64,000 bases of DNA, from positions 32,001-96,000 of the forward strand of contig JAZDKZ010000007.1 of NCBI GenBank assembly GCA_043802485.1, read 5' to 3'. The position numbers and the translations under genes were made by a program. Positions 1-64,000 of this stretch are shown one piece after another (within the stretch, counting starts at the first letter, position 1; the number at the start of each line of letters is the position of its first letter). The stretch is from Candidatus Aenigmatarchaeota archaeon (lineage in GTDB: Archaea; Aenigmatarchaeota; Aenigmatarchaeia; Aenigmatarchaeales; Aenigmatarchaeaceae). The notes beneath the pieces are model-generated. The model saw only the letters and a list, made by a program, of their open reading frames with translations. It made no database searches and was not told the origin of the DNA.

Positions 1-436
1 ACATTTTATACAACGGAATGTTCCATGCGCCTGGCTCTGTCTTGTCTGCCATGAAAATTATGACCGGCTCTGAAGGCCTTTCCTCGAACTCCAGCTCAGC
101 GACTCCAGGACCCATGCCGTGCAGGTTTCCCGAGAAGGTGTCCTTTAGCAAATCCTGGCCTGCTCCGTACAGTTTCAACTCCTTGGCCTTTTCTGTGCAT
201 GTCTTGAAGACGTTCCAGGCCATGCCGTGTATATCGCTGTTGTCATTGCCGTGCTGGTGCGTCATTATCAGCTGCAAATCGTCACCGCATGCCGTAACAT
301 AGAAGTCCTTGATAAAACCCTTGTTCTTCTCCTCCTGTAGTATGTTTCTTGCCATCTGCAGAATTTCAGGGTGGCTTGAAGAATGGCCGACCCAACCACC
401 TATGTCAGCTTTAATCACGCTTAGCGTAGTTCTCAT
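1..436 (-). CDS. fbp: fructose-1,6-bisphosphate aldolase/phosphatase (class V FBPase), runs off left edge
   Basis: Manual translation from ATG at 436: MRTTLSVIKADIGGWVGHSSSHPE...CGDDLQLIMTH...YGAGQDLL...GMGPGVAELEFEERPSEP, the family N-terminus. Not in the ORF track. Confidence 0.93.
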   Translation of the reverse strand, partial: MRTTLSVIKADIGGWVGHSSSHPEILQMARNILQEEKNKGFIKDFYVTACGDDLQLIMTHQHGNDNSDIHGMAWNVFKTCTEKAKELKLYGAGQDLLKDTFSGNLHGMGPGVAELEFEERPSEPVIIFMADKTEPGAWNIPLYKM

Positions 437-521
437 ACATTACATTTTGTAAAAAGTCCCATATAAAGGTTTTGTTGATTTAAAGTAATTCTTTTATTCT
501 GGAAATATCAATATTCTATCT

Positions 522-1700
522 ATGTCAGCCAACCAGGAGACAAGATTAAAGACAGAAAACTTTGATTGGGACAAGAAACAGGTTCTCAAGACTTTCAAAG
601 CTGCTGCTAATCTGTTCGTAAAGGACGTTGGTGGAGAGGTCCAGCTATGGGCTGCTAGCAGGGATTGGTTCATGCACGAGTATGGAAGGGATACGTTCGT
701 ATCGCTGCCAGGCCTACTGCTCACACAAGGAAAGTTCAAGGAAGCGAAACAGGTATTCCAGAGGTTTGCAAAACTGCAGAAGAAAGGTCTAATACCCAAC
801 ACCATACAGAACGGCGCTGCAGAATACAACTCTGCTGACGCTTCCATGTGGTTCATAAACGCGATGAGAAAGTATCTGGAATACACCAATGATTCCAAAT
901 TCGTCAAGGAAATGATGCCTGCAATGAAGAAAATTATGGAAGCTTATGGGAAAGGGACAGCTTACAAGAGATTCGGCAAGAGGCTTAACATCTGGATGGA
1001 CGACGACGGCCTGATAGCAAGCCCTGCCCAGGCTACATGGATGGACGCTGACTGCTTTGGCAAGATTGACCCAATAACGCCGAGGAACGGCAAGGCTGTC
1101 GAGATAAACGTTCTCTGGTATGACAACCTAAAGTTTCTGTCAAAGTTTGACAACGACTATGTTTACCTTGCAGAGAATGTGAAGAAATCTTTCAACAAAA
1201 AGTTCTGGAACAGGTCAGAGAACGCGCTTCACGACGTAATAGGCGGCGACCTGCATGGCAGGGCCGTGCGGCCGAACATGATCTTCGCTGTCCGCAGCGA
1301 CCTGCTGTCCAAGATGAGGCAGAAGCAGGTTGTCAAGAAAGTTGAGAGCGAGCTGCTCACGCCAGGAGGCTTGAGGACCCTGTCTCACAAGGATTCCCAG
1401 TACGTCGGAACCTATGACACCAGCATGCCTTCGGAGGAAAAGGACAATGCATACCATCAGGGAACTGTATGGCCCTGGCTGATTGGCGGTTACTGTGACG
1501 CCCTTGCTAAAGTCGGCAGGGAGAAGGAAATCAAAAAGGTCATTACGCCTCTTACAAGATTCTGTTTGGAAAGCCCTTACAAATCGCTGCCAGAAGTTTT
1601 CTCCGGTGATTCTCCTTATGAGCCTGGCGGAACAACCTCCCAGGCATGGAGTGTTGCAGAAGTTCTGAGAATTCTGGTTGAACATAAATTAATCGAATAA
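522..1700 (+). CDS. amylo-alpha-1,6-glucosidase / glycogen debranching enzyme (GDE_C)
   Basis: YGRDTFVSLPGL, YNSADASMWF, TWMDA, PRNGKAVEIN, AYHQGTVWPWL, SQAWSVAE motifs. Confidence 0.9.
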   Translation: MSANQETRLKTENFDWDKKQVLKTFKAAANLFVKDVGGEVQLWAASRDWFMHEYGRDTFVSLPGLLLTQGKFKEAKQVFQRFAKLQKKGLIPNTIQNGAAEYNSADASMWFINAMRKYLEYTNDSKFVKEMMPAMKKIMEAYGKGTAYKRFGKRLNIWMDDDGLIASPAQATWMDADCFGKIDPITPRNGKAVEINVLWYDNLKFLSKFDNDYVYLAENVKKSFNKKFWNRSENALHDVIGGDLHGRAVRPNMIFAVRSDLLSKMRQKQVVKKVESELLTPGGLRTLSHKDSQYVGTYDTSMPSEEKDNAYHQGTVWPWLIGGYCDALAKVGREKEIKKVITPLTRFCLESPYKSLPEVFSGDSPYEPGGTTSQAWSVAEVLRILVEHKLIE

Positions 1701-1749
1701 AGCACTACACAAACAACACAAATATATAGGGCATCACAATATTCTATAT

Positions 1750-3210
1750 ATGCCAAACATTTTCGATGAAATAAAATCAAAAGACGCTTACAAGATTCTG
1801 ATCAACGGCAAGTGGGTCAACTCTTCCACCAAGAAGACCTCTGAGGTAATGAACCCTGCAGACGGCTCGGTGATTGCCAAGGTGCAGAGAGCGTCCAAGA
1901 TAGACGCAGAAAAGGCGATAAAGGCTGCTTTCGAATCCAAGGCAAAAGCCAACATGCCAGCATTCCAAAGGTGCCAGATTTTGAACAAGATGGCAGACCT
2001 AATCGAAGAGCATTCAGAAGAGTTCCTGGACATTATCTGCAAAGAGTCTGGCAAGACCAAGAGCCTTGCGCAAGGAGAGGTTCATGCTTCAGTAGAAAGG
2101 CTGAGGATGGCCGGTGATGAGGCAACGTGCTTAAGGGGAGAAATAATACAAGGTGATGTTATTTCAAAGACAAAGGCAACAGCCATGGTTGTCAGGCAGC
2201 CTTTGGGAGTCATACTGGCAATAACGCCTTTCAACTATCCGCTGTTCACTGCTATTTCCAAAATTGCGCCTGCCATAGCTGCAGGAAACAGCCTGGTAGT
2301 AAAGCCTGCAAGCGCTGACCCGATATGCCTGCTGATGTTTGGCAGGATAATGCAAGAGGCTGGCATGCCTGACGGAACAGTCAACGTGATAACAGGCTCT
2401 GGCTCAGAGATTGGGGATTTCATGGTTTCTCATCCTGACATCAACATGATATCTTTCACAGGAAGCAGCGCTGCTGGAAAGCATCTGGCAGGCATTGCTG
2501 GCATGAAGAAGCTGCACCTGGAGTTGGGAGGCAAGGCGCCTGCCATTGTATTGGAGGACTGTGACCTTGACAAGGCTGTCAAAGAGTGCCTGGCAGGCTC
2601 GATAAAGTTCTCCGGGCAAAGATGCGACGCGATAAGCAGGGTTCTTGTTGTTGATTCTATAGCAGACCAGTTCGTCTCCAAGACCCTGGAGGAGATAAAG
2701 AAATGGAAGTTCGGCGACCCAAGGCAAGAGGACACTGTTGTCGGTCCCATGATAAGCGAGGGGGCTGCCAAGTTTGTGGAGGAACTGGTGAACGATGCAG
2801 TAAAGAAGGGAGCAAAACTTCTCTTTGGCGGGAAGAGGTTTGAGCATGGCTACTTTGAACCTACGGTTCTGGACAATGTCACAAAGGACATGAGAATCGC
2901 CTGGGAGGAGACCTTCGGCCCTGTCGTCACTATCATAAGAGTCAAGGACTATGAGGAAGCCATCAGCCTCTCAAATGAGTCGGAATACGGTCTAGACTCT
3001 TGCATATTCACACAAGACATTGACAAGGCCTTTGATGCTGGCCGGAGACTGGAATGCGGCTCTGTGCACATAAACGCTCATCCTACGCACGGTATCGGTC
3101 TGTTCACTTTCGGCGGTGACGAGAGCTCTGGCATAGGCAGGCAGGGCATCATGCACAGCGCAGAGGACATGACCAAGCCTCACACGATTGTGCTGCATCC
3201 GAAAGAATAG
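1750..3210 (+). CDS. gapN: aldehyde dehydrogenase, probably non-phosphorylating GAPDH (GAPN)
   Basis: ITPFNYP, FTGSS, LELGGK, FSGQRCDAI, EETFGP motifs; sugar gene context. Confidence 0.8.
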   Translation: MPNIFDEIKSKDAYKILINGKWVNSSTKKTSEVMNPADGSVIAKVQRASKIDAEKAIKAAFESKAKANMPAFQRCQILNKMADLIEEHSEEFLDIICKESGKTKSLAQGEVHASVERLRMAGDEATCLRGEIIQGDVISKTKATAMVVRQPLGVILAITPFNYPLFTAISKIAPAIAAGNSLVVKPASADPICLLMFGRIMQEAGMPDGTVNVITGSGSEIGDFMVSHPDINMISFTGSSAAGKHLAGIAGMKKLHLELGGKAPAIVLEDCDLDKAVKECLAGSIKFSGQRCDAISRVLVVDSIADQFVSKTLEEIKKWKFGDPRQEDTVVGPMISEGAAKFVEELVNDAVKKGAKLLFGGKRFEHGYFEPTVLDNVTKDMRIAWEETFGPVVTIIRVKDYEEAISLSNESEYGLDSCIFTQDIDKAFDAGRRLECGSVHINAHPTHGIGLFTFGGDESSGIGRQGIMHSAEDMTKPHTIVLHPKE

Positions 3211-3280
3211 TTATTTTCTTTAAAAATCTTGTAGCATACGCAGCCTTTACTTATTTTAAAACCAGCGCCAATTATATTAT

Positions 3281-4609
3281 ATGGTGTTGTTCAGAGCCTA
3301 TGACATACGGGGCGTCTACAAGAAGGACTTGGACGAGAAGATAATGCTGAAACTGGGCAAGGCGCTCGGAACCATTCTCAAAGGGAACAAGAACATAGCA
3401 GTAGGCTATGACACGAGGCTTTCTTCGAAAAGATTGTTCGACCAGTTCGCAAAAGGAATAATGTCAACAGGCTGCAATGTCATATCCTTGGGAATGGTCA
3501 CCACCCCGATGCTAAACTTCTATGCTTGGAAAAACAAGACCTATGGAGCAATGATCAGCGCGTCCCACAACCCAAAGGATTGGAACGGCCTGAAGATCAT
3601 CAGACCGTCTGGCGTAAGCTTCATCAACGAGATGGACGAGCTGAAGAAGACCTTCAAGTTCAACAAGTTCATTAGCGGCAGCGGCAAGATGACGAAAAAG
3701 AACGTCATTGAGGAATACTCAACCTTCATCAGGAGGAAGCTAGGCCGCATCAAGAAAAAGGTTGTCGTCGAATTTTTCGGCGGCGCCGGCGTTGCAACGC
3801 TTCCCATACTGAAACAACTAGGACTGGACGTGACAAGCCTGCACGACGTGCCTGACTGCAACTTCTTTGGTTTCGAGAGGCCTGACCCGCAAAAGCCAGG
3901 CAACCTGAAGATGATCAAAGAAACGGTCAAGGAAAAGGAAGCCGAATTTGGGGTGGCCTTTGACGGCGACGGAGACAGGGCCATATTCATAGACGACAAG
4001 GGCAATGAGCTTAACACGAGCATGGCAATGGCCGTATTCATAGACTATATACTAAGCAAGAAAAGAAGGGGTAAAATAATAATCACAAGGGATTCGGCCA
4101 GCGGCCTCAAGGAGCTGACAGAAAAGTTAGGTGGGAAGCTGATATGGGGCAAGATAGGGCACGGCTACATGGAAAGGAGGATATCCTTTGAAAATGCCCT
4201 TTTCGGCGGGGAGCAGAGCGGCCACCTGTCTTTTGGTGATTTTTACCCGTTCTCGGACGGCTTTCTGGCAGCAGCCTACATGGCCAAGATACTCTCGGAA
4301 AGCGGGGAGAAGCTATCCACTGTCACGAGCAAAAAGGAATTCTCGGGAATAAACCAGATAGGCAAGTTCTACATCGATGCCAAATCTAGGGAGAACATGG
4401 TCAAGGTGATAAAGAAGCTGAAGAAGAAATACCACAATGACCAGCAGGTCATGGGCGGGGTCAGGATAAAGCTGAGCAGGTCCGAGTGGGTGCTTATGCG
4501 GCCAAGCCAAGAAACCCCTGAAATAAACCTGTGCATAGAGGCGAAGACCAAGACAAAGCTGAACGAGCTTTTCCAAAAGTATTCGAAGGTTGTCAGAAAG
4601 TTTATCTGA
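3281..4609 (+). CDS. phosphoglucomutase/phosphomannomutase
   Basis: FRAYDIRG, SASHNP, FDGDGDR, GEQSGH motifs. Confidence 0.93.
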   Translation: MVLFRAYDIRGVYKKDLDEKIMLKLGKALGTILKGNKNIAVGYDTRLSSKRLFDQFAKGIMSTGCNVISLGMVTTPMLNFYAWKNKTYGAMISASHNPKDWNGLKIIRPSGVSFINEMDELKKTFKFNKFISGSGKMTKKNVIEEYSTFIRRKLGRIKKKVVVEFFGGAGVATLPILKQLGLDVTSLHDVPDCNFFGFERPDPQKPGNLKMIKETVKEKEAEFGVAFDGDGDRAIFIDDKGNELNTSMAMAVFIDYILSKKRRGKIIITRDSASGLKELTEKLGGKLIWGKIGHGYMERRISFENALFGGEQSGHLSFGDFYPFSDGFLAAAYMAKILSESGEKLSTVTSKKEFSGINQIGKFYIDAKSRENMVKVIKKLKKKYHNDQQVMGGVRIKLSRSEWVLMRPSQETPEINLCIEAKTKTKLNELFQKYSKVVRKFI

Positions 4610-5108
4610 CAATCGCATAAGGTGTAATCTCTTCCAGAATTTCTTGCGGGCTCTTTTCTGGGTCATATTTTTTCTCTTTAAAAATCTTCTTCAACTTCTC
4701 GCCTATAACAGGGCTCCTCATAACAGTGTCAAGAAGCGTTGCCTCGTTCTTGTAGAGGTAATGACCAATTTCTCCATTCACCTTTATTTCTGTGTTTTGA
4801 CCATTATCCCCAAGATATATTGGTACCTCTTCGGAAAGTCGTTCATCCTCAACAAAAACTTTCCACTTTGAACGACCCTTACTAACACTTACTTTATCAA
4901 AAGTCTGCTTCAAGTAGGACAAGATACCTTCTAAATCTCCGTCATTTAGCTTTACAGGAGGGAATAATGATTTGTCAAAAATATTATGTTTATACCTTAT
5001 ACCGTAGACAGTACCTTCTCCTGTTTGTTGACTAATAAACCTTATGTCGCAGACAATACTTTCTCCTGTCTGCTGACTATTTTTTTCCTTTTCAAAAATA
5101 GCAGACAT
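4602..5108 (-). CDS. hypothetical protein with N-terminal 15-aa duplication
   Basis: 168-aa AT-richer ORF filling the gap between PGM and the GalT-like gene. Confidence 0.65.
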   Translation of the reverse strand: MSAIFEKEKNSQQTGESIVCDIRFISQQTGEGTVYGIRYKHNIFDKSLFPPVKLNDGDLEGILSYLKQTFDKVSVSKGRSKWKVFVEDERLSEEVPIYLGDNGQNTEIKVNGEIGHYLYKNEATLLDTVMRSPVIGEKLKKIFKEKKYDPEKSPQEILEEITPYAIVR

Positions 5109-5139
5109 ACTTTGTGTTAGAATCTGAGAAATTTAAGTC

Positions 5140-6150
5140 TTATCCAATCTGCCTCGCCAGTTCTGCAATCTTTTCAGGATCTATGTGAGGGACTGTCTCG
5201 CCCATGAACTCAAGATAGCCCTCCCAGACCTTCAGCGCCTTGTTCATTGGAGCCCTTGGGAACACCCTGAACTGGTTGCAATAATCATCATCCTGAGCTG
5301 CCGAGAGGTTCACGATATTCATCTGGTCGCTTATCTCGCTCACTATGCTGACAGACCTCTGCAAGAATCTGGCCACAGCATCCGTCTCTTTCTCGCTCAT
5401 CGTTACGAATGATGGGCTTTCAAGGTTGATTATGACAAGTTCCACCTTGCCAAAGACAGGCGACCATTCGACGTACAGAACAGTCTTCGACTCCTCATCA
5501 AAGTCAACGACCATGTCAATATTGTTCATAGCTTTGACCCAAGACTTCCAGTAAGCGCGGTTTGACCTTTCCATCGAAAGCTGGGTTCTTGCCAAAGGCA
5601 TGTCCTCGCAGTGGAATTGACCATGGAAATGCTCCAGTGATGCGGCTGCCTTTGAGCCGAAATTATTATGAAGTGAAACATAACTTTTCTTGGTCAGCTT
5701 ACCTATCTTTTTGACAAGGTTCAGGCTGTCGAGCCAGTTCTCCATTGTGAGGTCCTTTGGACGAATGATGTGCTGCTTGTAATTGTAAACGACGACACCG
5801 TGGATTTCGCCACTGGTGAACCAGTTAGAAAACGACATGGAATCGTTGAGAAAGTACTGCTTCTCAAGCCCTGTTTCAGGAGCGAACTTGGCGCACTTTT
5901 CCGGGTCGCAGAACATGCAATCGTCGGACAGAATCTTGGGCCTTAGGTCGGCTGTTATCTCCAGCTTCCTCATCTCCCTTCCAGGCGCGACCCTTGACTT
6001 TGAGAGAAACGCAGGGTTGTCCCTTATCTTTATGTCGAAAGATACCGGACCGCCAGTCGGGTCAAGAACATGGGACGTTATGTCCTTCTCCAGCGCTCCC
6101 AAATCAGTTGCTTGGACGTCCTTCAGATACGCGTCAAGTTCTTTTAGCAT
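5140..6150 (-). CDS. GalT/HIT-like nucleotidyltransferase
   Basis: CMFC zinc motif and AAASLEHFHGQ (HxHxQ) motif. Confidence 0.75.
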   Translation of the reverse strand: MLKELDAYLKDVQATDLGALEKDITSHVLDPTGGPVSFDIKIRDNPAFLSKSRVAPGREMRKLEITADLRPKILSDDCMFCDPEKCAKFAPETGLEKQYFLNDSMSFSNWFTSGEIHGVVVYNYKQHIIRPKDLTMENWLDSLNLVKKIGKLTKKSYVSLHNNFGSKAAASLEHFHGQFHCEDMPLARTQLSMERSNRAYWKSWVKAMNNIDMVVDFDEESKTVLYVEWSPVFGKVELVIINLESPSFVTMSEKETDAVARFLQRSVSIVSEISDQMNIVNLSAAQDDDYCNQFRVFPRAPMNKALKVWEGYLEFMGETVPHIDPEKIAELARQIG

Positions 6151-6191
6151 AACAATAATTTATTAACCTTTATTAATATCTTATTCTTACA

Positions 6192-6276
6192 GTCCCCATA
6201 GTTCAATGGATAGAATTGCTCCCTGCGGTTCCTTAGCAGAAAGGAGCAGATTTGGGTTCGAATCCCAATGGGGACA
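6192..6276 (+). tRNA. tRNA-Arg(GCG) with 13-nt intron at 37/38 (6229-6241)
   Basis: Acceptor GTCCCCA/TGGGGAC, anticodon stem GCTCC/GGAGC, GTTCGAATC T-loop; CTGC pairs with intronic GCAG. Confidence 0.92.
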
Positions 6277-6305
6277 TTAATATTTACAAATTTCATATTC
6301 TTTTT

Positions 6306-6596
6306 ATGGCAATAAGGTCGCCGCTGGTCATCCTGTTCGAACTACTGGCAAGTTTGATATTGAATATAATCGAGAGCTTTGTGACCATATACACCAAGCT
6401 GATAGAGCTGTTCGTCACGCTGGGCTTTATTTCAGGCCTGAGCCCGCTGGGCTTTATAGTCGCCCTGTTCGTCGGGTCGCTGGTAGTTTATTTTGTGATA
6501 AAGTTCGTGTTCGGCTCTTCGAGAATGCTGGTGTTCATATTCCTGTTCTACTTTGCAATACTGGTGCTGTTATCGATATCAATGCTATTTGTTTAG
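6306..6596 (+). CDS. small membrane protein
   Basis: Hydrophobic ORF; ATG at 6306 chosen because the longer call overlaps the tRNA. Confidence 0.7.
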   Translation: MAIRSPLVILFELLASLILNIIESFVTIYTKLIELFVTLGFISGLSPLGFIVALFVGSLVVYFVIKFVFGSSRMLVFIFLFYFAILVLLSISMLFV

Positions 6597-7277
6597 TTCC
6601 CTTGAGACCTCGAGAAGTAGCTTTTCTGTCTTTGATGTGTCGTACTTGTGCTTTGTCACAAACTCAACCGAGGTAACGAAACCGTCCAGGGTGAAGCTTG
6701 GAGTCACCTCGATGTAGGCTTTGGACGACCTGGCAAAGCCTCTTAACTTCCTGTTCCTGTTCAAGAGCTTGCTGGCCTCCTTGTTCTTGCCGCTGAGCAA
6801 CGCCACTATTCTGGCTATGCTCACCGAGAAGATGTAGAATCCCAGAACAAATATTACCACCAGGAACGATGCCCTCAGCGGTATCATGTTCGGGGCTTCG
6901 AACAAAGTTGACATTATGAGATACGAAGTGTACAGAAGGAAAGTGCCTAACAGGAAGAGGAACCCGACCTCTATGGGCATGTCCCTGAAATCTGCAGGCC
7001 TGAACCTTTTCTCGTTCTTGTCGTATTTCACCCACAAGTCCCTTGGCTTGAAGAACGACCTAAATAGGAACGAATGCCCGAAGGTGACCTCCTCTATCTT
7101 GACGCTTCCTTTTTTCTTCCTCTTCGTGCTGTCCACGAACCTTGCCAGGCACGCTGCCAGGAAGACTGCCGACAGTATGGCGAAGATTCCAGCTATCGCT
7201 GTCGAGAACGGATAGAAGATGAAGATGAATACGAAGGACGCTGCGAACAGGCCTGTCAAAAATCTTAGGGTTTTCAT
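6585..7277 (-). CDS. hypothetical membrane protein
   Basis: 230 aa, about 4 hydrophobic segments. Confidence 0.7.
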   Translation of the reverse strand: MKTLRFLTGLFAASFVFIFIFYPFSTAIAGIFAILSAVFLAACLARFVDSTKRKKKGSVKIEEVTFGHSFLFRSFFKPRDLWVKYDKNEKRFRPADFRDMPIEVGFLFLLGTFLLYTSYLIMSTLFEAPNMIPLRASFLVVIFVLGFYIFSVSIARIVALLSGKNKEASKLLNRNRKLRGFARSSKAYIEVTPSFTLDGFVTSVEFVTKHKYDTSKTEKLLLEVSRELNK

Positions 7278-7365
7278 ATACTTTATAGAGAATTTTTGGC
7301 TTATATTAGTTTGTGAAAGAGGAAGACAAACGAATATAAATTGGTATTATTTTATATAATATTTT

Positions 7366-7911
7366 ATGAGTATTTTCAAGAAATTAAATAATTTTATTTG
7401 TAATACATCGACTCATATAATTGCAGTTTTTTATACTCTTTTATTTATTCCGTTAACTCTTCCTTGGTTCATTTTATTAAATTTAAGTTTTTTATCATCA
7501 ATTCTAATATCATTTTTATTCATATCAGTTCACAGAATAATTGACTATTATTCTACATACATTTTTTCAAAGGAATTTGATAGGGATTTTCGTAAATATA
7601 AATTAGAAAAATATTATAGAGAGATGTCTCCACTTTTACCAAAACATCCTACTAAAAGAAGCATATTTTCTTATAAAAATATATTTTTAACTTTATTTGT
7701 TTTTGTAATTCTTTTTGGATTGCCTACATGGTGGTATCAATCGTATGATTATGGTACTACAATATGCTTTTCATTCTTGATGTCAATACCAATTATATAT
7801 TTGAACAACACGCTGGTAACATACGACATAAGGAATTCTAAGAGAATCGCTAAAGAGGTTGAAAGTTGTAAAAGAAACGATAAAAAGAAAAAAATAATCC
7901 TTAAATCCTAA
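7366..7911 (+). CDS. AT-rich hypothetical membrane protein
   Basis: 181 aa, hydrophobic segments, very AT-rich. Confidence 0.6.
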   Translation: MSIFKKLNNFICNTSTHIIAVFYTLLFIPLTLPWFILLNLSFLSSILISFLFISVHRIIDYYSTYIFSKEFDRDFRKYKLEKYYREMSPLLPKHPTKRSIFSYKNIFLTLFVFVILFGLPTWWYQSYDYGTTICFSFLMSIPIIYLNNTLVTYDIRNSKRIAKEVESCKRNDKKKKIILKS

Positions 7912-7930
7912 TTTCTCCATATTCTCTTCC

Positions 7931-8260
7931 ATGATAACGTTCGACGATTTCCAGAAAGTGGACATAAGGATTGGAAAAATCCTGTCAGTGGAGGACGCGG
8001 AAACAAGGAAGCCCATGTTCAAGATAAAACTAGATTTCGGAGAGCTGGGCATCAAGCAGACCATAGCAGGACTGAAAGATTTCTATGAAAAGGAAGAACT
8101 GGAAGGCAAGATGGTCGCAGCCGTGGTAAACTTGGAGCCAAGGAAGATGGGACCGGAAGTTTCAGAATGCATGATAATGGCCGCGGTCGTGGGCGACGAC
8201 GAGAAAGTGACAGTCCTGAACCCGCAGAGCGACATAGACCCTGGCGCCAAGGTCTACTGA
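7931..8260 (+). CDS. tRNA-binding OB-fold protein (Trbp111/CsaA/MetRS C-terminal-like)
   Basis: FDDFQKVDIRIGKI...VVNLEPRKMG..SECMIMA. Confidence 0.9.
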   Translation: MITFDDFQKVDIRIGKILSVEDAETRKPMFKIKLDFGELGIKQTIAGLKDFYEKEELEGKMVAAVVNLEPRKMGPEVSECMIMAAVVGDDEKVTVLNPQSDIDPGAKVY

Positions 8261-8832
8261 TATATCTTCAGAACGTGGGCAAGCACGACGACAGCAAAGG
8301 CAAACCCAAGGGAAACAGCAATGTCCACCCAATGAGTAAGAACGTGACCCATGCTCCATTCTACAGACTCCCTGCCCAGGTACCATGCCACATTATCCAA
8401 AGCCAGGTACATCATGAACAAGGTGAACAGCACTAAAAACAGAAATATCTTTCTCAGCTGATTCAGCGAACCAAGCAGACCACCAAGCATGCCGAACACA
8501 GCACCTATGGCAGCCAGCATCACTACAGAAGCGAAAGGTATGCCGCTGATGCTGAAAGGTGATATCGAATTCTCGATGGAAGCTGAAAGCGATACGCCGT
8601 AGACAGTGGGAACAGACATGGCAACAATGCCTAAAGCAAGACCGCCTATAATGCCTACCAAGAAACCGTTCTTGGCTCCGTCCAGACTCTTAACCTTGAA
8701 GCCTGCGTAGATGCCAGCGACAAGCGCAGCTACCACCAGGGCCCATGAAAGCAACGGAGCGACAAGAAAGCCTATGAGAACTGACCAGACCATGTATATC
8801 AAAGAGCCGATGACAATCTTGTGGACATTCAT
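8254..8832 (-). CDS. Gly-rich membrane protein (DUF5518-like), paralog 2
   Basis: Gly-rich TM helices; LDNVAW...HV motif shared with neighbour. Confidence 0.7.
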   Translation of the reverse strand: MNVHKIVIGSLIYMVWSVLIGFLVAPLLSWALVVAALVAGIYAGFKVKSLDGAKNGFLVGIIGGLALGIVAMSVPTVYGVSLSASIENSISPFSISGIPFASVVMLAAIGAVFGMLGGLLGSLNQLRKIFLFLVLFTLFMMYLALDNVAWYLGRESVEWSMGHVLTHWVDIAVSLGFAFAVVVLAHVLKIYQ

Positions 8833-9449
8833 CTTTTCTCATCCTTCTTGAACAGGTTCATAATATAGGTAAGAACTGTGACAAAGGCAGCGAATATCAC
8901 GGCAACAATGATGTCAATCTCGTTATGAAACACATGGGAAAAGCTGTCCGTCCAGGTCCAGTTTGGAGTCTGGATGTTCCAGGCAGCGTTGTCCACGGCT
9001 CCCAAAAGTATGAAAAGGAAGAACATGACCGCAAACAGGAAACCCGGCTTCAGTATCCTTATCGTCCCGAGCAGTCCGCCCACAGAACCGAACAGCAGCC
9101 CTATCACCGCAAGCATGGTGGCTGAAAAAAGATACGAGGAAGGCGTTATCGAGCTTATCAGAGGAGCCAAATGCTCAGTTATGGATATGGAAATGGGTAT
9201 GCCGAACACTTCCTTGACACTTGATGACACCAAACCAGTGGCAAGGCCTCCAGCCAAGCCTGCGATCAGGCCGTTGGCCATGCCATAAACAAGACTGGAG
9301 CCGTAGCCAGCGTAGACCCCAACAGAAAAGGCGGCTATTATGGCAGCATACGGTTCGAGTTCGGGCACAAAGTAGCCTATCAATATAACAGAGATGCTGA
9401 ACAGCGCTGCTCCGTACACTATCTTGGCAGAATTAAGCTTTTGATCCAT
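8829..9449 (-). CDS. Gly-rich membrane protein (DUF5518-like), paralog 1
   Basis: GVYAGY, GGLLG, VDNAAW...HV motifs; 4-nt overlap with the paralog. Confidence 0.7.
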   Translation of the reverse strand: MDQKLNSAKIVYGAALFSISVILIGYFVPELEPYAAIIAAFSVGVYAGYGSSLVYGMANGLIAGLAGGLATGLVSSSVKEVFGIPISISITEHLAPLISSITPSSYLFSATMLAVIGLLFGSVGGLLGTIRILKPGFLFAVMFFLFILLGAVDNAAWNIQTPNWTWTDSFSHVFHNEIDIIVAVIFAAFVTVLTYIMNLFKKDEKR

Positions 9450-9508
9450 CCAGATTAACCTTTGGAATGATTTAAATATAAAATCAATATATTAGATTTA
9501 GTGAATTT

Positions 9509-10048
9509 ATGGTTGATTTGTGGATAGAGTTCGTGAAAGCGCTTCTGATACTGCTTCCCGCCTTTGCGGCGAACGCCTTCCCGCCTCTTGCAAAAGGCAA
9601 AAGACCCATTGACTTTGGAAAAAAGCTGTTAGGCAACAGGATTTTCGGGGACGGCAAGACCATCGAAGGCTTCATCCTTGGAACAGCAGCAGGCTTCCTG
9701 GTCGGAGCAGTAGAAACCTTGCTGTATCCGAACCTTAACGCGTACGCGATGCAATATGGAGTCACGCTGCCATTGATGACGATGACAGTCGGCTTTCTGA
9801 TTTCATTCGGGGCATTGATAGGAGACCTTGTAGGAAGCTTCTTCAAGAGAAGGTTCGGATTGGAGAGAGGAGCCAACGTTCCTTTCCTGGACCAATGGAA
9901 CTTTATAGTGATGGCAGTGCTGTTCTCGATCTGGTTCACAGAGATAAGCATCTGGATGTTCGTCATAATGCTGTTAACAACCCTAATTGTTCATAGGGCA
10001 GCCAACATCATAGCGCACAGGCTGAAGATAAAGAGGGAGCCGTGGTAA
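9509..10048 (+). CDS. carS: CDP-archaeol synthase
   Basis: PAFAAN, PIDFG, GDGKTIEG, GDLVGSFFKRR, PFLDQ, KREPW. Confidence 0.92.
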   Translation: MVDLWIEFVKALLILLPAFAANAFPPLAKGKRPIDFGKKLLGNRIFGDGKTIEGFILGTAAGFLVGAVETLLYPNLNAYAMQYGVTLPLMTMTVGFLISFGALIGDLVGSFFKRRFGLERGANVPFLDQWNFIVMAVLFSIWFTEISIWMFVIMLLTTLIVHRAANIIAHRLKIKREPW

Positions 10049-10049
10049 A

Positions 10050-10736
10050 ATGAGAGTTGATTGCCACTGCCACACCATCTACAGCAAGCATTTCTTATGG
10101 GGCTATGACTCCATAAGCAGGCCAAGGGATCTGGTAAAGGCTGCTGTAAAGAAGGGCCTTGACGGCATAGCTGTCACAGACCACGACAATATCAAGGGCA
10201 GCCTTGCCACCAAGAAGGTAGCAAGAAGCTTCAAGGGCTTCACAGTTTTAACTGGCTCTGAGATCAAGACAAAAGAAGGCGAGATACAGGGTCTTGGAAT
10301 AACAAAAGACGTGCCAAAAGGCTTGAGCATTGAAGAGACTGTAGAAAGAATACATGACCTGGGCGGCATAGCAGTCGCTGTCCATCCCTACGGAAGCTAC
10401 ATCTTCAGGAAGGGCGTCGAGCTGGGAGCAGTAAAGGCCGACGCCATAGAGATATTCAACGCCTCCAACCTTTTCGAGTACTCGAACGTGAAAGCAAAGA
10501 ACCTGGCCAGAAGATACAGGAAGCCTGTGACAGCAGGAAGCGACGCGCATAGCACAAGGGAAGTGGGCAACGCAGGCATAGTATTCGACGGCGACCCTCT
10601 GGAAGCCATAATGAAAAAGAGATTAAAGGTATTCGGCGAGAAGAACTCGATGGTCGACATGGCAAGGCTCATGTCAAAAAAGTTCATGCGCTCGACTGAA
10701 TGGAGACTTTTAAGAAGAAGAGGCAAACATTTCTAG
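10050..10736 (+). CDS. PHP-domain metallophosphoesterase
   Basis: DCHCHT, AVTDHD, HPY, AGSDAH. Confidence 0.88.
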   Translation: MRVDCHCHTIYSKHFLWGYDSISRPRDLVKAAVKKGLDGIAVTDHDNIKGSLATKKVARSFKGFTVLTGSEIKTKEGEIQGLGITKDVPKGLSIEETVERIHDLGGIAVAVHPYGSYIFRKGVELGAVKADAIEIFNASNLFEYSNVKAKNLARRYRKPVTAGSDAHSTREVGNAGIVFDGDPLEAIMKKRLKVFGEKNSMVDMARLMSKKFMRSTEWRLLRRRGKHF

Positions 10737-11198
10737 CACCCAACCCATGCTGTAGAAGCCTGCATAAGCAACCAATAAATGCAGGGCAATCTTGCCTATC
10801 AGGGTCGCCAAAAAGAATTTCTTGAAAGGATACCTCACGGTTCCAGAGAATATGCCTATTATGTCAAATGGTAACGGTGTAAACGCAAATATCATTATCA
10901 TGAAAAAACCACCATATTTTTCAAAATGCTTCTCAAGATTTTTCATGTCCTTCTTCCACCTTCTTTCTATAATCTTCTCCCCTCCAAAACCAAGAGCATA
11001 GGACGTCATCTCGCCGATGGCAGAGCCAAGGCCTGCAAACAGACCCACGAGTACCGGGTTCAGAAATGAACTTGAGGCGAATATCACTGCGATTGAGGGC
11101 AGGGGAAATATTATGGAGGACGAGCCTATCATGCTGATTAGGAAAGCCCCGCCATAGCCGTACGCCTTCAGCAGCAAATAGAAGAACTCAAAGTTCAT
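10710..11198 (-). CDS. DedA/VTT (SNARE-associated) membrane protein
   Basis: GSAIGEMTSYALG, FTPLPFD, FFLATLIGK. Confidence 0.85.
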   Translation of the reverse strand: MNFEFFYLLLKAYGYGGAFLISMIGSSSIIFPLPSIAVIFASSSFLNPVLVGLFAGLGSAIGEMTSYALGFGGEKIIERRWKKDMKNLEKHFEKYGGFFMIMIFAFTPLPFDIIGIFSGTVRYPFKKFFLATLIGKIALHLLVAYAGFYSMGWVLEMFASSS

Positions 11199-11250
11199 TT
11201 AAACACTGTTAAATTATATAAGACGAAACAAATATAGTTTATAGGTTAAG

Positions 11251-11844
11251 ATGCTCTACATAAAGAGAAAGTATTTCGACGAACTTGGGAGAAGGATAGG
11301 AGAAACTGTGGGAAGGCTTCCTATAACGCCCAACCAGTGGACTATGTCCAGCCTTCTTATTGTGCTGTTAAGCTTCTATTTTCTGGTAACCCAGAACTTT
11401 ATCGTGGCAGGCATAGTCTTCCTGATAGCAGCCTCAGTGGACATGATAGACGGCTCTGTGGCAAGGGCAAAGAGAAGGGTGACTGTCTTCGGCGCATACC
11501 TTGACACCATCATAGACAGGATAATAGAGTTCGTGATAATACTGGGCCTTTTGCTGATTCCATATCCGGACTTTATCATGCCAATGAACATCTGGCTCTT
11601 CGTGATGCTGTTCAGCTCTTTGATGGTGACTTACATCAAAGCGGCTGCAACAGAGAAAAGAATAGTGTTAGGTGGTATGAAGGGTGGAGGCCTGTTGGAG
11701 CATCCGGACAGAATGATTCTCATAGCAGCAACCATAATCGCGTCTCATTTCTCGTTCGAATACGCGTCCTACCTGATTGCCATAACCACAACGCTCATAA
11801 TAATAACAGCTGTCCAGAGATTCCTCATAGCGATAAGAAGATAA
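11251..11844 (+). CDS. CDP-alcohol phosphatidyltransferase (archaetidylinositol-phosphate synthase-like)
   Basis: TPNQWT and DMIDGSVAR...FGAYLDTIIDR signature. Confidence 0.9.
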   Translation: MLYIKRKYFDELGRRIGETVGRLPITPNQWTMSSLLIVLLSFYFLVTQNFIVAGIVFLIAASVDMIDGSVARAKRRVTVFGAYLDTIIDRIIEFVIILGLLLIPYPDFIMPMNIWLFVMLFSSLMVTYIKAAATEKRIVLGGMKGGGLLEHPDRMILIAATIIASHFSFEYASYLIAITTTLIIITAVQRFLIAIRR

Positions 11845-11867
11845 ATGACTAAAACAGATTTGATTCC

Positions 11868-12206
11868 ATGAAACAGGCCATCGTAATCAGGACCGACTTG
11901 AAGATGGAAAAAGGCAAAATAGCAAGCCAGTGCGCCCACGCTTCTGTGTCGGCTTTCTTGGAGGCGGACAAGAAGAAGAGCGACGCATGGCTGAAGCAGG
12001 GCATGAAAAAGATTGTTCTGAAGGTGGAAAACGAGAAGGAACTGCTCAGCATGTGTAGGAAGGCCAAGGCAGAGAAGCTGCCGTGTGTGATAATAACCGA
12101 CGCAGGCATGACCCAAATAGAACCTGGAACCCTGACAGCACTGGGTATAGGGCCTGATGCTGATGAGAAAATAGACAAGGTAACAAATAGACTCAAGCTT
12201 CTGTGA
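11868..12206 (+). CDS. pth2: peptidyl-tRNA hydrolase Pth2
   Basis: [35 protein letters not shown]. Confidence 0.95.
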
Positions 12207-12210
12207 TAAG

Positions 12211-12402
12211 ATGAAAAAGAAAAGCAAATTCATGCTGAAACTAACGGAGAACTACCTCAATGCGGTCATGGTCCTTGTTCTGGCAGTTCTGGTCGTCCAC
12301 TCGATAGTCTACAGGGACGCGTTAACAACAGTGCTGGCAGTCATATGGGTATTAACAATACCGTTCCTAGGAACCTTTGTGGACATGAAATCGAACAAGT
12401 GA
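12211..12402 (+). CDS. small 2-TM protein
   Basis: Tightly packed in operon, hydrophobic. Confidence 0.6.
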   Translation: MKKKSKFMLKLTENYLNAVMVLVLAVLVVHSIVYRDALTTVLAVIWVLTIPFLGTFVDMKSNK

Positions 12403-12406
12403 TTTA

Positions 12407-13198
12407 ATGATAGAAGAATTCATCAATGACAACTTCCTGAATCCTTTGTGCCATTACTATACGACAGTTGGAACCCTGACATACGGCATCATCCTTATAA
12501 CAGCTGTCTGGCTGACTTACAAGCTTCTCAGAAGGCTGAAGATAAAGATTGACAAGAGGTTCTTCATCGCCTTGCTGCCGTTCATAATCTACGGCGGCTG
12601 GACTCGAGCATTGCGGGACCACCTACTGGGAATTTATCAAAGCAAGCTCTTCTGCTCGCCGCCGATATACTTTTTCATATTCGCCATAACCCTAGGTTCG
12701 CTGCTTTTAGGCCTGCTATTGGAAAAGAAGCTCAAGATTCCGTACGAAAGGACAATGATGGCAATAGGCTCGCTGTTGCTAATCTACAACATAACACTGA
12801 CGCAGATAAGCAACTTTGACGGCTTCTTCATCATAGTCGGCCTGGTGAGCTTGTGGACCTTGATATTCTTCGGCATAAGCCACTTCAAATCAAAGTGGCT
12901 GTCGAGTGTCAACGCAGGAATTCTCGTATCACACCTGCTGGACGCAAGCTCGACATACACCGCGTTGACATATTTCGGCTACTATGAGCAGCACGTGCTG
13001 CCGAGTTTCCTCATCGATATTTTCGGGGCTTGGGTGATGTTCCCGCTGAAAATCTCGGTGGTGTGGACAGTCCTTTACGTCATTGACCAGTCAAAAGAGG
13101 ACAAGTTCTTCAAGAGGCTGATGAAGATAATAATATTGATTCTCGGCTTAGCTTTAGGCATAAGGGACTTTCTGACAGTCTCTATGTTAAGCTATTAA
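12407..13198 (+). CDS. DUF63 family membrane protein
   Basis: RALRD, SPPIYF, HLLDASST, YYEQHVLP, LGIRD motifs. Confidence 0.85.
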   Translation: MIEEFINDNFLNPLCHYYTTVGTLTYGIILITAVWLTYKLLRRLKIKIDKRFFIALLPFIIYGGWTRALRDHLLGIYQSKLFCSPPIYFFIFAITLGSLLLGLLLEKKLKIPYERTMMAIGSLLLIYNITLTQISNFDGFFIIVGLVSLWTLIFFGISHFKSKWLSSVNAGILVSHLLDASSTYTALTYFGYYEQHVLPSFLIDIFGAWVMFPLKISVVWTVLYVIDQSKEDKFFKRLMKIIILILGLALGIRDFLTVSMLSY

Positions 13199-13229
13199 AA
13201 CTTGCCCGAAAAGATATTATTGTGTGTAA

Positions 13230-14435
13230 ATGGCAGACCTTGTAATAGACATTGTTAACAGCATCTTTGCCATAAGCGGCATATACTTCACAGTCCTATT
13301 CATAATGCTGTTCTTCTCGCACGAAAAAAAGCTTTTCAAAAGGCCTAAGATGAAAAAGTTCCCGTCAATAAGCATCATAGTTCCAGTCTTCAACGAAGAG
13401 TGTATAATAGAGAAAACGATAAGCAACGTCAAGGCGATGTCCTATCCAAGGGAGAAGGAAATAATAGTGGTGGATGACGGCTCGACCGACAAGACGTTTG
13501 AAATACTGAAAGGCATCAAAAGCATTAGGGTCTTCAGGAAGAAGAACGGCGGCAGAGCCAGCGCAGTGAACTTCGGCCTGAAAAGAGCAAAAGGAGAAAT
13601 AATCGTCCGAATAGACGCGGATTCCTTCCCAGAGAAGAATGCTTTGATGAAAGCGATACCTCATTTCGAGGACAACGTTGCATCTGTGGCAACAACCGTG
13701 CTGATAAAGAGCCCAAAAGGCCTGCTGGAAAAGCTGCAGGACCTGGAATACATCATGATCGCCTGGTCAAGGAAGATTCTAGAGTATCTGGATGCCATAT
13801 ACGTCACGCCAGGAGCCATGAGCTTCTACAGGAGGGACGCGCTGCTGAAGGTCGGCGGCTTTGACGAGAAGAACCTCACAGAGGACATAGAGATAGCATG
13901 GAGGCTGCTGAAGCACAAGTACAGGATAAAGATGGCCCTTGACACTGTAGTATACACAAAGCCCCCGAACACCATGAGAAGGTGGTGGGACCAGAGGATA
14001 AGGTGGAACATAGGAGGCATGCAGACCTTCCTAAAGTACATAAACCTCTTTTTCAGCAAAAAGTTCAAGAACGTGGGCATGCTGCTGCTGCCCTTGTTCT
14101 CAATATCGTACGTGCTGAACCTGATAGGCTTCATGTTCACAGGCTATGTCTTCCTGAGAGGAGCAGAATATCTCGTAGGCGCCTACATATTTGGCTTCAA
14201 CCCAATCAGGATATCGCTGGTGCTTATACCTGACATGTTCGTCTTCCTTGCTGTATTCTCTTTCATGCTTGCCCTGGTTTTCATAAAGATAAACTTCAGG
14301 ACAATGAAAAGGATAGGCATACTGCCTGTGAAGCTGGCCAATTTCATGGTGTATCTTTTCATTTATATCCTTTTGTCGCCATTAAACCTTTTACACAGCA
14401 CAATAAAATTTTTGACAGGAAAGTACAAGTGGTAA
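13230..14435 (+). CDS. GT2 processive-type glycosyltransferase with TM helices
   Basis: VDDGSTD, DAD, TED, QRIRW motifs. Confidence 0.9.
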   Translation: MADLVIDIVNSIFAISGIYFTVLFIMLFFSHEKKLFKRPKMKKFPSISIIVPVFNEECIIEKTISNVKAMSYPREKEIIVVDDGSTDKTFEILKGIKSIRVFRKKNGGRASAVNFGLKRAKGEIIVRIDADSFPEKNALMKAIPHFEDNVASVATTVLIKSPKGLLEKLQDLEYIMIAWSRKILEYLDAIYVTPGAMSFYRRDALLKVGGFDEKNLTEDIEIAWRLLKHKYRIKMALDTVVYTKPPNTMRRWWDQRIRWNIGGMQTFLKYINLFFSKKFKNVGMLLLPLFSISYVLNLIGFMFTGYVFLRGAEYLVGAYIFGFNPIRISLVLIPDMFVFLAVFSFMLALVFIKINFRTMKRIGILPVKLANFMVYLFIYILLSPLNLLHSTIKFLTGKYKW

Positions 14436-14436
14436 A

Positions 14437-15081
14437 ATGAAGAACGTCTTTTTGAAAACAGCCATAATAACAGCAGCAGTCTTCATAATAGGGGTCTACT
14501 TCGGCTTCATCCTGGACAGCATGAGGGTTGACGAGGCCAAGAGCAGGCTCACTGAGATAGACAACCTATGGAACGACGTGAGGCTGATGCAGTCTTACAT
14601 ACAGCAATCATCCAACAGCTCAGAATACTGCGGCTTCCTGCTGGAAGAGAACCTGAAGATAGGGGACAAGATATACGCAGAAGGTATTCTGGTTGAGGAG
14701 TATGAAAATGTGAACCGGTTCGGCTCCCTATTTCTCTTGGAGAAGCAGCGATATGCTCTGCTGGACTTGCAGTTCTGGCTGAACAGCATAGAACTGAAGA
14801 AGGTATGCAACGGCAACTATTCTACCGTGATATATTTCTATTCCCAGTATGATAAAAGTCCAGAACAGAGGTTCCAGGACATGGTGCTGTGGGAGCTGAA
14901 GCAGCAATGCGGGCCCAAGATAATCTACATAACCTTCCCATCAGACATCGACATAACCACCATAGAGGTAGTCAAGAGCATTTATGGAATTGAAAAGGTG
15001 CCTTCTGTCCTGATAAACGAGGCAGTGCTTCTGGAAAGCCCTGTGACAATGGACCAATTGGAAGATTACATCAGCTGTTGA
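14437..15081 (+). CDS. membrane-anchored protein with thioredoxin-like C-terminus
   Basis: N-terminal TM; VIYFYS...YGIEKVPSVLIN; coupled to the GT2 gene. Confidence 0.6.
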   Translation: MKNVFLKTAIITAAVFIIGVYFGFILDSMRVDEAKSRLTEIDNLWNDVRLMQSYIQQSSNSSEYCGFLLEENLKIGDKIYAEGILVEEYENVNRFGSLFLLEKQRYALLDLQFWLNSIELKKVCNGNYSTVIYFYSQYDKSPEQRFQDMVLWELKQQCGPKIIYITFPSDIDITTIEVVKSIYGIEKVPSVLINEAVLLESPVTMDQLEDYISC

Positions 15082-15688
15082 CGCTCATAAGGACCAGAAT
15101 CAGCTTGTCCACTGCCAAGTCAAGGTCAGTATAGTCCCTGTCTTCTTCTTGGAAGCTCTCTCCCTCTGCGGTTATGAGGTAGTTCTCTACAGAGACGGCC
15201 GTCCTGTTGGCTGTTGAAGGCCCTCTCAAGAGTATGACAGGCTCTATGGGGGTCGGTATGAGATCGTCTGTGGAGTTTATGGGCACAGACTTGAAGCACC
15301 TGACGTGCTTGTTTGGGTAGAATATCATGCAGGCACTGCCGTCTTTATCCTGGAAGGTGGTGACCTCTGTTCCAAGGAAACTCCTGTAGATTATAGAGAG
15401 CTTGTTGGTTATCTCAAAGCTCGACGCAAAATAGAACGAGTTCTCTGCGTCGTTTGGAAAGAACGCGATGTGTATCTTGTAGACATCTGGGTTCATCAAA
15501 ATACTTATTATTGACCTTTCATCAGGATAGACTGGGACCTTGGCAGCCTCGTTCAGGTTGCCTCGGAAATTCCTCACGTCCCCTGCATAGAATTTCTGGT
15601 ATGGCGTAAGGAAATCAATGGACCGCAATAGAAGAACGAACAATATGACTGCCGCAATAATTAAAGAGGCGATGATGTATTTTTTCAT
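15071..15688 (-). CDS. membrane-anchored hypothetical protein
   Basis: ATG at 15688 (MKKYIIASLIIAAVILFV); the longer call crosses the terminator. Confidence 0.7.
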   Translation of the reverse strand: MKKYIIASLIIAAVILFVLLLRSIDFLTPYQKFYAGDVRNFRGNLNEAAKVPVYPDERSIISILMNPDVYKIHIAFFPNDAENSFYFASSFEITNKLSIIYRSFLGTEVTTFQDKDGSACMIFYPNKHVRCFKSVPINSTDDLIPTPIEPVILLRGPSTANRTAVSVENYLITAEGESFQEEDRDYTDLDLAVDKLILVLMSVNS

Positions 15689-15711
15689 GCTATAACCTTT
15701 GGTTTTGAAGA

Positions 15712-15748
15712 AATAAAAAAGAAAAGGGAGTGGGGGTGAACCCCCCAC
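15712..15748 (-). terminator. hairpin plus U-tract after the S-layer gene
   Basis: GTGGGGG(G)-TTCA-CCCCCAC followed by TCCCTTTTCTTTTTT on the minus strand. Confidence 0.7.
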
Positions 15749-15764
15749 AAATTTGTTCAGACTA

Positions 15765-18422
15765 TTACGAATAGGCTGGTGAAGATACGCTTCCAGTTAC
15801 TTCTATTGCTGCTTCAGCCTTCTGTGCGGCTGTTGCGCCTGGGAAGCCAGTCTGCACTATTCTTCCTGCCAAGTCTGTGTCTGCTGCTCTTGTACCGGCA
15901 ATTACCAGTGCTGTGTATCCGGATGCGAATGCATCAGATATCACTTCCACTCTTCCAAAGTTGCTGCCTGGCCAGTCTGCACAGGTGTATGGGAATTTTC
16001 CTGCCGTTGCTAACTCTGATACTAGAGAGTTTATACAAGGCCCGCCCATCAAGACCAAGTCCTTTCCTGTCTTGTCTGATGCTGCGACCTCAGTGTCCAA
16101 CTTGACAACGTCTGCCGTTATTGGCAAGACTGTCTCAGTTGTTACAGTTCCGCCTCCTGCTCCACCGGATGGGGCTGGAGATACTCCTACACCAACAATT
16201 GCCTGTGCCTGTGTTGATGGTATGGACAAAGACAGTGTACCTGGTGCTGTGGAATCATATGTTACATATGTTCCGAATGCATCCATGTATCTGTTCAATG
16301 TCGAACCACTAACTGTTGGGTTAGTTGTCACAGGTGCTGTGAAACTTGGTGCTGCTGCAAGGTCTACTCTGTTGTATGATACATCACCTGCCATTCTAAC
16401 TGCAATTACACCTCTTTGCTGGTTCTGATCCAAACCTTCTGATATCAAAAGACCTGGTGTATCCCAAGCTGCTCCTGGTGCTGCTGCAGGAGTATTGTCT
16501 GTAGCTCTTACATAGATCCATGTTCCGTCTGCTACTCCAGTCACGTTGTATGTTGCATTTCCGACTACCTGAGCACCTTGTCCTGTACCTACAGTTATGT
16601 TAGGCACAACAGAAAGTGCTCCTGTTGGCAAGTTCAAGATATAGGTTGTTCCTGTTGTTAGACCTGACATGTTTACTGGATTTGTTATTGAAACCCAAGC
16701 TCCTTTGCTTGTCATCAATGTTGGGTACACGTCTGTTGCTGTACCAACTGAGTTGTTTGTAGCGCTTGTTCCCCAGAAGAACCTAGCATGTGTAGTGTTT
16801 ACTACATCCAAGGCGTATGCCTGTCCGTCCAGATATAGTGTGGTGTCTCCACCCGTTACTGTCAATGTTGCTCCGCTAGCTACATCCTGAAGTGTTGTTG
16901 TTGCTGCTGCTGAGGTTTCTACTGACAATACTCTAATTATGTGTCCGAATGAGTTTTGCCCTGCACCTGCTAAGCTGTTCTGTCCTAGAACGACATATTC
17001 GTTCTCTGCTACAGTTGCACCTTCTACTACATGTAGTGCGTAACCACCTGCATCTTGCAGTGCTACGTTTGCTACACCGATTGCTGAGGACCTTACAAAG
17101 TTCTGTGTAAGTGTTTGTCCGTCTGACGTTGTGAGACTCAATGTTCCTGCTGTTCCAGAAGGTGTTATTGACACAGTCTCTCTGTCTGTGCTGCCTATTG
17201 CCGGTGTTATTCCACCGAAGAATATCTTGAATCCTCCGGTTGCTGGGTCAGTCAAGCTGTTTCCAGCGGTTACAAACTGCTCCAACGAAGGCGTCCATAC
17301 TAACTGTATGTTATCCATTGTCAAAGATGTTGCGTCTGCTGTTCCTGTCATGACGACTCTCACGTCTGTCAAAGTCTGTCCATTTACTCTAACACCTGAA
17401 TATGGTGTCGAGCTTGTCATGTCTGTGTCTGCAAGTTCCAGCTTGTCTGCTCCTAAGAACACGACTGCGCTGTCAATTGCTCCTGTCTTTGTTGTGGTGA
17501 AGATAGATGTTACACCCATAAGTGTTCCATCGTTCAAGGTCTTTGTTCCTCCAGACAATACTTGTACTGTCTGTGGTGCTGAAAGACCTCCACCCTCAAT
17601 TGTCACTGTTGCGGCTGCAACAGCGTTAATTGTACCTACAGCTACTAGTGTTACCGTGTATGCGTTGCCGTCAACATCGTACGATGCTGGCTCTTCTGTG
17701 GTAACTGTCTGAGCATTCTTTCCTGACAACAATGTCAAAGAAATGCTGTTCGCTCCCACATATGTTGCTGCAGTTATTGTCCAATCCTTTCCAAGCATGG
17801 ACATCTGGCTGTTCACCATGTTTGTGATACTTGATGAAGCTATAGCCTCTGATATCTGCTTTGTATAGGACATCAGGTATGTGTATACGTTGCTGCTACC
17901 TGTTATTTTCAGACCGAGCTCTGGTGCTGTTCCACCGTTCTTTGTATCATAGACAATCTGGCCGTTTGCTGCGGCGTTTGCGAATGTCAGATACTGTGCG
18001 TATGGAACTGAGACACTTGCCTGGTCTACATAGTTTCCACCTGCTAACAAGGTTGGCAGATCAGTTGCTGTTAGGACCTGCTTGGAGCTTGCAAGGTTGT
18101 CCCAAGTGACCAATGGGTTTGTTCCCGTGGCCATTGAGGTTCCGCCTGTTACTCCTACAGATACTCCCTCTACAGATACCTGAGATGTTGTCTTGGCGTT
18201 TGCAGCCATGTTTACGGCTACATTAATTCCAGCGGCAACGTCTGCAGTAGCTGCTCCTGCTCCGATTACGAACAGGGGGAAGCTAACTGTTGAATCTGCA
18301 ACTCCTACCATGTCACTGATGCTGTCTAAACTTGTCACAGATGTTGCTAATGCCGGGGCGACTAATGTCATTCCTGCCATTAATGCTGAACCGGCTATAG
18401 CGGCTAATTTTTTGAATTGCAT
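15765..18422 (-). CDS. S-layer protein
   Basis: MQFKKLAAIAGSALMAG signal, VIGAGAATADVAAG, C-terminal DLVLMGGPCINS...LVIAGTRAADT; Thr/Gly/Ala-rich; GAGGT SD. Confidence 0.9.
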   Translation of the reverse strand: MQFKKLAAIAGSALMAGMTLVAPALATSVTSLDSISDMVGVADSTVSFPLFVIGAGAATADVAAGINVAVNMAANAKTTSQVSVEGVSVGVTGGTSMATGTNPLVTWDNLASSKQVLTATDLPTLLAGGNYVDQASVSVPYAQYLTFANAAANGQIVYDTKNGGTAPELGLKITGSSNVYTYLMSYTKQISEAIASSSITNMVNSQMSMLGKDWTITAATYVGANSISLTLLSGKNAQTVTTEEPASYDVDGNAYTVTLVAVGTINAVAAATVTIEGGGLSAPQTVQVLSGGTKTLNDGTLMGVTSIFTTTKTGAIDSAVVFLGADKLELADTDMTSSTPYSGVRVNGQTLTDVRVVMTGTADATSLTMDNIQLVWTPSLEQFVTAGNSLTDPATGGFKIFFGGITPAIGSTDRETVSITPSGTAGTLSLTTSDGQTLTQNFVRSSAIGVANVALQDAGGYALHVVEGATVAENEYVVLGQNSLAGAGQNSFGHIIRVLSVETSAAATTTLQDVASGATLTVTGGDTTLYLDGQAYALDVVNTTHARFFWGTSATNNSVGTATDVYPTLMTSKGAWVSITNPVNMSGLTTGTTYILNLPTGALSVVPNITVGTGQGAQVVGNATYNVTGVADGTWIYVRATDNTPAAAPGAAWDTPGLLISEGLDQNQQRGVIAVRMAGDVSYNRVDLAAAPSFTAPVTTNPTVSGSTLNRYMDAFGTYVTYDSTAPGTLSLSIPSTQAQAIVGVGVSPAPSGGAGGGTVTTETVLPITADVVKLDTEVAASDKTGKDLVLMGGPCINSLVSELATAGKFPYTCADWPGSNFGRVEVISDAFASGYTALVIAGTRAADTDLAGRIVQTGFPGATAAQKAEAAIEVTGSVSSPAYS

Positions 18423-18678
18423 TTTTTATTACCTCTTTTATTTTATTTTTGTGCGGTGTATGCACATTTCTTGGCGCCAATTGTGCGCTTACGCGCCAAA
18501 AGGATGAAATCGATGTTGTATCGATATTTCTAGGCGCCTTATTTGTAAAAAGTAATGCGCAAAATTAGGATATATATATTCATAGAAACAGTTTCCAGCC
18601 ATGCTTTGTATTGTTTCTGGGTACAATTTCAATCAAAAATAACTAATTTTATATTATCTAATTGTTTCTAAAGGTGTT

Positions 18679-19578
18679 TTATGGCTTCTTTTGAAAATCC
18701 TTGACTATATATACCTTGTTTGACCTGCCGATTCGTTCAAGTTTGACAAGTCCTCTTTCCTTCAAAGAACTCAGCACCTTTGACACTTTTGCCTTGGAAT
18801 AGCCGCTGTCGCGCACAATAATTTTCTGATTGACACCGCTTCCGTGCTTCATTATGGTGTTGAAAATTGTTTTCTCGTCTTTTTTCAGGACAGGAATAAT
18901 AAATTTTATTCCTTTGCCTTTTAGATAGAACTGATAGAAGAGAACGAAGCCAGAAAAAGTTATGACAACAATGACCAAAAGGTACTGCATGGGTAATCCT
19001 GCAATAACTTCGCCTGTACTATCGAAAGCAATGGAAACATCAAACCTTTCCCCGACATCCAGATCATTCTTCAGCCAGTTTATTATCAGCCTTCTCCCGT
19101 CAGATCCCTTCAGAGCGTCAGAAGGACTGTAGGAATTCTCTATCGGCTCTCTCAGTCCGGTTGCTTCTGGCAATTTTACCAAAACGGAAAGTGTGTTTAC
19201 ATCGTCGTCTAAAACGAAAGAGTCAGAAAAAAGAAGATAACCTTCCCTCTTCTTGACGTTCTCATCAGAACTGTACAAGACCTGTATGTCTGTCCTATTA
19301 GAAGCATCCATATCACATGTGACAACTGTTCCCAAGACCCTCTTAACAATCTTACAATCAGCCTTTGTCTCTATGCTTATGTTCGATGGGCTTCCAAGAG
19401 TGAAGGAAACATTCTGTTCAGGATTATTGACATATATTAAATTAATCTTGTAATTCACAGTATTGTTCTCCAGAATATCTGCGTCAACACTGTACTGAAA
19501 TATCTGGCAGAACCCTGGCATTGAGAATAGAATAAAACCTAGCAATATTGTTAGCAATACCTTTTTCATGCGTATCAT
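18679..19578 (-). CDS. membrane-anchored winged-HTH regulator (signal peptide, extracellular domain, TM, cytoplasmic HTH)
   Basis: C-terminal LKKDEK...QKIIVRDSGYSKAKVSKVLSSLKERGLVKLERIGRSNKV. Confidence 0.8.
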   Translation of the reverse strand: MIRMKKVLLTILLGFILFSMPGFCQIFQYSVDADILENNTVNYKINLIYVNNPEQNVSFTLGSPSNISIETKADCKIVKRVLGTVVTCDMDASNRTDIQVLYSSDENVKKREGYLLFSDSFVLDDDVNTLSVLVKLPEATGLREPIENSYSPSDALKGSDGRRLIINWLKNDLDVGERFDVSIAFDSTGEVIAGLPMQYLLVIVVITFSGFVLFYQFYLKGKGIKFIIPVLKKDEKTIFNTIMKHGSGVNQKIIVRDSGYSKAKVSKVLSSLKERGLVKLERIGRSNKVYIVKDFQKKP

Positions 19579-20030
19579 TTTCCTCTAACCAGAACCATGC
19601 CGCCGGTTCCAGCTGCTGCGAACTGGTGCATGACATGGGAAACCGTGTTAAGGATCGACTGGGCCTCTCCTGCATCTGTCTCGAACTTTTTGGGCTCAAG
19701 AACCTCAATCGCAGACGGGCCATACTCTATGACTATCTGGACCAGGTTGTCAAAATTGCTCGAAACAAGCTCTATCTCGCTGGTCATAGAATAACCTTTC
19801 TCAACGTTCTTTATCGGCTTTTCAACCTCTTTGGTCTCCCCGAACTCCTTCTTGCACATCTTCACCCTACTGTCATTATCCAAGCGGTCAAGAAGACCTT
19901 CCAAAGACTTTTTGGTAGTTTCCTCGCTAACAGCCAAAACCTCAAACATCATCCAGGCTCTTATGTTCCCTTCCTTGACCTTTGCATCTGCCTCTTCCTT
20001 TGTAATCATAAGAACTAATTTCATTTTCAA
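19575..20030 (-). CDS. hypothetical protein
   Basis: 151 aa, coupled to both neighbours. Confidence 0.7.
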   Translation of the reverse strand: MKMKLVLMITKEEADAKVKEGNIRAWMMFEVLAVSEETTKKSLEGLLDRLDNDSRVKMCKKEFGETKEVEKPIKNVEKGYSMTSEIELVSSNFDNLVQIVIEYGPSAIEVLEPKKFETDAGEAQSILNTVSHVMHQFAAAGTGGMVLVRGK

Positions 20031-20040
20031 AGCTTTAAAT

Positions 20041-21075
20041 TTATTTCCATAGCCTGCTAGGAACCCATTTCAAACCCCTGACAGGCATTTTCTCTCCGCA
20101 TTTGGGGCATTTCAGGTCCTTTTTGAGCAAGAGCCTTTTTACGCCCATGATGCTTCTTTCAATGGCCAGTTCTCCGCATTCCGGGCAGTATGTGTTCTCC
20201 AGCTTGTGGCCATGAACGTTACCGACATAGACATATTTCAGGCCCTGTTCCTTGGCTACCTTGTAGGCCTTTTCCAAAGTTTCCACGGGTGTCCTAGGCA
20301 ATTCTGTCATCTTGTGTGTTGGAAAGAACTGCAGAATATGAAAAGGCATCTCCTCCCCCAGATTGTCAACAATCCACTTGCACAGCTTTTTCAAATCCTC
20401 CATATTGTCGCCTATTTCCGGAACTAACAGGTCGGTTATTTCAGTGTAGACCTTGCTCTTCTTGTAGGCCAGCAAGGCATCGAATATGGGCTCGACTTTT
20501 GGTACTTGGGATAACTTGCTGTAAAAGTCCGGATTTGCAGAGCCCTTGAAATCCACGGTGGCGGCGTCAAGGTATCTTGATATCTTATTTATCGCTTTAG
20601 GAGAGGTGTAGCCGTTGGTCACAAACATGTTGTACAGGCCCTGCTCTGATGCTATTTTGGCTGTGTCATAAGCGAATTCATAGAATACAGTAGGCTCGAC
20701 ATAAGTGTAGGAGATGCCTTGCACTCCATTTTTCTTTGCCAGTTCCACGACTGCTTCTGGTGTATAGTCCTCGCCCGAGATATCAGCCTCCTGTGATATC
20801 TGCCAGTTGCAGCAAAAATCACAGCGAAAGTTACAGCCAACGCTGGATATGGACAAGGTCTTTGAACCGGGAGCAAACATGTACAAAGGCTTCTTTTCTA
20901 TAGGATCCACAGCCACGGAATAGAGCTTTCCGTAGACAAGCGAATAGAGCTTTCCCTTTACGTTCTTTCTGACCCTGCAAAACCCGGTCTGGCCCTCGGG
21001 TATATTGCAATTTCTAGCGCACAAGCCACAGCTAACGGCATTTTCCAGCTTTTTGTAGAACAAGGCTTCCTTCAT
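20041..21075 (-). CDS. amrS: AmmeMemoRadiSam radical SAM enzyme
   Basis: CGLCARNC, DPIEKKPLY, GCNFRCDFCCNWQISQ, YVYVGNV, CPECG. Confidence 0.9.
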   Translation of the reverse strand: MKEALFYKKLENAVSCGLCARNCNIPEGQTGFCRVRKNVKGKLYSLVYGKLYSVAVDPIEKKPLYMFAPGSKTLSISSVGCNFRCDFCCNWQISQEADISGEDYTPEAVVELAKKNGVQGISYTYVEPTVFYEFAYDTAKIASEQGLYNMFVTNGYTSPKAINKISRYLDAATVDFKGSANPDFYSKLSQVPKVEPIFDALLAYKKSKVYTEITDLLVPEIGDNMEDLKKLCKWIVDNLGEEMPFHILQFFPTHKMTELPRTPVETLEKAYKVAKEQGLKYVYVGNVHGHKLENTYCPECGELAIERSIMGVKRLLLKKDLKCPKCGEKMPVRGLKWVPSRLWK

Positions 21076-21114
21076 GATAGTTATTTAATTTTCAAAGCAT
21101 TTTATACTTATTAT

Positions 21115-21200
21115 GCCCTAGTAGCTTAATCTGGTGAAGCGTTCGCCTCGTATAAGTTCGGGAAAGCGAAAGATTGCAGGTTCAAATCCTGCCTAGGGCT
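21115..21200 (+). tRNA. tRNA-Thr(CGT) with 12-nt intron at 37/38 (21153-21164)
   Basis: Acceptor GCCCTAG/CTAGGGC, stem TTCGC/GCGAA, GGTTCAAATC. Confidence 0.92.
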
Positions 21201-21255
21201 CTTTACCACAGCAAGTGGTAAAAAAGCACAAGCACTGTAAATACATACTATTTAC

Positions 21256-22091
21256 ATGCACTTAGAAACTAAATACCTAAAAGAGCTTTCCAAAAATGAA
21301 AGGGATAAGATTTTTGTTAAAATTGGTATTAAGAAAAATAAATTGAAATGCATAAGAAAATTGCCGCCAAAGCAAAAACTAATAGAATCTGCCAAAATAG
21401 CACTTCAAATAGACCCTACCACAAATGAGGATTTCATTGAGTGGATAGCCGGATATGAATGGAGAGGAATTGTTCATAATTACTTTGATAATTTAGATGC
21501 TCTTCTTTCTTTTGCCAAAAAGGAGTTGCCTGTCATTAGAAAGAGTTTTGTATACAAAAACAATCCTAAAAAGATAGATATCCTTAGAATATTGCCATCA
21601 AAAATAGATATTCTGGATTTACATTGTGATATCAATGAGGATGAAATTCATATCTGGCAAAAAAATAATAGCCGCATCAGAAGCGTTAAATTAAGAAGAG
21701 AAATAGACAAAAAATCTTTCTTGTTGGCATGTCTCTCTACGCGGGAGAGGGAACAAAATCCAAAGGAAGGCATGATGTAGAAATAGTAAATTCCAACTTC
21801 TCTTTAATAAGAATATTTATTAAATTTCTTTCGGCACTGGGCATCAAAAAAGATGAAATAGGAGCTAGAGTGCATGTGCATGATAAAAAAGACGTAGAAC
21901 ATGCAACCCAGTTATGGATGGAAAATGTCGGATTGACTAGAAAACAATTTAAGAAACCTTTGATGAAGAAAAGAGGCCGCAAAGTGAACAAGAGGTGTTT
22001 TACCTTGGATTTACGCGTCTATAATTCCATGTTACAAAATCTATTATTATACTGGCTATCTGATTTGGAAAGAATAATAGACTATATTTAA
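21256..22091 (+). pseudogene. LAGLIDADG-like endonuclease gene split by a -1 frameshift near 21709-21720 (or two ORFs, 21256-21780 and 21729-22091)
   Basis: Second frame reads (KIFLVG)MSLYAGEGTK..VEIVNSNFSLIRIFIKFL; AT-rich. Confidence 0.6.
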
Positions 22092-22105
22092 TCTCCCTCG
22101 GGGCT
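22090..22105 (+). other. possible tRNA(Thr-like) 3' fragment
   Basis: AAT-CTCCC-TCGGGGC-T has T-loop end, T-stem, acceptor and discriminator spacing. Confidence 0.4.
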
Positions 22106-22133
22106 TTTTATTTCTATTGTCTCAATTATCATT

Positions 22134-22325
22134 ATGGCCGAACTAAGAGGCTATAAAAAAATCATGAACTCAATAGAACATGATAGAATGAGAATGGCTG
22201 TAACTGGTGAATCATTTGATGATATTGTGAACGAGGGCATTTCTCCGGAAGACAGAAAATATTTGGATGATATAGATCGAAAAGTTGCTGCTGATCTCGG
22301 AAGAAAAAGAGGATATAACAAATAA
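22134..22325 (+). CDS. small hypothetical protein
   Basis: 63-aa ORF filling the gap. Confidence 0.5.
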   Translation: MAELRGYKKIMNSIEHDRMRMAVTGESFDDIVNEGISPEDRKYLDDIDRKVAADLGRKRGYNK

Positions 22326-22403
22326 TAAGAAGATAGTATATTTCTCTTAGCAGAAAGCTATAAATTTGTCAACATAATAATTAAAAGAGTAAAGGGTGAT
22401 GAA

Positions 22404-22874
22404 ATGGAAGTTAGAATATACGAGATAGAAAAGAACGCTGTTTCAAAGGTGAAGAGTATACTGGAAAGTACGGACAAAAGTGACATAGAACTCAAATGTC
22501 AAAAGTGCGAAAAAACTGAAACTAAAACAATAGACGCTGGTAGACTTACATCAGATGAGAGCAACGAAAGGTTTGAGAAAGCCAATCCTTGTACATGTGG
22601 AGGACCAACAAAAATAGTTTCCAGTAAAATTTCTTATATAAATGAACTTGTTAGAAATGGGTATGGTTTACATGGTGCTCAGGCAATCGAAGTTGAAAAG
22701 GATTCATCATTCCTCTACATAAAAGCAGACGAAGATTTTTTCAGAAAGAATGAAAAATTGTTAATGATTGAGGGTGTAAAGAAAATGGAAGGAAATGAGA
22801 TGGAAAAAATAAAAAACAAAATAGAGGAACTCGAAGAAAAGGCCTTAGAAGGCTTTGGAGGCATATTCGGATGA
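22404..22874 (+). CDS. hypothetical protein with CxxC...CxC zinc-ribbon-like segment
   Basis: GGGTGA SD; CQKC...CTCG; C-terminal EGFGGIFG. Confidence 0.7.
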   Translation: MEVRIYEIEKNAVSKVKSILESTDKSDIELKCQKCEKTETKTIDAGRLTSDESNERFEKANPCTCGGPTKIVSSKISYINELVRNGYGLHGAQAIEVEKDSSFLYIKADEDFFRKNEKLLMIEGVKKMEGNEMEKIKNKIEELEEKALEGFGGIFG

Positions 22875-23131
22875 TGGCTGTCTTCACGATTGGGGCTGAC
22901 GAAAGAAGGGTGGCCCAGATGATGGAGATTGCCCAGGCATGGGGCTTTATTGGCAAGTATTCTGATTCCAAGAGGCTCTTGGACGACGTGATAAAGAAGA
23001 AGATTGCCTATGTCCTGGTAGTCGACCCAGAGGCAATAGAAGAAAACGTAAAAAAACAGCTCCAAACCATGAACGTCAAGATAGTCAACTTCAATGACAA
23101 GAAAAGGCTCGAAGGCCTTATAAGAGTCTGA
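22871..23131 (+). CDS. hypothetical protein
   Basis: 86 aa, ATGA overlap with upstream gene. Confidence 0.65.
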   Translation: MMAVFTIGADERRVAQMMEIAQAWGFIGKYSDSKRLLDDVIKKKIAYVLVVDPEAIEENVKKQLQTMNVKIVNFNDKKRLEGLIRV

Positions 23132-23147
23132 TTCTTAATTATTTTAG

Positions 23148-23235
23148 GCGCCGATAGTCTAGCCTGGTAGGACATAAGCTTCCCAATTATCCAAGGAAAC
23201 AGCTTAGGACCCGGGTTCAAATCCCGGTCGGCGCA
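23148..23235 (+). tRNA. tRNA-Gly(CCC) with 15-nt intron at 37/38 (23186-23200)
   Basis: Acceptor GCGCCGA/TCGGCGC, stem TAAGC/GCTTA, TTCC/GGAA central helix. Confidence 0.92.
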
Positions 23236-23267
23236 CTATCATATTGATAAAAATTTCTGACATCCGA

Positions 23268-23933
23268 TTATATAGCCCCAATAGCCATCAGGTTACGACA
23301 AAAGGCGAAAATTTTATCCGTCAGGCTTAAGGTTAGAGGCTGGATGTCGTGGCTGACATAGAGGTAGTACAGAACAACAATGGTCAAACCGATTAATTCT
23401 ATGGCAGCACCTAAAGAAAATATGAACTTTTTCTTACTTACACCGTAATAAATCAAGTAGTAAATAGTTATGGCCTGCCATAAAAAGGCTACTATATATC
23501 CGATGGCGGATCTTGACAGCAGAAAACTGGAAAAGGCCGTGTTGGTCAAGATTGTAGCAAATAGCATTATAAGGTTGGCATAGTTCAAAGCAGATTTCTT
23601 AAAGTAAAGAAAGCAACCCACTGAGATAACTATACGATGCAGGCCCGCCCACATGTTCATTCCCACACCCGCACCAGCTGTTTTCGGAATAATAAAGCTG
23701 AACGAGGGTATGAAATAAAGGTCTGATATGAACATAGGAACAGTACTGGCTAGCATTATCAACCAGAACTTGTCCTTTGTCTTGTAAAAGGCGTAAGAGA
23801 AGGCTAGGAAGGCAATGGCATCGCCTGCCAAGTAGGCTTGAGTTGCCGGTGTACGTATCAACATGCTCCTAATGATTAGAATAAACGAGACTATCGCTAC
23901 TGTGTAAACAAGCAGTCTGACCTTGTCCGCCAT
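23268..23933 (-). CDS. polytopic membrane protein (about 7 TM)
   Basis: 221 aa, hydrophobic throughout. Confidence 0.7.
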   Translation of the reverse strand: MADKVRLLVYTVAIVSFILIIRSMLIRTPATQAYLAGDAIAFLAFSYAFYKTKDKFWLIMLASTVPMFISDLYFIPSFSFIIPKTAGAGVGMNMWAGLHRIVISVGCFLYFKKSALNYANLIMLFATILTNTAFSSFLLSRSAIGYIVAFLWQAITIYYLIYYGVSKKKFIFSLGAAIELIGLTIVVLYYLYVSHDIQPLTLSLTDKIFAFCRNLMAIGAI

Positions 23934-23992
23934 AGTAATATTTTTTTGTCCAGCTATTTATCTTTTCTAGAAATATGATGCTCACAAACCAT

Positions 23993-24016
23993 GTTCAAAC
24001 CCCGCCAGCCGCACCA
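23993..24016 (+). other. isolated tRNA-Gly-type 3' fragment ending in CCA (att-like)
   Basis: GTTCAAAC-CCCGC-CAGCCGC-ACCA with no 5' half upstream. Confidence 0.75.
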
Positions 24017-24044
24017 TTTTATTAAAGAAAAGTAAAGATTTAGT

Positions 24045-24527
24045 ATGGCAGAGAAGACGTATCTGGTGTTCCATCCCACAAGGCTGGCATTCATCAAACT
24101 GTATATTTTATTCTTAATCTTCATTGTAACAGGAGCAGCGTTGCTGCTTTCCATGTTCGGATTGCTGCCGTTTGATGTGCCGCTTCCTGAGGAATATTCA
24201 CTCTATGCAGCAGCGGTTTCTATTGTCATTGGGATTGTTTTGCTGATAGTAGCGGAAATAAAGCATAGAATCGACACCTACATAATGACCAATTACAGGA
24301 TAATAGAAAGACGAGGAATAGTGAGCATAAAGGAGGACTCTGTGGAATGGAATAACATAGCCAACTACACTTTTACGCAGAGCTTCCTGGAGAAGCTGCT
24401 GAACATAGGAACCATCAGACTGTATTCTTCGGGCGGGGTAGAGCATGAAGCAGAGGTTTTAATCAAGAAAACGCCTCACATAAAGAAAATAAGATTTCTT
24501 TTGGACAAATTGATACAGAGAGGGTAA
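24045..24527 (+). CDS. bPH_2 (PH-domain) membrane protein
   Basis: 2 TM then YIMTNYRIIERRGI...QSFLEKLLNIGTI. Confidence 0.85.
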   Translation: MAEKTYLVFHPTRLAFIKLYILFLIFIVTGAALLLSMFGLLPFDVPLPEEYSLYAAAVSIVIGIVLLIVAEIKHRIDTYIMTNYRIIERRGIVSIKEDSVEWNNIANYTFTQSFLEKLLNIGTIRLYSSGGVEHEAEVLIKKTPHIKKIRFLLDKLIQRG

Positions 24528-24564
24528 TGTCTTATAAATATTCATGTTTTAATTAAATTAGCAA

Positions 24565-24636
24565 GGGCCCATGGTCTAGCGGTATGACGCCACCTTGACA
24601 GGGTGGAGGCCGAGAGTTCGAATCTCTCTGGGCCCA
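24565..24636 (+). tRNA. tRNA-Val(GAC)
   Basis: GGGCCCA/TGGGCCC, CCACC-TTGACAG-GGTGG. Confidence 0.95.
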
Positions 24637-24650
24637 CTCATAGTGTTTTG

Positions 24651-27047
24651 ATGAAAATCTTTGCGGACTTGCATTTGCACAGCCATTACAGCAGAGCCAC
24701 TTCCAACAGGATGAACATAGAGAACCTGGAGAGATACGGCAAACTGAAAGGATTAAATCTCATAGGCACAGGAGACTTTACCCATCCGCTCTGGCTGAAA
24801 GAGCTTAAGGGAATCCTAAAAGAAGTGGACGGCTTCTACAAGTACAAGGAAAGCAGCGTCTCTTTTGTTCTTCAGGCAGAGGTCGCCATTATCTACAGGC
24901 AGGATGAAAAGTCAAGAAGGGTGCATCTTGTCCTTCTTGCGCCAAGCTTTGGTGTTGTCGACCAGGTTAACGATTTTTTATCAAAATATGGAAAGCTAGC
25001 ATCAGACGGCAGGCCCATTCTTACAAAGATAGACTGCGCGGAACTGACGGAAAGGCTGATGCAGATATCAAAGGATATTATGGTTATACCCGCACACTGT
25101 CTATTACCGAACACAAAAATTATTGCCAATCCAGAAGTCAAAAGCATAGAAGATGTTAAAAGGGGGGATTTTGTATATACGCACACGGGACTGAAGAGAA
25201 AAGTAACAAAGGTCTTTTCCCATAGGTATAGAGGAAAACTGCTCAAAATCACACCCTGGTATTTTTCTGTTGAAACCCCTTCAACACCTGAACACCCTTT
25301 CCTAGCTATAAAAACCAAAAAAAACTGCTCTTGGACCAGTGGAATTTGCAAACCGTCAGAAACTCATTTGAAAAGGTGTAATTCAGAGGAGCACAAAAAG
25401 TATCATCCCGAATGGATACAAGCTAAGAATCTAGAGATTGGGGATGTTTTGGTTTATCCAAGATTCAGAGAGAAAAACATAGATGTCGGCCATATAGCGT
25501 TTGGAGACAGAAAAATTGAATTAGATAGAGATTTCTGCAGGCTTGTTGGATATTACCTTGCGGAAGGCTACACTCAAGGCAATGAAGCGATAACATTTAC
25601 GTTCAATAAAAAAGAGAAAGGCTATGTTTTTGATGTGTGTTTTCTAATGAGAAAAATATTCGGTTTGAAACCATCTAAAGGAAAAACAGAAAGTGATGCC
25701 ATATTCTATTCCAAGGCCATAACTGAAAAATTTAAAGAGCTGTTTTATACTAGAAAGCCGTATAGGGCGTTTAACAAAAAATTGCCAGAGGACTTTATTT
25801 ACCTGCCAGAAGAAAAGCAAGTCGAAATTCTCAAAGGCTGGTGGAGAGGCGACAAAGGAAGCACATCATCCAGATTATTGGCGAATCAAATGAAAATTGT
25901 CTGTTTAAGATTAGGCATAATACCATCCTTTACAATCGACACTGTGCAGTCCCATAAAGAAAGGGGCAAACATTTAATAGGGGATAGAGAAATCCGAGCA
26001 AAGCATGACAATTTCATACTTCACCGATTGAGCTTTTTTGAAGACAGACTCAACCTGCTGAAGGATCCCGCATTTAAAAAATGCGTATCAAAAACAAAGA
26101 TGAGGCATGGGTGGCTGGATGGAAGGTTTATTTACATACCCATAAGAAAAATAGACATTGCTTTTTACGACGGCAATGTACTAAATTTAGAGGTCGAGAA
26201 AGATAATTCATACTTGACTGAATCTGCTGCTGTTCATAATTGCTGGACGCCGTGGTTCGCGCTTTTTGGCAGCAAGTCAGGCTTTGACAGGATAGAGGAC
26301 TGCTTCAAGGACCAGACAAAGAACATATTCGCCTTGGAGACAGGCCTTTCAAGCGATCCGGCAATGAACTGGCGCCTGTCCGCCTTGGACAAATACACGC
26401 TGATAAGCAACAGCGACTCTCACAGTCCCTGGCCGTCAAGGATAGGTAGGGAGGCGAATGTCTTCAATGCTGAAATGACCTACAAGGACGTGTTAGATGT
26501 TCTGAAGAAGAAGGACCCTAAAAGATTCCTTTACACGATAGAGGTCGACCCGTCATGGGGTAAGTACCACTGGGACGGCCACAGGGCATGCAACGTCTGC
26601 ATGAGCCCGAAGGAATCGCTAAAGCACAAGAACATTTGCCCTGTCTGTAAAAGGGAACTGACCATAGGCGTTGAGCACCGCGTCGAGGAATTAGCAGACA
26701 GGGAAGATGGCTTCAGGCCTGATGGAGCGATACCATTCAAGAAGATTATACCCCTTTCTGAATTGATAGCAACAGTGTACAACACCCAATCTTTCGCGAA
26801 AAAGGTGTGGGCAGAGTCATCCAAATTATTGAACGAGTTCGGCTCAGAGTTCAAGGTCCTTTTGGAGACGCCGGAGGAGAACCTGAGAATAGTGACGCAT
26901 GAGAAGATTGCCAAGCTGATAATAAAGAACCGGAACGGCGATTTGAAAATACACCCTGGCTACGACGGCGAATACGGCAAGCTTATCCTCGAAGAAGAGG
27001 GCTACATCAAACAGCCACAAAAGAGACTGGACTCTTTCACAAAATAA
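24651..27047 (+). CDS. endonuclease Q family (PHP + zinc finger) precursor containing an intein
   Basis: ADLHLHSHYSRATS, GTGDFTHP, ETGLSSDP, SNSDSHS, GKYHWDGHRAC, CPVC, PGYDGEYG. Confidence 0.9.
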   Translation: MKIFADLHLHSHYSRATSNRMNIENLERYGKLKGLNLIGTGDFTHPLWLKELKGILKEVDGFYKYKESSVSFVLQAEVAIIYRQDEKSRRVHLVLLAPSFGVVDQVNDFLSKYGKLASDGRPILTKIDCAELTERLMQISKDIMVIPAHCLLPNTKIIANPEVKSIEDVKRGDFVYTHTGLKRKVTKVFSHRYRGKLLKITPWYFSVETPSTPEHPFLAIKTKKNCSWTSGICKPSETHLKRCNSEEHKKYHPEWIQAKNLEIGDVLVYPRFREKNIDVGHIAFGDRKIELDRDFCRLVGYYLAEGYTQGNEAITFTFNKKEKGYVFDVCFLMRKIFGLKPSKGKTESDAIFYSKAITEKFKELFYTRKPYRAFNKKLPEDFIYLPEEKQVEILKGWWRGDKGSTSSRLLANQMKIVCLRLGIIPSFTIDTVQSHKERGKHLIGDREIRAKHDNFILHRLSFFEDRLNLLKDPAFKKCVSKTKMRHGWLDGRFIYIPIRKIDIAFYDGNVLNLEVEKDNSYLTESAAVHNCWTPWFALFGSKSGFDRIEDCFKDQTKNIFALETGLSSDPAMNWRLSALDKYTLISNSDSHSPWPSRIGREANVFNAEMTYKDVLDVLKKKDPKRFLYTIEVDPSWGKYHWDGHRACNVCMSPKESLKHKNICPVCKRELTIGVEHRVEELADREDGFRPDGAIPFKKIIPLSELIATVYNTQSFAKKVWAESSKLLNEFGSEFKVLLETPEENLRIVTHEKIAKLIIKNRNGDLKIHPGYDGEYGKLILEEEGYIKQPQKRLDSFTK
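25098..26240 (+). mobile_element. 381-aa intein with LAGLIDADG homing endonuclease
   Basis: PAH|CLLPNT..., TPEHPF block B, LVGYYLAEG, LKGWWRGD, VLNLEV..NSY...VHN|C. Confidence 0.93.
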
Positions 27048-27085
27048 AAAAGAAGTAGAGAAACCATAGCTTCTCCAAAAAAAGT

Positions 27086-28054
27086 CTATCTTCCAGAAAC
27101 ACTAACGCTAGCTGTTCTCTCAGCCATGTAACCGTATGTTGCGGTTACTGTGAGCTGATACGACTGCATTGTTGTCGGCGCGCTGTCAATTGTCAAATCA
27201 CAGGACAGTGTTATGTCTCTTCCTGCTACCAGTTCCTGCTCGCCTTCGCAGCTTTCGAAACCGGAAAGACCAGATGCCTCTATGTCAATCTCAACTCTGT
27301 TGAGCTCTGTGTCTGCGTCCAATGACAAGTCAGGACTGCCGCTCGAATAGTCTATCGAACCAGCCTTGTATAGTGTCGATCCACCTACATTGCTAATCTT
27401 TATCTGTAGCGTGACAACGTCAGAATCCGATGCGATTATAATCGGGTCTGGAATGGCCTTTACGTACAAAGCGACAGGTCCTCCTGTTGAAGACAGGGCT
27501 GCGCTGTTAAGTGCCTTTTCAGACGCCCTTGCGGCATCAGCTTCTGCTTGTGAGTAAACCCAAACGTTTCCCGAAACAGTTGTTGAATAGTCATAGTAGA
27601 CTCTACCTATGAAGATATCGTTCCTAATAGTTCCCTTTGATATCCCCGTCGGTGATGAGAGTGTATATGTAACGGTCTGCTCTCCTGCAGGTGTTCCCCT
27701 CACAGGGTCCTCAGGATTGAGAGCCTTTGTCAATGCAGTGTAAACGCTATCAGTTGTTCCCCTACCGCTCCAGTACAAACCGTCTGACAAGTCGTCCTTG
27801 ACACCAGAACCTGTAAGGTATATTATCGCGTCATCCATGTCAACTGCTGCCCCGCCCAGGTTGCTCACCGTCATCATCACTCTTCCTGATGAAGTGGTGT
27901 AAACCTCGGTCGGATCCGCAGTAAACTCTGTTATGACTAGGCCGTTACCCCCAACAACCGTTGTCGTTGTCTGCAGCCAAGAAGACATGTCTCCTTGTAT
28001 ACATCCAGCTACAAGCATGGTGGATAAAACTGCCAATAAAATTGCTTTTCTCAT
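27086..28054 (-). CDS. predicted lipoprotein, paralog family member 1
   Basis: LVAGC lipobox-like motif; YDYST...GGPV...NVGG...YGY pattern. Confidence 0.8.
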   Translation of the reverse strand: MRKAILLAVLSTMLVAGCIQGDMSSWLQTTTTVVGGNGLVITEFTADPTEVYTTSSGRVMMTVSNLGGAAVDMDDAIIYLTGSGVKDDLSDGLYWSGRGTTDSVYTALTKALNPEDPVRGTPAGEQTVTYTLSSPTGISKGTIRNDIFIGRVYYDYSTTVSGNVWVYSQAEADAARASEKALNSAALSSTGGPVALYVKAIPDPIIIASDSDVVTLQIKISNVGGSTLYKAGSIDYSSGSPDLSLDADTELNRVEIDIEASGLSGFESCEGEQELVAGRDITLSCDLTIDSAPTTMQSYQLTVTATYGYMAERTASVSVSGR

Positions 28055-28115
28055 TTGTTCACCTTTACTATGAAGAATTGTAAAGTTGATATTTATAATT
28101 TGTGGTAGAAGGCAA

Positions 28116-29051
28116 CTATCTGCCCTGGACTGTCACGGAAGCGGTCCTTTCGGTGTAGTAGCCATAGTCTACGGTGACATCAAACTGGAACGACTGGAAG
28201 GTTGATACATCAGTAGTGACGTCTATATCACAGACTATTGTCATGTCCCTTCCTGCTACCAGTTCCTGGTCATCCAGACTCTGGCATTCTGAATCCAGAG
28301 TCAAACCAGACCCAACATCTATGCTCACATCCACCCTGTTTATTTCTTCCATGGTTAATGTGACATCACTACTGTCACTACCATAGGGTATGGCACCTGG
28401 CGAATATATCGTACCTGACGCGAGGTTGTTTATTTTTATAAAAACAGTGAACGTGTTGCTTCCCTCATATACTATCAGGGGTGTGGGAGAGACTGAAATG
28501 CTTAGACCAACAGGACCCTTGGTATAAGTGAATGAAGGCGTGTACAACTGCCTTCCTGCTGCCCTTGCGGCATCAGCCTCAGACTCGGAATACACCCAAA
28601 CGTTCCCGTTTGCGCTAGTAGAATAATCATGATAGACTCTTGCTATGAAAATGTCGTTTCTTGTCTGTCCTGGGTCCAAATCAGGCGCAGTCAGAGTTTC
28701 TGAGTACCTGTAAGTAGACGGTGGGACACCTCTCACAACGTCCTCAGCCCTCATTTCCTTGTCAAGGGTCTCGAAATCGGCCACCGAACCAAACCAGTCA
28801 ACAAAGTTCGAACCTGTGACATATATCTTTGAACCACCGTCAGCAACGGTTGTTCCTCCGCGGTTTTCAATTTCCATGACAAGCCTGACAGAACTGCCAC
28901 TGAATATGGATGTTGGCTCTGCCGTGAAGCTGATAATCTCCAGCCCGCTGCCGCCTGTTAAAGAACTACCGCCCAGATTTCCCATGTCAATGTCTACACA
29001 ACCGGCTACAAGAAGCACTGATAAAACTGATAGCAAAATTTTTGATTTCAT
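28116..29051 (-). CDS. predicted lipoprotein, member 2
   Basis: LVAGC; strongly similar to member 1. Confidence 0.8.
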   Translation of the reverse strand: MKSKILLSVLSVLLVAGCVDIDMGNLGGSSLTGGSGLEIISFTAEPTSIFSGSSVRLVMEIENRGGTTVADGGSKIYVTGSNFVDWFGSVADFETLDKEMRAEDVVRGVPPSTYRYSETLTAPDLDPGQTRNDIFIARVYHDYSTSANGNVWVYSESEADAARAAGRQLYTPSFTYTKGPVGLSISVSPTPLIVYEGSNTFTVFIKINNLASGTIYSPGAIPYGSDSSDVTLTMEEINRVDVSIDVGSGLTLDSECQSLDDQELVAGRDMTIVCDIDVTTDVSTFQSFQFDVTVDYGYYTERTASVTVQGR

Positions 29052-29112
29052 CTTTTCACTCTAAAATAAGATTATCAAATTGGTATTTATAATTTGCAGT
29101 AAACACACTACA

Positions 29113-30162
29113 TCATGTACTGCAACAACATTTGCCTTCATCTTGGCAATCAATTGCCATAAAATTGCAGGTTCCACCAGTACAATCTCCTGTATCGATA
29201 CACCTACCTGTACTAAGTGTGAACATTTCAGAGCACAGTGTTCCTTCTTCAGTCCCAGTTTCTTCGCTAGAACCACCAGAAGTTTCAGTGACCAATCTGC
29301 TTGGTTTAACTTTTACAGTAACAGACTTGTCTATCATGTATGTGTATTCTGCGGTTATGTTCATGGTCTCTATGCTTATGGGCTGGCCTATATTGTCAGT
29401 TGTAAAGTAGCAGGTCTTCCTCGGCGCCTTGTTGTTTATGAAGTTCAACTTGTCGCCACTGGAGCCACCAGCGCATGATGTAATTCGCATGTTTCCGGCA
29501 CCATTGACTTGTATGCTGTTGTCGTTGTTGTAGACTGTCAGGAAGCCATCCCCAACGTTGTAATAATCAATGTAAAAGCTGTATTCGCTAGTATCCGCTA
29601 AAAAGGGCTGCTTTTCAGGAAAGGTCAGCACTATGTTAAAGGGCGATTTCGAAGAGCTTTTCTGCACAGGAATGTTGTACAAAGTACCCTTTACCTGCCT
29701 CGACAAGTACTCGTCCTGGGACAGCACCACAATGTCATTATAGAGCGTTAAATCGCTCGTGAAAGTAGCACTTATCTTGATTTCACAGTCCTTCTCAAGG
29801 CGCGTATAACCTGTTTCCCATTCCCATCTCCAACTATCAGACTGATTAGGCTTCAGAGTACCGATATTTCTGACTGAAGCAGTTCTCTCAGAACCTTCAT
29901 CAGTTATAAAAACGCAAGTGTCATAAGCCTTCACACTCAAACCCCTTATTTCAAAAGCATTGTTGTTTGTCACATCAATTATCAGATTCAATGTTCTGTA
30001 TGGAACGACCTCGGTAGGTATTGTTTGAACATTAAAGTCAAGATACTGGACTTGGCTTAGACTCTGACCGCTGGGAAGCGACGGCAACGGCAGGTCAAAT
30101 GGCATGCCAGCGCACATAGAAGTAAACAACAATAGCAACAGCAAAGCATAGAGATACTTCAT
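29113..30162 (-). CDS. predicted lipoprotein/secreted protein, member 3, with Cys-rich tail
   Basis: FTSMC motif; SP...NVGDG...YTY pattern; C-terminal 8-Cys module. Confidence 0.75.
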   Translation of the reverse strand: MKYLYALLLLLLFTSMCAGMPFDLPLPSLPSGQSLSQVQYLDFNVQTIPTEVVPYRTLNLIIDVTNNNAFEIRGLSVKAYDTCVFITDEGSERTASVRNIGTLKPNQSDSWRWEWETGYTRLEKDCEIKISATFTSDLTLYNDIVVLSQDEYLSRQVKGTLYNIPVQKSSSKSPFNIVLTFPEKQPFLADTSEYSFYIDYYNVGDGFLTVYNNDNSIQVNGAGNMRITSCAGGSSGDKLNFINNKAPRKTCYFTTDNIGQPISIETMNITAEYTYMIDKSVTVKVKPSRLVTETSGGSSEETGTEEGTLCSEMFTLSTGRCIDTGDCTGGTCNFMAIDCQDEGKCCCST

Positions 30163-30192
30163 AAAGAATAATTAGAGCCTATTAAAATAAGT

Positions 30193-31113
30193 TTATGCTG
30201 TCAACGGGTTGACATTCACGCTAACTTCCTTCAACACCTCGTACACATAACTGTGGAAATAGGCGTTCAAAAAGTACGTCTGCTCTATGTCCACTTTGTC
30301 CTCTCCTGGAACCATCAAGGAGCACTTTATTTTGTATGTCTTCTTCCCGACAAGCGGAATTGAATCAATGTTAGTATAATAACCAGCATAACCAGACGGC
30401 CCCATAGCTGCGCAATCACTTTCAATCACATCAAACCCACCAGGAATTCCGAGAAAAAGCTCTCCCTGAGCAACCTCATCAAAAAGACCACTGCCTTTGT
30501 TCTGAACTGTGATATAGACAGGCAGGATGCTTCCTGTCCTAATTGGCAAGGCAGCGCCCAGCTCCATGTATATCTTGATAGGTCCTCTGCCAACAGTCAG
30601 TGTCGGGATGAAGGTCGTGAACTCTCCTGCCTGCTGCAGCTGTGTGTACCTTTCACTGCTAATCACATTCACCTCTATCTCAGACTCTGAAAAATAGCTA
30701 TAGCTGACTTTGAACCTAACCGGACAAGCTGTCTTTATGTAGGCGATATCCTGACTTATAGGGGTCTTGAAGGTCCATTCGACGAATTCTACCTGGCCCG
30801 GAACAAAGGGATCAACGAATGTTCTACTTTTCAAACCTGTTATCGGGTCTCCGCACAGACCAGCGTCCAGAACACGGTAACTGACATCATAAACAGGGTC
30901 ATCTTCCTCGTAATTGACTATATTGAACGACAAAGAAAATTGGTCTCCTGCAATTATGGGCGGTGCTGGGAGGACGTTAATATTCTCGACGCTTATCACA
31001 TCCTCGGGCATCTCCTTCACTTCTTCCTTTTGCCCAAAGATGTTAAAGCCTGGCAGTCCCGTGCAACCCGAGACTAGCAAAACCAGAACCAAAAGCGCGA
31101 TTATTTTTCTCAT
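30193..31113 (-). CDS. predicted lipoprotein, member 4
   Basis: LVSGC; YSY...GPI...NKGSG...YVY pattern. Confidence 0.8.
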   Translation of the reverse strand: MRKIIALLVLVLLVSGCTGLPGFNIFGQKEEVKEMPEDVISVENINVLPAPPIIAGDQFSLSFNIVNYEEDDPVYDVSYRVLDAGLCGDPITGLKSRTFVDPFVPGQVEFVEWTFKTPISQDIAYIKTACPVRFKVSYSYFSESEIEVNVISSERYTQLQQAGEFTTFIPTLTVGRGPIKIYMELGAALPIRTGSILPVYITVQNKGSGLFDEVAQGELFLGIPGGFDVIESDCAAMGPSGYAGYYTNIDSIPLVGKKTYKIKCSLMVPGEDKVDIEQTYFLNAYFHSYVYEVLKEVSVNVNPLTA

Positions 31114-31144
31114 CTTATCATTCCTTTTTTGTTAGATTAAACCC

Positions 31145-33628
31145 TTATGTCCCAAAGGGGGCAATAGCAACCTGTATATTGACGTTCTTAGTGTCCATGT
31201 ATTCGTACGAGGCCACGCCTGTTATCAGCCTTGTTATTATGCTTTGATCATCAAAACCGTCGAGGTTAGGCTTTATTAAAAAGACCACGGTCCTGTATTC
31301 ACCAGGACCTATCTGAGGTATTCTATTATCAATATCAGAAAAGTAAGTACATGTTATTTCACCGCTACCAAATGTATCACCTTCTGTACAACCACTAAAT
31401 GTAGACGCTTCTATTTCTATTGGTTGTTCATCATTGAGTATCTGTGGAACGTATATTTTCAAATCATCTACAAAAGTTATGTTTCCCCTGCCTTCGTTCT
31501 TGAGAGAAACTCTTATCAAAGTCTCTTCACCATCCCTTATGGGCTGGCGCTGGCAGTATATGGTAGCCTTGACAGGACCGCCCGTGTACTCTGAAATCAG
31601 TTCCTCTAGCTTTATCTCCCTCGCCTGAAGCAATCTATAATATTCATTCAAAGGTATGACATCAATCGGTATCGAGACATTGACATTGTAATTATAATTG
31701 TAAGACGCCCTGACCTTCACAGTTTCACCGGAATGAGCGTATACAGCTCCAGGTGAACACGATGATGTAGGAGTGTCACAGTTCTCTGCATCAACAGGAC
31801 AACAATAGCCAAGTTCTCCCCAACCATCTCTGCTGAATTTGAACGTAGCGAATTTTATCTCAGTCGGATATATTACTCTGCCCCAATAACAAGAATCAGT
31901 TGATTCCACAGGACTACCAGAATCACTACTACAGGTAATCGGTTCCAAAGACCCTACGGATGTTTCAGGTTCAACGTTTGAAGCAGTCGTTCTTTTCCAG
32001 AAGGCCTCAATGTCAAGATTGATATAGTCAGCATTAAATTCACCACTATTTTCAAGCTCAATATTACCAATCAAGGTCTCCTGATTAGGATCTAAAAGAG
32101 CGGAAAACAGCTCAAACCTACTTACCTCTATAGATCTCTTCGAACCTGTGGTTTTACTCACAGACGCCTGCTTGTCCTGCTGCTGCTTTGCTATAGCTGC
32201 CTGAGGGTTTGTTATCATCAGCCAAGCGTCTGCCATTCCTGTCTGGGCCTGGAAGAGCATATCATCCAAAGGCACAAAAATACTTTCAGTAGCGCTCTGC
32301 ACCTGAGGCCACCAGTAACCGAATATAGCCTGGCCGACGACTCCTGTATACGTGGTTGAGAAGATGAAAAGCGCTATCATTATCGTCATCACTCCCATGG
32401 CAGGCCTTGCCTCTGGACCAGCGCTTATCCCGACAAGCAGAGAAAGGGCGAAAATAAGATAAAACACAATATGAATCATGTCACCTAGATTTCCCCCGCC
32501 GGAGACAAAGAACCACATTGAAAGCATCATGCAAACCAAGAAAAAACCTCTGTCGAAAACTTTGAAAGCCCCGGAGTCTGTCATGCTCTTGTATTTCCCT
32601 ACGACAACTGTAATTTTACTTTCATCCTTATCCCCCTCAACCTGTATGGGGAATGTGATGAAGAACGCGGCCCCCATCCAGCCCAGCGCACTGGCAATAT
32701 TGTTCCCGCTTAATCCCATGCCGCCAAAAGTGAGGAAAAACAGATATGCCAGATATGCACCAAAGCCCAACTTGGCCCATGCCTCTATAGCCTTGGCAGG
32801 CTGTGTGGTCTTGTAGCGTCCTGGCAGAGCAGTGAAATAGAAGAAGAACGCGATCACCAGGGAGATTAAACGATTGAATGCGAAAGTTTGTGCTATTATA
32901 AGGATGTATGCGGTTATCTTGAAGGCAGATTTTGGTACTAGCAACCAGCCTCTTCCGGATACATCTCCTCCTTCTTTTATCGAACCTATGATGTCGTTTT
33001 GACTGGGGAATATGATATAGGCCGGGAAACAGAAAATAAACGCCATCCCTATCAAGGGGAACGAGGGCAAACCAAAAAGCGGCGTGCCGACCATGAAGAA
33101 TACGCCTATCAGAATAGAGATAAAAATCTCATACAGCCTGGCATGGGCTCTTTTGCCAAAGTTTTCATGAAGAGGTGTGGTATCTTCTGGTGTTTCTTGC
33201 TTAGTACCTGCTTTATAGTATTCTATTTCCTGACCACTTTGAGTCCTTGTCAATGCATGTCCTCTGACCTTGTTTTTCCAGTGTTTCATGCTCTTATTGG
33301 CTCTTATCAAAGCGACCCTGTCCCCACTTGCTCTAGCAGCATCAATATCAAACTGAATTTTTTTCATTTGTTCATTTGCTCTATGTAGAATTCCGCCTTG
33401 TCTAGCCTTTCTAACAGCGGTGTTGAAATCCATGCCATTAGCTCTGTACTCATAGAACCTTTGACTCATATACTGGTGCATTTCCGAGCCTTTAGCAGCC
33501 ATTCTCTCGATGTGGGTAAGCATCTTTTGATATTTTTCCCTGCCTTCAAGCTTTTCTAGACTCTTATCTCCTTTAAGCCATCTCTTGCCTTTTGTTGCTC
33601 TTCTCTTTGCCCAGTCCTTTACACCCAT
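31145..33628 (-). CDS. 827-aa polytopic membrane protein with C-terminal domain related to the lipoproteins
   Basis: Basic N-terminus, about 10 TM, then NSGE...YNY...GGPV...NEGRG...YEY. Confidence 0.8.
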   Translation of the reverse strand: MGVKDWAKRRATKGKRWLKGDKSLEKLEGREKYQKMLTHIERMAAKGSEMHQYMSQRFYEYRANGMDFNTAVRKARQGGILHRANEQMKKIQFDIDAARASGDRVALIRANKSMKHWKNKVRGHALTRTQSGQEIEYYKAGTKQETPEDTTPLHENFGKRAHARLYEIFISILIGVFFMVGTPLFGLPSFPLIGMAFIFCFPAYIIFPSQNDIIGSIKEGGDVSGRGWLLVPKSAFKITAYILIIAQTFAFNRLISLVIAFFFYFTALPGRYKTTQPAKAIEAWAKLGFGAYLAYLFFLTFGGMGLSGNNIASALGWMGAAFFITFPIQVEGDKDESKITVVVGKYKSMTDSGAFKVFDRGFFLVCMMLSMWFFVSGGGNLGDMIHIVFYLIFALSLLVGISAGPEARPAMGVMTIMIALFIFSTTYTGVVGQAIFGYWWPQVQSATESIFVPLDDMLFQAQTGMADAWLMITNPQAAIAKQQQDKQASVSKTTGSKRSIEVSRFELFSALLDPNQETLIGNIELENSGEFNADYINLDIEAFWKRTTASNVEPETSVGSLEPITCSSDSGSPVESTDSCYWGRVIYPTEIKFATFKFSRDGWGELGYCCPVDAENCDTPTSSCSPGAVYAHSGETVKVRASYNYNYNVNVSIPIDVIPLNEYYRLLQAREIKLEELISEYTGGPVKATIYCQRQPIRDGEETLIRVSLKNEGRGNITFVDDLKIYVPQILNDEQPIEIEASTFSGCTEGDTFGSGEITCTYFSDIDNRIPQIGPGEYRTVVFLIKPNLDGFDDQSIITRLITGVASYEYMDTKNVNIQVAIAPFGT

Positions 33629-33687
33629 AAAATCATTCTCTCTTTCTCTATAGATATTTCAGAAGCCGTAGATAAAACTTTTGGTGT

Positions 33688-34932
33688 CTAATCGTCTAGA
33701 GTCTCTTCAAGCTCTTCTTCTCCTAACTGCTCTTCTTGGTCTTCTTCAAGCTGCTCTGCTTCAACATCACCGATAGCATTCTCCAGCTCCTTCTCGTCTT
33801 CCTTCTCGAACTGCTCATATTCCTTGTTCAACTCGGCTGTTGCTGCTTCAATATCTCTTTCTTCCTCTCTTTTGAACTGCTCTTCCTCCTCTTTTGTCAG
33901 TTCATTTCCCCTTCCATAATCTTCATAGCCAGCTTCCTTAGCAGCATTTTTTAAAAAATTACCACTTTGCTCCAAAACGTCTTTTCTTTTTGTTCTCAGA
34001 TCCGACATATATTTTATATAAGAACTTTCTTCTTTTGTTAGAATTTTATTGTCTCCTTTTTTTCTTAAAAAAATACGCCTTTCTATAGGAAATTTTTGCT
34101 TTGTACCTGGACCGTAATTGAATTCTTTTCCAAAAAGTTCAAATGTCACATGAACTTGATTTACATTATCAGGACTACGAATTACAAAACAAGCTTCTGA
34201 CGGTTTATCATAAAAAGACTGTGTTTGACTACCCCATCCCAATTGTCTTCCTTTACTGTCAAAAATTATATCTGTTAATTCTTTCCTTGTTTTAGGGTGT
34301 TCATAGCCATATTTATCAGCTAAATAGCATGCAAGTTCGAAACAGTTATCATCTGTTTGATAGTAACGTTTTATTTGTTTTTCAAAAACAACATGTCCTT
34401 GATTTTTTAATTCTTTACCTATTTGTTCTGCATTCTCTTTCCTTTTAGAAAATTCGTTCCCTCTGCCATAACCTTCATAATCGGCCTCTTTGGCTTGTCT
34501 ATCGAAGAATTTTTTAACAAAATCAAAAGTATTGCCTTTTTTATTATTCTCTGTTTTTTTGCGTCTTGGAAAGGAACCACTCTTATCTTTCAAAAGCGAA
34601 CCCAAAGGAATAAACTTATCTTCAGCTTCCCTTTCCTTCATTGTCTTTTCTACAAGTCTCCTGAAATCTGGAAAATCTGAACTTAAAGAGGTTTTAGTAT
34701 CTGAAAAATCTGAACCAGCAAAACCCCTTGGTATTACGAAAGACTTGTCCATAATCTTTAGAAAGGTCCTCAACTCATCTTCGCTCAAGGTTTTCAGATA
34801 AGAAGACTGTATAGATTCGTGTCTTTCAAACATAATGTTATTCAACTTTTCAAGTTTTCTAGGCTCAAAACTTCTTATAAGGTCTTCTCGGCTTTCTTCT
34901 TTATTTTTTCTAAACCTATTAAACAATCCCAT
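33688..34932 (-). CDS. low-GC hypothetical protein with internal repeat, possible Cys/His catalytic domain and acidic tail
   Basis: AKEAxYExYGRGNE twice; DNCFELA...VHVTF; Glu-rich C-terminus. Confidence 0.7.
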   Translation of the reverse strand: MGLFNRFRKNKEESREDLIRSFEPRKLEKLNNIMFERHESIQSSYLKTLSEDELRTFLKIMDKSFVIPRGFAGSDFSDTKTSLSSDFPDFRRLVEKTMKEREAEDKFIPLGSLLKDKSGSFPRRKKTENNKKGNTFDFVKKFFDRQAKEADYEGYGRGNEFSKRKENAEQIGKELKNQGHVVFEKQIKRYYQTDDNCFELACYLADKYGYEHPKTRKELTDIIFDSKGRQLGWGSQTQSFYDKPSEACFVIRSPDNVNQVHVTFELFGKEFNYGPGTKQKFPIERRIFLRKKGDNKILTKEESSYIKYMSDLRTKRKDVLEQSGNFLKNAAKEAGYEDYGRGNELTKEEEEQFKREEERDIEAATAELNKEYEQFEKEDEKELENAIGDVEAEQLEEDQEEQLGEEELEETLDD

Positions 34933-34962
34933 GGTTTAGATTTGTTAAAGTCAGCATATAAA

Positions 34963-35742
34963 TTATCCAAAGAACAAAACAACCTGGGCAGACGTGATGT
35001 TATACGTCGTGTCAACCTCTGTCGACAAATCCAGCTTATTGGTGCCTACTTTCAGAGTGTCAATGGCAAAGTCAGTATACACGGGCGTCCAGCCAGAATA
35101 TATCTCCACTCCATTTATCATGACATTAATATTGCCCTTGCCATCTCTAGTACCGAATATGAGCAGCCTTGCCCTGCTCAGGCTCTCTGCCTCATGCTCG
35201 GTCACTTCAAAGTCAAAGGACTGGGTCTTCTTGCTCTCATAATTGACAGAAACATCCATGTCCAGTATGTAGACGGTCGGCGCCCACATCTTCCAGCCGG
35301 AGCTCTCGGCAACAACCTTGATGTTATTGTTGCTCTCAATGATAGAACCATCAAGACTTATCGTCTTCTCCCCTATGCCAGGCGCTCCCTTGTAGACCTG
35401 CTCGTCGTTCACATAGACGAACAGGTTACCGTAATAGTTGGAGTTCCATATCTTCATCTTCAGAACGCCCTCTGTGACATCCCCGGCATTGTCGACATCA
35501 AAATCCTTCATCTGCTCTAGATGTGAGAACAATCCGTTGTTGACCTCGCCGCCAAAAGACAGTATATCCTCATGCCCGACATTGTAGGAGACAGTAAAGT
35601 CCATGCCCAACATCTCTGTCCTGCTTGATTGGGATATGCCTGTACTTCCGGCTGCAAAAAAGTCGAAACCACCACCGAAGGCCAGCAGCAGCACTATGAG
35701 TCCCAACACTGCTGCTACCAGAACAGGAATAAAGTCAGGCAT
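34963..35742 (-). CDS. membrane-anchored beta-rich hypothetical protein
   Basis: N-terminal TM, two VYVND/VMING...Y.G-type beta repeats. Confidence 0.75.
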   Translation of the reverse strand: MPDFIPVLVAAVLGLIVLLLAFGGGFDFFAAGSTGISQSSRTEMLGMDFTVSYNVGHEDILSFGGEVNNGLFSHLEQMKDFDVDNAGDVTEGVLKMKIWNSNYYGNLFVYVNDEQVYKGAPGIGEKTISLDGSIIESNNNIKVVAESSGWKMWAPTVYILDMDVSVNYESKKTQSFDFEVTEHEAESLSRARLLIFGTRDGKGNINVMINGVEIYSGWTPVYTDFAIDTLKVGTNKLDLSTEVDTTYNITSAQVVLFFG

Positions 35743-35780
35743 AAATGTATTTAAAATATCTAAGAATAAAAATATACCTT

Positions 35781-36788
35781 ATGCTCTCTTCCATGGACTT
35801 GAAGCACAATATGGTCAAAGTCACGCCGCAGAACAGGAACGACCTTTTCATACTCAACGAACTGATAACGCCGGACAGTCTTGTCACTGCCCGCTCTCCA
35901 AGGAGCATCAAGGTGAGGAGGGGCGACAGGATGGAACGGGCAAAGACTGGTAGAAAAGAAGTCCTGATGAAGGTTGTCGTGGAAAAGACCGAAATAAAGG
36001 AGCACCTGAGGCTCACAGGCAAGATTCTTGAAGCGCCGGACATTGTTGACAAGGGATATCACACCATTGACGTCGAGCCGGGTAAATTGCTGACGATTGA
36101 GAAGGAGTGGAGGTCCTGGGAGATAGACAGATTGAAAGCTGCCGAGATAAAGTCAGAACCTGTTCTTGTCTGCGTTCTGGATGACGAAGAGGCTGATTTC
36201 TATTTCCTGAAGGAAAGATACAAGCACCTGCTCAGCATGAGATCTGAAGTTTCTGGCAAGGCATTCGACACCAGGAATGCTGAAAACAAGAGAAAGGAAT
36301 ACTATGAGAACCTGATAAAGAAGCTAAAGGTAAAATCATCCAATGTGAAGAAGATAATAATAGCAGGCCCTGGCTTCACCAAAGAGGACCTGCAGAACGT
36401 TATCAAGGCAAAGGAAAAAAACATGCTGGAAAAGATAATGGTAAAACCAACTTACCAGACAGGTAAATTAGGTCTCCAGGAGCTGCTCCGCCAGGGCTTG
36501 CTGGAGAAACTGGGCAAGATGAGCAGGGTTGAGGAAGAGTCCAAGGCTGTTGAGGCCATAATCGAGGGCATTGGCAAAGGCAAGACCATACAGGGGATTG
36601 ACGTAAAGGATGCTATTGAAGCAGGCAAGGTCAGCATGCTCCTTGTCTCTGACAACAAGATAAGGGACTATGAGGAACTGCTGAACCTAGCAGACGAGAT
36701 GAAGGCAAAGATAATGATAATTTCTTCCAACCATCCGGCAGGAGAAAGATTGCTGGATCTGGGCGGAATAGCCGCTTTATTGTCCTAG
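35781..36788 (+). CDS. pelA: pelota (Dom34) mRNA surveillance protein
   Basis: LRLTGKI, GYHTIDVEPG, IAGPGFTK, HPAGERLLDLGGIAALL; start uncertain. Confidence 0.92.
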   Translation: MLSSMDLKHNMVKVTPQNRNDLFILNELITPDSLVTARSPRSIKVRRGDRMERAKTGRKEVLMKVVVEKTEIKEHLRLTGKILEAPDIVDKGYHTIDVEPGKLLTIEKEWRSWEIDRLKAAEIKSEPVLVCVLDDEEADFYFLKERYKHLLSMRSEVSGKAFDTRNAENKRKEYYENLIKKLKVKSSNVKKIIIAGPGFTKEDLQNVIKAKEKNMLEKIMVKPTYQTGKLGLQELLRQGLLEKLGKMSRVEEESKAVEAIIEGIGKGKTIQGIDVKDAIEAGKVSMLLVSDNKIRDYEELLNLADEMKAKIMIISSNHPAGERLLDLGGIAALLS

Positions 36789-37351
36789 TCAACGACAGGA
36801 TAGACATAGTTGGTGAAGCACAATGCTACCAGAGCAGTGCCGAATTTTTTCTCCGGCACAAAGCTTCTTGATATCACTTTGATGTCCCTCAAATCATACT
36901 TGTCGTCAAAGCCGTTGGTATAGAGCTCTTTCAGGCTTGCCCTTAGACTTTGCACAGCAAAGTCTTCAGTGTCATGCCCGTTGTATTCACATACAAGACC
37001 GCCGTACTTTTCACCAGTCGTCCTGTCATACAGCCAGCCGAAGATGATTCCCACTGTAGCTGTCTGGCCCTTTTCTGCGTTGGCGCAGGCCATTATCGTC
37101 TCCATCACAGAGCCGTGCACGAAATCAGCTGGTCTGGGCACCTCTTGGGCGATGGCAGGAAGTATGGAAGAATAGGTCATTATGTTGAAGCTCTCTATGC
37201 CAGCATCCTTCAAGGCAAGATGATAAGAGCCTGCATGGACAGTTATGTCGCTCTGGCCGACGCCAGTTGTTATGAAAAAGTCCTTTGGAACTCTGTTGCC
37301 TATCTTTATCTGCTTTACAGCGAGCTGGCTTTGGAGGAAGTTTTTTATCAT
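36785..37351 (-). CDS. pdaD: pyruvoyl-dependent arginine decarboxylase
   Basis: ALKDAGIESFNIMTYSSILP (SS cleavage site), GGLVCEY. Confidence 0.9.
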   Translation of the reverse strand: MIKNFLQSQLAVKQIKIGNRVPKDFFITTGVGQSDITVHAGSYHLALKDAGIESFNIMTYSSILPAIAQEVPRPADFVHGSVMETIMACANAEKGQTATVGIIFGWLYDRTTGEKYGGLVCEYNGHDTEDFAVQSLRASLKELYTNGFDDKYDLRDIKVISRSFVPEKKFGTALVALCFTNYVYPVVD

Positions 37352-37476
37352 ATTATCACACGATTGTCTTAGAAAAAGTATCTATGAAAACAATTCTGCT
37401 ATTTTTAATTTGGTACTCCGCTTTTAATTTTTATTAAAATAGATAATCTGCCCAAGTTTATAAAAATATCACTGAG

Positions 37477-37579
37477 TGGACCGGAGGGGACTCGAACCCC
37501 TAACCTCTTATGGCCCTGAAGGGTTTCCATTTTGGTTTAGATTGCCAAGGAAGCGATCTTCCAGTTGATCTACCGGCCC
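37477..37579 (-). tRNA. tRNA-Ala(GGC) with two introns: 37/38 (37530-37542) and 42/43 (37508-37524)
   Basis: Removing both gives a 73-nt cloverleaf; central helices TTGG/CCAA and ATGG/CCAT. Confidence 0.88.
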
Positions 37580-37618
37580 TGTTATTTAGAATAAAACTTT
37601 CCTAAATTTATAAATGAG

Positions 37619-37728
37619 TGGGCCGGGCAGGACTCGAACCTGCGATATTCACCGTGTAAGGGTGACGTATGCCATTGTTCCAAGGGCTCAACCCTAAGAA
37701 ACAATCATAGCCGCTAGACCACCGGCCC
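37619..37728 (-). tRNA. tRNA-Val(TAC) with 37-nt D-arm intron at 23/24 (37669-37705)
   Basis: 73-nt spliced product; GCTA/TGGC helix, TTGTTTC/GGAACAA intron helix. Confidence 0.88.
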
Positions 37729-37847
37729 TTGCTTATTTAATTAATTCAAATCAATTTAAAAGTTTACTGTAGGGCTTAAAGAAAAGAAATACTAGCCGGA
37801 AATTTAAATCCTTTTAACTTATACAAAAAGAAAGAAAAAAGTGGATG

Positions 37848-37987
37848 TGGGCGAGGGGAGATTCGAATTCGGTAGCTCTCATCCACAAGAGCTTCTCCCG
37901 ACCTCCAGTTTCTACAGAACACAGCCAACAAAAAGGACTGACGTCCTCTTATAAGACTGGCGCTCTGCCAGGCTAAGCTACCCGCCC
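37848..37987 (-). tRNA. tRNA-Ile(TAT) with introns at 38/39 (37910-37948) and 53/54 (37868-37894)
   Basis: 74-nt spliced product, CCAGT-CTTATAA-ACTGG and GGGAG-TTCGAAT-CTCCC. Confidence 0.85.
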
Positions 37988-38023
37988 GTTAAGGATTTAT
38001 TTTGTCTTCAGCAATTTAAAAAT

Positions 38024-38917
38024 ATGTTTAATGTAAGGCAACAAGTCAAAATGTTCCTTGAAAAGAGCGACTATGTGATTTGTGAGTACAGGGGATGCTT
38101 TGACATAGCCGCGCAGAAAAACGTATTATTGTTGCTGAAAATTCTATTGAACGTGGACTCGTTCCAGCAGGAGCAGGCCAGAAACCTGAAGATAATCTCG
38201 AACAATCTTGACGCGCATCCCATGCTGATAGGGGTTCAGACAACCAGGGAGAAGCTAAAGCATGGCATAGTGTACGAAAGGTATGACTTGCCGACATTAT
38301 CATTAAAGACGTTCGAGGACTTGATATGCAGTTCAATCTATCCAAGAATATACAGGGACCGCGGAGGCCTGTATGTTGAGATAGATTCTGACGTGCTAAA
38401 GGACTCCAGAAAAAGGAAAGGTTTGACACAAAGAGAATTGGCAGAGGCTGTAGGCATAAACAAAAAAGCGATATATGAGCACGAGAAGAAGCAGCTGAGG
38501 ATGATGCTTGACATTGCCGAGAAGCTGGAAAGGATACTCGACAACAGGATTATAACAAAGACCGAGGTCTTCAAGAAATATGAGGAACACGGCAAGCCTG
38601 AAGGCACCTTGGAGAAAATGGTTGGCAATAATCTGGAAAAACTGGGCTTCAAGACAGACTATGTCAAGCAGGCGCCGTTCGATGTCTTTGCCAGAGAAAG
38701 GGCGCTGGTCATATCCAACATCGAGATCAACAAAAGGAAGATGATAAAGAACGCCGCAGACCTCAGGGACTTTATCAAGGTGGTGAAAAAACCTGCTGTT
38801 ATGATAACCGACAAGACTGAAGAAGAGGAGATACACGGAATCCCTGTTATCGACAAAGCAGAACTGGAAAGCATGGAAAAGAAAGACCTGATAAAGAAGG
38901 CGAAAAAAGCGATTTAA
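38024..38917 (+). CDS. archaeal Cro/C1-HTH transcriptional regulator (COG1395-like)
   Basis: CFDIAA, LLKILLNVDS, RGGLYVEID, LTQRELAEAVGI, APFDV. Confidence 0.85.
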   Translation: MFNVRQQVKMFLEKSDYVICEYRGCFDIAAQKNVLLLLKILLNVDSFQQEQARNLKIISNNLDAHPMLIGVQTTREKLKHGIVYERYDLPTLSLKTFEDLICSSIYPRIYRDRGGLYVEIDSDVLKDSRKRKGLTQRELAEAVGINKKAIYEHEKKQLRMMLDIAEKLERILDNRIITKTEVFKKYEEHGKPEGTLEKMVGNNLEKLGFKTDYVKQAPFDVFARERALVISNIEINKRKMIKNAADLRDFIKVVKKPAVMITDKTEEEEIHGIPVIDKAELESMEKKDLIKKAKKAI

Positions 38918-38947
38918 TAGTATAGAAGACCAATTATTATTGATTCT

Positions 38948-39175
38948 ATGGTAGTAGAATGGATAAAAAACCTTACAATAACCTTTGTGACCACTGTTCT
39001 CGTAATCGCGCTGAGCATAGTCTACTTTGGCTTGTTGTTATGGGTAGTGAAAATAGCAAGCGAGGCGTTTTTCGGACCAGGCTTGGATGCCAACTGGGCA
39101 GTTTTTGCAGCTGCAATAATGTCAGCAGCCACTGTCATAGCAGGCGCCTTGGAAAAGAAGCCTTCTAAGAAATAG
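38948..39175 (+). CDS. small 2-TM protein
   Basis: 75-aa hydrophobic ORF. Confidence 0.7.
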   Translation: MVVEWIKNLTITFVTTVLVIALSIVYFGLLLWVVKIASEAFFGPGLDANWAVFAAAIMSAATVIAGALEKKPSKK

Positions 39176-39215
39176 GCTTTCCTTTTTTTTAATTTTATTA
39201 ACTACATAATGGATA

Positions 39216-40046
39216 ATGATTATTATGGCTCTGTCTGAAATCCTAACACCAATAAACATGTTGGAATCTGTGTTAGTGATAGTTTCAGCATACTTGATAG
39301 TCAAATTCTTTGAGAAAAACCTCATCAACCCCATGGCAAAAAGGGGAGAGAAGAGAAGCGTCGTAATACCGCTGAAGAGGGTAATATCGATAATAGTATA
39401 CCTGATAGCGTTTGTCCTGATTCTGATAATTTTCAATATTGACGTCACTGCTGCTTTAACAGGTTTGGGTGTGGGGGCCATAATCTTAGGCTTCGGCCTG
39501 CAGGACATAGTCTCCAACTGGGTCTCTGGAATAATAATAACAGCAGAGAGGATATACAAGATAGACGACGTCATCAAAATCGGCGACATCACAGGCACTG
39601 TCAGGGACATAAGCCTCAGGTCGACCAAATTGACCACCTATGACAAGAACGACGTGATAATACCCAACTCCCAGATAATAAAGGAGAAGGTGGTGAACCT
39701 CACCGGAGGCAGCAGCGAGTCTGTTTCTTCCATAACGTTCATGATAGACTACACATCTGACACGGACAAGGCAAAGAAGGTCATGGAAAAGGCCCTGAGA
39801 AAGGACGAAAACGTCGTTTTCGATGAGAAAAGAAAGAGGGAAATAAGGTTCATAGTGAGGAGCAAGGAGTGGACAACAGAAGTAGAGGCGCTTTTCTGGA
39901 TAAACGTGCCAAGAAGCGAGGAGTTCATAAAATCAAGGCTGACGCAGGCAATCAAAAAGGAGTTCGAAAGGGAGAACATAATACCTACAATACCGGCTTT
40001 CTTGAGAAAGGGCTACATACACGCCAGGAAAAGGCCCAAAAGATAG
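39216..40046 (+). CDS. mscS: small-conductance mechanosensitive channel
   Basis: GFGLQDIVSNWVSG, GTVRDISLRST, IPNS. Confidence 0.92.
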   Translation: MIIMALSEILTPINMLESVLVIVSAYLIVKFFEKNLINPMAKRGEKRSVVIPLKRVISIIVYLIAFVLILIIFNIDVTAALTGLGVGAIILGFGLQDIVSNWVSGIIITAERIYKIDDVIKIGDITGTVRDISLRSTKLTTYDKNDVIIPNSQIIKEKVVNLTGGSSESVSSITFMIDYTSDTDKAKKVMEKALRKDENVVFDEKRKREIRFIVRSKEWTTEVEALFWINVPRSEEFIKSRLTQAIKKEFERENIIPTIPAFLRKGYIHARKRPKR

Positions 40047-40089
40047 CATTAAAGGGGGTTATAGACGTACTAATTCTTAAGGTGTTTAA

Positions 40090-40374
40090 TTGGGAATGAT
40101 AAAAGAATTCATGGATTTCGTGAAAAAACAAAACATCGTATCAGTTGCGCTGGGTTTAATAATCGGTTTTGCAGCCAAGACATTGATAGACGCTTTGGTA
40201 GCAGACATTATAAGTCCTTTATACACGCCGTATATGGGATTAGACGCTGAAGCGGCGGTAACAGTGGGCTTGTCAACGTTCAAGATAGGCCATTTCATAG
40301 AAGCATTGGTCAGTTTTCTAGTGATTATGTTGGTAGCATTCTTAGTCGCAAAGAGTATGAAGAATAAGTTATAA
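40090..40374 (+). CDS. mscL: large-conductance mechanosensitive channel (short)
   Basis: IKEFMDFVKKQNIVSVALGLIIG, LVADIISP, GHFIEALVSF. Confidence 0.85.
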   Translation: MGMIKEFMDFVKKQNIVSVALGLIIGFAAKTLIDALVADIISPLYTPYMGLDAEAAVTVGLSTFKIGHFIEALVSFLVIMLVAFLVAKSMKNKL

Positions 40375-40473
40375 ACGCGCATACTCTTTTTTTCTTTATT
40401 TTAATTAGCTTTAAATAATTTAGAGATATACTTACATACACATATTTTTGTAATAAAAACGAGGTGGTAAAAA

Positions 40474-42126
40474 ATGAGTAACGGACAAATGCAAATGGGA
40501 GGACAGCCTATTCTGGTTTTGCCTGAGGGCACATTTAGAACATTGGGCAAGGGAGCCCAATACACTAACATATCAGCGGCAAAGGCAGTGGCAGACGCTG
40601 TTAGGACAACCCTGGGTCCAAAAGGCATGGACAAGATGCTTGTGGACAACATGGGAGACATTGTAATAACGAACGATGGAGTCACAATTCTTGAGGAAAT
40701 GCAGCTAGAGCATCCAGCAGCTAAGATGCTTGTGGAAGTCGCCAAGACGCAGAACGAAGAAGTGGGCGACGGAACGACTACAGCAGCTGTTTTAGCAGGC
40801 GAGTTGCTGAAAAGGGCAGAAGAACTCTTGGAACAGAACATACACCCGACTGTCATAACAAAGGGTTACAAGCTGGCAAGGGAAAAGGCACTGGTAATTC
40901 TTGAAAAAATTTCAGAAAAGGTCACTACAGATGATATCGACGTTCTCAAAAAGATAGCAATAACATCAATGACAGGCAAGAGCTCTGAAAGGGCCTCAGA
41001 TCAATTGGCAAAGCTGATAGTAGACGCAGTCAGAACTGTCATGGAAACAGTGGATAATAAAATAGAGATAAACAAGGATAATATCAAGCTGGAAAAGAAG
41101 GGGGGTGGCTCATCCGAAGATACAGAACTGATCAGAGGCGTCATAATAGACAAAGAAGTCGTGCACCCAGGAATGCCAAAACGTGTCAAGTATGCAAAAA
41201 TCGCTCTGATGGACGCGTCGCTTGAGATAGAGAAGACGGAGACAGACGCGCAGATACAGATAACATCGCCCAACCAGCTGCAGGATTTTCTTGACCAGGA
41301 AGAGAATATACTAAAGAATATGGTAGAGAAGGTAGTATCGTCTGACTGCAACGTTTTGTTCTGCCAGAAAGGCATAGACGACGTTGCGCAGCACTTCCTT
41401 GCAAAAAAGGGCATACTGACAGCAAGAAGGGTGAAAAAGTCCGACATGGAAAAGCTTGCAAGAGCGACAGGCGCAAAGATAGTGTCAAACATCTCTGACC
41501 TTTCTGTCAACGACCTTGGCAACGCAGGCCTTGTGGAAGAGAGGAAGATTGCAGGCGAGCAGATGATTTTCGTCAGAGAGTGTAAGAATCCAAAGTCTGT
41601 TTCAATCCTGATAAGAGGCGGCACAGAACATGTCGTTGACGAGGTGGAAAGGGCAATGGAGGACGCGCTCGGAGCTGTGGTTTCTGCTTTGGAAGTCGGC
41701 AAGGTTGTGGCAGGCGGAGGCGCTCCAGAAGAGGCAGTCGCAAAAGGCCTGAAAGAGTTTGCTCAGAGCTTCTCTGGAAGGGAGCAGTTGGCTATACTGG
41801 CCTTTGCAGACGCGATGGAGATAATACCAAGGACCCTGGCAGAGAACGCAGGCCTTGACCCGATAGACATTCTGGTCGAACTGAGGTCTGCCCATGAGAA
41901 AGGCAAGACCACGGCCGGAGTCAACGTGTACACCGGCAAGATTGTCGACATGAAGGAGCTCGGTGTCATCGAGCCTTTGAAGATAAAGACGCAGGCGATA
42001 AAGTCTGCGGCAGAAGCAGCTGAGATGATCCTTAGAATCGACGACATAATCTCTGCAGGCAAGCTTGACAAGGGCGGAATGCCGTCAATGCCTCCAGGCA
42101 TGCCTGGAATGGGCGGAGGATACTAG
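40474..42126 (+). CDS. ths: thermosome subunit (group II chaperonin)
   Basis: [23 protein letters not shown] tail; GAGGTG SD. Confidence 0.97.
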
Positions 42127-42188
42127 TCCCCCGTTTCTTTTCATTTTTTTCTTAAACATTTATATATCGGTTCATTAAAACTATCTTT

Positions 42189-42683
42189 ATGCCAGACGAA
42201 CGTTCTGACGAATCTTACGAAATCATACCAGTCACTCCATTGAAGAGGATGGAGAAGAGATTGGATGCGATTGAGAGTTCTAGCGCTGTTCCGCAGCTGC
42301 AATCGCTGATTAACCAGATAATAGAGCTCATAAGGAGCAACCAGAAGATTGTTAACGATGTTATTCAAGCAAACGTCGAATTAAGGAACGCACTTTCCAA
42401 GATGCCTTCAAAGATTGACGAGATGACAAGCACGATGAAAAGCTTCATCTCTTTGATAGAGACTGCTGGCAAGGAAGAGATGTCGACTCCAGGCCCTGAG
42501 CTGATGAGGCCTGTGACAGATGAACTAAAGAAGATGGTTGACCAGAACCAGAAGATACTTGAGACCAACCAGTCCATGATAGACAAGCTAGATATTCTGG
42601 GCAGAAAGGCGAGGAGAGGAACGCCTGTCTCAGAGTTGCTGTCGTCCTACCCGAGCGTCAGGATGAAAAGGGACAGACAATGA
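42189..42683 (+). CDS. coiled-coil hypothetical protein preceding the pilus locus
   Basis: 164 aa, heptad-like. Confidence 0.7.
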   Translation: MPDERSDESYEIIPVTPLKRMEKRLDAIESSSAVPQLQSLINQIIELIRSNQKIVNDVIQANVELRNALSKMPSKIDEMTSTMKSFISLIETAGKEEMSTPGPELMRPVTDELKKMVDQNQKILETNQSMIDKLDILGRKARRGTPVSELLSSYPSVRMKRDRQ

Positions 42684-42767
42684 CAGTCTAATGATAACAG
42701 AAGAATTATATACTGGAAATACCAAACACATTTATATAAGGAAGTCGAAGAATAAAGAGGTGAAAAA

Positions 42768-43175
42768 ATGAAGGGAGTAAGCGCAGTAATTGCAGTTATT
42801 TTGATTTTAATGATAGTTGTTGCTATGGCTGCATTGGCTTATACCTGGTTCACATCAATGACTACAGACCTCATGACAAGCACGGGCCAGAGCATAAATA
42901 AAACAACAACACAGATGGCAAAGGGCTTTTCCATATCATCTGCTGGCTGCAACGCCGGTGCTCTGCAGTTTGCCATAGTAAACACTGGTACAGGTGTGTT
43001 GCAGGCTGATCAGGTCGAAGCGTCTTTGGACGGCTTGGATGCTAGCACAAGCAACCCAGGCGGAACAATACCAGAAGGTGGTTCCCAGGTTTACACGGGC
43101 GGTTCTTGTGTCGGCGGTGAGACTCTGAGAGTAGTCATAGAATCTGGTTTAGCAATGACAAAAACTGTAGAGTAA
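42768..43175 (+). CDS. archaeal type IV pilin (probable major pilin)
   Basis: MKG|VSAVIAVILILMIVVAMAALAYTW class III signal; GAGGTGA SD. Confidence 0.9.
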   Translation: MKGVSAVIAVILILMIVVAMAALAYTWFTSMTTDLMTSTGQSINKTTTQMAKGFSISSAGCNAGALQFAIVNTGTGVLQADQVEASLDGLDASTSNPGGTIPEGGSQVYTGGSCVGGETLRVVIESGLAMTKTVE

Positions 43176-43273
43176 ATGACCTAGCAACAAGAGACTAGAC
43201 TTTTTTTATTATTTTTATAATTTTATTTCTTTTTTATTCAATCTATATATTCTGGGGAATGAATTTATCTATA

Positions 43274-43774
43274 ATGAAGGGCCAGGCAGAGGTAATAGTC
43301 TTCATTCTTCTGTTTCTAATAGGCATAAGCCTTTTCGCGTCAGCTACAATATGGGGCAGGAAGATTTTCGAGGATAACATGGACTTCACAAAGCTGGAGG
43401 CCGCTGAAAAGATTATGATTGACATTGACAATGGAGTGTCCAACGTAATAAAGTTCGGAGGCATTAAGGAAATAGCGTATCCTCTAGACGGGACCGTAGA
43501 GATAGTAGACACTAAAACCATAGAAATCAGGACGCCACTGAAAATAGAAATACAGGAAGAATGGATAAACATCTCTGAAGGGAATTCCTATATCAGGGAA
43601 AAGAAGGACGGCGACGACCTTGTTCTACAACTAATCTATCCTGACGGCGACTACATAGTAGAATTCTTCACTGACGGTTCAAGCCTTGACAGTCCCAACT
43701 ACATAAAGCTGGAAAAGAACGAGACGTTCACCAATCCGACGTCTAGGATTAAAATAAAAATAACCTTTATGTAA
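43274..43774 (+). CDS. minor pilin-like protein
   Basis: MKG|QAEVIVFILLFLIG. Confidence 0.8.
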   Translation: MKGQAEVIVFILLFLIGISLFASATIWGRKIFEDNMDFTKLEAAEKIMIDIDNGVSNVIKFGGIKEIAYPLDGTVEIVDTKTIEIRTPLKIEIQEEWINISEGNSYIREKKDGDDLVLQLIYPDGDYIVEFFTDGSSLDSPNYIKLEKNETFTNPTSRIKIKITFM

Positions 43775-43783
43775 TTATCTCTT

Positions 43784-44206
43784 ATGAAAGGTCAGTATCT
43801 GACGCTAGAGTACGTCATATTCTTCGTTATCGGCTTAATACTAATCGTCTCAGTCTATCACATATTCTCTGACCTTAATCTAGAATACGAGAAGCATACC
43901 ACAGAGTACCAGCTCAGAATGACAGGCCATATGATAATGGGGACGGTAATAAGGGTGTTTGAGACATCGGAGCACACCAACACCAAGATAAGCTACGACC
44001 TGAAGATACCTGAAAGGCTTTCAAACTGCATATATTCCGTGACCCTTGCCGGCGGTCGTCTGAGACTTGACTGCGTAGAAGGCATAGACCTCGGGGTTGA
44101 TTTAACATCGTACAACTTTAATATTGAAATAAAAAATAATATAATATACAGCAGCAATGGCTTGATTCATGTAGCTGCTGAAAACGGAGAGATTGATTTA
44201 GAATGA
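43784..44206 (+). CDS. minor pilin-like protein
   Basis: MKG|QYLTLEYVIFFVIG. Confidence 0.8.
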   Translation: MKGQYLTLEYVIFFVIGLILIVSVYHIFSDLNLEYEKHTTEYQLRMTGHMIMGTVIRVFETSEHTNTKISYDLKIPERLSNCIYSVTLAGGRLRLDCVEGIDLGVDLTSYNFNIEIKNNIIYSSNGLIHVAAENGEIDLE

Positions 44207-45954
44207 GTGTCAAACTTAGAAGGCCTGTGAAGAGAGTAAACCTTTACAAAGTCTTCACAAAAGCTGTCATCGGCTACAAGGAATTGGAAAGTCAGAGAAG
44301 AAATGAAAGGTCTGGAATTCCCCAAGGTTACATTCCCTACCCATTTCCGGCACCGAGCCTCAAAGTAGAGAAAATGGAAGTGGAAAAGCTTGAAGAAAAG
44401 GAAAAGAAATCCTCTATACTAGAAATGGGGTCCACTATAAGGATGAGGGAACCTGAAATGGACCTAAAGTCTATAAACATCGTTTACACTCTGATACCTT
44501 CAAACGACAAGACGCCGTTCGCAAGCGCCAACATAAAGTGGAGCAGAAGGGAATCAGGCCTTGTATATTATCTCATCGAGCCTGTTCTTTCCGACGAAGA
44601 GAAGAAGCTGCTAAACAACATAAAACTGGCATTGGTAGAGAAGCTTGACGTGGACTTTAAGACCCTGAGAAAGGATGATGCAAAGTCCTTCCTGGCGAAA
44701 AAGTTTGAGGACACGATAAACCTTATGGCAGCTGAGCTGCCATATCAAAAGAGACAGGCTCTTTTCTATTATGTGCAGAGGGATTTTGTCGGGATGGACA
44801 AGATAGAGCCGATGATGCAGGACCCGAACATAGAGGACATATCATGCGACGGTGTCGGCATACCTATTTACATATTCCACAGGAACCCGCTGATAGGAAG
44901 CATAAGGACGAACGTGGTCTTTGAGGACTGGGATGAACTGGACACGTTCGTGAGCAAGATGGCGCAAAGATGCGGCAAAAACATTTCGATCGCAACCCCC
45001 ATGATAGGAGGCAGCCTGCCAGACGGTTCTAGAGTTCAAGCCACGCTTGGAACAGACATAGCAAGAAGGGGAAGCAACTTTACGATAAGGAAGTTCACAA
45101 AGAAGCCCCTGACACCAGTCAACCTGATAAATTTCAAGTCAATGGACCCCAAAATCGCGGCCTACCTCTGGTTGGCGATAGAATATGGAAGGTCTGTTCT
45201 TGTAAGCGGCGGAGTGGCAACAGGAAAGACAACCATACTCAACGCCATGTCCTTGTTCATAAAACCTGAATTGAAGATAGTGTCGATAGAAGACACTGCG
45301 GAACTTGTACTGCCGCACCCTCACTGGGTGCCTGGCGTTGCAAGAACAGCGATAACAGAGGTTGCAGGCAAGAAAATCGGAGAAGTGGACCTGTTCGACC
45401 TGCTGCGAGAGTCGATGAGGCAGAGACCAGACTACCTCATAGTAGGAGAAGTCAGAGGAAGGGAAGCATACGTATTGTTCCAGCAGATAGCAACAGGCCA
45501 CCCAAGCATGTCCACCATACACGCGGACTCCATGGAAAGGCTGGTAGACAGGCTGACAACGCCGCCAATCAACCTTCCGGCTTCTCTGATAGAAACATTG
45601 GACATAGTAGTGTTCATTGTTAAGATGAAATACGGCCAGACCTATGTAAGAAGGATAAAGAGCATATACGAGGTTCTAGGCTTTGACAGGGAGAAGAACG
45701 TACCCTTAGTAAACGAGGTCTATAGTTGGGACCCTCTCAGCGACACGTACAAAAAAGTCAACAAATCAAACGTGATAGAGAAAATAAGCCTGCAGTTCGG
45801 CATAGCAAAGAGCTCCCTTGATATGGAGATAGCGAACAGGACCAAGATAATGCAGTGGATGGTCGAGAACAAGGTGGATGACTACATAGATGTGGCAAAG
45901 ATAATCAAGCTCTACTACACGAGAAAGCAGGACCTACTAGACGAGATCGGATGA
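44203..45954 (+). CDS. type IV pilus assembly ATPase (FlaI/TadA-like)
   Basis: GGVATGKTT, SIED, RQRPDYLIVGEVRG, TGH..MSTIHA. Confidence 0.93.
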   Translation: MSVKLRRPVKRVNLYKVFTKAVIGYKELESQRRNERSGIPQGYIPYPFPAPSLKVEKMEVEKLEEKEKKSSILEMGSTIRMREPEMDLKSINIVYTLIPSNDKTPFASANIKWSRRESGLVYYLIEPVLSDEEKKLLNNIKLALVEKLDVDFKTLRKDDAKSFLAKKFEDTINLMAAELPYQKRQALFYYVQRDFVGMDKIEPMMQDPNIEDISCDGVGIPIYIFHRNPLIGSIRTNVVFEDWDELDTFVSKMAQRCGKNISIATPMIGGSLPDGSRVQATLGTDIARRGSNFTIRKFTKKPLTPVNLINFKSMDPKIAAYLWLAIEYGRSVLVSGGVATGKTTILNAMSLFIKPELKIVSIEDTAELVLPHPHWVPGVARTAITEVAGKKIGEVDLFDLLRESMRQRPDYLIVGEVRGREAYVLFQQIATGHPSMSTIHADSMERLVDRLTTPPINLPASLIETLDIVVFIVKMKYGQTYVRRIKSIYEVLGFDREKNVPLVNEVYSWDPLSDTYKKVNKSNVIEKISLQFGIAKSSLDMEIANRTKIMQWMVENKVDDYIDVAKIIKLYYTRKQDLLDEIG

Positions 45955-45958
45955 TAAG

Positions 45959-46831
45959 ATGGACCTATGGCAGACACTCAAGCAGCTATCCTTCAAGTTC
46001 TTTGGAAGAAGTCTAGAACCCTTTATCAATTATTTTGACAGCATAAAGCCTGACCTGATAAGAGCAAACATCGGCCTGAGCCTCCAGGAATACGTATACA
46101 TAATGTTCTTTGTGATACTTGCCACATTCATTGTGGAGTTCCCGTTCATAGTCATAATAACATCGCTTCTGCTCCGTGACGCAATAAATGCTTTCCTGCT
46201 ATCATTCACACTTACTGTGGTCATACTGATAGTCCAGTTCTTTATTTTCTATACTTATCCCAGCATGGTTGCTGGAAGGAGAAAAAAGAACATAGACTCG
46301 TCTCTGTCTTTTGCGACAACGTACATGGCGACTGTGGCCGCGTCAGGTGCCCCTCCCATCACAATGTTCAAGGTGATGGCAGAATTCAAGGACTATGGCG
46401 AGATATCACAGGAAATGGGCAAGATATACAGGGATGTTGAAGCTTTCGGGATGGAGCTTGTAGAGGCAATAAGGAAAACGGCAAGCAGGACGCCTTCTGA
46501 GGAGCTGAAAGAATTGTTGTGGGGCCTGGAGACAACACTGTCAAGCGGAGGGAACGTCGGAGACTTTCTGCACGAGAAATCAAGACTCTTCATAGCAGAG
46601 TACAGAAGAAGGCTGGAAAAGTATTCAAATACACTGTCGATGCTAATAGAAGTTTATCTTACTGTTGTGCTCATCGGTTCCATTTTTTTCATAATCATGA
46701 CAGCGCTCATGTCAATCATAGGAGGAAGTTCGGGCACGTTCATGATGTTTTTGCAGTTCGCAGTAATTTTCCTAGTGCTGCCATTCGTTTCAATAGGGTT
46801 CATTTTATTGGTTAAGACGATATCGCCTTAA
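45959..46831 (+). CDS. T2SSF/TadC-like membrane platform protein
   Basis: YGEISQE, RTPSEELKELL, TM layout. Confidence 0.88.
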   Translation: MDLWQTLKQLSFKFFGRSLEPFINYFDSIKPDLIRANIGLSLQEYVYIMFFVILATFIVEFPFIVIITSLLLRDAINAFLLSFTLTVVILIVQFFIFYTYPSMVAGRRKKNIDSSLSFATTYMATVAASGAPPITMFKVMAEFKDYGEISQEMGKIYRDVEAFGMELVEAIRKTASRTPSEELKELLWGLETTLSSGGNVGDFLHEKSRLFIAEYRRRLEKYSNTLSMLIEVYLTVVLIGSIFFIIMTALMSIIGGSSGTFMMFLQFAVIFLVLPFVSIGFILLVKTISP

Positions 46832-46833
46832 GC

Positions 46834-47820
46834 GTGAGAAAGATGAAAAAGAAAAGCGACAAAAAGTTCGATGTCAAGGAAATCGTGTCAAACATAAAGC
46901 CGACGCAGATACCGTTCATAGTGGCCGGCTTTATCATACTTCTAGGGCTGGCTTTCTACCAGAACGTCGGTGTGATGTGGAACCTGATTGTGCTGGGCAT
47001 AATAATCGCAGTGGCGCCCTACGCTCTCATAACCTATTTCGAGTATGCAAAGATCAAAGCGATAGAAGACCAGCTGCCAATATTCCTGCTAGACCTAGCC
47101 GAATCGCAAAAGGTCGGCCTAACTCTGCACGAGTCCCTGAAGCAGGCATCCAAAGTGGACTATGGCAAGCTGTCGCCCGAGATAAAGAAGGTCTACCACC
47201 AGCTTTCGTGGGGCATAAGGGTGCAGGACGTGTTCGAAAACTTTTCAAAGAGGATGAAAAAATCAAAGCTGATATCAAGAGTAGTGAGCATAATCAACGA
47301 GACGTATATTTCTGGGGGCGACATCGGAAGGACAATGGAATCCACTGCCTCTGACATAACAGCCATAAACGAGGCTGAGAAGGAAAGAAGGTCGGTGACA
47401 TCACAGCACACTTTCATCATGTACGCGATATACTTCATCTTCATAGGGATAGTCGTGGGCCTATCCCAAACGCTAATACCTCTCCTCAGCATCGGAGCTG
47501 AAGGGCAGGCGGCAGGAGGCATTGGAGGCATATTCTCTTTCGAGGACCCATGCATACAGTGCGAGGGCTCCAACGATATACTCTGCATAAACTGCCCTAT
47601 CTTCTCTGTAGTATGCCAGATGCTGGACCTTGAGTCTGGAGGAACTTGCTACTACAATGCCCTGTTCGTTCTGATGGCAGTGGTCCAGGGCATATTCTCG
47701 GGCCTGGTCGCAGGACAGATAGGGGAAGGCTCTGTATCAGCCGGCTTGAAGCACAGCCTGATAATGACAATATGCGGCTTCAGTGCTTTGGTGATACTGC
47801 TGAAATTCGGGTTTATGTGA
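46834..47820 (+). CDS. T2SSF/TadB-like platform protein with Cys-rich loop
   Basis: DYGKLSPE, QGIFSGLVAGQIGEG...GLKH. Confidence 0.88.
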   Translation: MRKMKKKSDKKFDVKEIVSNIKPTQIPFIVAGFIILLGLAFYQNVGVMWNLIVLGIIIAVAPYALITYFEYAKIKAIEDQLPIFLLDLAESQKVGLTLHESLKQASKVDYGKLSPEIKKVYHQLSWGIRVQDVFENFSKRMKKSKLISRVVSIINETYISGGDIGRTMESTASDITAINEAEKERRSVTSQHTFIMYAIYFIFIGIVVGLSQTLIPLLSIGAEGQAAGGIGGIFSFEDPCIQCEGSNDILCINCPIFSVVCQMLDLESGGTCYYNALFVLMAVVQGIFSGLVAGQIGEGSVSAGLKHSLIMTICGFSALVILLKFGFM

Positions 47821-47824
47821 TGTT

Positions 47825-48244
47825 ATGAAAGGCCAAATGAGAATCGAGTTCATTGCAGGGATATTGATATTCGTCATAATAATAGTCTTCATTGTCAACC
47901 AGACCAACATAACTTTCTCAAACCTCCTGACCGATTCTAGGGCAGACATACTGAAAGCAAAGGCTTTGAACTCGATAACAATACTCACGGAGGACGTAGG
48001 AAACGATAGGATCGGTCTGGCAACAGCGCCGCTGGAACTTTCGATGGTAAAGATAAACAATCTTGATGCAAACTGCCAACTGCTGGAAGACTTTGAACTG
48101 GGATCATACAGGCTAAAGATTTACAATTCCACAAGCATGATACTTTTCTGTGGCTACGAAATGTCATCGCCGCCAAGGTCGATAGAAACCAGGTACGTAA
48201 AAATAGGGAACGATTATGGAAACGTAACATTGGAGTTGTGGTAA
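47825..48244 (+). CDS. minor pilin-like protein
   Basis: MKG|QMRIEFIAGILIF. Confidence 0.8.
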   Translation: MKGQMRIEFIAGILIFVIIIVFIVNQTNITFSNLLTDSRADILKAKALNSITILTEDVGNDRIGLATAPLELSMVKINNLDANCQLLEDFELGSYRLKIYNSTSMILFCGYEMSSPPRSIETRYVKIGNDYGNVTLELW

Positions 48245-49369
48245 ATGAAAGGCTTTGTATACCTGCTGGAGATAGCCGTGACGTCCATACTCATAGTGGT
48301 GATACTAAGCACGTTCTTCGGGATAAGAGTGAAGCAGAACTGGGACACCTCTGACTTGATAGGCGTAGGCAACAACATAATAAACTACCTAGACAAGGAC
48401 GAAAGCTTCTTCCTGAAAGTTCTTGAAAAGAATTTCACCTACATCGAAAGCACAAAGCCTGCCAACATAGGCTACGGTGTTAAGGTAAGGGGCTCCCCAA
48501 AAACAGAGATAATCGTTGGATGCACGCAGTCTCCTCTCTACCAATACACAGAAAGCATTCTTACTCCCGCATATGTCAACAACAGGTTCATCACATTCAT
48601 TATGGAGGATTATGACATAAGGAATGACATACCAAACCATCTTGACGCCATTGTCCTTATCAACTTTACAAACTATACGATAGAGAAGGATAAGATACTG
48701 AAATATCTTGACGAGGGCGGTGTTGTCATCGGGATAAATGCAACCAATGTAAACAACAACGCTGATTTCAACGAAATATTCGGTCTATCATCTCCGGGAT
48801 TCCCGAGCGGTGCGAACACATTCGTTCCATATAATCCTTCAAAAGAGGATGTGGAAAAGTACTTTATGGGAATAGGCTTCGATGTTACGGATGAATGGTA
48901 CATATGGGAAGAGCGATGGACAGTCACATATGGTTCAAATTACATAAATGTATCAAAGGGTGGCGAGGAAAGAAACTTCCTGAATAAAGGAGAAACGTTT
49001 GACTTGAACGGCCACACGTTCAAGGTGAACAGAATAGGTTCTGGAGAAGCCAACATCCAAGCTACCAGAACAGGATTCATCTTTGAAGATTTTTCTGATT
49101 TAAATGATGTGCAGGGCAATAAGATAGTGGGACCTGGAAGCGCAGCATCAATGGCGTCCAACGGGAAGGCGATATGGATATCTGACTTTCCCTGGAGCGA
49201 CGAGTACAGAACCCTGGTAAAGTCTGCCATAATCTCGAGAAACGACGAGTGGACTGCCAGAGGAGTTTACACGACAAGGGAAACCACGACAGTTTCATCG
49301 TTCTTTTCCCTTTGCTGCGACATGACCGAGGTCTCGGAACTAGAGTTAACATTGTGGTATGTGGTATGA
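48245..49369 (+). CDS. large pilin-like protein (possible adhesin)
   Basis: MKG|FVYLLEIAVTSILI. Confidence 0.75.
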   Translation: MKGFVYLLEIAVTSILIVVILSTFFGIRVKQNWDTSDLIGVGNNIINYLDKDESFFLKVLEKNFTYIESTKPANIGYGVKVRGSPKTEIIVGCTQSPLYQYTESILTPAYVNNRFITFIMEDYDIRNDIPNHLDAIVLINFTNYTIEKDKILKYLDEGGVVIGINATNVNNNADFNEIFGLSSPGFPSGANTFVPYNPSKEDVEKYFMGIGFDVTDEWYIWEERWTVTYGSNYINVSKGGEERNFLNKGETFDLNGHTFKVNRIGSGEANIQATRTGFIFEDFSDLNDVQGNKIVGPGSAASMASNGKAIWISDFPWSDEYRTLVKSAIISRNDEWTARGVYTTRETTTVSSFFSLCCDMTEVSELELTLWYVV

Positions 49370-49998
49370 AATTCTGTTTCGTATGTGGGAAGAAGACTAA
49401 CGAGCTTGTAGACGGGTACTGTGAAGACTGCTACAATGACAAGTTTAGCCTGCTGAAAGTGCCGAAGGAATTGACTGTCAAGATGTGCACCAGGTGCAAC
49501 ATGATAAAGCACAGGAACAGGTGGATGGATATAAAGGTAGAGGACGTCCTGAGAGACAAGATAGAAGTTCTTGGTAGGGCGGTGGACCTGAAGATAGATA
49601 TTGATGACAATATAACGATAAAGGCTAAAGGCTTTCTAAAGGATTGCAAGAAATCAAAAAAGGAAAGCTATGACATAAGGCTGAAAATAAACAAGATAGT
49701 ATGCCCCACATGCTCCAGAGCCTCTGGAGGGTACTATGAGGCAATAATACAGTTGAGAGGAAAAACAGAAGAAGCCATGGATTTCCTGGTCGACCAGGCT
49801 GTCAAGGAACAGAAAAACTACAGAGCAGAACAGAAAGGCAGATGTTTCGACGTGTACATCATGGACAAGCACTTTGCCAACAGCGTAGCAAACGCGATGA
49901 TAAAGAGATTCAAGGCCAGAATCAAGAAGAGTTTCAGGATTGTCACGAAAAAAGAAGGGAAAGATATTTATAGGAGCGTAATTGTAGTAAGGATTTAG
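49366..49998 (+). CDS. NMD3 family protein
   Basis: FCFVCG..CEDC, CTRC, CPTCSRASGGYYEAIIQLR. Confidence 0.88.
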   Translation: MKFCFVCGKKTNELVDGYCEDCYNDKFSLLKVPKELTVKMCTRCNMIKHRNRWMDIKVEDVLRDKIEVLGRAVDLKIDIDDNITIKAKGFLKDCKKSKKESYDIRLKINKIVCPTCSRASGGYYEAIIQLRGKTEEAMDFLVDQAVKEQKNYRAEQKGRCFDVYIMDKHFANSVANAMIKRFKARIKKSFRIVTKKEGKDIYRSVIVVRI

Positions 49999-50005
49999 TG
50001 TTTGA

Positions 50006-50308
50006 ATGGAAGAGGAAGTAATAAGAGTAAGAACGCCTAGGGAAGGGGAAGTACTGGGAATAGTTCTGGCTCTTTTAGGTGGCGGCAGGATGGAAGTCAG
50101 CTGCAACGACGGCCTGACAAGAATCTGCAGGATACCGGGGCGCATGAGGAGAAGAATGTGGATAAAGCCAGGCTATCTTGTCCTTGTGCAACCGTGGGTG
50201 GTCCAGGCAGATGAGAGAGCCGACGTGATATGGAAGTACTCCAAGGCGCAGTCCGAATGGCTGCAAAAGAAAGGCTTTCTGAAGAAGATATCGCTTGACA
50301 GCGTCTGA
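50006..50308 (+). CDS. eif1a: translation initiation factor aIF-1A
   Basis: LGGGRMEVSCNDG..RICRIPGRMRRRMWI. Confidence 0.95.
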   Translation: MEEEVIRVRTPREGEVLGIVLALLGGGRMEVSCNDGLTRICRIPGRMRRRMWIKPGYLVLVQPWVVQADERADVIWKYSKAQSEWLQKKGFLKKISLDSV

Positions 50309-50345
50309 TTTTTTAATAATCAATTCTAAATAACTTTGTGGTCAT

Positions 50346-50633
50346 TTGCCCAAAAAAATCTACGATTATCCTGAAGAGGACAAGCTGGAAATTCTGATTC
50401 TGACGAATTCCCCCTGCACCCCGTCCGATATTCTGAAGCTGAGAAAAATACCGGTAAAACCGGACACGCTGGAGACTATAAAGAAAAGGATGGACGCCCT
50501 TTGCAGCAAGGGATTAGCAAAGAAGCGGACAATCTCAAAGGCCAACGTCTACTGGCACATTAGCATAGAGGAGTACAAGAAAAAGGTCCTCTCGGAAGCG
50601 ATAAACAAACTGATAAAGGCCAGAAGCAAGTGA
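50346..50633 (+). CDS. small winged-helix-like protein
   Basis: TTG start; TIKKRMDALCSKGLAKKRTISKANVYW. Confidence 0.55.
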   Translation: MPKKIYDYPEEDKLEILILTNSPCTPSDILKLRKIPVKPDTLETIKKRMDALCSKGLAKKRTISKANVYWHISIEEYKKKVLSEAINKLIKARSK

Positions 50634-51128
50634 TCATGTCTTTGCCTGCTGAAGGAAGCCGTAGACTTTGGAGTGCTTCGAGCCCCTTAATATCATGCTG
50701 ACCGCTTCCCTTGCTACGCCAATCTGCTCATACTTTCCTATTATGGATATGGTCTTGCCGTAGACAGAGACTGAGCAGCCGCTGAAGCGTTCTATCATTC
50801 TCCTGGCCTTGCCATTGGTTCCGATCATCCTAGACCTTATCAGCTTTATCTTGTTGTCCCTCATGCCTGAAAGCTCTACAATATCAAGAGCCTCGTCCTC
50901 GTCGAACAGCCTAAAGGCCTTCTTGGGAGAAAACCCCCTGGCAATAGCCTTTGTTACAGTCTTTGCCTGGAAAAGGTTCAGACCCTCGCCGTTGATTTCA
51001 ACAAGGTTGCCATCAAAACTGAACTTTACGTCATACTCCTTCTCTATCGCCTCCCTGGCAGGCTTGTCCTTGATGACACGTATCCTGTCCATGGGAACCA
51101 GCAAGGTCTCTAAAATTTTTATCACCAA
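50634..51128 (-). CDS. KH-domain rRNA-processing protein (Dim2/Pno1-like)
   Basis: KAIARGFSPKKA, RMIGTNGKAR, SVYGKTISIIG, GSKHSKVYGFL. Confidence 0.9.
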   Translation of the reverse strand: MVIKILETLLVPMDRIRVIKDKPAREAIEKEYDVKFSFDGNLVEINGEGLNLFQAKTVTKAIARGFSPKKAFRLFDEDEALDIVELSGMRDNKIKLIRSRMIGTNGKARRMIERFSGCSVSVYGKTISIIGKYEQIGVAREAVSMILRGSKHSKVYGFLQQAKT

Positions 51129-51286
51129 TTAAACTTTTTCTTTCACACCTATTAAAATGTTGATATTAACGCAAAAACTAATTTATACTAGAGACGAGTA
51201 TATCTATTAGAAAACAAAACTTGGCTTCTAGAGTCGGAAAAACTTTAAAAGTAACAACTCCAAAATAAATTGAATCAAGTGATAAG

Positions 51287-52849
51287 ATGGAAGGAAAGAC
51301 GGTAGGCGCTGACGAGCTCTCAAAGAATCTCAAAGAGATATCTGTTGCAGAATTCTTCGAAAAGAACAGGCACCTGCTGGGCTATGAGAACACCACTAAA
51401 TCCATGCTCACCGTGATAAAGGAGCTGGTGGACAACTCCATCGACGCATGCGAGGAGGCCAGGATACTTCCTGACATAAAGGTTTCTGTCAAACCGACAG
51501 AAGAAAACAAGTACCGAATAGAAGTAGAGGACAACGGACCTGGCATAGTTGAGGAGAAGCTGCACCTGGCATTCGGCAAGCTGCTGTACGGCAGCAAGTT
51601 CCACAGGTTGAGGCAGGCAAGGGGAACGCAGGGCATCGGGGTCTCAGGAGCCATATTATATTCGCAACTCACGACAGGAAGGACGACCAAACTGATTTCA
51701 AGCACAGGAAAGGACATCATAGAGCTGGACATGACCATCGACGTCGTGAGAAACCAGCCTCACATCATTTCTTCCAAGAAGACGAAGAACCCTGACAAGT
51801 GGCACGGCATAAAGATAGAACTGGAGATCGAGGGAAGGTACATTGAAAAGGGCCAGTCCATTCCAGAGTACCTGAAGCAGACAGCCATAATGAACCCTTA
51901 TGCTAAAATAGTCTATGACGGACCGAACGGCAAGACTGTATTCTCAAGAGCAACGCAAGAGATGCCCAAGCTGCCGAAGGAGATAAAGCCGCACCCATAC
52001 GGGGTGGAGCTGGGCATCCTGAGAAGGATGGCAAGGACATCAAAAGACAAGAACATGAAGACTTTCTTGAGAAAGAACTTTTCAAGAATAGGCAGCTCTT
52101 CCGCCGACCAGATACTGAAGCTGGCAAAGATAGACGAGAAGATAAAGCCTTCAGAACTCAGACACCAAGACATCGTCGGCCTGCACAAGTCCATGCAGAA
52201 GGTAAAGCTAATTGCTCCCTCAACCGACTGCCTATCGCAGCTGGGAGAGAACCTGATAGAGAAAGGCCTGAAGAAGGAAATACAGGCAGAGCACTTTGTG
52301 TCAATAACAAGGTCTCCCACAGTCTACCAGGGAAGACCCTTTGCAGTAGAGGTCGGCCTGGCCTATGGCGGCGATCTCAATGCAAAGAACTCTGCAGAGC
52401 TGCTCAGGTTTGCCAACAAGGTCCCACTCATGTACCACCAGGGCGACTGCGCAATATCAGATGCTGTGAAAAGCCTTGACTGGAGAAGGTACGGTCTACA
52501 GCAGTCATCCGGCTCGATGCCCAACGGCCCTATGATAATTCTAGTTCATTTCGCATCAGTCTGGGTGCCCTTCACATCAGAAGGCAAGCAGGCAATAGCA
52601 AGCTATCCGGAAATAATAAAGGAGATCAAACTGGCCCTGCAGGATGCAGGAAGGAAGCTGAAGACATTCATCTCTAAAAAGAGAAGAAACAAAGAGATTG
52701 CGATGAGGCAGAACCTCTTCGAAAAGTACATACCAGAGGTTGCGGAGAGCCTGGAAAAGCTGTCAGGAGAGAAGAAGGAGAAGATAATAAAGGGTCTGGA
52801 AAAGATTCTAAAGAATGAGGATGAAAATGGTGAAAAAAAGAAAAGCTGA
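51287..52849 (+). CDS. top6B: DNA topoisomerase VI subunit B
   Basis: EFFEKNRHLLG, ELVDNSIDA, DNGPG, RGTQGIG, RFANKVPL. Confidence 0.97.
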   Translation: MEGKTVGADELSKNLKEISVAEFFEKNRHLLGYENTTKSMLTVIKELVDNSIDACEEARILPDIKVSVKPTEENKYRIEVEDNGPGIVEEKLHLAFGKLLYGSKFHRLRQARGTQGIGVSGAILYSQLTTGRTTKLISSTGKDIIELDMTIDVVRNQPHIISSKKTKNPDKWHGIKIELEIEGRYIEKGQSIPEYLKQTAIMNPYAKIVYDGPNGKTVFSRATQEMPKLPKEIKPHPYGVELGILRRMARTSKDKNMKTFLRKNFSRIGSSSADQILKLAKIDEKIKPSELRHQDIVGLHKSMQKVKLIAPSTDCLSQLGENLIEKGLKKEIQAEHFVSITRSPTVYQGRPFAVEVGLAYGGDLNAKNSAELLRFANKVPLMYHQGDCAISDAVKSLDWRRYGLQQSSGSMPNGPMIILVHFASVWVPFTSEGKQAIASYPEIIKEIKLALQDAGRKLKTFISKKRRNKEIAMRQNLFEKYIPEVAESLEKLSGEKKEKIIKGLEKILKNEDENGEKKKS

Positions 52850-53912
52850 TGAACAGCTCGTAAAGCTGGGTAAGGATATTGTAAAGGATATCGACCAGAA
52901 GAAGAACCCGTCGTTGGAGATACCTGTGAGGTCGTTGTCTAATACTATCTTCGACCAGAAGAGTAGGATACTGACCTTGGGGAACAGTACTTCAAAGAGA
53001 TATTTCTTTAATGTTGCTCACATCAAAAAGTTCGTGCAGACCATAGAGGCTGCTGCAACTGCCAAGGAACTGGTGGAAGTTCAAAAGCACCTCAGCCTGA
53101 GAGAAGTCTACTACAGGATAAAGAGGACCCTGCCTGGTTCCAACATAGACCTTGTCGAGCATCAGGACGAGTCCAACAAGGCGATAGAGGACCTGGAGCT
53201 GATAACTTCCTTGTCAAGGGAGCAGATGCACATCAACGCCAACAAGATGGGCTCTGTTGCAGGCAATGTCATAGTAAAGGACAAGGGAGACCTCGTGAAC
53301 TGGGCAAAGCTGGGCAGCGGCGGATGGTCTATACCTTCCAATGTGGAGGAGATAGAGTTCAAGAAGGTTGACGCCAAGTTCGTGATATACATGGAAAAGG
53401 CGGCCGAATGGGAGAGGCTGCATGAAGATAAGGTTTGGCAGAAGCTGAACTGCATAATAATGTCATCCCAGGGCCAGTCGACAAGAGGCGTGAGAAGGCT
53501 GCTGCAGAGATTGAACCTGGAGCACAAGCTGCCCGTCTATGTGCTGACCGACTTTGACCCGTGGGGATTCTACATCTACTCTGTCCTCAAGTTCGGGTCT
53601 ATATCTTTGGCTCACATATCGGACAGGCTGACCATACCCAATGCAAGGTTCCTCGGTCTGACAGGAGAGGACATAAAAAACTTTGGCCTGGAGAAGCACA
53701 TCATAAAGTTCAAGGACGTTGACGCCAAGAGGCTGAAGGACATGGGCAAGTACGACTGGTTCAAGGACCACAAGGCATGGCAGAAACAGTTCCAACTCAT
53801 GAAGAACATGAACGGCAAGGTGGAACTGGCAGCGCTGTCGTCAAAGGGCATATCGTTCATATCAGACGTCTACATCCCGAAGAAAATCAAGAACAATGAA
53901 TGGATAAATTAG
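52815..53912 (+). CDS. top6A: DNA topoisomerase VI subunit A
   Basis: LREVYY, QDES, MEK, TDFDPWG; start may be 52821 or 52827. Confidence 0.96.
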   Translation: MRMKMVKKRKADEQLVKLGKDIVKDIDQKKNPSLEIPVRSLSNTIFDQKSRILTLGNSTSKRYFFNVAHIKKFVQTIEAAATAKELVEVQKHLSLREVYYRIKRTLPGSNIDLVEHQDESNKAIEDLELITSLSREQMHINANKMGSVAGNVIVKDKGDLVNWAKLGSGGWSIPSNVEEIEFKKVDAKFVIYMEKAAEWERLHEDKVWQKLNCIIMSSQGQSTRGVRRLLQRLNLEHKLPVYVLTDFDPWGFYIYSVLKFGSISLAHISDRLTIPNARFLGLTGEDIKNFGLEKHIIKFKDVDAKRLKDMGKYDWFKDHKAWQKQFQLMKNMNGKVELAALSSKGISFISDVYIPKKIKNNEWIN

Positions 53913-54025
53913 AATTTTTTTCTGAGAAAATTTTAGACATAATTTTATATATCAAAAAATGTTATTCTTAATTACGAATAATAAAAATTATTCGTGATAT
54001 TTTTCAAAAAATTGAGGTGTAAAAA

Positions 54026-54076
54026 ATGGCAGCAAAGAAGAAAGCAAAGAAAACAACAAAGAAAAAGAAGAGATAG
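54026..54076 (+). CDS. 16-aa Lys-rich micropeptide MAAKKKAKKTTKKKKR
   Basis: GAGGTG SD 6 nt upstream of ATG; AT-rich upstream region. Confidence 0.55.
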   Translation: MAAKKKAKKTTKKKKR

Positions 54077-54224
54077 TGTTTCGTGATTTTTGACCCGATG
54101 CAAAGATGACGGTCCTTGACTTGTTTTTAACTTCCTTTTTTCTCGTCTTGATTTTTACTCTTGTTCTTCGCTTGGTAAACAACATTAAAAAGCTTAAATA
54201 TTATTATTTCTTTATCAGTTGTAT

Positions 54225-54298
54225 GGGACAGTAGCTCAGCCTGGGAGAGCGCACGGCTGAAGACCGTGATGTCGCGTGTTCAAATCACGCCTGTCCCA
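54225..54298 (+). tRNA. tRNA-Phe(GAA)
   Basis: GGGACAG/CTGTCCC, CACGG-CTGAAGA-CCGTG. Confidence 0.95.
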
Positions 54299-55922
54299 CT
54301 TTTTTCTTTTTCAAGGCAGCCTTGACCAAACCGTCGAACATAGGAGAGGGCTTTGTGGGTCTTGACTTGAACTCTGGATGGGACTGTGTGGCAACAAAAA
54401 AGGGATGGTTCTCCAATTCCAGAAACTCCATGAGAATCCCATTAGGAGATATCCCGGAAAAAACAAGACCATTCTTCTCAAGAGCCTCGATATAGTCAGG
54501 GTTGACCTCGTACCTGTGCCTGTGCCTCTCGAAGATATTCTCGCTGCCGTAAAGGCTTTTCACTATTGTTCCTTCCTTTAGAAGAGCTGGATAAGAACCG
54601 AGACGCATGGTACCGCCGTACCGAGAGTCCTTTATTATGCTGGCCTGCTCTGGTATAAAGTCTATGACAGGATATTCCGTATCAGGGTTGAACTCTGTAG
54701 AATCGGCACCATTCAGATTGCAGATGTTCCTGGCAAATTCAATAACAGCAAGCTGCATGCCTAGGCACAGACCAAGGAAGGGTATCTTTTTCTCCCTTGC
54801 GTATTTTATCGAAAGTATCTTGCCCTCGATTCCAGACTTGCCGAAACCGCCCGGAACTATCAGACAGTCAACATCGTCAAGAAACGAAAGTCTTTGAGAA
54901 CTGTCCTCGAACTCTTTGGAGTCTATCCATAGAATATCAGACTTTACATTGTTGTTGAAGCAGGCGTGCTTGACAGCCTCTATGACAGAGATGTAAGAAT
55001 CCTGCAGGTTAAAGTCGCCTATGTCAAAGTACTTGCCGACAATGCCTACTTTCAGTTTCTTTTCAAGGCCCTTGACTTTTCTGACAAACTCTCTCCATTC
55101 AGTCATGTCATTCTTCCTTGCTTTCAGACCAAGCTTTTCCAGCATCCTGTCTCCCATGTTCTGCTCCTCAAGAACCAGCGGCACCTCATAAATGCAATCA
55201 ACATCATGGTTAGATATTACGTCCTCCTTCTTTACATTGCAGAACATGGCTATCTTCTCTTTCCTGACATTGTCTACTCTGACCTCTGACCTGCCTATGA
55301 TAAAGTCAGGTTGTATGCCAATCTCTAGCAGCTGCCTTGTAGACGTCTGGACCGGCTTGGTTTTCTGCTCGCCGACATTCCTCAGTATCGGCAGGTAGCT
55401 GACGTGGACAAAAAGAACATTGTCCCCATCTAGTTTCATCTGCCTTGCGGCCTCAAAATAGATTATGTTCTGATACTCGCCCACTGTCCCGCCTATCTCG
55501 ACAAGAACGACATTAACCTTGGTGTCGTCAGCCACTTTCCTTATCCTCCTCTTCACCTCATCCGTAACATGGGGTATCATCTCGACTGTCTTCCCCAGGT
55601 ACTCGCCCTTCCTCTCCCTCTTTATTACCATTTCGTATATCTGGCCTGTTGTTATGTTCTGGCATTTGGGTATGTTGACGTCAAGGAACCTCTCATAGTT
55701 GCCCAGGTCCTGATCAATCTCACCGCCGTCTTCGGTAACCCACACCTCTCCGTGCTCTGTCGGCCTCAGCGTTCCGGCATCAACATTGAGATACGGATCT
55801 ATCTTGATGGCTGTGACGGAAAAGCCTCTTGACTGGAGAAGCTTTCCCATAGAAGCTGTCGTGATGCCTTTGCCCAGACCGGAAAGAACGCCGCCAATCA
55901 CAAAGATGAAACTACTGGGCAT
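54285..55922 (-). CDS. pyrG: CTP synthase
   Basis: GGVLSGLGKG, KIDPYLNVDAGT, GLCLGMQ, RHRHRYE, QSHPEF. Confidence 0.97.
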   Translation of the reverse strand: MPSSFIFVIGGVLSGLGKGITTASMGKLLQSRGFSVTAIKIDPYLNVDAGTLRPTEHGEVWVTEDGGEIDQDLGNYERFLDVNIPKCQNITTGQIYEMVIKRERKGEYLGKTVEMIPHVTDEVKRRIRKVADDTKVNVVLVEIGGTVGEYQNIIYFEAARQMKLDGDNVLFVHVSYLPILRNVGEQKTKPVQTSTRQLLEIGIQPDFIIGRSEVRVDNVRKEKIAMFCNVKKEDVISNHDVDCIYEVPLVLEEQNMGDRMLEKLGLKARKNDMTEWREFVRKVKGLEKKLKVGIVGKYFDIGDFNLQDSYISVIEAVKHACFNNNVKSDILWIDSKEFEDSSQRLSFLDDVDCLIVPGGFGKSGIEGKILSIKYAREKKIPFLGLCLGMQLAVIEFARNICNLNGADSTEFNPDTEYPVIDFIPEQASIIKDSRYGGTMRLGSYPALLKEGTIVKSLYGSENIFERHRHRYEVNPDYIEALEKNGLVFSGISPNGILMEFLELENHPFFVATQSHPEFKSRPTKPSPMFDGLVKAALKKKKVGQA

Positions 55923-55988
55923 AATATATTATGTAATCAGAAAAACTTAAAGGTATTTAAATTTAAGATGTGAAATATTTTTGATTAT

Positions 55989-56618
55989 ATGGGATTGAAG
56001 GAATTCAACTCACTCGTATTGGACGAAAATTACAAGCCTAACATAGAAAACAGTACAACGTACAGATTAGAGGAATTAGATTCTCTGACGTTGGATGAGA
56101 AACACAAACCCGACATAGAAGGCAGTACAACGGATGGTCTGAAAGAAATAGCTCTTTTAGGGTATAATGACAAGTGGATATACGTATACAAACTGGATAA
56201 TTTCATCGATGTTTTCTCTGATATTTTCCAATGCCGTTTCAGCGATTACGATCCAAGACCAGATAGCATGATGCATGAAAAGTACAAAAAAATGGAGCGC
56301 GGCAGCGACTTGCAGTTTAGGATGCTGTTCAAAGAAGGAAAGCACAGGATAAACTGCCTTGAAATGGGCTTGTTGCCCGAATATGTCGAGATAAAAGACG
56401 AAAAGCGTAGAGTGAACATAGCCGGCTGGCCTGTTAAGAGAAAGATGTACAGCGGTTCGCTCAACAAAAGAGAACCAGAAGAAATAGATTTGTTAACTTT
56501 AATCTCGAATTATCTGGGTGCTGTAAACCAGAAAGAAGTTCTAGAGAGGCTAGATAAGCACATGAAAGAAGAGTGGCAAAAGCTTCATGGAAACAAAAAA
56601 CCGATCTACAGGGTATAG
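55989..56618 (+). CDS. hypothetical protein with N-terminal 24-aa tandem repeat
   Basis: 209-aa ORF. Confidence 0.65.
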   Translation: MGLKEFNSLVLDENYKPNIENSTTYRLEELDSLTLDEKHKPDIEGSTTDGLKEIALLGYNDKWIYVYKLDNFIDVFSDIFQCRFSDYDPRPDSMMHEKYKKMERGSDLQFRMLFKEGKHRINCLEMGLLPEYVEIKDEKRRVNIAGWPVKRKMYSGSLNKREPEEIDLLTLISNYLGAVNQKEVLERLDKHMKEEWQKLHGNKKPIYRV

Positions 56619-56649
56619 ACTTTTTAACATACTTGACCAATTATCTATT

Positions 56650-57198
56650 ATGTTTCTTCGTATAGTGCCGGTAAGCATTATACCACAAAGGGTTCTGGAC
56701 ATGGTACAAAGCGAGATTGAAACCGTCCTCAGGATAAAGTGCAGGATAATGCCAAAGCTGGCCATACCAGAGGATTCTTTCAACAGGTGGAGGAAGCAGC
56801 ACAACGCCGGAACTATCCTAACCAAGCTATCTAGCGAGTCAGCAGTAAAGTTCATAGACAAGAGCATACCGACTGTGATGTTGATAGACTCTGACCTTTA
56901 CTATGAAGGGCTGAACTTTGTCTTCAGCCTTGAGAACCCGACCATCAGCTGCTTTATCGTTTCGATAGCAAGGATGAGACCAGAGTTCTACGATGAAAAG
57001 CCTGATATTAACTTGCTGGCCGAACGAGCCACGAAGGAGGTCATCCATGAGATAGGGCATCACCTAGGATTGAGGCACTGCACCAACATGGAATGCGTGA
57101 TGTGCTTCTCGCCTTCGGTGGGCGACATCGACGCAAAGCAAAAGTATTTTTGCGAGAGCTGCAAGATTAGCCTGATGACAATGGGAGTGAGATTGTGA
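56650..57198 (+). CDS. amzA: archaemetzincin zinc metalloprotease
   Basis: LNFVF, KEVIHEIGHHLGLRHC...CVMCFS...FCESC. Confidence 0.9.
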   Translation: MFLRIVPVSIIPQRVLDMVQSEIETVLRIKCRIMPKLAIPEDSFNRWRKQHNAGTILTKLSSESAVKFIDKSIPTVMLIDSDLYYEGLNFVFSLENPTISCFIVSIARMRPEFYDEKPDINLLAERATKEVIHEIGHHLGLRHCTNMECVMCFSPSVGDIDAKQKYFCESCKISLMTMGVRL

Positions 57199-57234
57199 TA
57201 CCAATTTTAAATAGTGTAAAAATATAGTGATTAT

Positions 57235-57783
57235 ATGCCCAAGAAAACAGTCAAAGCAGAACTGCAGGACAACAGAGCTGTGATATGGAACAGGGACGAT
57301 GCCAACCGTCTATTCAATGAAGGCTGGTATGGCGAACTGTTCGATGACCGCTTGGAGCTTTCTCTTGTCGAAGCAACCTTCCTTCTAGATAAGGATAAGA
57401 TCGATATCAAGAAGGACGGGAAGAAGGTCATGCTCAAGAGCATATACAAGCATGCCCAGAAGATAGACCCTAGATTTGTCATACGCTACACTGTCTACAA
57501 GGACATGAGGGAAAGGGGCCTGCCTGTGAGGACAGGCTTCAAGTTCGGCTGCGATTTTCGAGTATACGAGAGGGGCGTCGCTCCTGTGAAGAAGGGGCCG
57601 AAAGCGCCGCACGAGCACACGAAATGGATAGTGTTCTGCGTGCCAGAGGATTACGCATGCTCCTTCCAGGAGCTGTCAAGAGCTGTTCGGCTTGCCCATA
57701 ACATAAGGTCCAGCATGCTCTGGGCCATAGTCGACAACGAGAATGATGTTACCTATTACAACATCAATTACCTTAGCCCGTGA
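57235..57783 (+). CDS. endA: tRNA-splicing endonuclease, single-unit type, atypical
   Basis: LELSLVEA, VYKDMRERG..VRTGFKFGCDFRVY, VRLAH, AIVD...YY. Confidence 0.92.
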   Translation: MPKKTVKAELQDNRAVIWNRDDANRLFNEGWYGELFDDRLELSLVEATFLLDKDKIDIKKDGKKVMLKSIYKHAQKIDPRFVIRYTVYKDMRERGLPVRTGFKFGCDFRVYERGVAPVKKGPKAPHEHTKWIVFCVPEDYACSFQELSRAVRLAHNIRSSMLWAIVDNENDVTYYNINYLSP

Positions 57784-57785
57784 TC

Positions 57786-58928
57786 ATGATGAAAGTAAAA
57801 GATATAATGTCAACCGACATAGCGTACGTTTCTCCGGAGGACAACGTGTCAAGCGTCATCTCCCTGATAGAGAAGAACTGCTTCAGAGAGATATTGGTCT
57901 TGGAGGACAACAAACTGAAGGGAATCGTCTACTCCAAGGAAATAGCAAACAAGGGTATAAACGACCCGTCGAGGATAAAAGTCAGGACGATAATGGGCCA
58001 CATGCCAGCAACATTGAAAGCAGACCATGAAGCCGACGAGGCAGCAAAACTTATTCTGAGAACAGGCCTCAGGGCATTGCCTGTGCTAGAGAACCAAAAG
58101 GTAGTGGGCGTGGTGTCCATGCACGATATCGTGGATATGGCAGCAAAGGGAAAGGCTTTCAGGCAGACAAAGGCAGAGGCAGTAATGTCAACTGCAGTGA
58201 TAGTCGGCGAAGAGGATGATATGGGGACTGTAAGGCTCCTGATGAGAGAAAAGAACATATCAAGGATACCTGTTGTTGACGGGAAGAAGAAGCTTTCAGG
58301 CGTTGTAACGATATTCGATCTGCTAAAGGCAGTGAAGCCAAAGGAAAGGATGACCTTCTATTCGATGGCAGCAGAAAAGGTGACTGTTATGGGTATTCCT
58401 CTGTCTGTTGTTATGAACAAGCATCCGACAACAGTTGAAAAGAAAAATCCTCTGAACGATGCTGTCAGTCTCATGAGAAAGTATGAAACAGACGGCGTGA
58501 TTGTCGTTGAGGACAATGTTCCAATAGGCGTTGTGACAGAAAAGGACCTTTTGGAATTCTATGTTTCAGGCTTGAAGCAGAAAGGCATGAACTACCAGAT
58601 AAGCGGCCTTGTGGACGAGGATGATTTCGTCGTGAACACGGTGGACAGGATGATAAGAGACAGCTTGCAAAAACTGTCCAAGATGGTGAGGGCAGAGTTC
58701 TTCTTCCTGCACGTCAAGCGATACGACAAGGGTGGCAGGATAAAGTACTCGATAAGAACAAGGCTGAGGGCAGAAAAAGGCTTCTATGTATCAAAGGCGT
58801 ATTCGTGGGACCTAAGATCGGCTGTGGACGAGGCGATGGACAAGCTGGATAAAATAGTGATAAAGAACAAGAAAACCAAGAGAGACAGATTAAAAGAAAT
58901 GTTAAGGTTTAAGAAGTTGCTAAGATAA
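57786..58928 (+). CDS. 4xCBS protein with C-terminal HPF/RaiA-like domain
   Basis: Four CBS repeats, then HVKRYDKGGRIKYSIRTRL...AYSWDLRSAVDEAMDKL. Confidence 0.8.
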   Translation: MMKVKDIMSTDIAYVSPEDNVSSVISLIEKNCFREILVLEDNKLKGIVYSKEIANKGINDPSRIKVRTIMGHMPATLKADHEADEAAKLILRTGLRALPVLENQKVVGVVSMHDIVDMAAKGKAFRQTKAEAVMSTAVIVGEEDDMGTVRLLMREKNISRIPVVDGKKKLSGVVTIFDLLKAVKPKERMTFYSMAAEKVTVMGIPLSVVMNKHPTTVEKKNPLNDAVSLMRKYETDGVIVVEDNVPIGVVTEKDLLEFYVSGLKQKGMNYQISGLVDEDDFVVNTVDRMIRDSLQKLSKMVRAEFFFLHVKRYDKGGRIKYSIRTRLRAEKGFYVSKAYSWDLRSAVDEAMDKLDKIVIKNKKTKRDRLKEMLRFKKLLR

Positions 58929-58939
58929 GATATAGAAAG

Positions 58940-59080
58940 GTGAATTCTATTCAAGTTATCTGCGATCGTTGCAAAAAGTCAGTCAAGGAAGTCGGAAGGC
59001 TTACGAACGTCAAGTGGAAGGGCGTGAACCAGAAGATTTGCAAGTTCTGCAGAAGGAAGCTAAAGATTAGAGTAAGATGA
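58940..59080 (+). CDS. 46-aa basic C4 zinc-finger protein
   Basis: MNSIQVICDRCKKSVKEVGRLTNVKWKGVNQKICKFCRRKLKIRVR; fills the gap exactly. Confidence 0.7.
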   Translation: MNSIQVICDRCKKSVKEVGRLTNVKWKGVNQKICKFCRRKLKIRVR

Positions 59081-59698
59081 TTACATCCAGTCTTCTTCCC
59101 ATTCTTCCATTCTGTCTTCATCAATGACAGGCGTTTTTCTTCTTTTGATTATGTGCTCTCCGTACTTTTCTCTCAGCTTTAGACCCACAATCAGACCGAA
59201 TGCGAGTCCAAAAAGGTGAGCAGCATTTGCAACACCTGACGGAGCGAAAAACCCGATTATATCACCAATGGCCCAAAGGACAACAGCAACAGCCATAGGC
59301 ATAGGAATATATGAAACGTATACAGTCATTCTTGATCTCAAAACACCAAGTGCTCCCAGAACACCAAATATTGCTCCCGAAGCTCCTATTGATGCAGCAT
59401 AGAAAGGAATAGTTCCCAGTCCGGCTATTACTCCTGAGACAAAGTATAGAATTAGGAATTTCTTTCCGCCTATCACCTTCTCAAGCACCGAACCGAACAG
59501 ACCTAGCGCAAACATGTTGTAGAAAAGGTGCTCAAAACCTCCGTGAAGGAACATACTTGTTATTAATGTCCATGGTCTTGCGAAAACGTCAGCAGAGACA
59601 AGAGCATATTCATCTGTTATTGATGGGTAAGCAAGCTGGAAGATGAAGACGATTACACAAATCGCTACCAGTTGAAAGGCAAACCATCTGTATTTCAT
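59081..59698 (-). CDS. rhomboid intramembrane serine protease
   Basis: PWTLITSMFLH, HLFYNM, GASGA, AHLFG. Confidence 0.93.
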   Translation of the reverse strand: MKYRWFAFQLVAICVIVFIFQLAYPSITDEYALVSADVFARPWTLITSMFLHGGFEHLFYNMFALGLFGSVLEKVIGGKKFLILYFVSGVIAGLGTIPFYAASIGASGAIFGVLGALGVLRSRMTVYVSYIPMPMAVAVVLWAIGDIIGFFAPSGVANAAHLFGLAFGLIVGLKLREKYGEHIIKRRKTPVIDEDRMEEWEEDWM

Positions 59699-59703
59699 AA
59701 AAA

Positions 59704-61173
59704 TTATTCTATTTTATTAGAAATGAACTTTTCCAGATCATCTATTTTAACCCTTTGCTGCTCTGTGGTGTCCCTGTCCCTGACTGTAACGGTGCTGTCA
59801 TCCATAGTGTCATAGTCGATGGTGACGCAGAACGGCGTTCCTATCTCGTCTGCCCTGGCATATCTCCTGCCTATCGAGCCAGACGGATCGAAGAAAACGT
59901 CGAAACTCTTCTTTAACATTTCAGAAACTTCCCTTGACTTTTCCTGCAAGCCGTCCTTCTTCACCAACGGGAATACACAAACAGTGTAAGGAGCTATCCT
60001 TGCAGGGAACTTGAACCAGTCCCATCCTCTTTCCTTATCCTCTACAAAACAATTCAAAAGTATTCCATAAATTGTTCTCTCAAGACCAAAACTCGGCTCT
60101 ATAACATGCGGTAGAACCTTCTCATTGTCGTCCATTATGGTCATGTCCTTTCCCGAGCTTTGTGAATGGTTCTTCAAATCATAATCAGTCCTGTAAGCAT
60201 TACCAACAGTCTCCTTCCAGCCAATGTCAAGCTTTATCTCCAAGTCAAAGTTGCCTTTCGAATAATGCGGGGTTTCCTCCGGCGTCATGTGCCTGTGTCT
60301 CAATGCTTCGAAAGGTATTCCCAATTTCTGGTAGAATATCATCTGCTTTGCCATAAAGTAAGCCATCCACTTGTTCGGAACGATTCCTTTGTCTACAGCT
60401 TCAGCGGCCGTCATCTCTTCTATGTCACCTTTTTTCTTCTGCGCTTCCTGTGTCATCATCCTCAGCTTTTCTTTAGAAACTTTACCAAATTTGGAACAGT
60501 CGTTCATTTTTTTTGGATTGATGAACATCTCTATCTCCATCTGGTTAAACTCTCTAACGCGAATAATCCACTGCCTGGGTGATATCTCGTTCCTGTAAGA
60601 AGTTCCCATCTGGGCAATGCCAAAAGGCAGCTTGGATCTGGCAGACCTAGCAATGAAGCTGAAATTAGTAAATATTCCCTGCGCTGTCTCCGGCCTTAGG
60701 TAAGCAATGTTGCCTTCCACCGGGCCGACGGTTGTCTTGAGCATTAGGTTGAATACTTTGGCATCATCCAGCTCTCCCTTGCACTTGGGGCATCTGACAT
60801 TGTTCTCCTTGATGACCTTTGTCAATTCTTCCGTAATCATGCCCTCGACGAACTTTCCTGTCTTTTCCTCTATAAGGGTGTCCGTCCTGAACATGCCCTT
60901 GCATTTTTTACATTGCGTCAGAGGATCAACAAAACTGTCCAGATGTCCCGATGCCCTGAACACAGACTCTGGAGCTATTGTTGTGGACTTTATCTCAATT
61001 ATGTCGTCCTGCTTCAGGAAGAACTCTCTCCAGAAATTTTCTATCTTCGTCTTCAGCTTGAAACCAAGATGACCGAAATCGTAGAATCCTGAAAGGCCTC
61101 CGTATATCTCTGCCGACGGATAGATGAATCCTCGCATCTTTGCTATCTGCTCTATCTTTTCTATGTTGGCCAT
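59704..61173 (-). CDS. glyS: glycyl-tRNA synthetase (alpha2 type)
   Basis: YLRPETAQG, RNEISPR, REFNQME, HVIEPSFG, IGRRYARADEIG. Confidence 0.96.
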   Translation of the reverse strand: MANIEKIEQIAKMRGFIYPSAEIYGGLSGFYDFGHLGFKLKTKIENFWREFFLKQDDIIEIKSTTIAPESVFRASGHLDSFVDPLTQCKKCKGMFRTDTLIEEKTGKFVEGMITEELTKVIKENNVRCPKCKGELDDAKVFNLMLKTTVGPVEGNIAYLRPETAQGIFTNFSFIARSARSKLPFGIAQMGTSYRNEISPRQWIIRVREFNQMEIEMFINPKKMNDCSKFGKVSKEKLRMMTQEAQKKKGDIEEMTAAEAVDKGIVPNKWMAYFMAKQMIFYQKLGIPFEALRHRHMTPEETPHYSKGNFDLEIKLDIGWKETVGNAYRTDYDLKNHSQSSGKDMTIMDDNEKVLPHVIEPSFGLERTIYGILLNCFVEDKERGWDWFKFPARIAPYTVCVFPLVKKDGLQEKSREVSEMLKKSFDVFFDPSGSIGRRYARADEIGTPFCVTIDYDTMDDSTVTVRDRDTTEQQRVKIDDLEKFISNKIE

Positions 61174-61223
61174 ACAAATCATTAGTTATTTTGATTTATA
61201 TCTATATTTAGAAAAAGTATTTA

Positions 61224-61817
61224 TTATTCTTCCATGAACAGCCTGATGCCTATACAGTCGCTAGAAAGGGGCGGCGTCATGTAAGCAGCATATACCTTGC
61301 TATCCTTGTCGAAAGAATAGCCTCTGACGATAGCGGCCCTGTCGTGCTGATCCCTGTTTATTCCCAACCAGTGCATGTTCCCGTTATTCCTCTGCGGCAG
61401 GGAATTAAGAATCCTCAAAGGGCCTTGAAAGTCATACTCTCTCTTGTTGTCAACTTTCCTCACTTCAGGATTAGTCATAAGAAAGCTGCCGTCAAGATAT
61501 TCAGCCTTCCATTCGAAAGGGAACGACAGGGCGATTCGCCTGAATTTGTCATCTAAATTCCTAAAAGCCATGTAATCCTCTCTAAGCGTCGGCAGTCTTA
61601 TCTTGGTTCCGTTATTACTCAATTTCTTTGTTAACAGTTGGGCTTCGGCATAGTTGAGACATGTGACAGCAAACCCGTCGAAATACCTTAATTTATCCGG
61701 CGCTATCCTGCCATCAAGTCCGTCCACCTTTAGGAACTTATCAAAATCCAGCGGCTCAAGCTTTGAAATTGTCTTTTCAATCTTGCTCTTCCTGAAGAAC
61801 ATGATAATAGTAATCAT
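61224..61817 (-). CDS. hypothetical protein (start possibly 61802)
   Basis: 197-aa ORF between glyS and the MFS gene. Confidence 0.65.
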   Translation of the reverse strand: MITIIMFFRKSKIEKTISKLEPLDFDKFLKVDGLDGRIAPDKLRYFDGFAVTCLNYAEAQLLTKKLSNNGTKIRLPTLREDYMAFRNLDDKFRRIALSFPFEWKAEYLDGSFLMTNPEVRKVDNKREYDFQGPLRILNSLPQRNNGNMHWLGINRDQHDRAAIVRGYSFDKDSKVYAAYMTPPLSSDCIGIRLFMEE

Positions 61818-61833
61818 GACAGAAGCATCTAGA

Positions 61834-63003
61834 TTATTTCCTACTTGGGGTGGTCAAAAGGGAAATAACTGAAAAGGCAATCACTATCAAACCGAAAGTT
61901 ACAAAGCCCCAAGTAAGGTCCCCTACCTGGGAAACCAAACCGAAAACAGCTATCAGGCCTATGGCCAATCCCTCTGACAGGAAGGACTTTATCGACATTA
62001 TAGTGGCTCTCTGGTGCGTCCTGATCTCTCTCTGAAGCTTGGCATCGGAGAAAACCAGACCAACAGAAGTGAAGAAGAATGCCAGAATGAAGAAAGGCAT
62101 GAGCAGTAGTGTCTTGAAAGAAACTGATATGATAAGGAAGATTCCTGAAAGCGATGACAGGATGTAGATGAAGTCGACATTATCAAAGCGCTTCTTGAAC
62201 TTGTAGGCAAACCTGCTGCCTATAGCATCGACAGCTATTATTGTCACGGCAGCAACACCGAAGAAGGAGACAGGTATATCCAGCCAGCTGAAATAAAGCT
62301 GCTCATACTCGTTAAGGGTTCCTATGAAAGAAAACACAACAACAGAATAGAACACCATCCTCATCAAAGTTCTGTTGTTTAAGGATGCCTTCACTGCTCT
62401 CTTTATCAGTTGGAAATATTTCAGCTCCTCGCTAGGCGTCTTCTTTGCCCTTATCTCCCTGAACGAAAGCACAGGCACTATCGCAGCCAGCATCATCAAT
62501 GAAGAAAGTATCAGCACCAGATCAAAGCTGTAGGAAGCAATGAAACCTCCTAAAAGTACAGAAGTTCCTATAGCCAAGTTAGAATAAAACCTTGCCCGAC
62601 CAATAACCTTTTCGTATGAGCCGGTCTTTCTGAATATCCTGAGGTTGTCGAAAAGTAGGGCCTCTTGAGTACCTGAATAAAACGCACTGCCCAAGCCCCA
62701 GCAAACAAAGCCTAAAGCGAACATAACGAAATTGTTGGCAAAAATCCAGATGCCGAAACCAACAGCCTTTGATATCAAACCTAGGATGAGCATATACTTC
62801 CTGTTCCATTTGTCCGCAAGCGCTCCGGACGGAACCTCGAAAACAAGGGTGAAACCGCTCCATATAGCAAGCAGCATGGATATGTCCATCAGGGTCAGGC
62901 CTGCCATCTTGAAAAGCAGGACATAGACTGCATAGATGAAGGCAAACTCCTTGAGAAACCTGTAAGCATAATAGTTCCTGATAAATTTCTTGTATTTGGG
63001 CAT
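61834..63003 (-). CDS. MFS transporter
   Basis: FEVPSGALADKWNRK, SGTQEALLFD, RATIMS; about 12 TM. Confidence 0.9.
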   Translation of the reverse strand: MPKYKKFIRNYYAYRFLKEFAFIYAVYVLLFKMAGLTLMDISMLLAIWSGFTLVFEVPSGALADKWNRKYMLILGLISKAVGFGIWIFANNFVMFALGFVCWGLGSAFYSGTQEALLFDNLRIFRKTGSYEKVIGRARFYSNLAIGTSVLLGGFIASYSFDLVLILSSLMMLAAIVPVLSFREIRAKKTPSEELKYFQLIKRAVKASLNNRTLMRMVFYSVVVFSFIGTLNEYEQLYFSWLDIPVSFFGVAAVTIIAVDAIGSRFAYKFKKRFDNVDFIYILSSLSGIFLIISVSFKTLLLMPFFILAFFFTSVGLVFSDAKLQREIRTHQRATIMSIKSFLSEGLAIGLIAVFGLVSQVGDLTWGFVTFGLIVIAFSVISLLTTPSRK

Positions 63004-63083
63004 ATAGCTAGAAGTTGGAATTTCTGGCTTAAATCAATATCATAGTGGTAAAACATTAAATAAAATATAGACGAATATCTATT

Positions 63084-63893
63084 ATGAGCCTTTTTGTCAA
63101 TCCTTCAGTTCTAGAGCAAACATTCCTGCCAAAGCTTCTTCCCTTTAGGGAGGGGCAGCACAAGTACCTGGCAGAGTGCATCAAGCCCTTGTTCGAGAGG
63201 AGGAGCGGCAGCAACCTGATGATATCAGGCCCTTCTGGCATAGGCAAGACTGCTTGTACAAAATACATACTAAGGGAACTACTGGAAGAGACGGACAACA
63301 TAATGCCGATATACATCAACTGCTGGAAGCGTGATACAAGTCCAAAAATAATAAACGAGATAGCCAAGAAGATGGACATCAAGCTCATCGAAAAGACTTC
63401 ATCAGACGAAATATTCGACAGGATAATAGAAAAGCTCAGCAAGTATGATGGCGTGGTGTTCGCCTTCGACGAGCTGGACAAGGTAAAGGACTTTGACTTT
63501 CTCTACAGGATACTGGAAGACGTCCCCTACAAGACCATGTTCCTGATAACCAACATAAAAGACATTGTCACAAAGATGGACAGCCGACTGCTCTCGAGGA
63601 TGCTCCTGGAGAAAGTTGAGTTCAAACCGTACAACTTTGAGGAGACACGCCAGATACTGTTTGAAAGGCAGAAGTACGCCTTCTCTCCAGATTCTTGGGA
63701 CTATGACGCTTCTGAAATTATAATGAGAAAGGCCTACGAGGCAAAGGATATCAGGACAGGACTGTTCCTGATGAAGACCGCCGGCGAGCTGGCTAACAAA
63801 GAGAACGCACCCAAGATAGTCATGAAACATGTTGACAAGGCGATGGAGAAGATTGACGACGTCGGCAAGTCCAAGCTCGGCAACTTTATCTAG
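63084..63893 (+). CDS. Cdc6/Orc1-like AAA+ ATPase lacking the winged-helix domain
   Basis: LPFRE, GPSGIGKT, YINC, FDELD, RLLSR, FKPY, DIR. Confidence 0.85.
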   Translation: MSLFVNPSVLEQTFLPKLLPFREGQHKYLAECIKPLFERRSGSNLMISGPSGIGKTACTKYILRELLEETDNIMPIYINCWKRDTSPKIINEIAKKMDIKLIEKTSSDEIFDRIIEKLSKYDGVVFAFDELDKVKDFDFLYRILEDVPYKTMFLITNIKDIVTKMDSRLLSRMLLEKVEFKPYNFEETRQILFERQKYAFSPDSWDYDASEIIMRKAYEAKDIRTGLFLMKTAGELANKENAPKIVMKHVDKAMEKIDDVGKSKLGNFI

Positions 63894-63949
63894 TCTTCAA
63901 AATTCAAGCTTAAATCTTTAATGTTTCTATTATTTAACAGCGTGTTGTT

Positions 63950-64000
63950 ATGGCACTAAAAGTTGACAAAAAATTTTCTTATTTGACTGACTTGACAGAC
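63950..64000 (+). CDS. start of ORF running off right edge
   Basis: MALKVDKKFSYLTDLTD... Confidence 0.4.
   Translation, partial: MALKVDKKFSYLTDLTD

Follow-up and report, generated by a model that had tools for sequence, protein, structure and literature searches.

The open reading frame at positions 57235–57783 (+) of the window, as we call the whole 64,000-nucleotide stretch of DNA analysed here, encodes a 182-aa EndA/VSEN homologue (P0001) of an Aenigmatarchaeota-like archaeon. It raises the question of how a tRNA-splicing endonuclease could work when one residue of its catalytic triad is missing. All four types of archaeal EndA, and the eukaryotic TSEN as well, have been described as having the Tyr-His-Lys triad in common. 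The triad Lys, described as conserved throughout the four archaeal types (PMC6379350) and needed in ARMAN-2, has been regarded as universal, from the archaeal enzymes up to TSEN of humans. The chemistry of archaeal EndA is described as RNase-A-like (PMC12397907, PMC6379350). A phylum-wide Lys-less enzyme in genomes with many intron-bearing tRNA genes is a natural experiment on the role of the triad Lys, and a single subunit of 182 aa is easy to express.

The endA product and its catalytic residues

P0001 matches PF02778 and PF01974 as well as TIGR00324, all above cut-off, and its named relatives in the homologue search are Aenigmatarchaeota. The AlphaFold2 model (pLDDT 87.7, 90-row alignment) was compared with solved structures by Foldseek, and the best fold match was 1a79_A with a TM of 0.84. 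With both domains and the EndA fold, P0001 belongs to the EndA/VSEN family.

The features described for this gene are all on the + strand. By alignment and codon reading, the triad Tyr is Tyr111 (TAC, 57565–57567) and the triad His is His128 (CAC at 57616; 57616–57621 together with Thr129), so that both residues are kept as the initial annotation had stated. The two RNA-contacting residues were likewise found by alignment: Arg152 (57688–57690), the cation-pi sandwich Arg, aligns with R275 of ARMAN-2, and Lys103 (57541–57543), the bulge-phosphate contact, aligns with ARMAN-2 K228 and is invariant in 120 of the 120 best homologues. The acidic L10 assembly loop (Asp167–Thr173, 57733–57753) was recognized by comparing patterns between alpha and beta subunits. 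It is followed by a C-terminal strand (residues 173–182, 57751–57780), which alignment and a four-copy model mark as the self-pairing interface; Tyr179 in this strand aligns with a Tyr near the C-terminus of M. jannaschii EndA.

At the site of the triad Lys, P0001 carries a Ser. The alignment with 1a79_A contains no gaps between His128 and the C-terminus, and Ser159 (TCC at 57709; Arg158 and Ser159, 57706–57711) falls on Lys156, the first Lys past the conserved Arg in M. jannaschii EndA (numbering from PMC2761253). A shift of the alignment by one residue does not regain a Lys because Ser159 is followed by Ser160, and homologues have Asn, His, Ser or Arg at that place. A sequencing error or strain quirk was also considered and rejected, since the best 120 homologues carry Ala (101) or Ser (19) and never Lys. 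Compared with three relatives of the genus, endA shows a dN of 0.11–0.18 at a saturated dS of 1.8–2.9. The replacement read earlier from the motif HNIRSS thus holds: the triad Lys is truly gone in P0001, and for lack of this Lys we do not class the protein as a canonical catalytic subunit. Otherwise it probably works like an alpha4 EndA.

Distribution of the lysine loss and subunit architecture

Across the relatives aligned, the loss is lineage-wide and spans the sampled phylum. In 80 relative loci the triad-Lys site is occupied by Ala (74), Ser (3) or Thr (3), and all 40 loci sampled across the families of the phylum are Lys-less (39 by pattern, L069 by reading); these 40 were selected among the top-scoring 150 of 359 rows, which biases the sample towards short alpha subunits. 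Twenty-six of the 40 belong to genomes in which PF01974 matches once, all of them Lys-less. The trait occurs in three architectures, namely as a single gene, as tandem beta and alpha genes (17 loci) and as a 389-aa fusion, and one Lys-less member is named Nanohaloarchaea (P0127). Elsewhere the triad Lys is the rule, since it was read in 125 of 150 library-wide representatives scored by pattern (Ala, Ser or Thr in 8, a mis-picked Trp in 1, 16 unread). The trait is no singular case. A literature search outside most subscription journals found no publication describing the EndA of Aenigmatarchaeota or a catalytic subunit that naturally lacks the Lys, and the loss is apparently unpublished. The enzyme is known and its loop is known; what is newly seen is the lineage-wide loss of one triad residue.

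The fused form (L075, G070:C6; P0121; family f9) is a two-unit, alpha'2-like Lys-less EndA, and alpha'2 was noted as missing from DPANN in the accessible part of PMC5829648. One further Lys-less endA of Aenigmatarchaeota type (L181) was met on a contig of 7.4 kb whose record carries the title of a Planctomycetota bin, and this contig is probably mis-binned.

A second EndA gene in the source genome had been suggested as a point to check. In the assembly, which is 89% complete in 7 contigs, PF01974 and PF02778 find one place at E up to 10, and custom alpha, beta and epsilon2 profiles run over 16530 six-frame segments find only endA below E 2. P0001 does not resemble a beta subunit, as it keeps His128, a residue absent from 17 of 17 beta subunits, nor is it an epsilon2 enzyme, which is a three-unit fusion of about 390 aa. 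The catalytic residues and L10 are divided between alpha and beta in (alpha-beta)2 enzymes (PMC2761253). The acidic L10 pattern was detected in 59 of 60 unpaired alpha subunits, P0001 included, in none of 17 paired alpha subunits and in 17 of 17 beta subunits. Since the L10 loop is kept, P0001 probably works alone as an alpha4 enzyme; with no beta gene found and L10 intact it is not an (alpha-beta)2 enzyme. At the gene level, an alpha4 organization is seen in the 89%-complete assembly: one gene, coding for about 180 aa, combines the features of catalysis and of L10 in a single chain, and no partner gene was found. A four-copy model of P0001 scored 0.44 against 0.02 for the best control, its confident contacts being those of the C-terminal-strand dimer and not of L10 residues 167–171. 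Among solved pairs 20 of 30 attained the mark applied, and among single chains 1 of 23 did. The runs of the model agree in at least 45% of contacts and have a pLDDT of at least 79. As a like complex has already been solved, the score may be memory of 1a79.

The neighbourhood of endA is conserved. An archaemetzincin gene (56587–57198, +) ends 36 bases upstream, and a gene whose product has four CBS domains and matches PF02482 (S30AE) at its C-terminus lies downstream (57780–58928, +); the latter stands beside endA in 23 of 30 relative loci, the source locus included. In two-gene relatives the beta gene is placed between archaemetzincin and alpha, and this slot is empty here. Such tandem loci (L017–L032, L090, L091) occur in most of the other families that make up the order, and two genomes of this family have them as well; they show a clean split with the His and loop in one subunit and L10 in the other. 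All 17 beta subunits have lost the His and at least 6 loop residues together; in the tree they branch outside the alpha clade, which may be due to long-branch attraction. In six other relatives (L006–L009, L012, L015) the slot before endA holds unrelated genes of 185–254 codons that differ by relative, and it is an insertion-prone site. Presumably some of these genes are HD-domain-like or nucleotidyltransferase-like, as judged by motif. A hidden beta gene in these gaps was sought and rejected, the 8 open reading frames matching no EndA profile (best E 0.018 in the set). In the window, a 209-aa open reading frame at 55989–56618 overlaps the start of the archaemetzincin gene and has no Pfam match.

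EndAs of the epsilon2 type, about 400 aa long, were observed in several Aenigmatarchaeota families. They occur alone or beside a Lys-less short enzyme, at L092, L094, L093 and L186 (genomes G171, G088, G116 and G261) and at L074, L076, L077, L081, L083 and L084. The canonical Lys is present in 9 of 9 aligned epsilon2 enzymes of the phylum. Published accounts, in their accessible parts, place epsilon2 only in Micrarchaeum-related lineages.

Such enzymes bear on the possibility that P0001 is a non-catalytic or weak structural or accessory subunit, the true catalyst, for example a Lys-keeping epsilon2, being encoded in an unassembled part of the genome. The incompleteness of the assembly leaves room for this, in the four genomes just named a Lys-less short EndA coexists with a canonical epsilon2, and two others (G071, G102) show epsilon2 alone. 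However, Tyr, His, Arg152 and Lys103 are invariant, unlike in true beta subunits with their lost His, and in two-gene relatives the Lys-less copy alone carries the His. Ten of 11 other matched genomes of this family have a single match. Further, five genomes in 1–5 contigs (G139 in one; G131, G080, G152 and G053 in 2–5) contain a single EndA match each at E up to 10, and all five are Lys-less; in the one-contig G139, 6 of 7 tRNA genes read (12 Rfam hits) are over-length and of intron type. We consider an accessory role improbable, and the gene-level evidence makes it very probable that P0001 self-assembles and cuts.

The L3 loop and Lys123

The insertion between the triad Tyr and His (residues 115–127, 57577–57615) is basic and aligns with that of N. 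equitans and ARMAN-2. The spacing from Tyr to His is 17 in P0001, as against 10 for the M. jannaschii, 16 for the N. equitans and 15 for the ARMAN-2 enzyme, and the 7 extra residues relative to M. jannaschii EndA agree with the number estimated at first. The initial annotation had taken the loop for a new analogue of the CSL (L1) or ASL (L2). This assignment was rejected because CSL and ASL sit in the N-terminal region, where P0001 has no insertion, and hence no Lys-bearing one, relative to 1a79. By its position and alignment the insertion is the published L3 loop of Nanoarchaea and ARMAN-2 and is not new; it was named, and reported in DPANN alpha4 enzymes, by Kaneta et al. 2018 (PMC5829648).

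Pooled proteins and loci matching fixed patterns with a Gly seven residues before the His were collected as L3 cores, a set from which epsilon2 loops and pattern-unmatched rows were left out. Of the 306 distinct Gly-x-basic cores, the triad Lys is absent from 287, which have Ala (225), Thr (35) or Ser (27) in its place. The position five residues before the His, occupied in P0001 by Lys123 (57601–57603), carries Lys in all 287 Lys-less cores, with both AAA and AAG in use, whereas it is Arg in 19 of 19 Lys-keeping cores. Neighbouring basic positions of the 287 Lys-less cores vary (His-8: Lys 207, Arg 68, other 12; His-9: Lys 271, other 16). The triad Lys itself is never Arg in 450 sequences, and in never turning Arg the Lys at His-5 appears to behave like the triad Lys.

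These patterns make Lys123 a candidate substitute for the triad Lys. In the mechanism that we propose, P0001 would be the working tRNA-splicing endonuclease of the genome, encoded as a single-gene subunit that would assemble with itself in an alpha4-like manner through the C-terminal strand and the acidic L10 loop. Arg152, Lys103 and the basic L3 loop would bind bulge-helix-bulge (BHB) and relaxed motifs, Tyr111 and His128 would cut the RNA in the manner of RNase A, and Lys123 would reach into the space freed by the change of Lys to Ala, Ser or Thr and supply the positive charge that the triad Lys of canonical enzymes brings to the scissile phosphate. That Lys123 supplies the charge of the lost Lys is favoured by its being Lys in every one of the 287 cores and never Arg while His-8 and His-9 vary; we give this step somewhat less than an even chance. 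It is weakened by the tree, in which the Lys-less enzymes with L3 fall into a single clade (39 of 159 tips, support 0.997) and the Lys-keeping Gly-x-Arg ones into two groups, so that the Lys/Arg difference at His-5 is one evolutionary contrast and not 287 events, and may be due to shared ancestry. ARMAN-2 also counts against Lys123, because cleavage persists when L3 is mutated (K241A, K244A) but is abolished in K282A and likewise in K161A of the ASL (PMC3488258).

A further point against Lys123 comes from a second Lys-less clade without the L3 insertion, which comprises 20 rows with Thr at the triad site; its records bear the names Diapherotrites or Micrarchaeota, and another 7 rows without Lys, mis-picked by the pattern, are excluded. 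It probably represents a second, independent loss. Examples of short-loop EndAs with this Thr are P0164, P0315, P0295, P0395, P0256 and P0223. In the main short-loop Lys-less clade 8 of 8 tips have Lys or Arg at His-5, as do many Lys-keeping short loops; P0256 and P0223 have no basic residue there, which again speaks against a stand-in at this position. A metagenome scan with P0164 yielded 4 loci, of which the three readable at the triad site all keep the Lys and none is close to P0164.

These short-loop enzymes are also consistent with P0001 being active alone without any replacement of the triad Lys. The backbone at His128 and Thr129, together with Lys103, Arg152 and Arg158, would hold the transition state, and Lys123 would be an RNA-binding residue for relaxed introns, like Arg97 of N. 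equitans. In ARMAN-2 the residue after the His also bonds the scissile phosphate (PMC12397907), mutation of the triad His slows an archaeal EndA just 28-fold (cited in PMC3149027), and Lys-keeping L3 enzymes, too, have a basic residue at His-5. Moreover, other positions are fixed or nearly fixed along with the loss: Thr129 is Thr in 287 of 287 Lys-less cores and Ala or Ser in 19 of 19 Lys-keeping cores, Ile157 is found in 283 of 287, and Arg158 in 287 of 287. On the other hand, the loss of all cleavage in ARMAN-2 K282A is hard to reconcile with a dispensable Lys, a pure binding residue should tolerate Arg as His-8 does, and the short-loop Lys-less proteins may not be the sole EndA of their genomes. 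We regard activity without a replacement as plausible, though rather doubtful.

Arg158, which adjoins the lost Lys, might instead have assumed its charge role, as the same position is Lys in 17 of 19 Lys-keeping cores. However, many canonical enzymes, 1a79 among them, combine an Arg here with the triad Lys, ARMAN-2 K282A is dead despite its own Arg at this position, and the equivalent site varies between Arg, Lys, Asn and His in the short-loop Lys-less group. A role of Arg158 as the substitute is therefore very unlikely.

Retaining Lys123 as the preferred candidate, we tentatively suggest, as a scenario almost as likely to be right as wrong, that in Aenigmatarchaeota and some Nanohaloarchaea the catalytic Lys has moved from the core to L3, where one loop would serve both catalysis and relaxed-intron recognition, and that the single-gene, two-gene and fused forms arose afterwards. 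If true, this would define a new catalytic subtype of the EndA family in which the Lys thought universal is relocated, and would assign the first function to an L3 residue. The Lys-less enzyme also allows the L3 loop to be tested precisely; what this loop does was guessed from its position and was unconfirmed by the mutagenesis of ARMAN-2.

tRNA introns and comparison with known EndA systems

The likely substrates of P0001 were examined with ARAGORN, which reported 22 intron-bearing among 44 tRNA genes in the source genome. Twenty-one were kept, one tRNA with a 180-nt intron (C6:30642) being discarded for its overlap with the rtcB match; RtcB is present in the genome. Intron positions were taken from heuristic BHB models. 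By these, 7 of the 21 genes have introns outside 37/38 (23/24, 29/30, three at 30/31, 42/43 and 43/44; one 38/39 call and two ties are not counted), and two introns lack an outer helix.

In the window, short introns at 37/38 occur in tRNA-Arg(GCG) (13 nt, 6229–6241, +; inner helix 1 bp; a likely substrate), tRNA-Thr(CGT) (12 nt, 21153–21164, +; inner helix 1 bp) and tRNA-Gly(CCC) (15 nt, 23186–23200, +; inner helix 2 bp). On the – strand, tRNA-Ala(GGC) carries two introns (37508–37542), one at 37/38 (37530–37542) and one at 42/43 without an outer helix (37508–37524), and tRNA-Val(TAC) has a 37-nt D-arm intron at 23/24 (37669–37705) with a strict BHB. The model of the latter was top in one run and tied on score with two others in a second, and it alone among these has long helices on its flanks (3 and 7 bp). 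The heuristic models hence bear out the relaxed and non-canonical introns mentioned in the initial annotation. Elsewhere in the genome, a tRNA with anticodon TGC at C6:219794–220322 has a 456-nt intron of strict BHB geometry, and an ARAGORN call with a poor 5' end at C4:44142–44220 (–) suggests a hidden D-arm intron or a split gene.

Among known systems, alpha4 enzymes with L3 and disrupted tRNA genes have already been reported by bioinformatics in DPANN and Hadesarchaea (PMC5829648). The accessible text of that paper makes no mention of a loss of the triad Lys, though an alignment in its figures could show the substitution, and Aenigmarchaeota occur in it once, in the definition of DPANN. The best sequence match of P0001 is the alpha4 EndA of M. 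jannaschii (PDB 1A79, E 6.5e-34), with which it shares the size class, Tyr, His, sandwich Arg, acidic L10 and C-terminal strand, and from which it differs by Ser159 in place of Lys156 and the 7-residue L3 insertion. Further, the specificity of 1A79 is listed as narrow (PMC6379350), whereas the host of P0001 has relaxed and non-canonical introns.

The (alpha-beta)2 enzyme of N. equitans (NEQ205 and NEQ261, PDB 3IEY) has an L3 (residues 90–98) nearly the same as that of P0001. It keeps Lys133, however, carries Arg97 at the position of Lys123 and needs its beta subunit, whereas P0001 keeps its own L10. The epsilon2 VSEN of ARMAN-2 (PDB 4FZ2, 9W2K) is a three-unit fusion with an essential K282, in contrast to the single 182-aa unit without triad Lys. 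Its second essential Lys, K161, lies in the N-terminal ASL that P0001 does not have, and its L3 lysines are dispensable. The ARMAN-2 enzyme nevertheless resembles P0001 in bearing L3 at the same place and in the residues equivalent to R275 and K228, and its broad range of substrates is probably shared by P0001.
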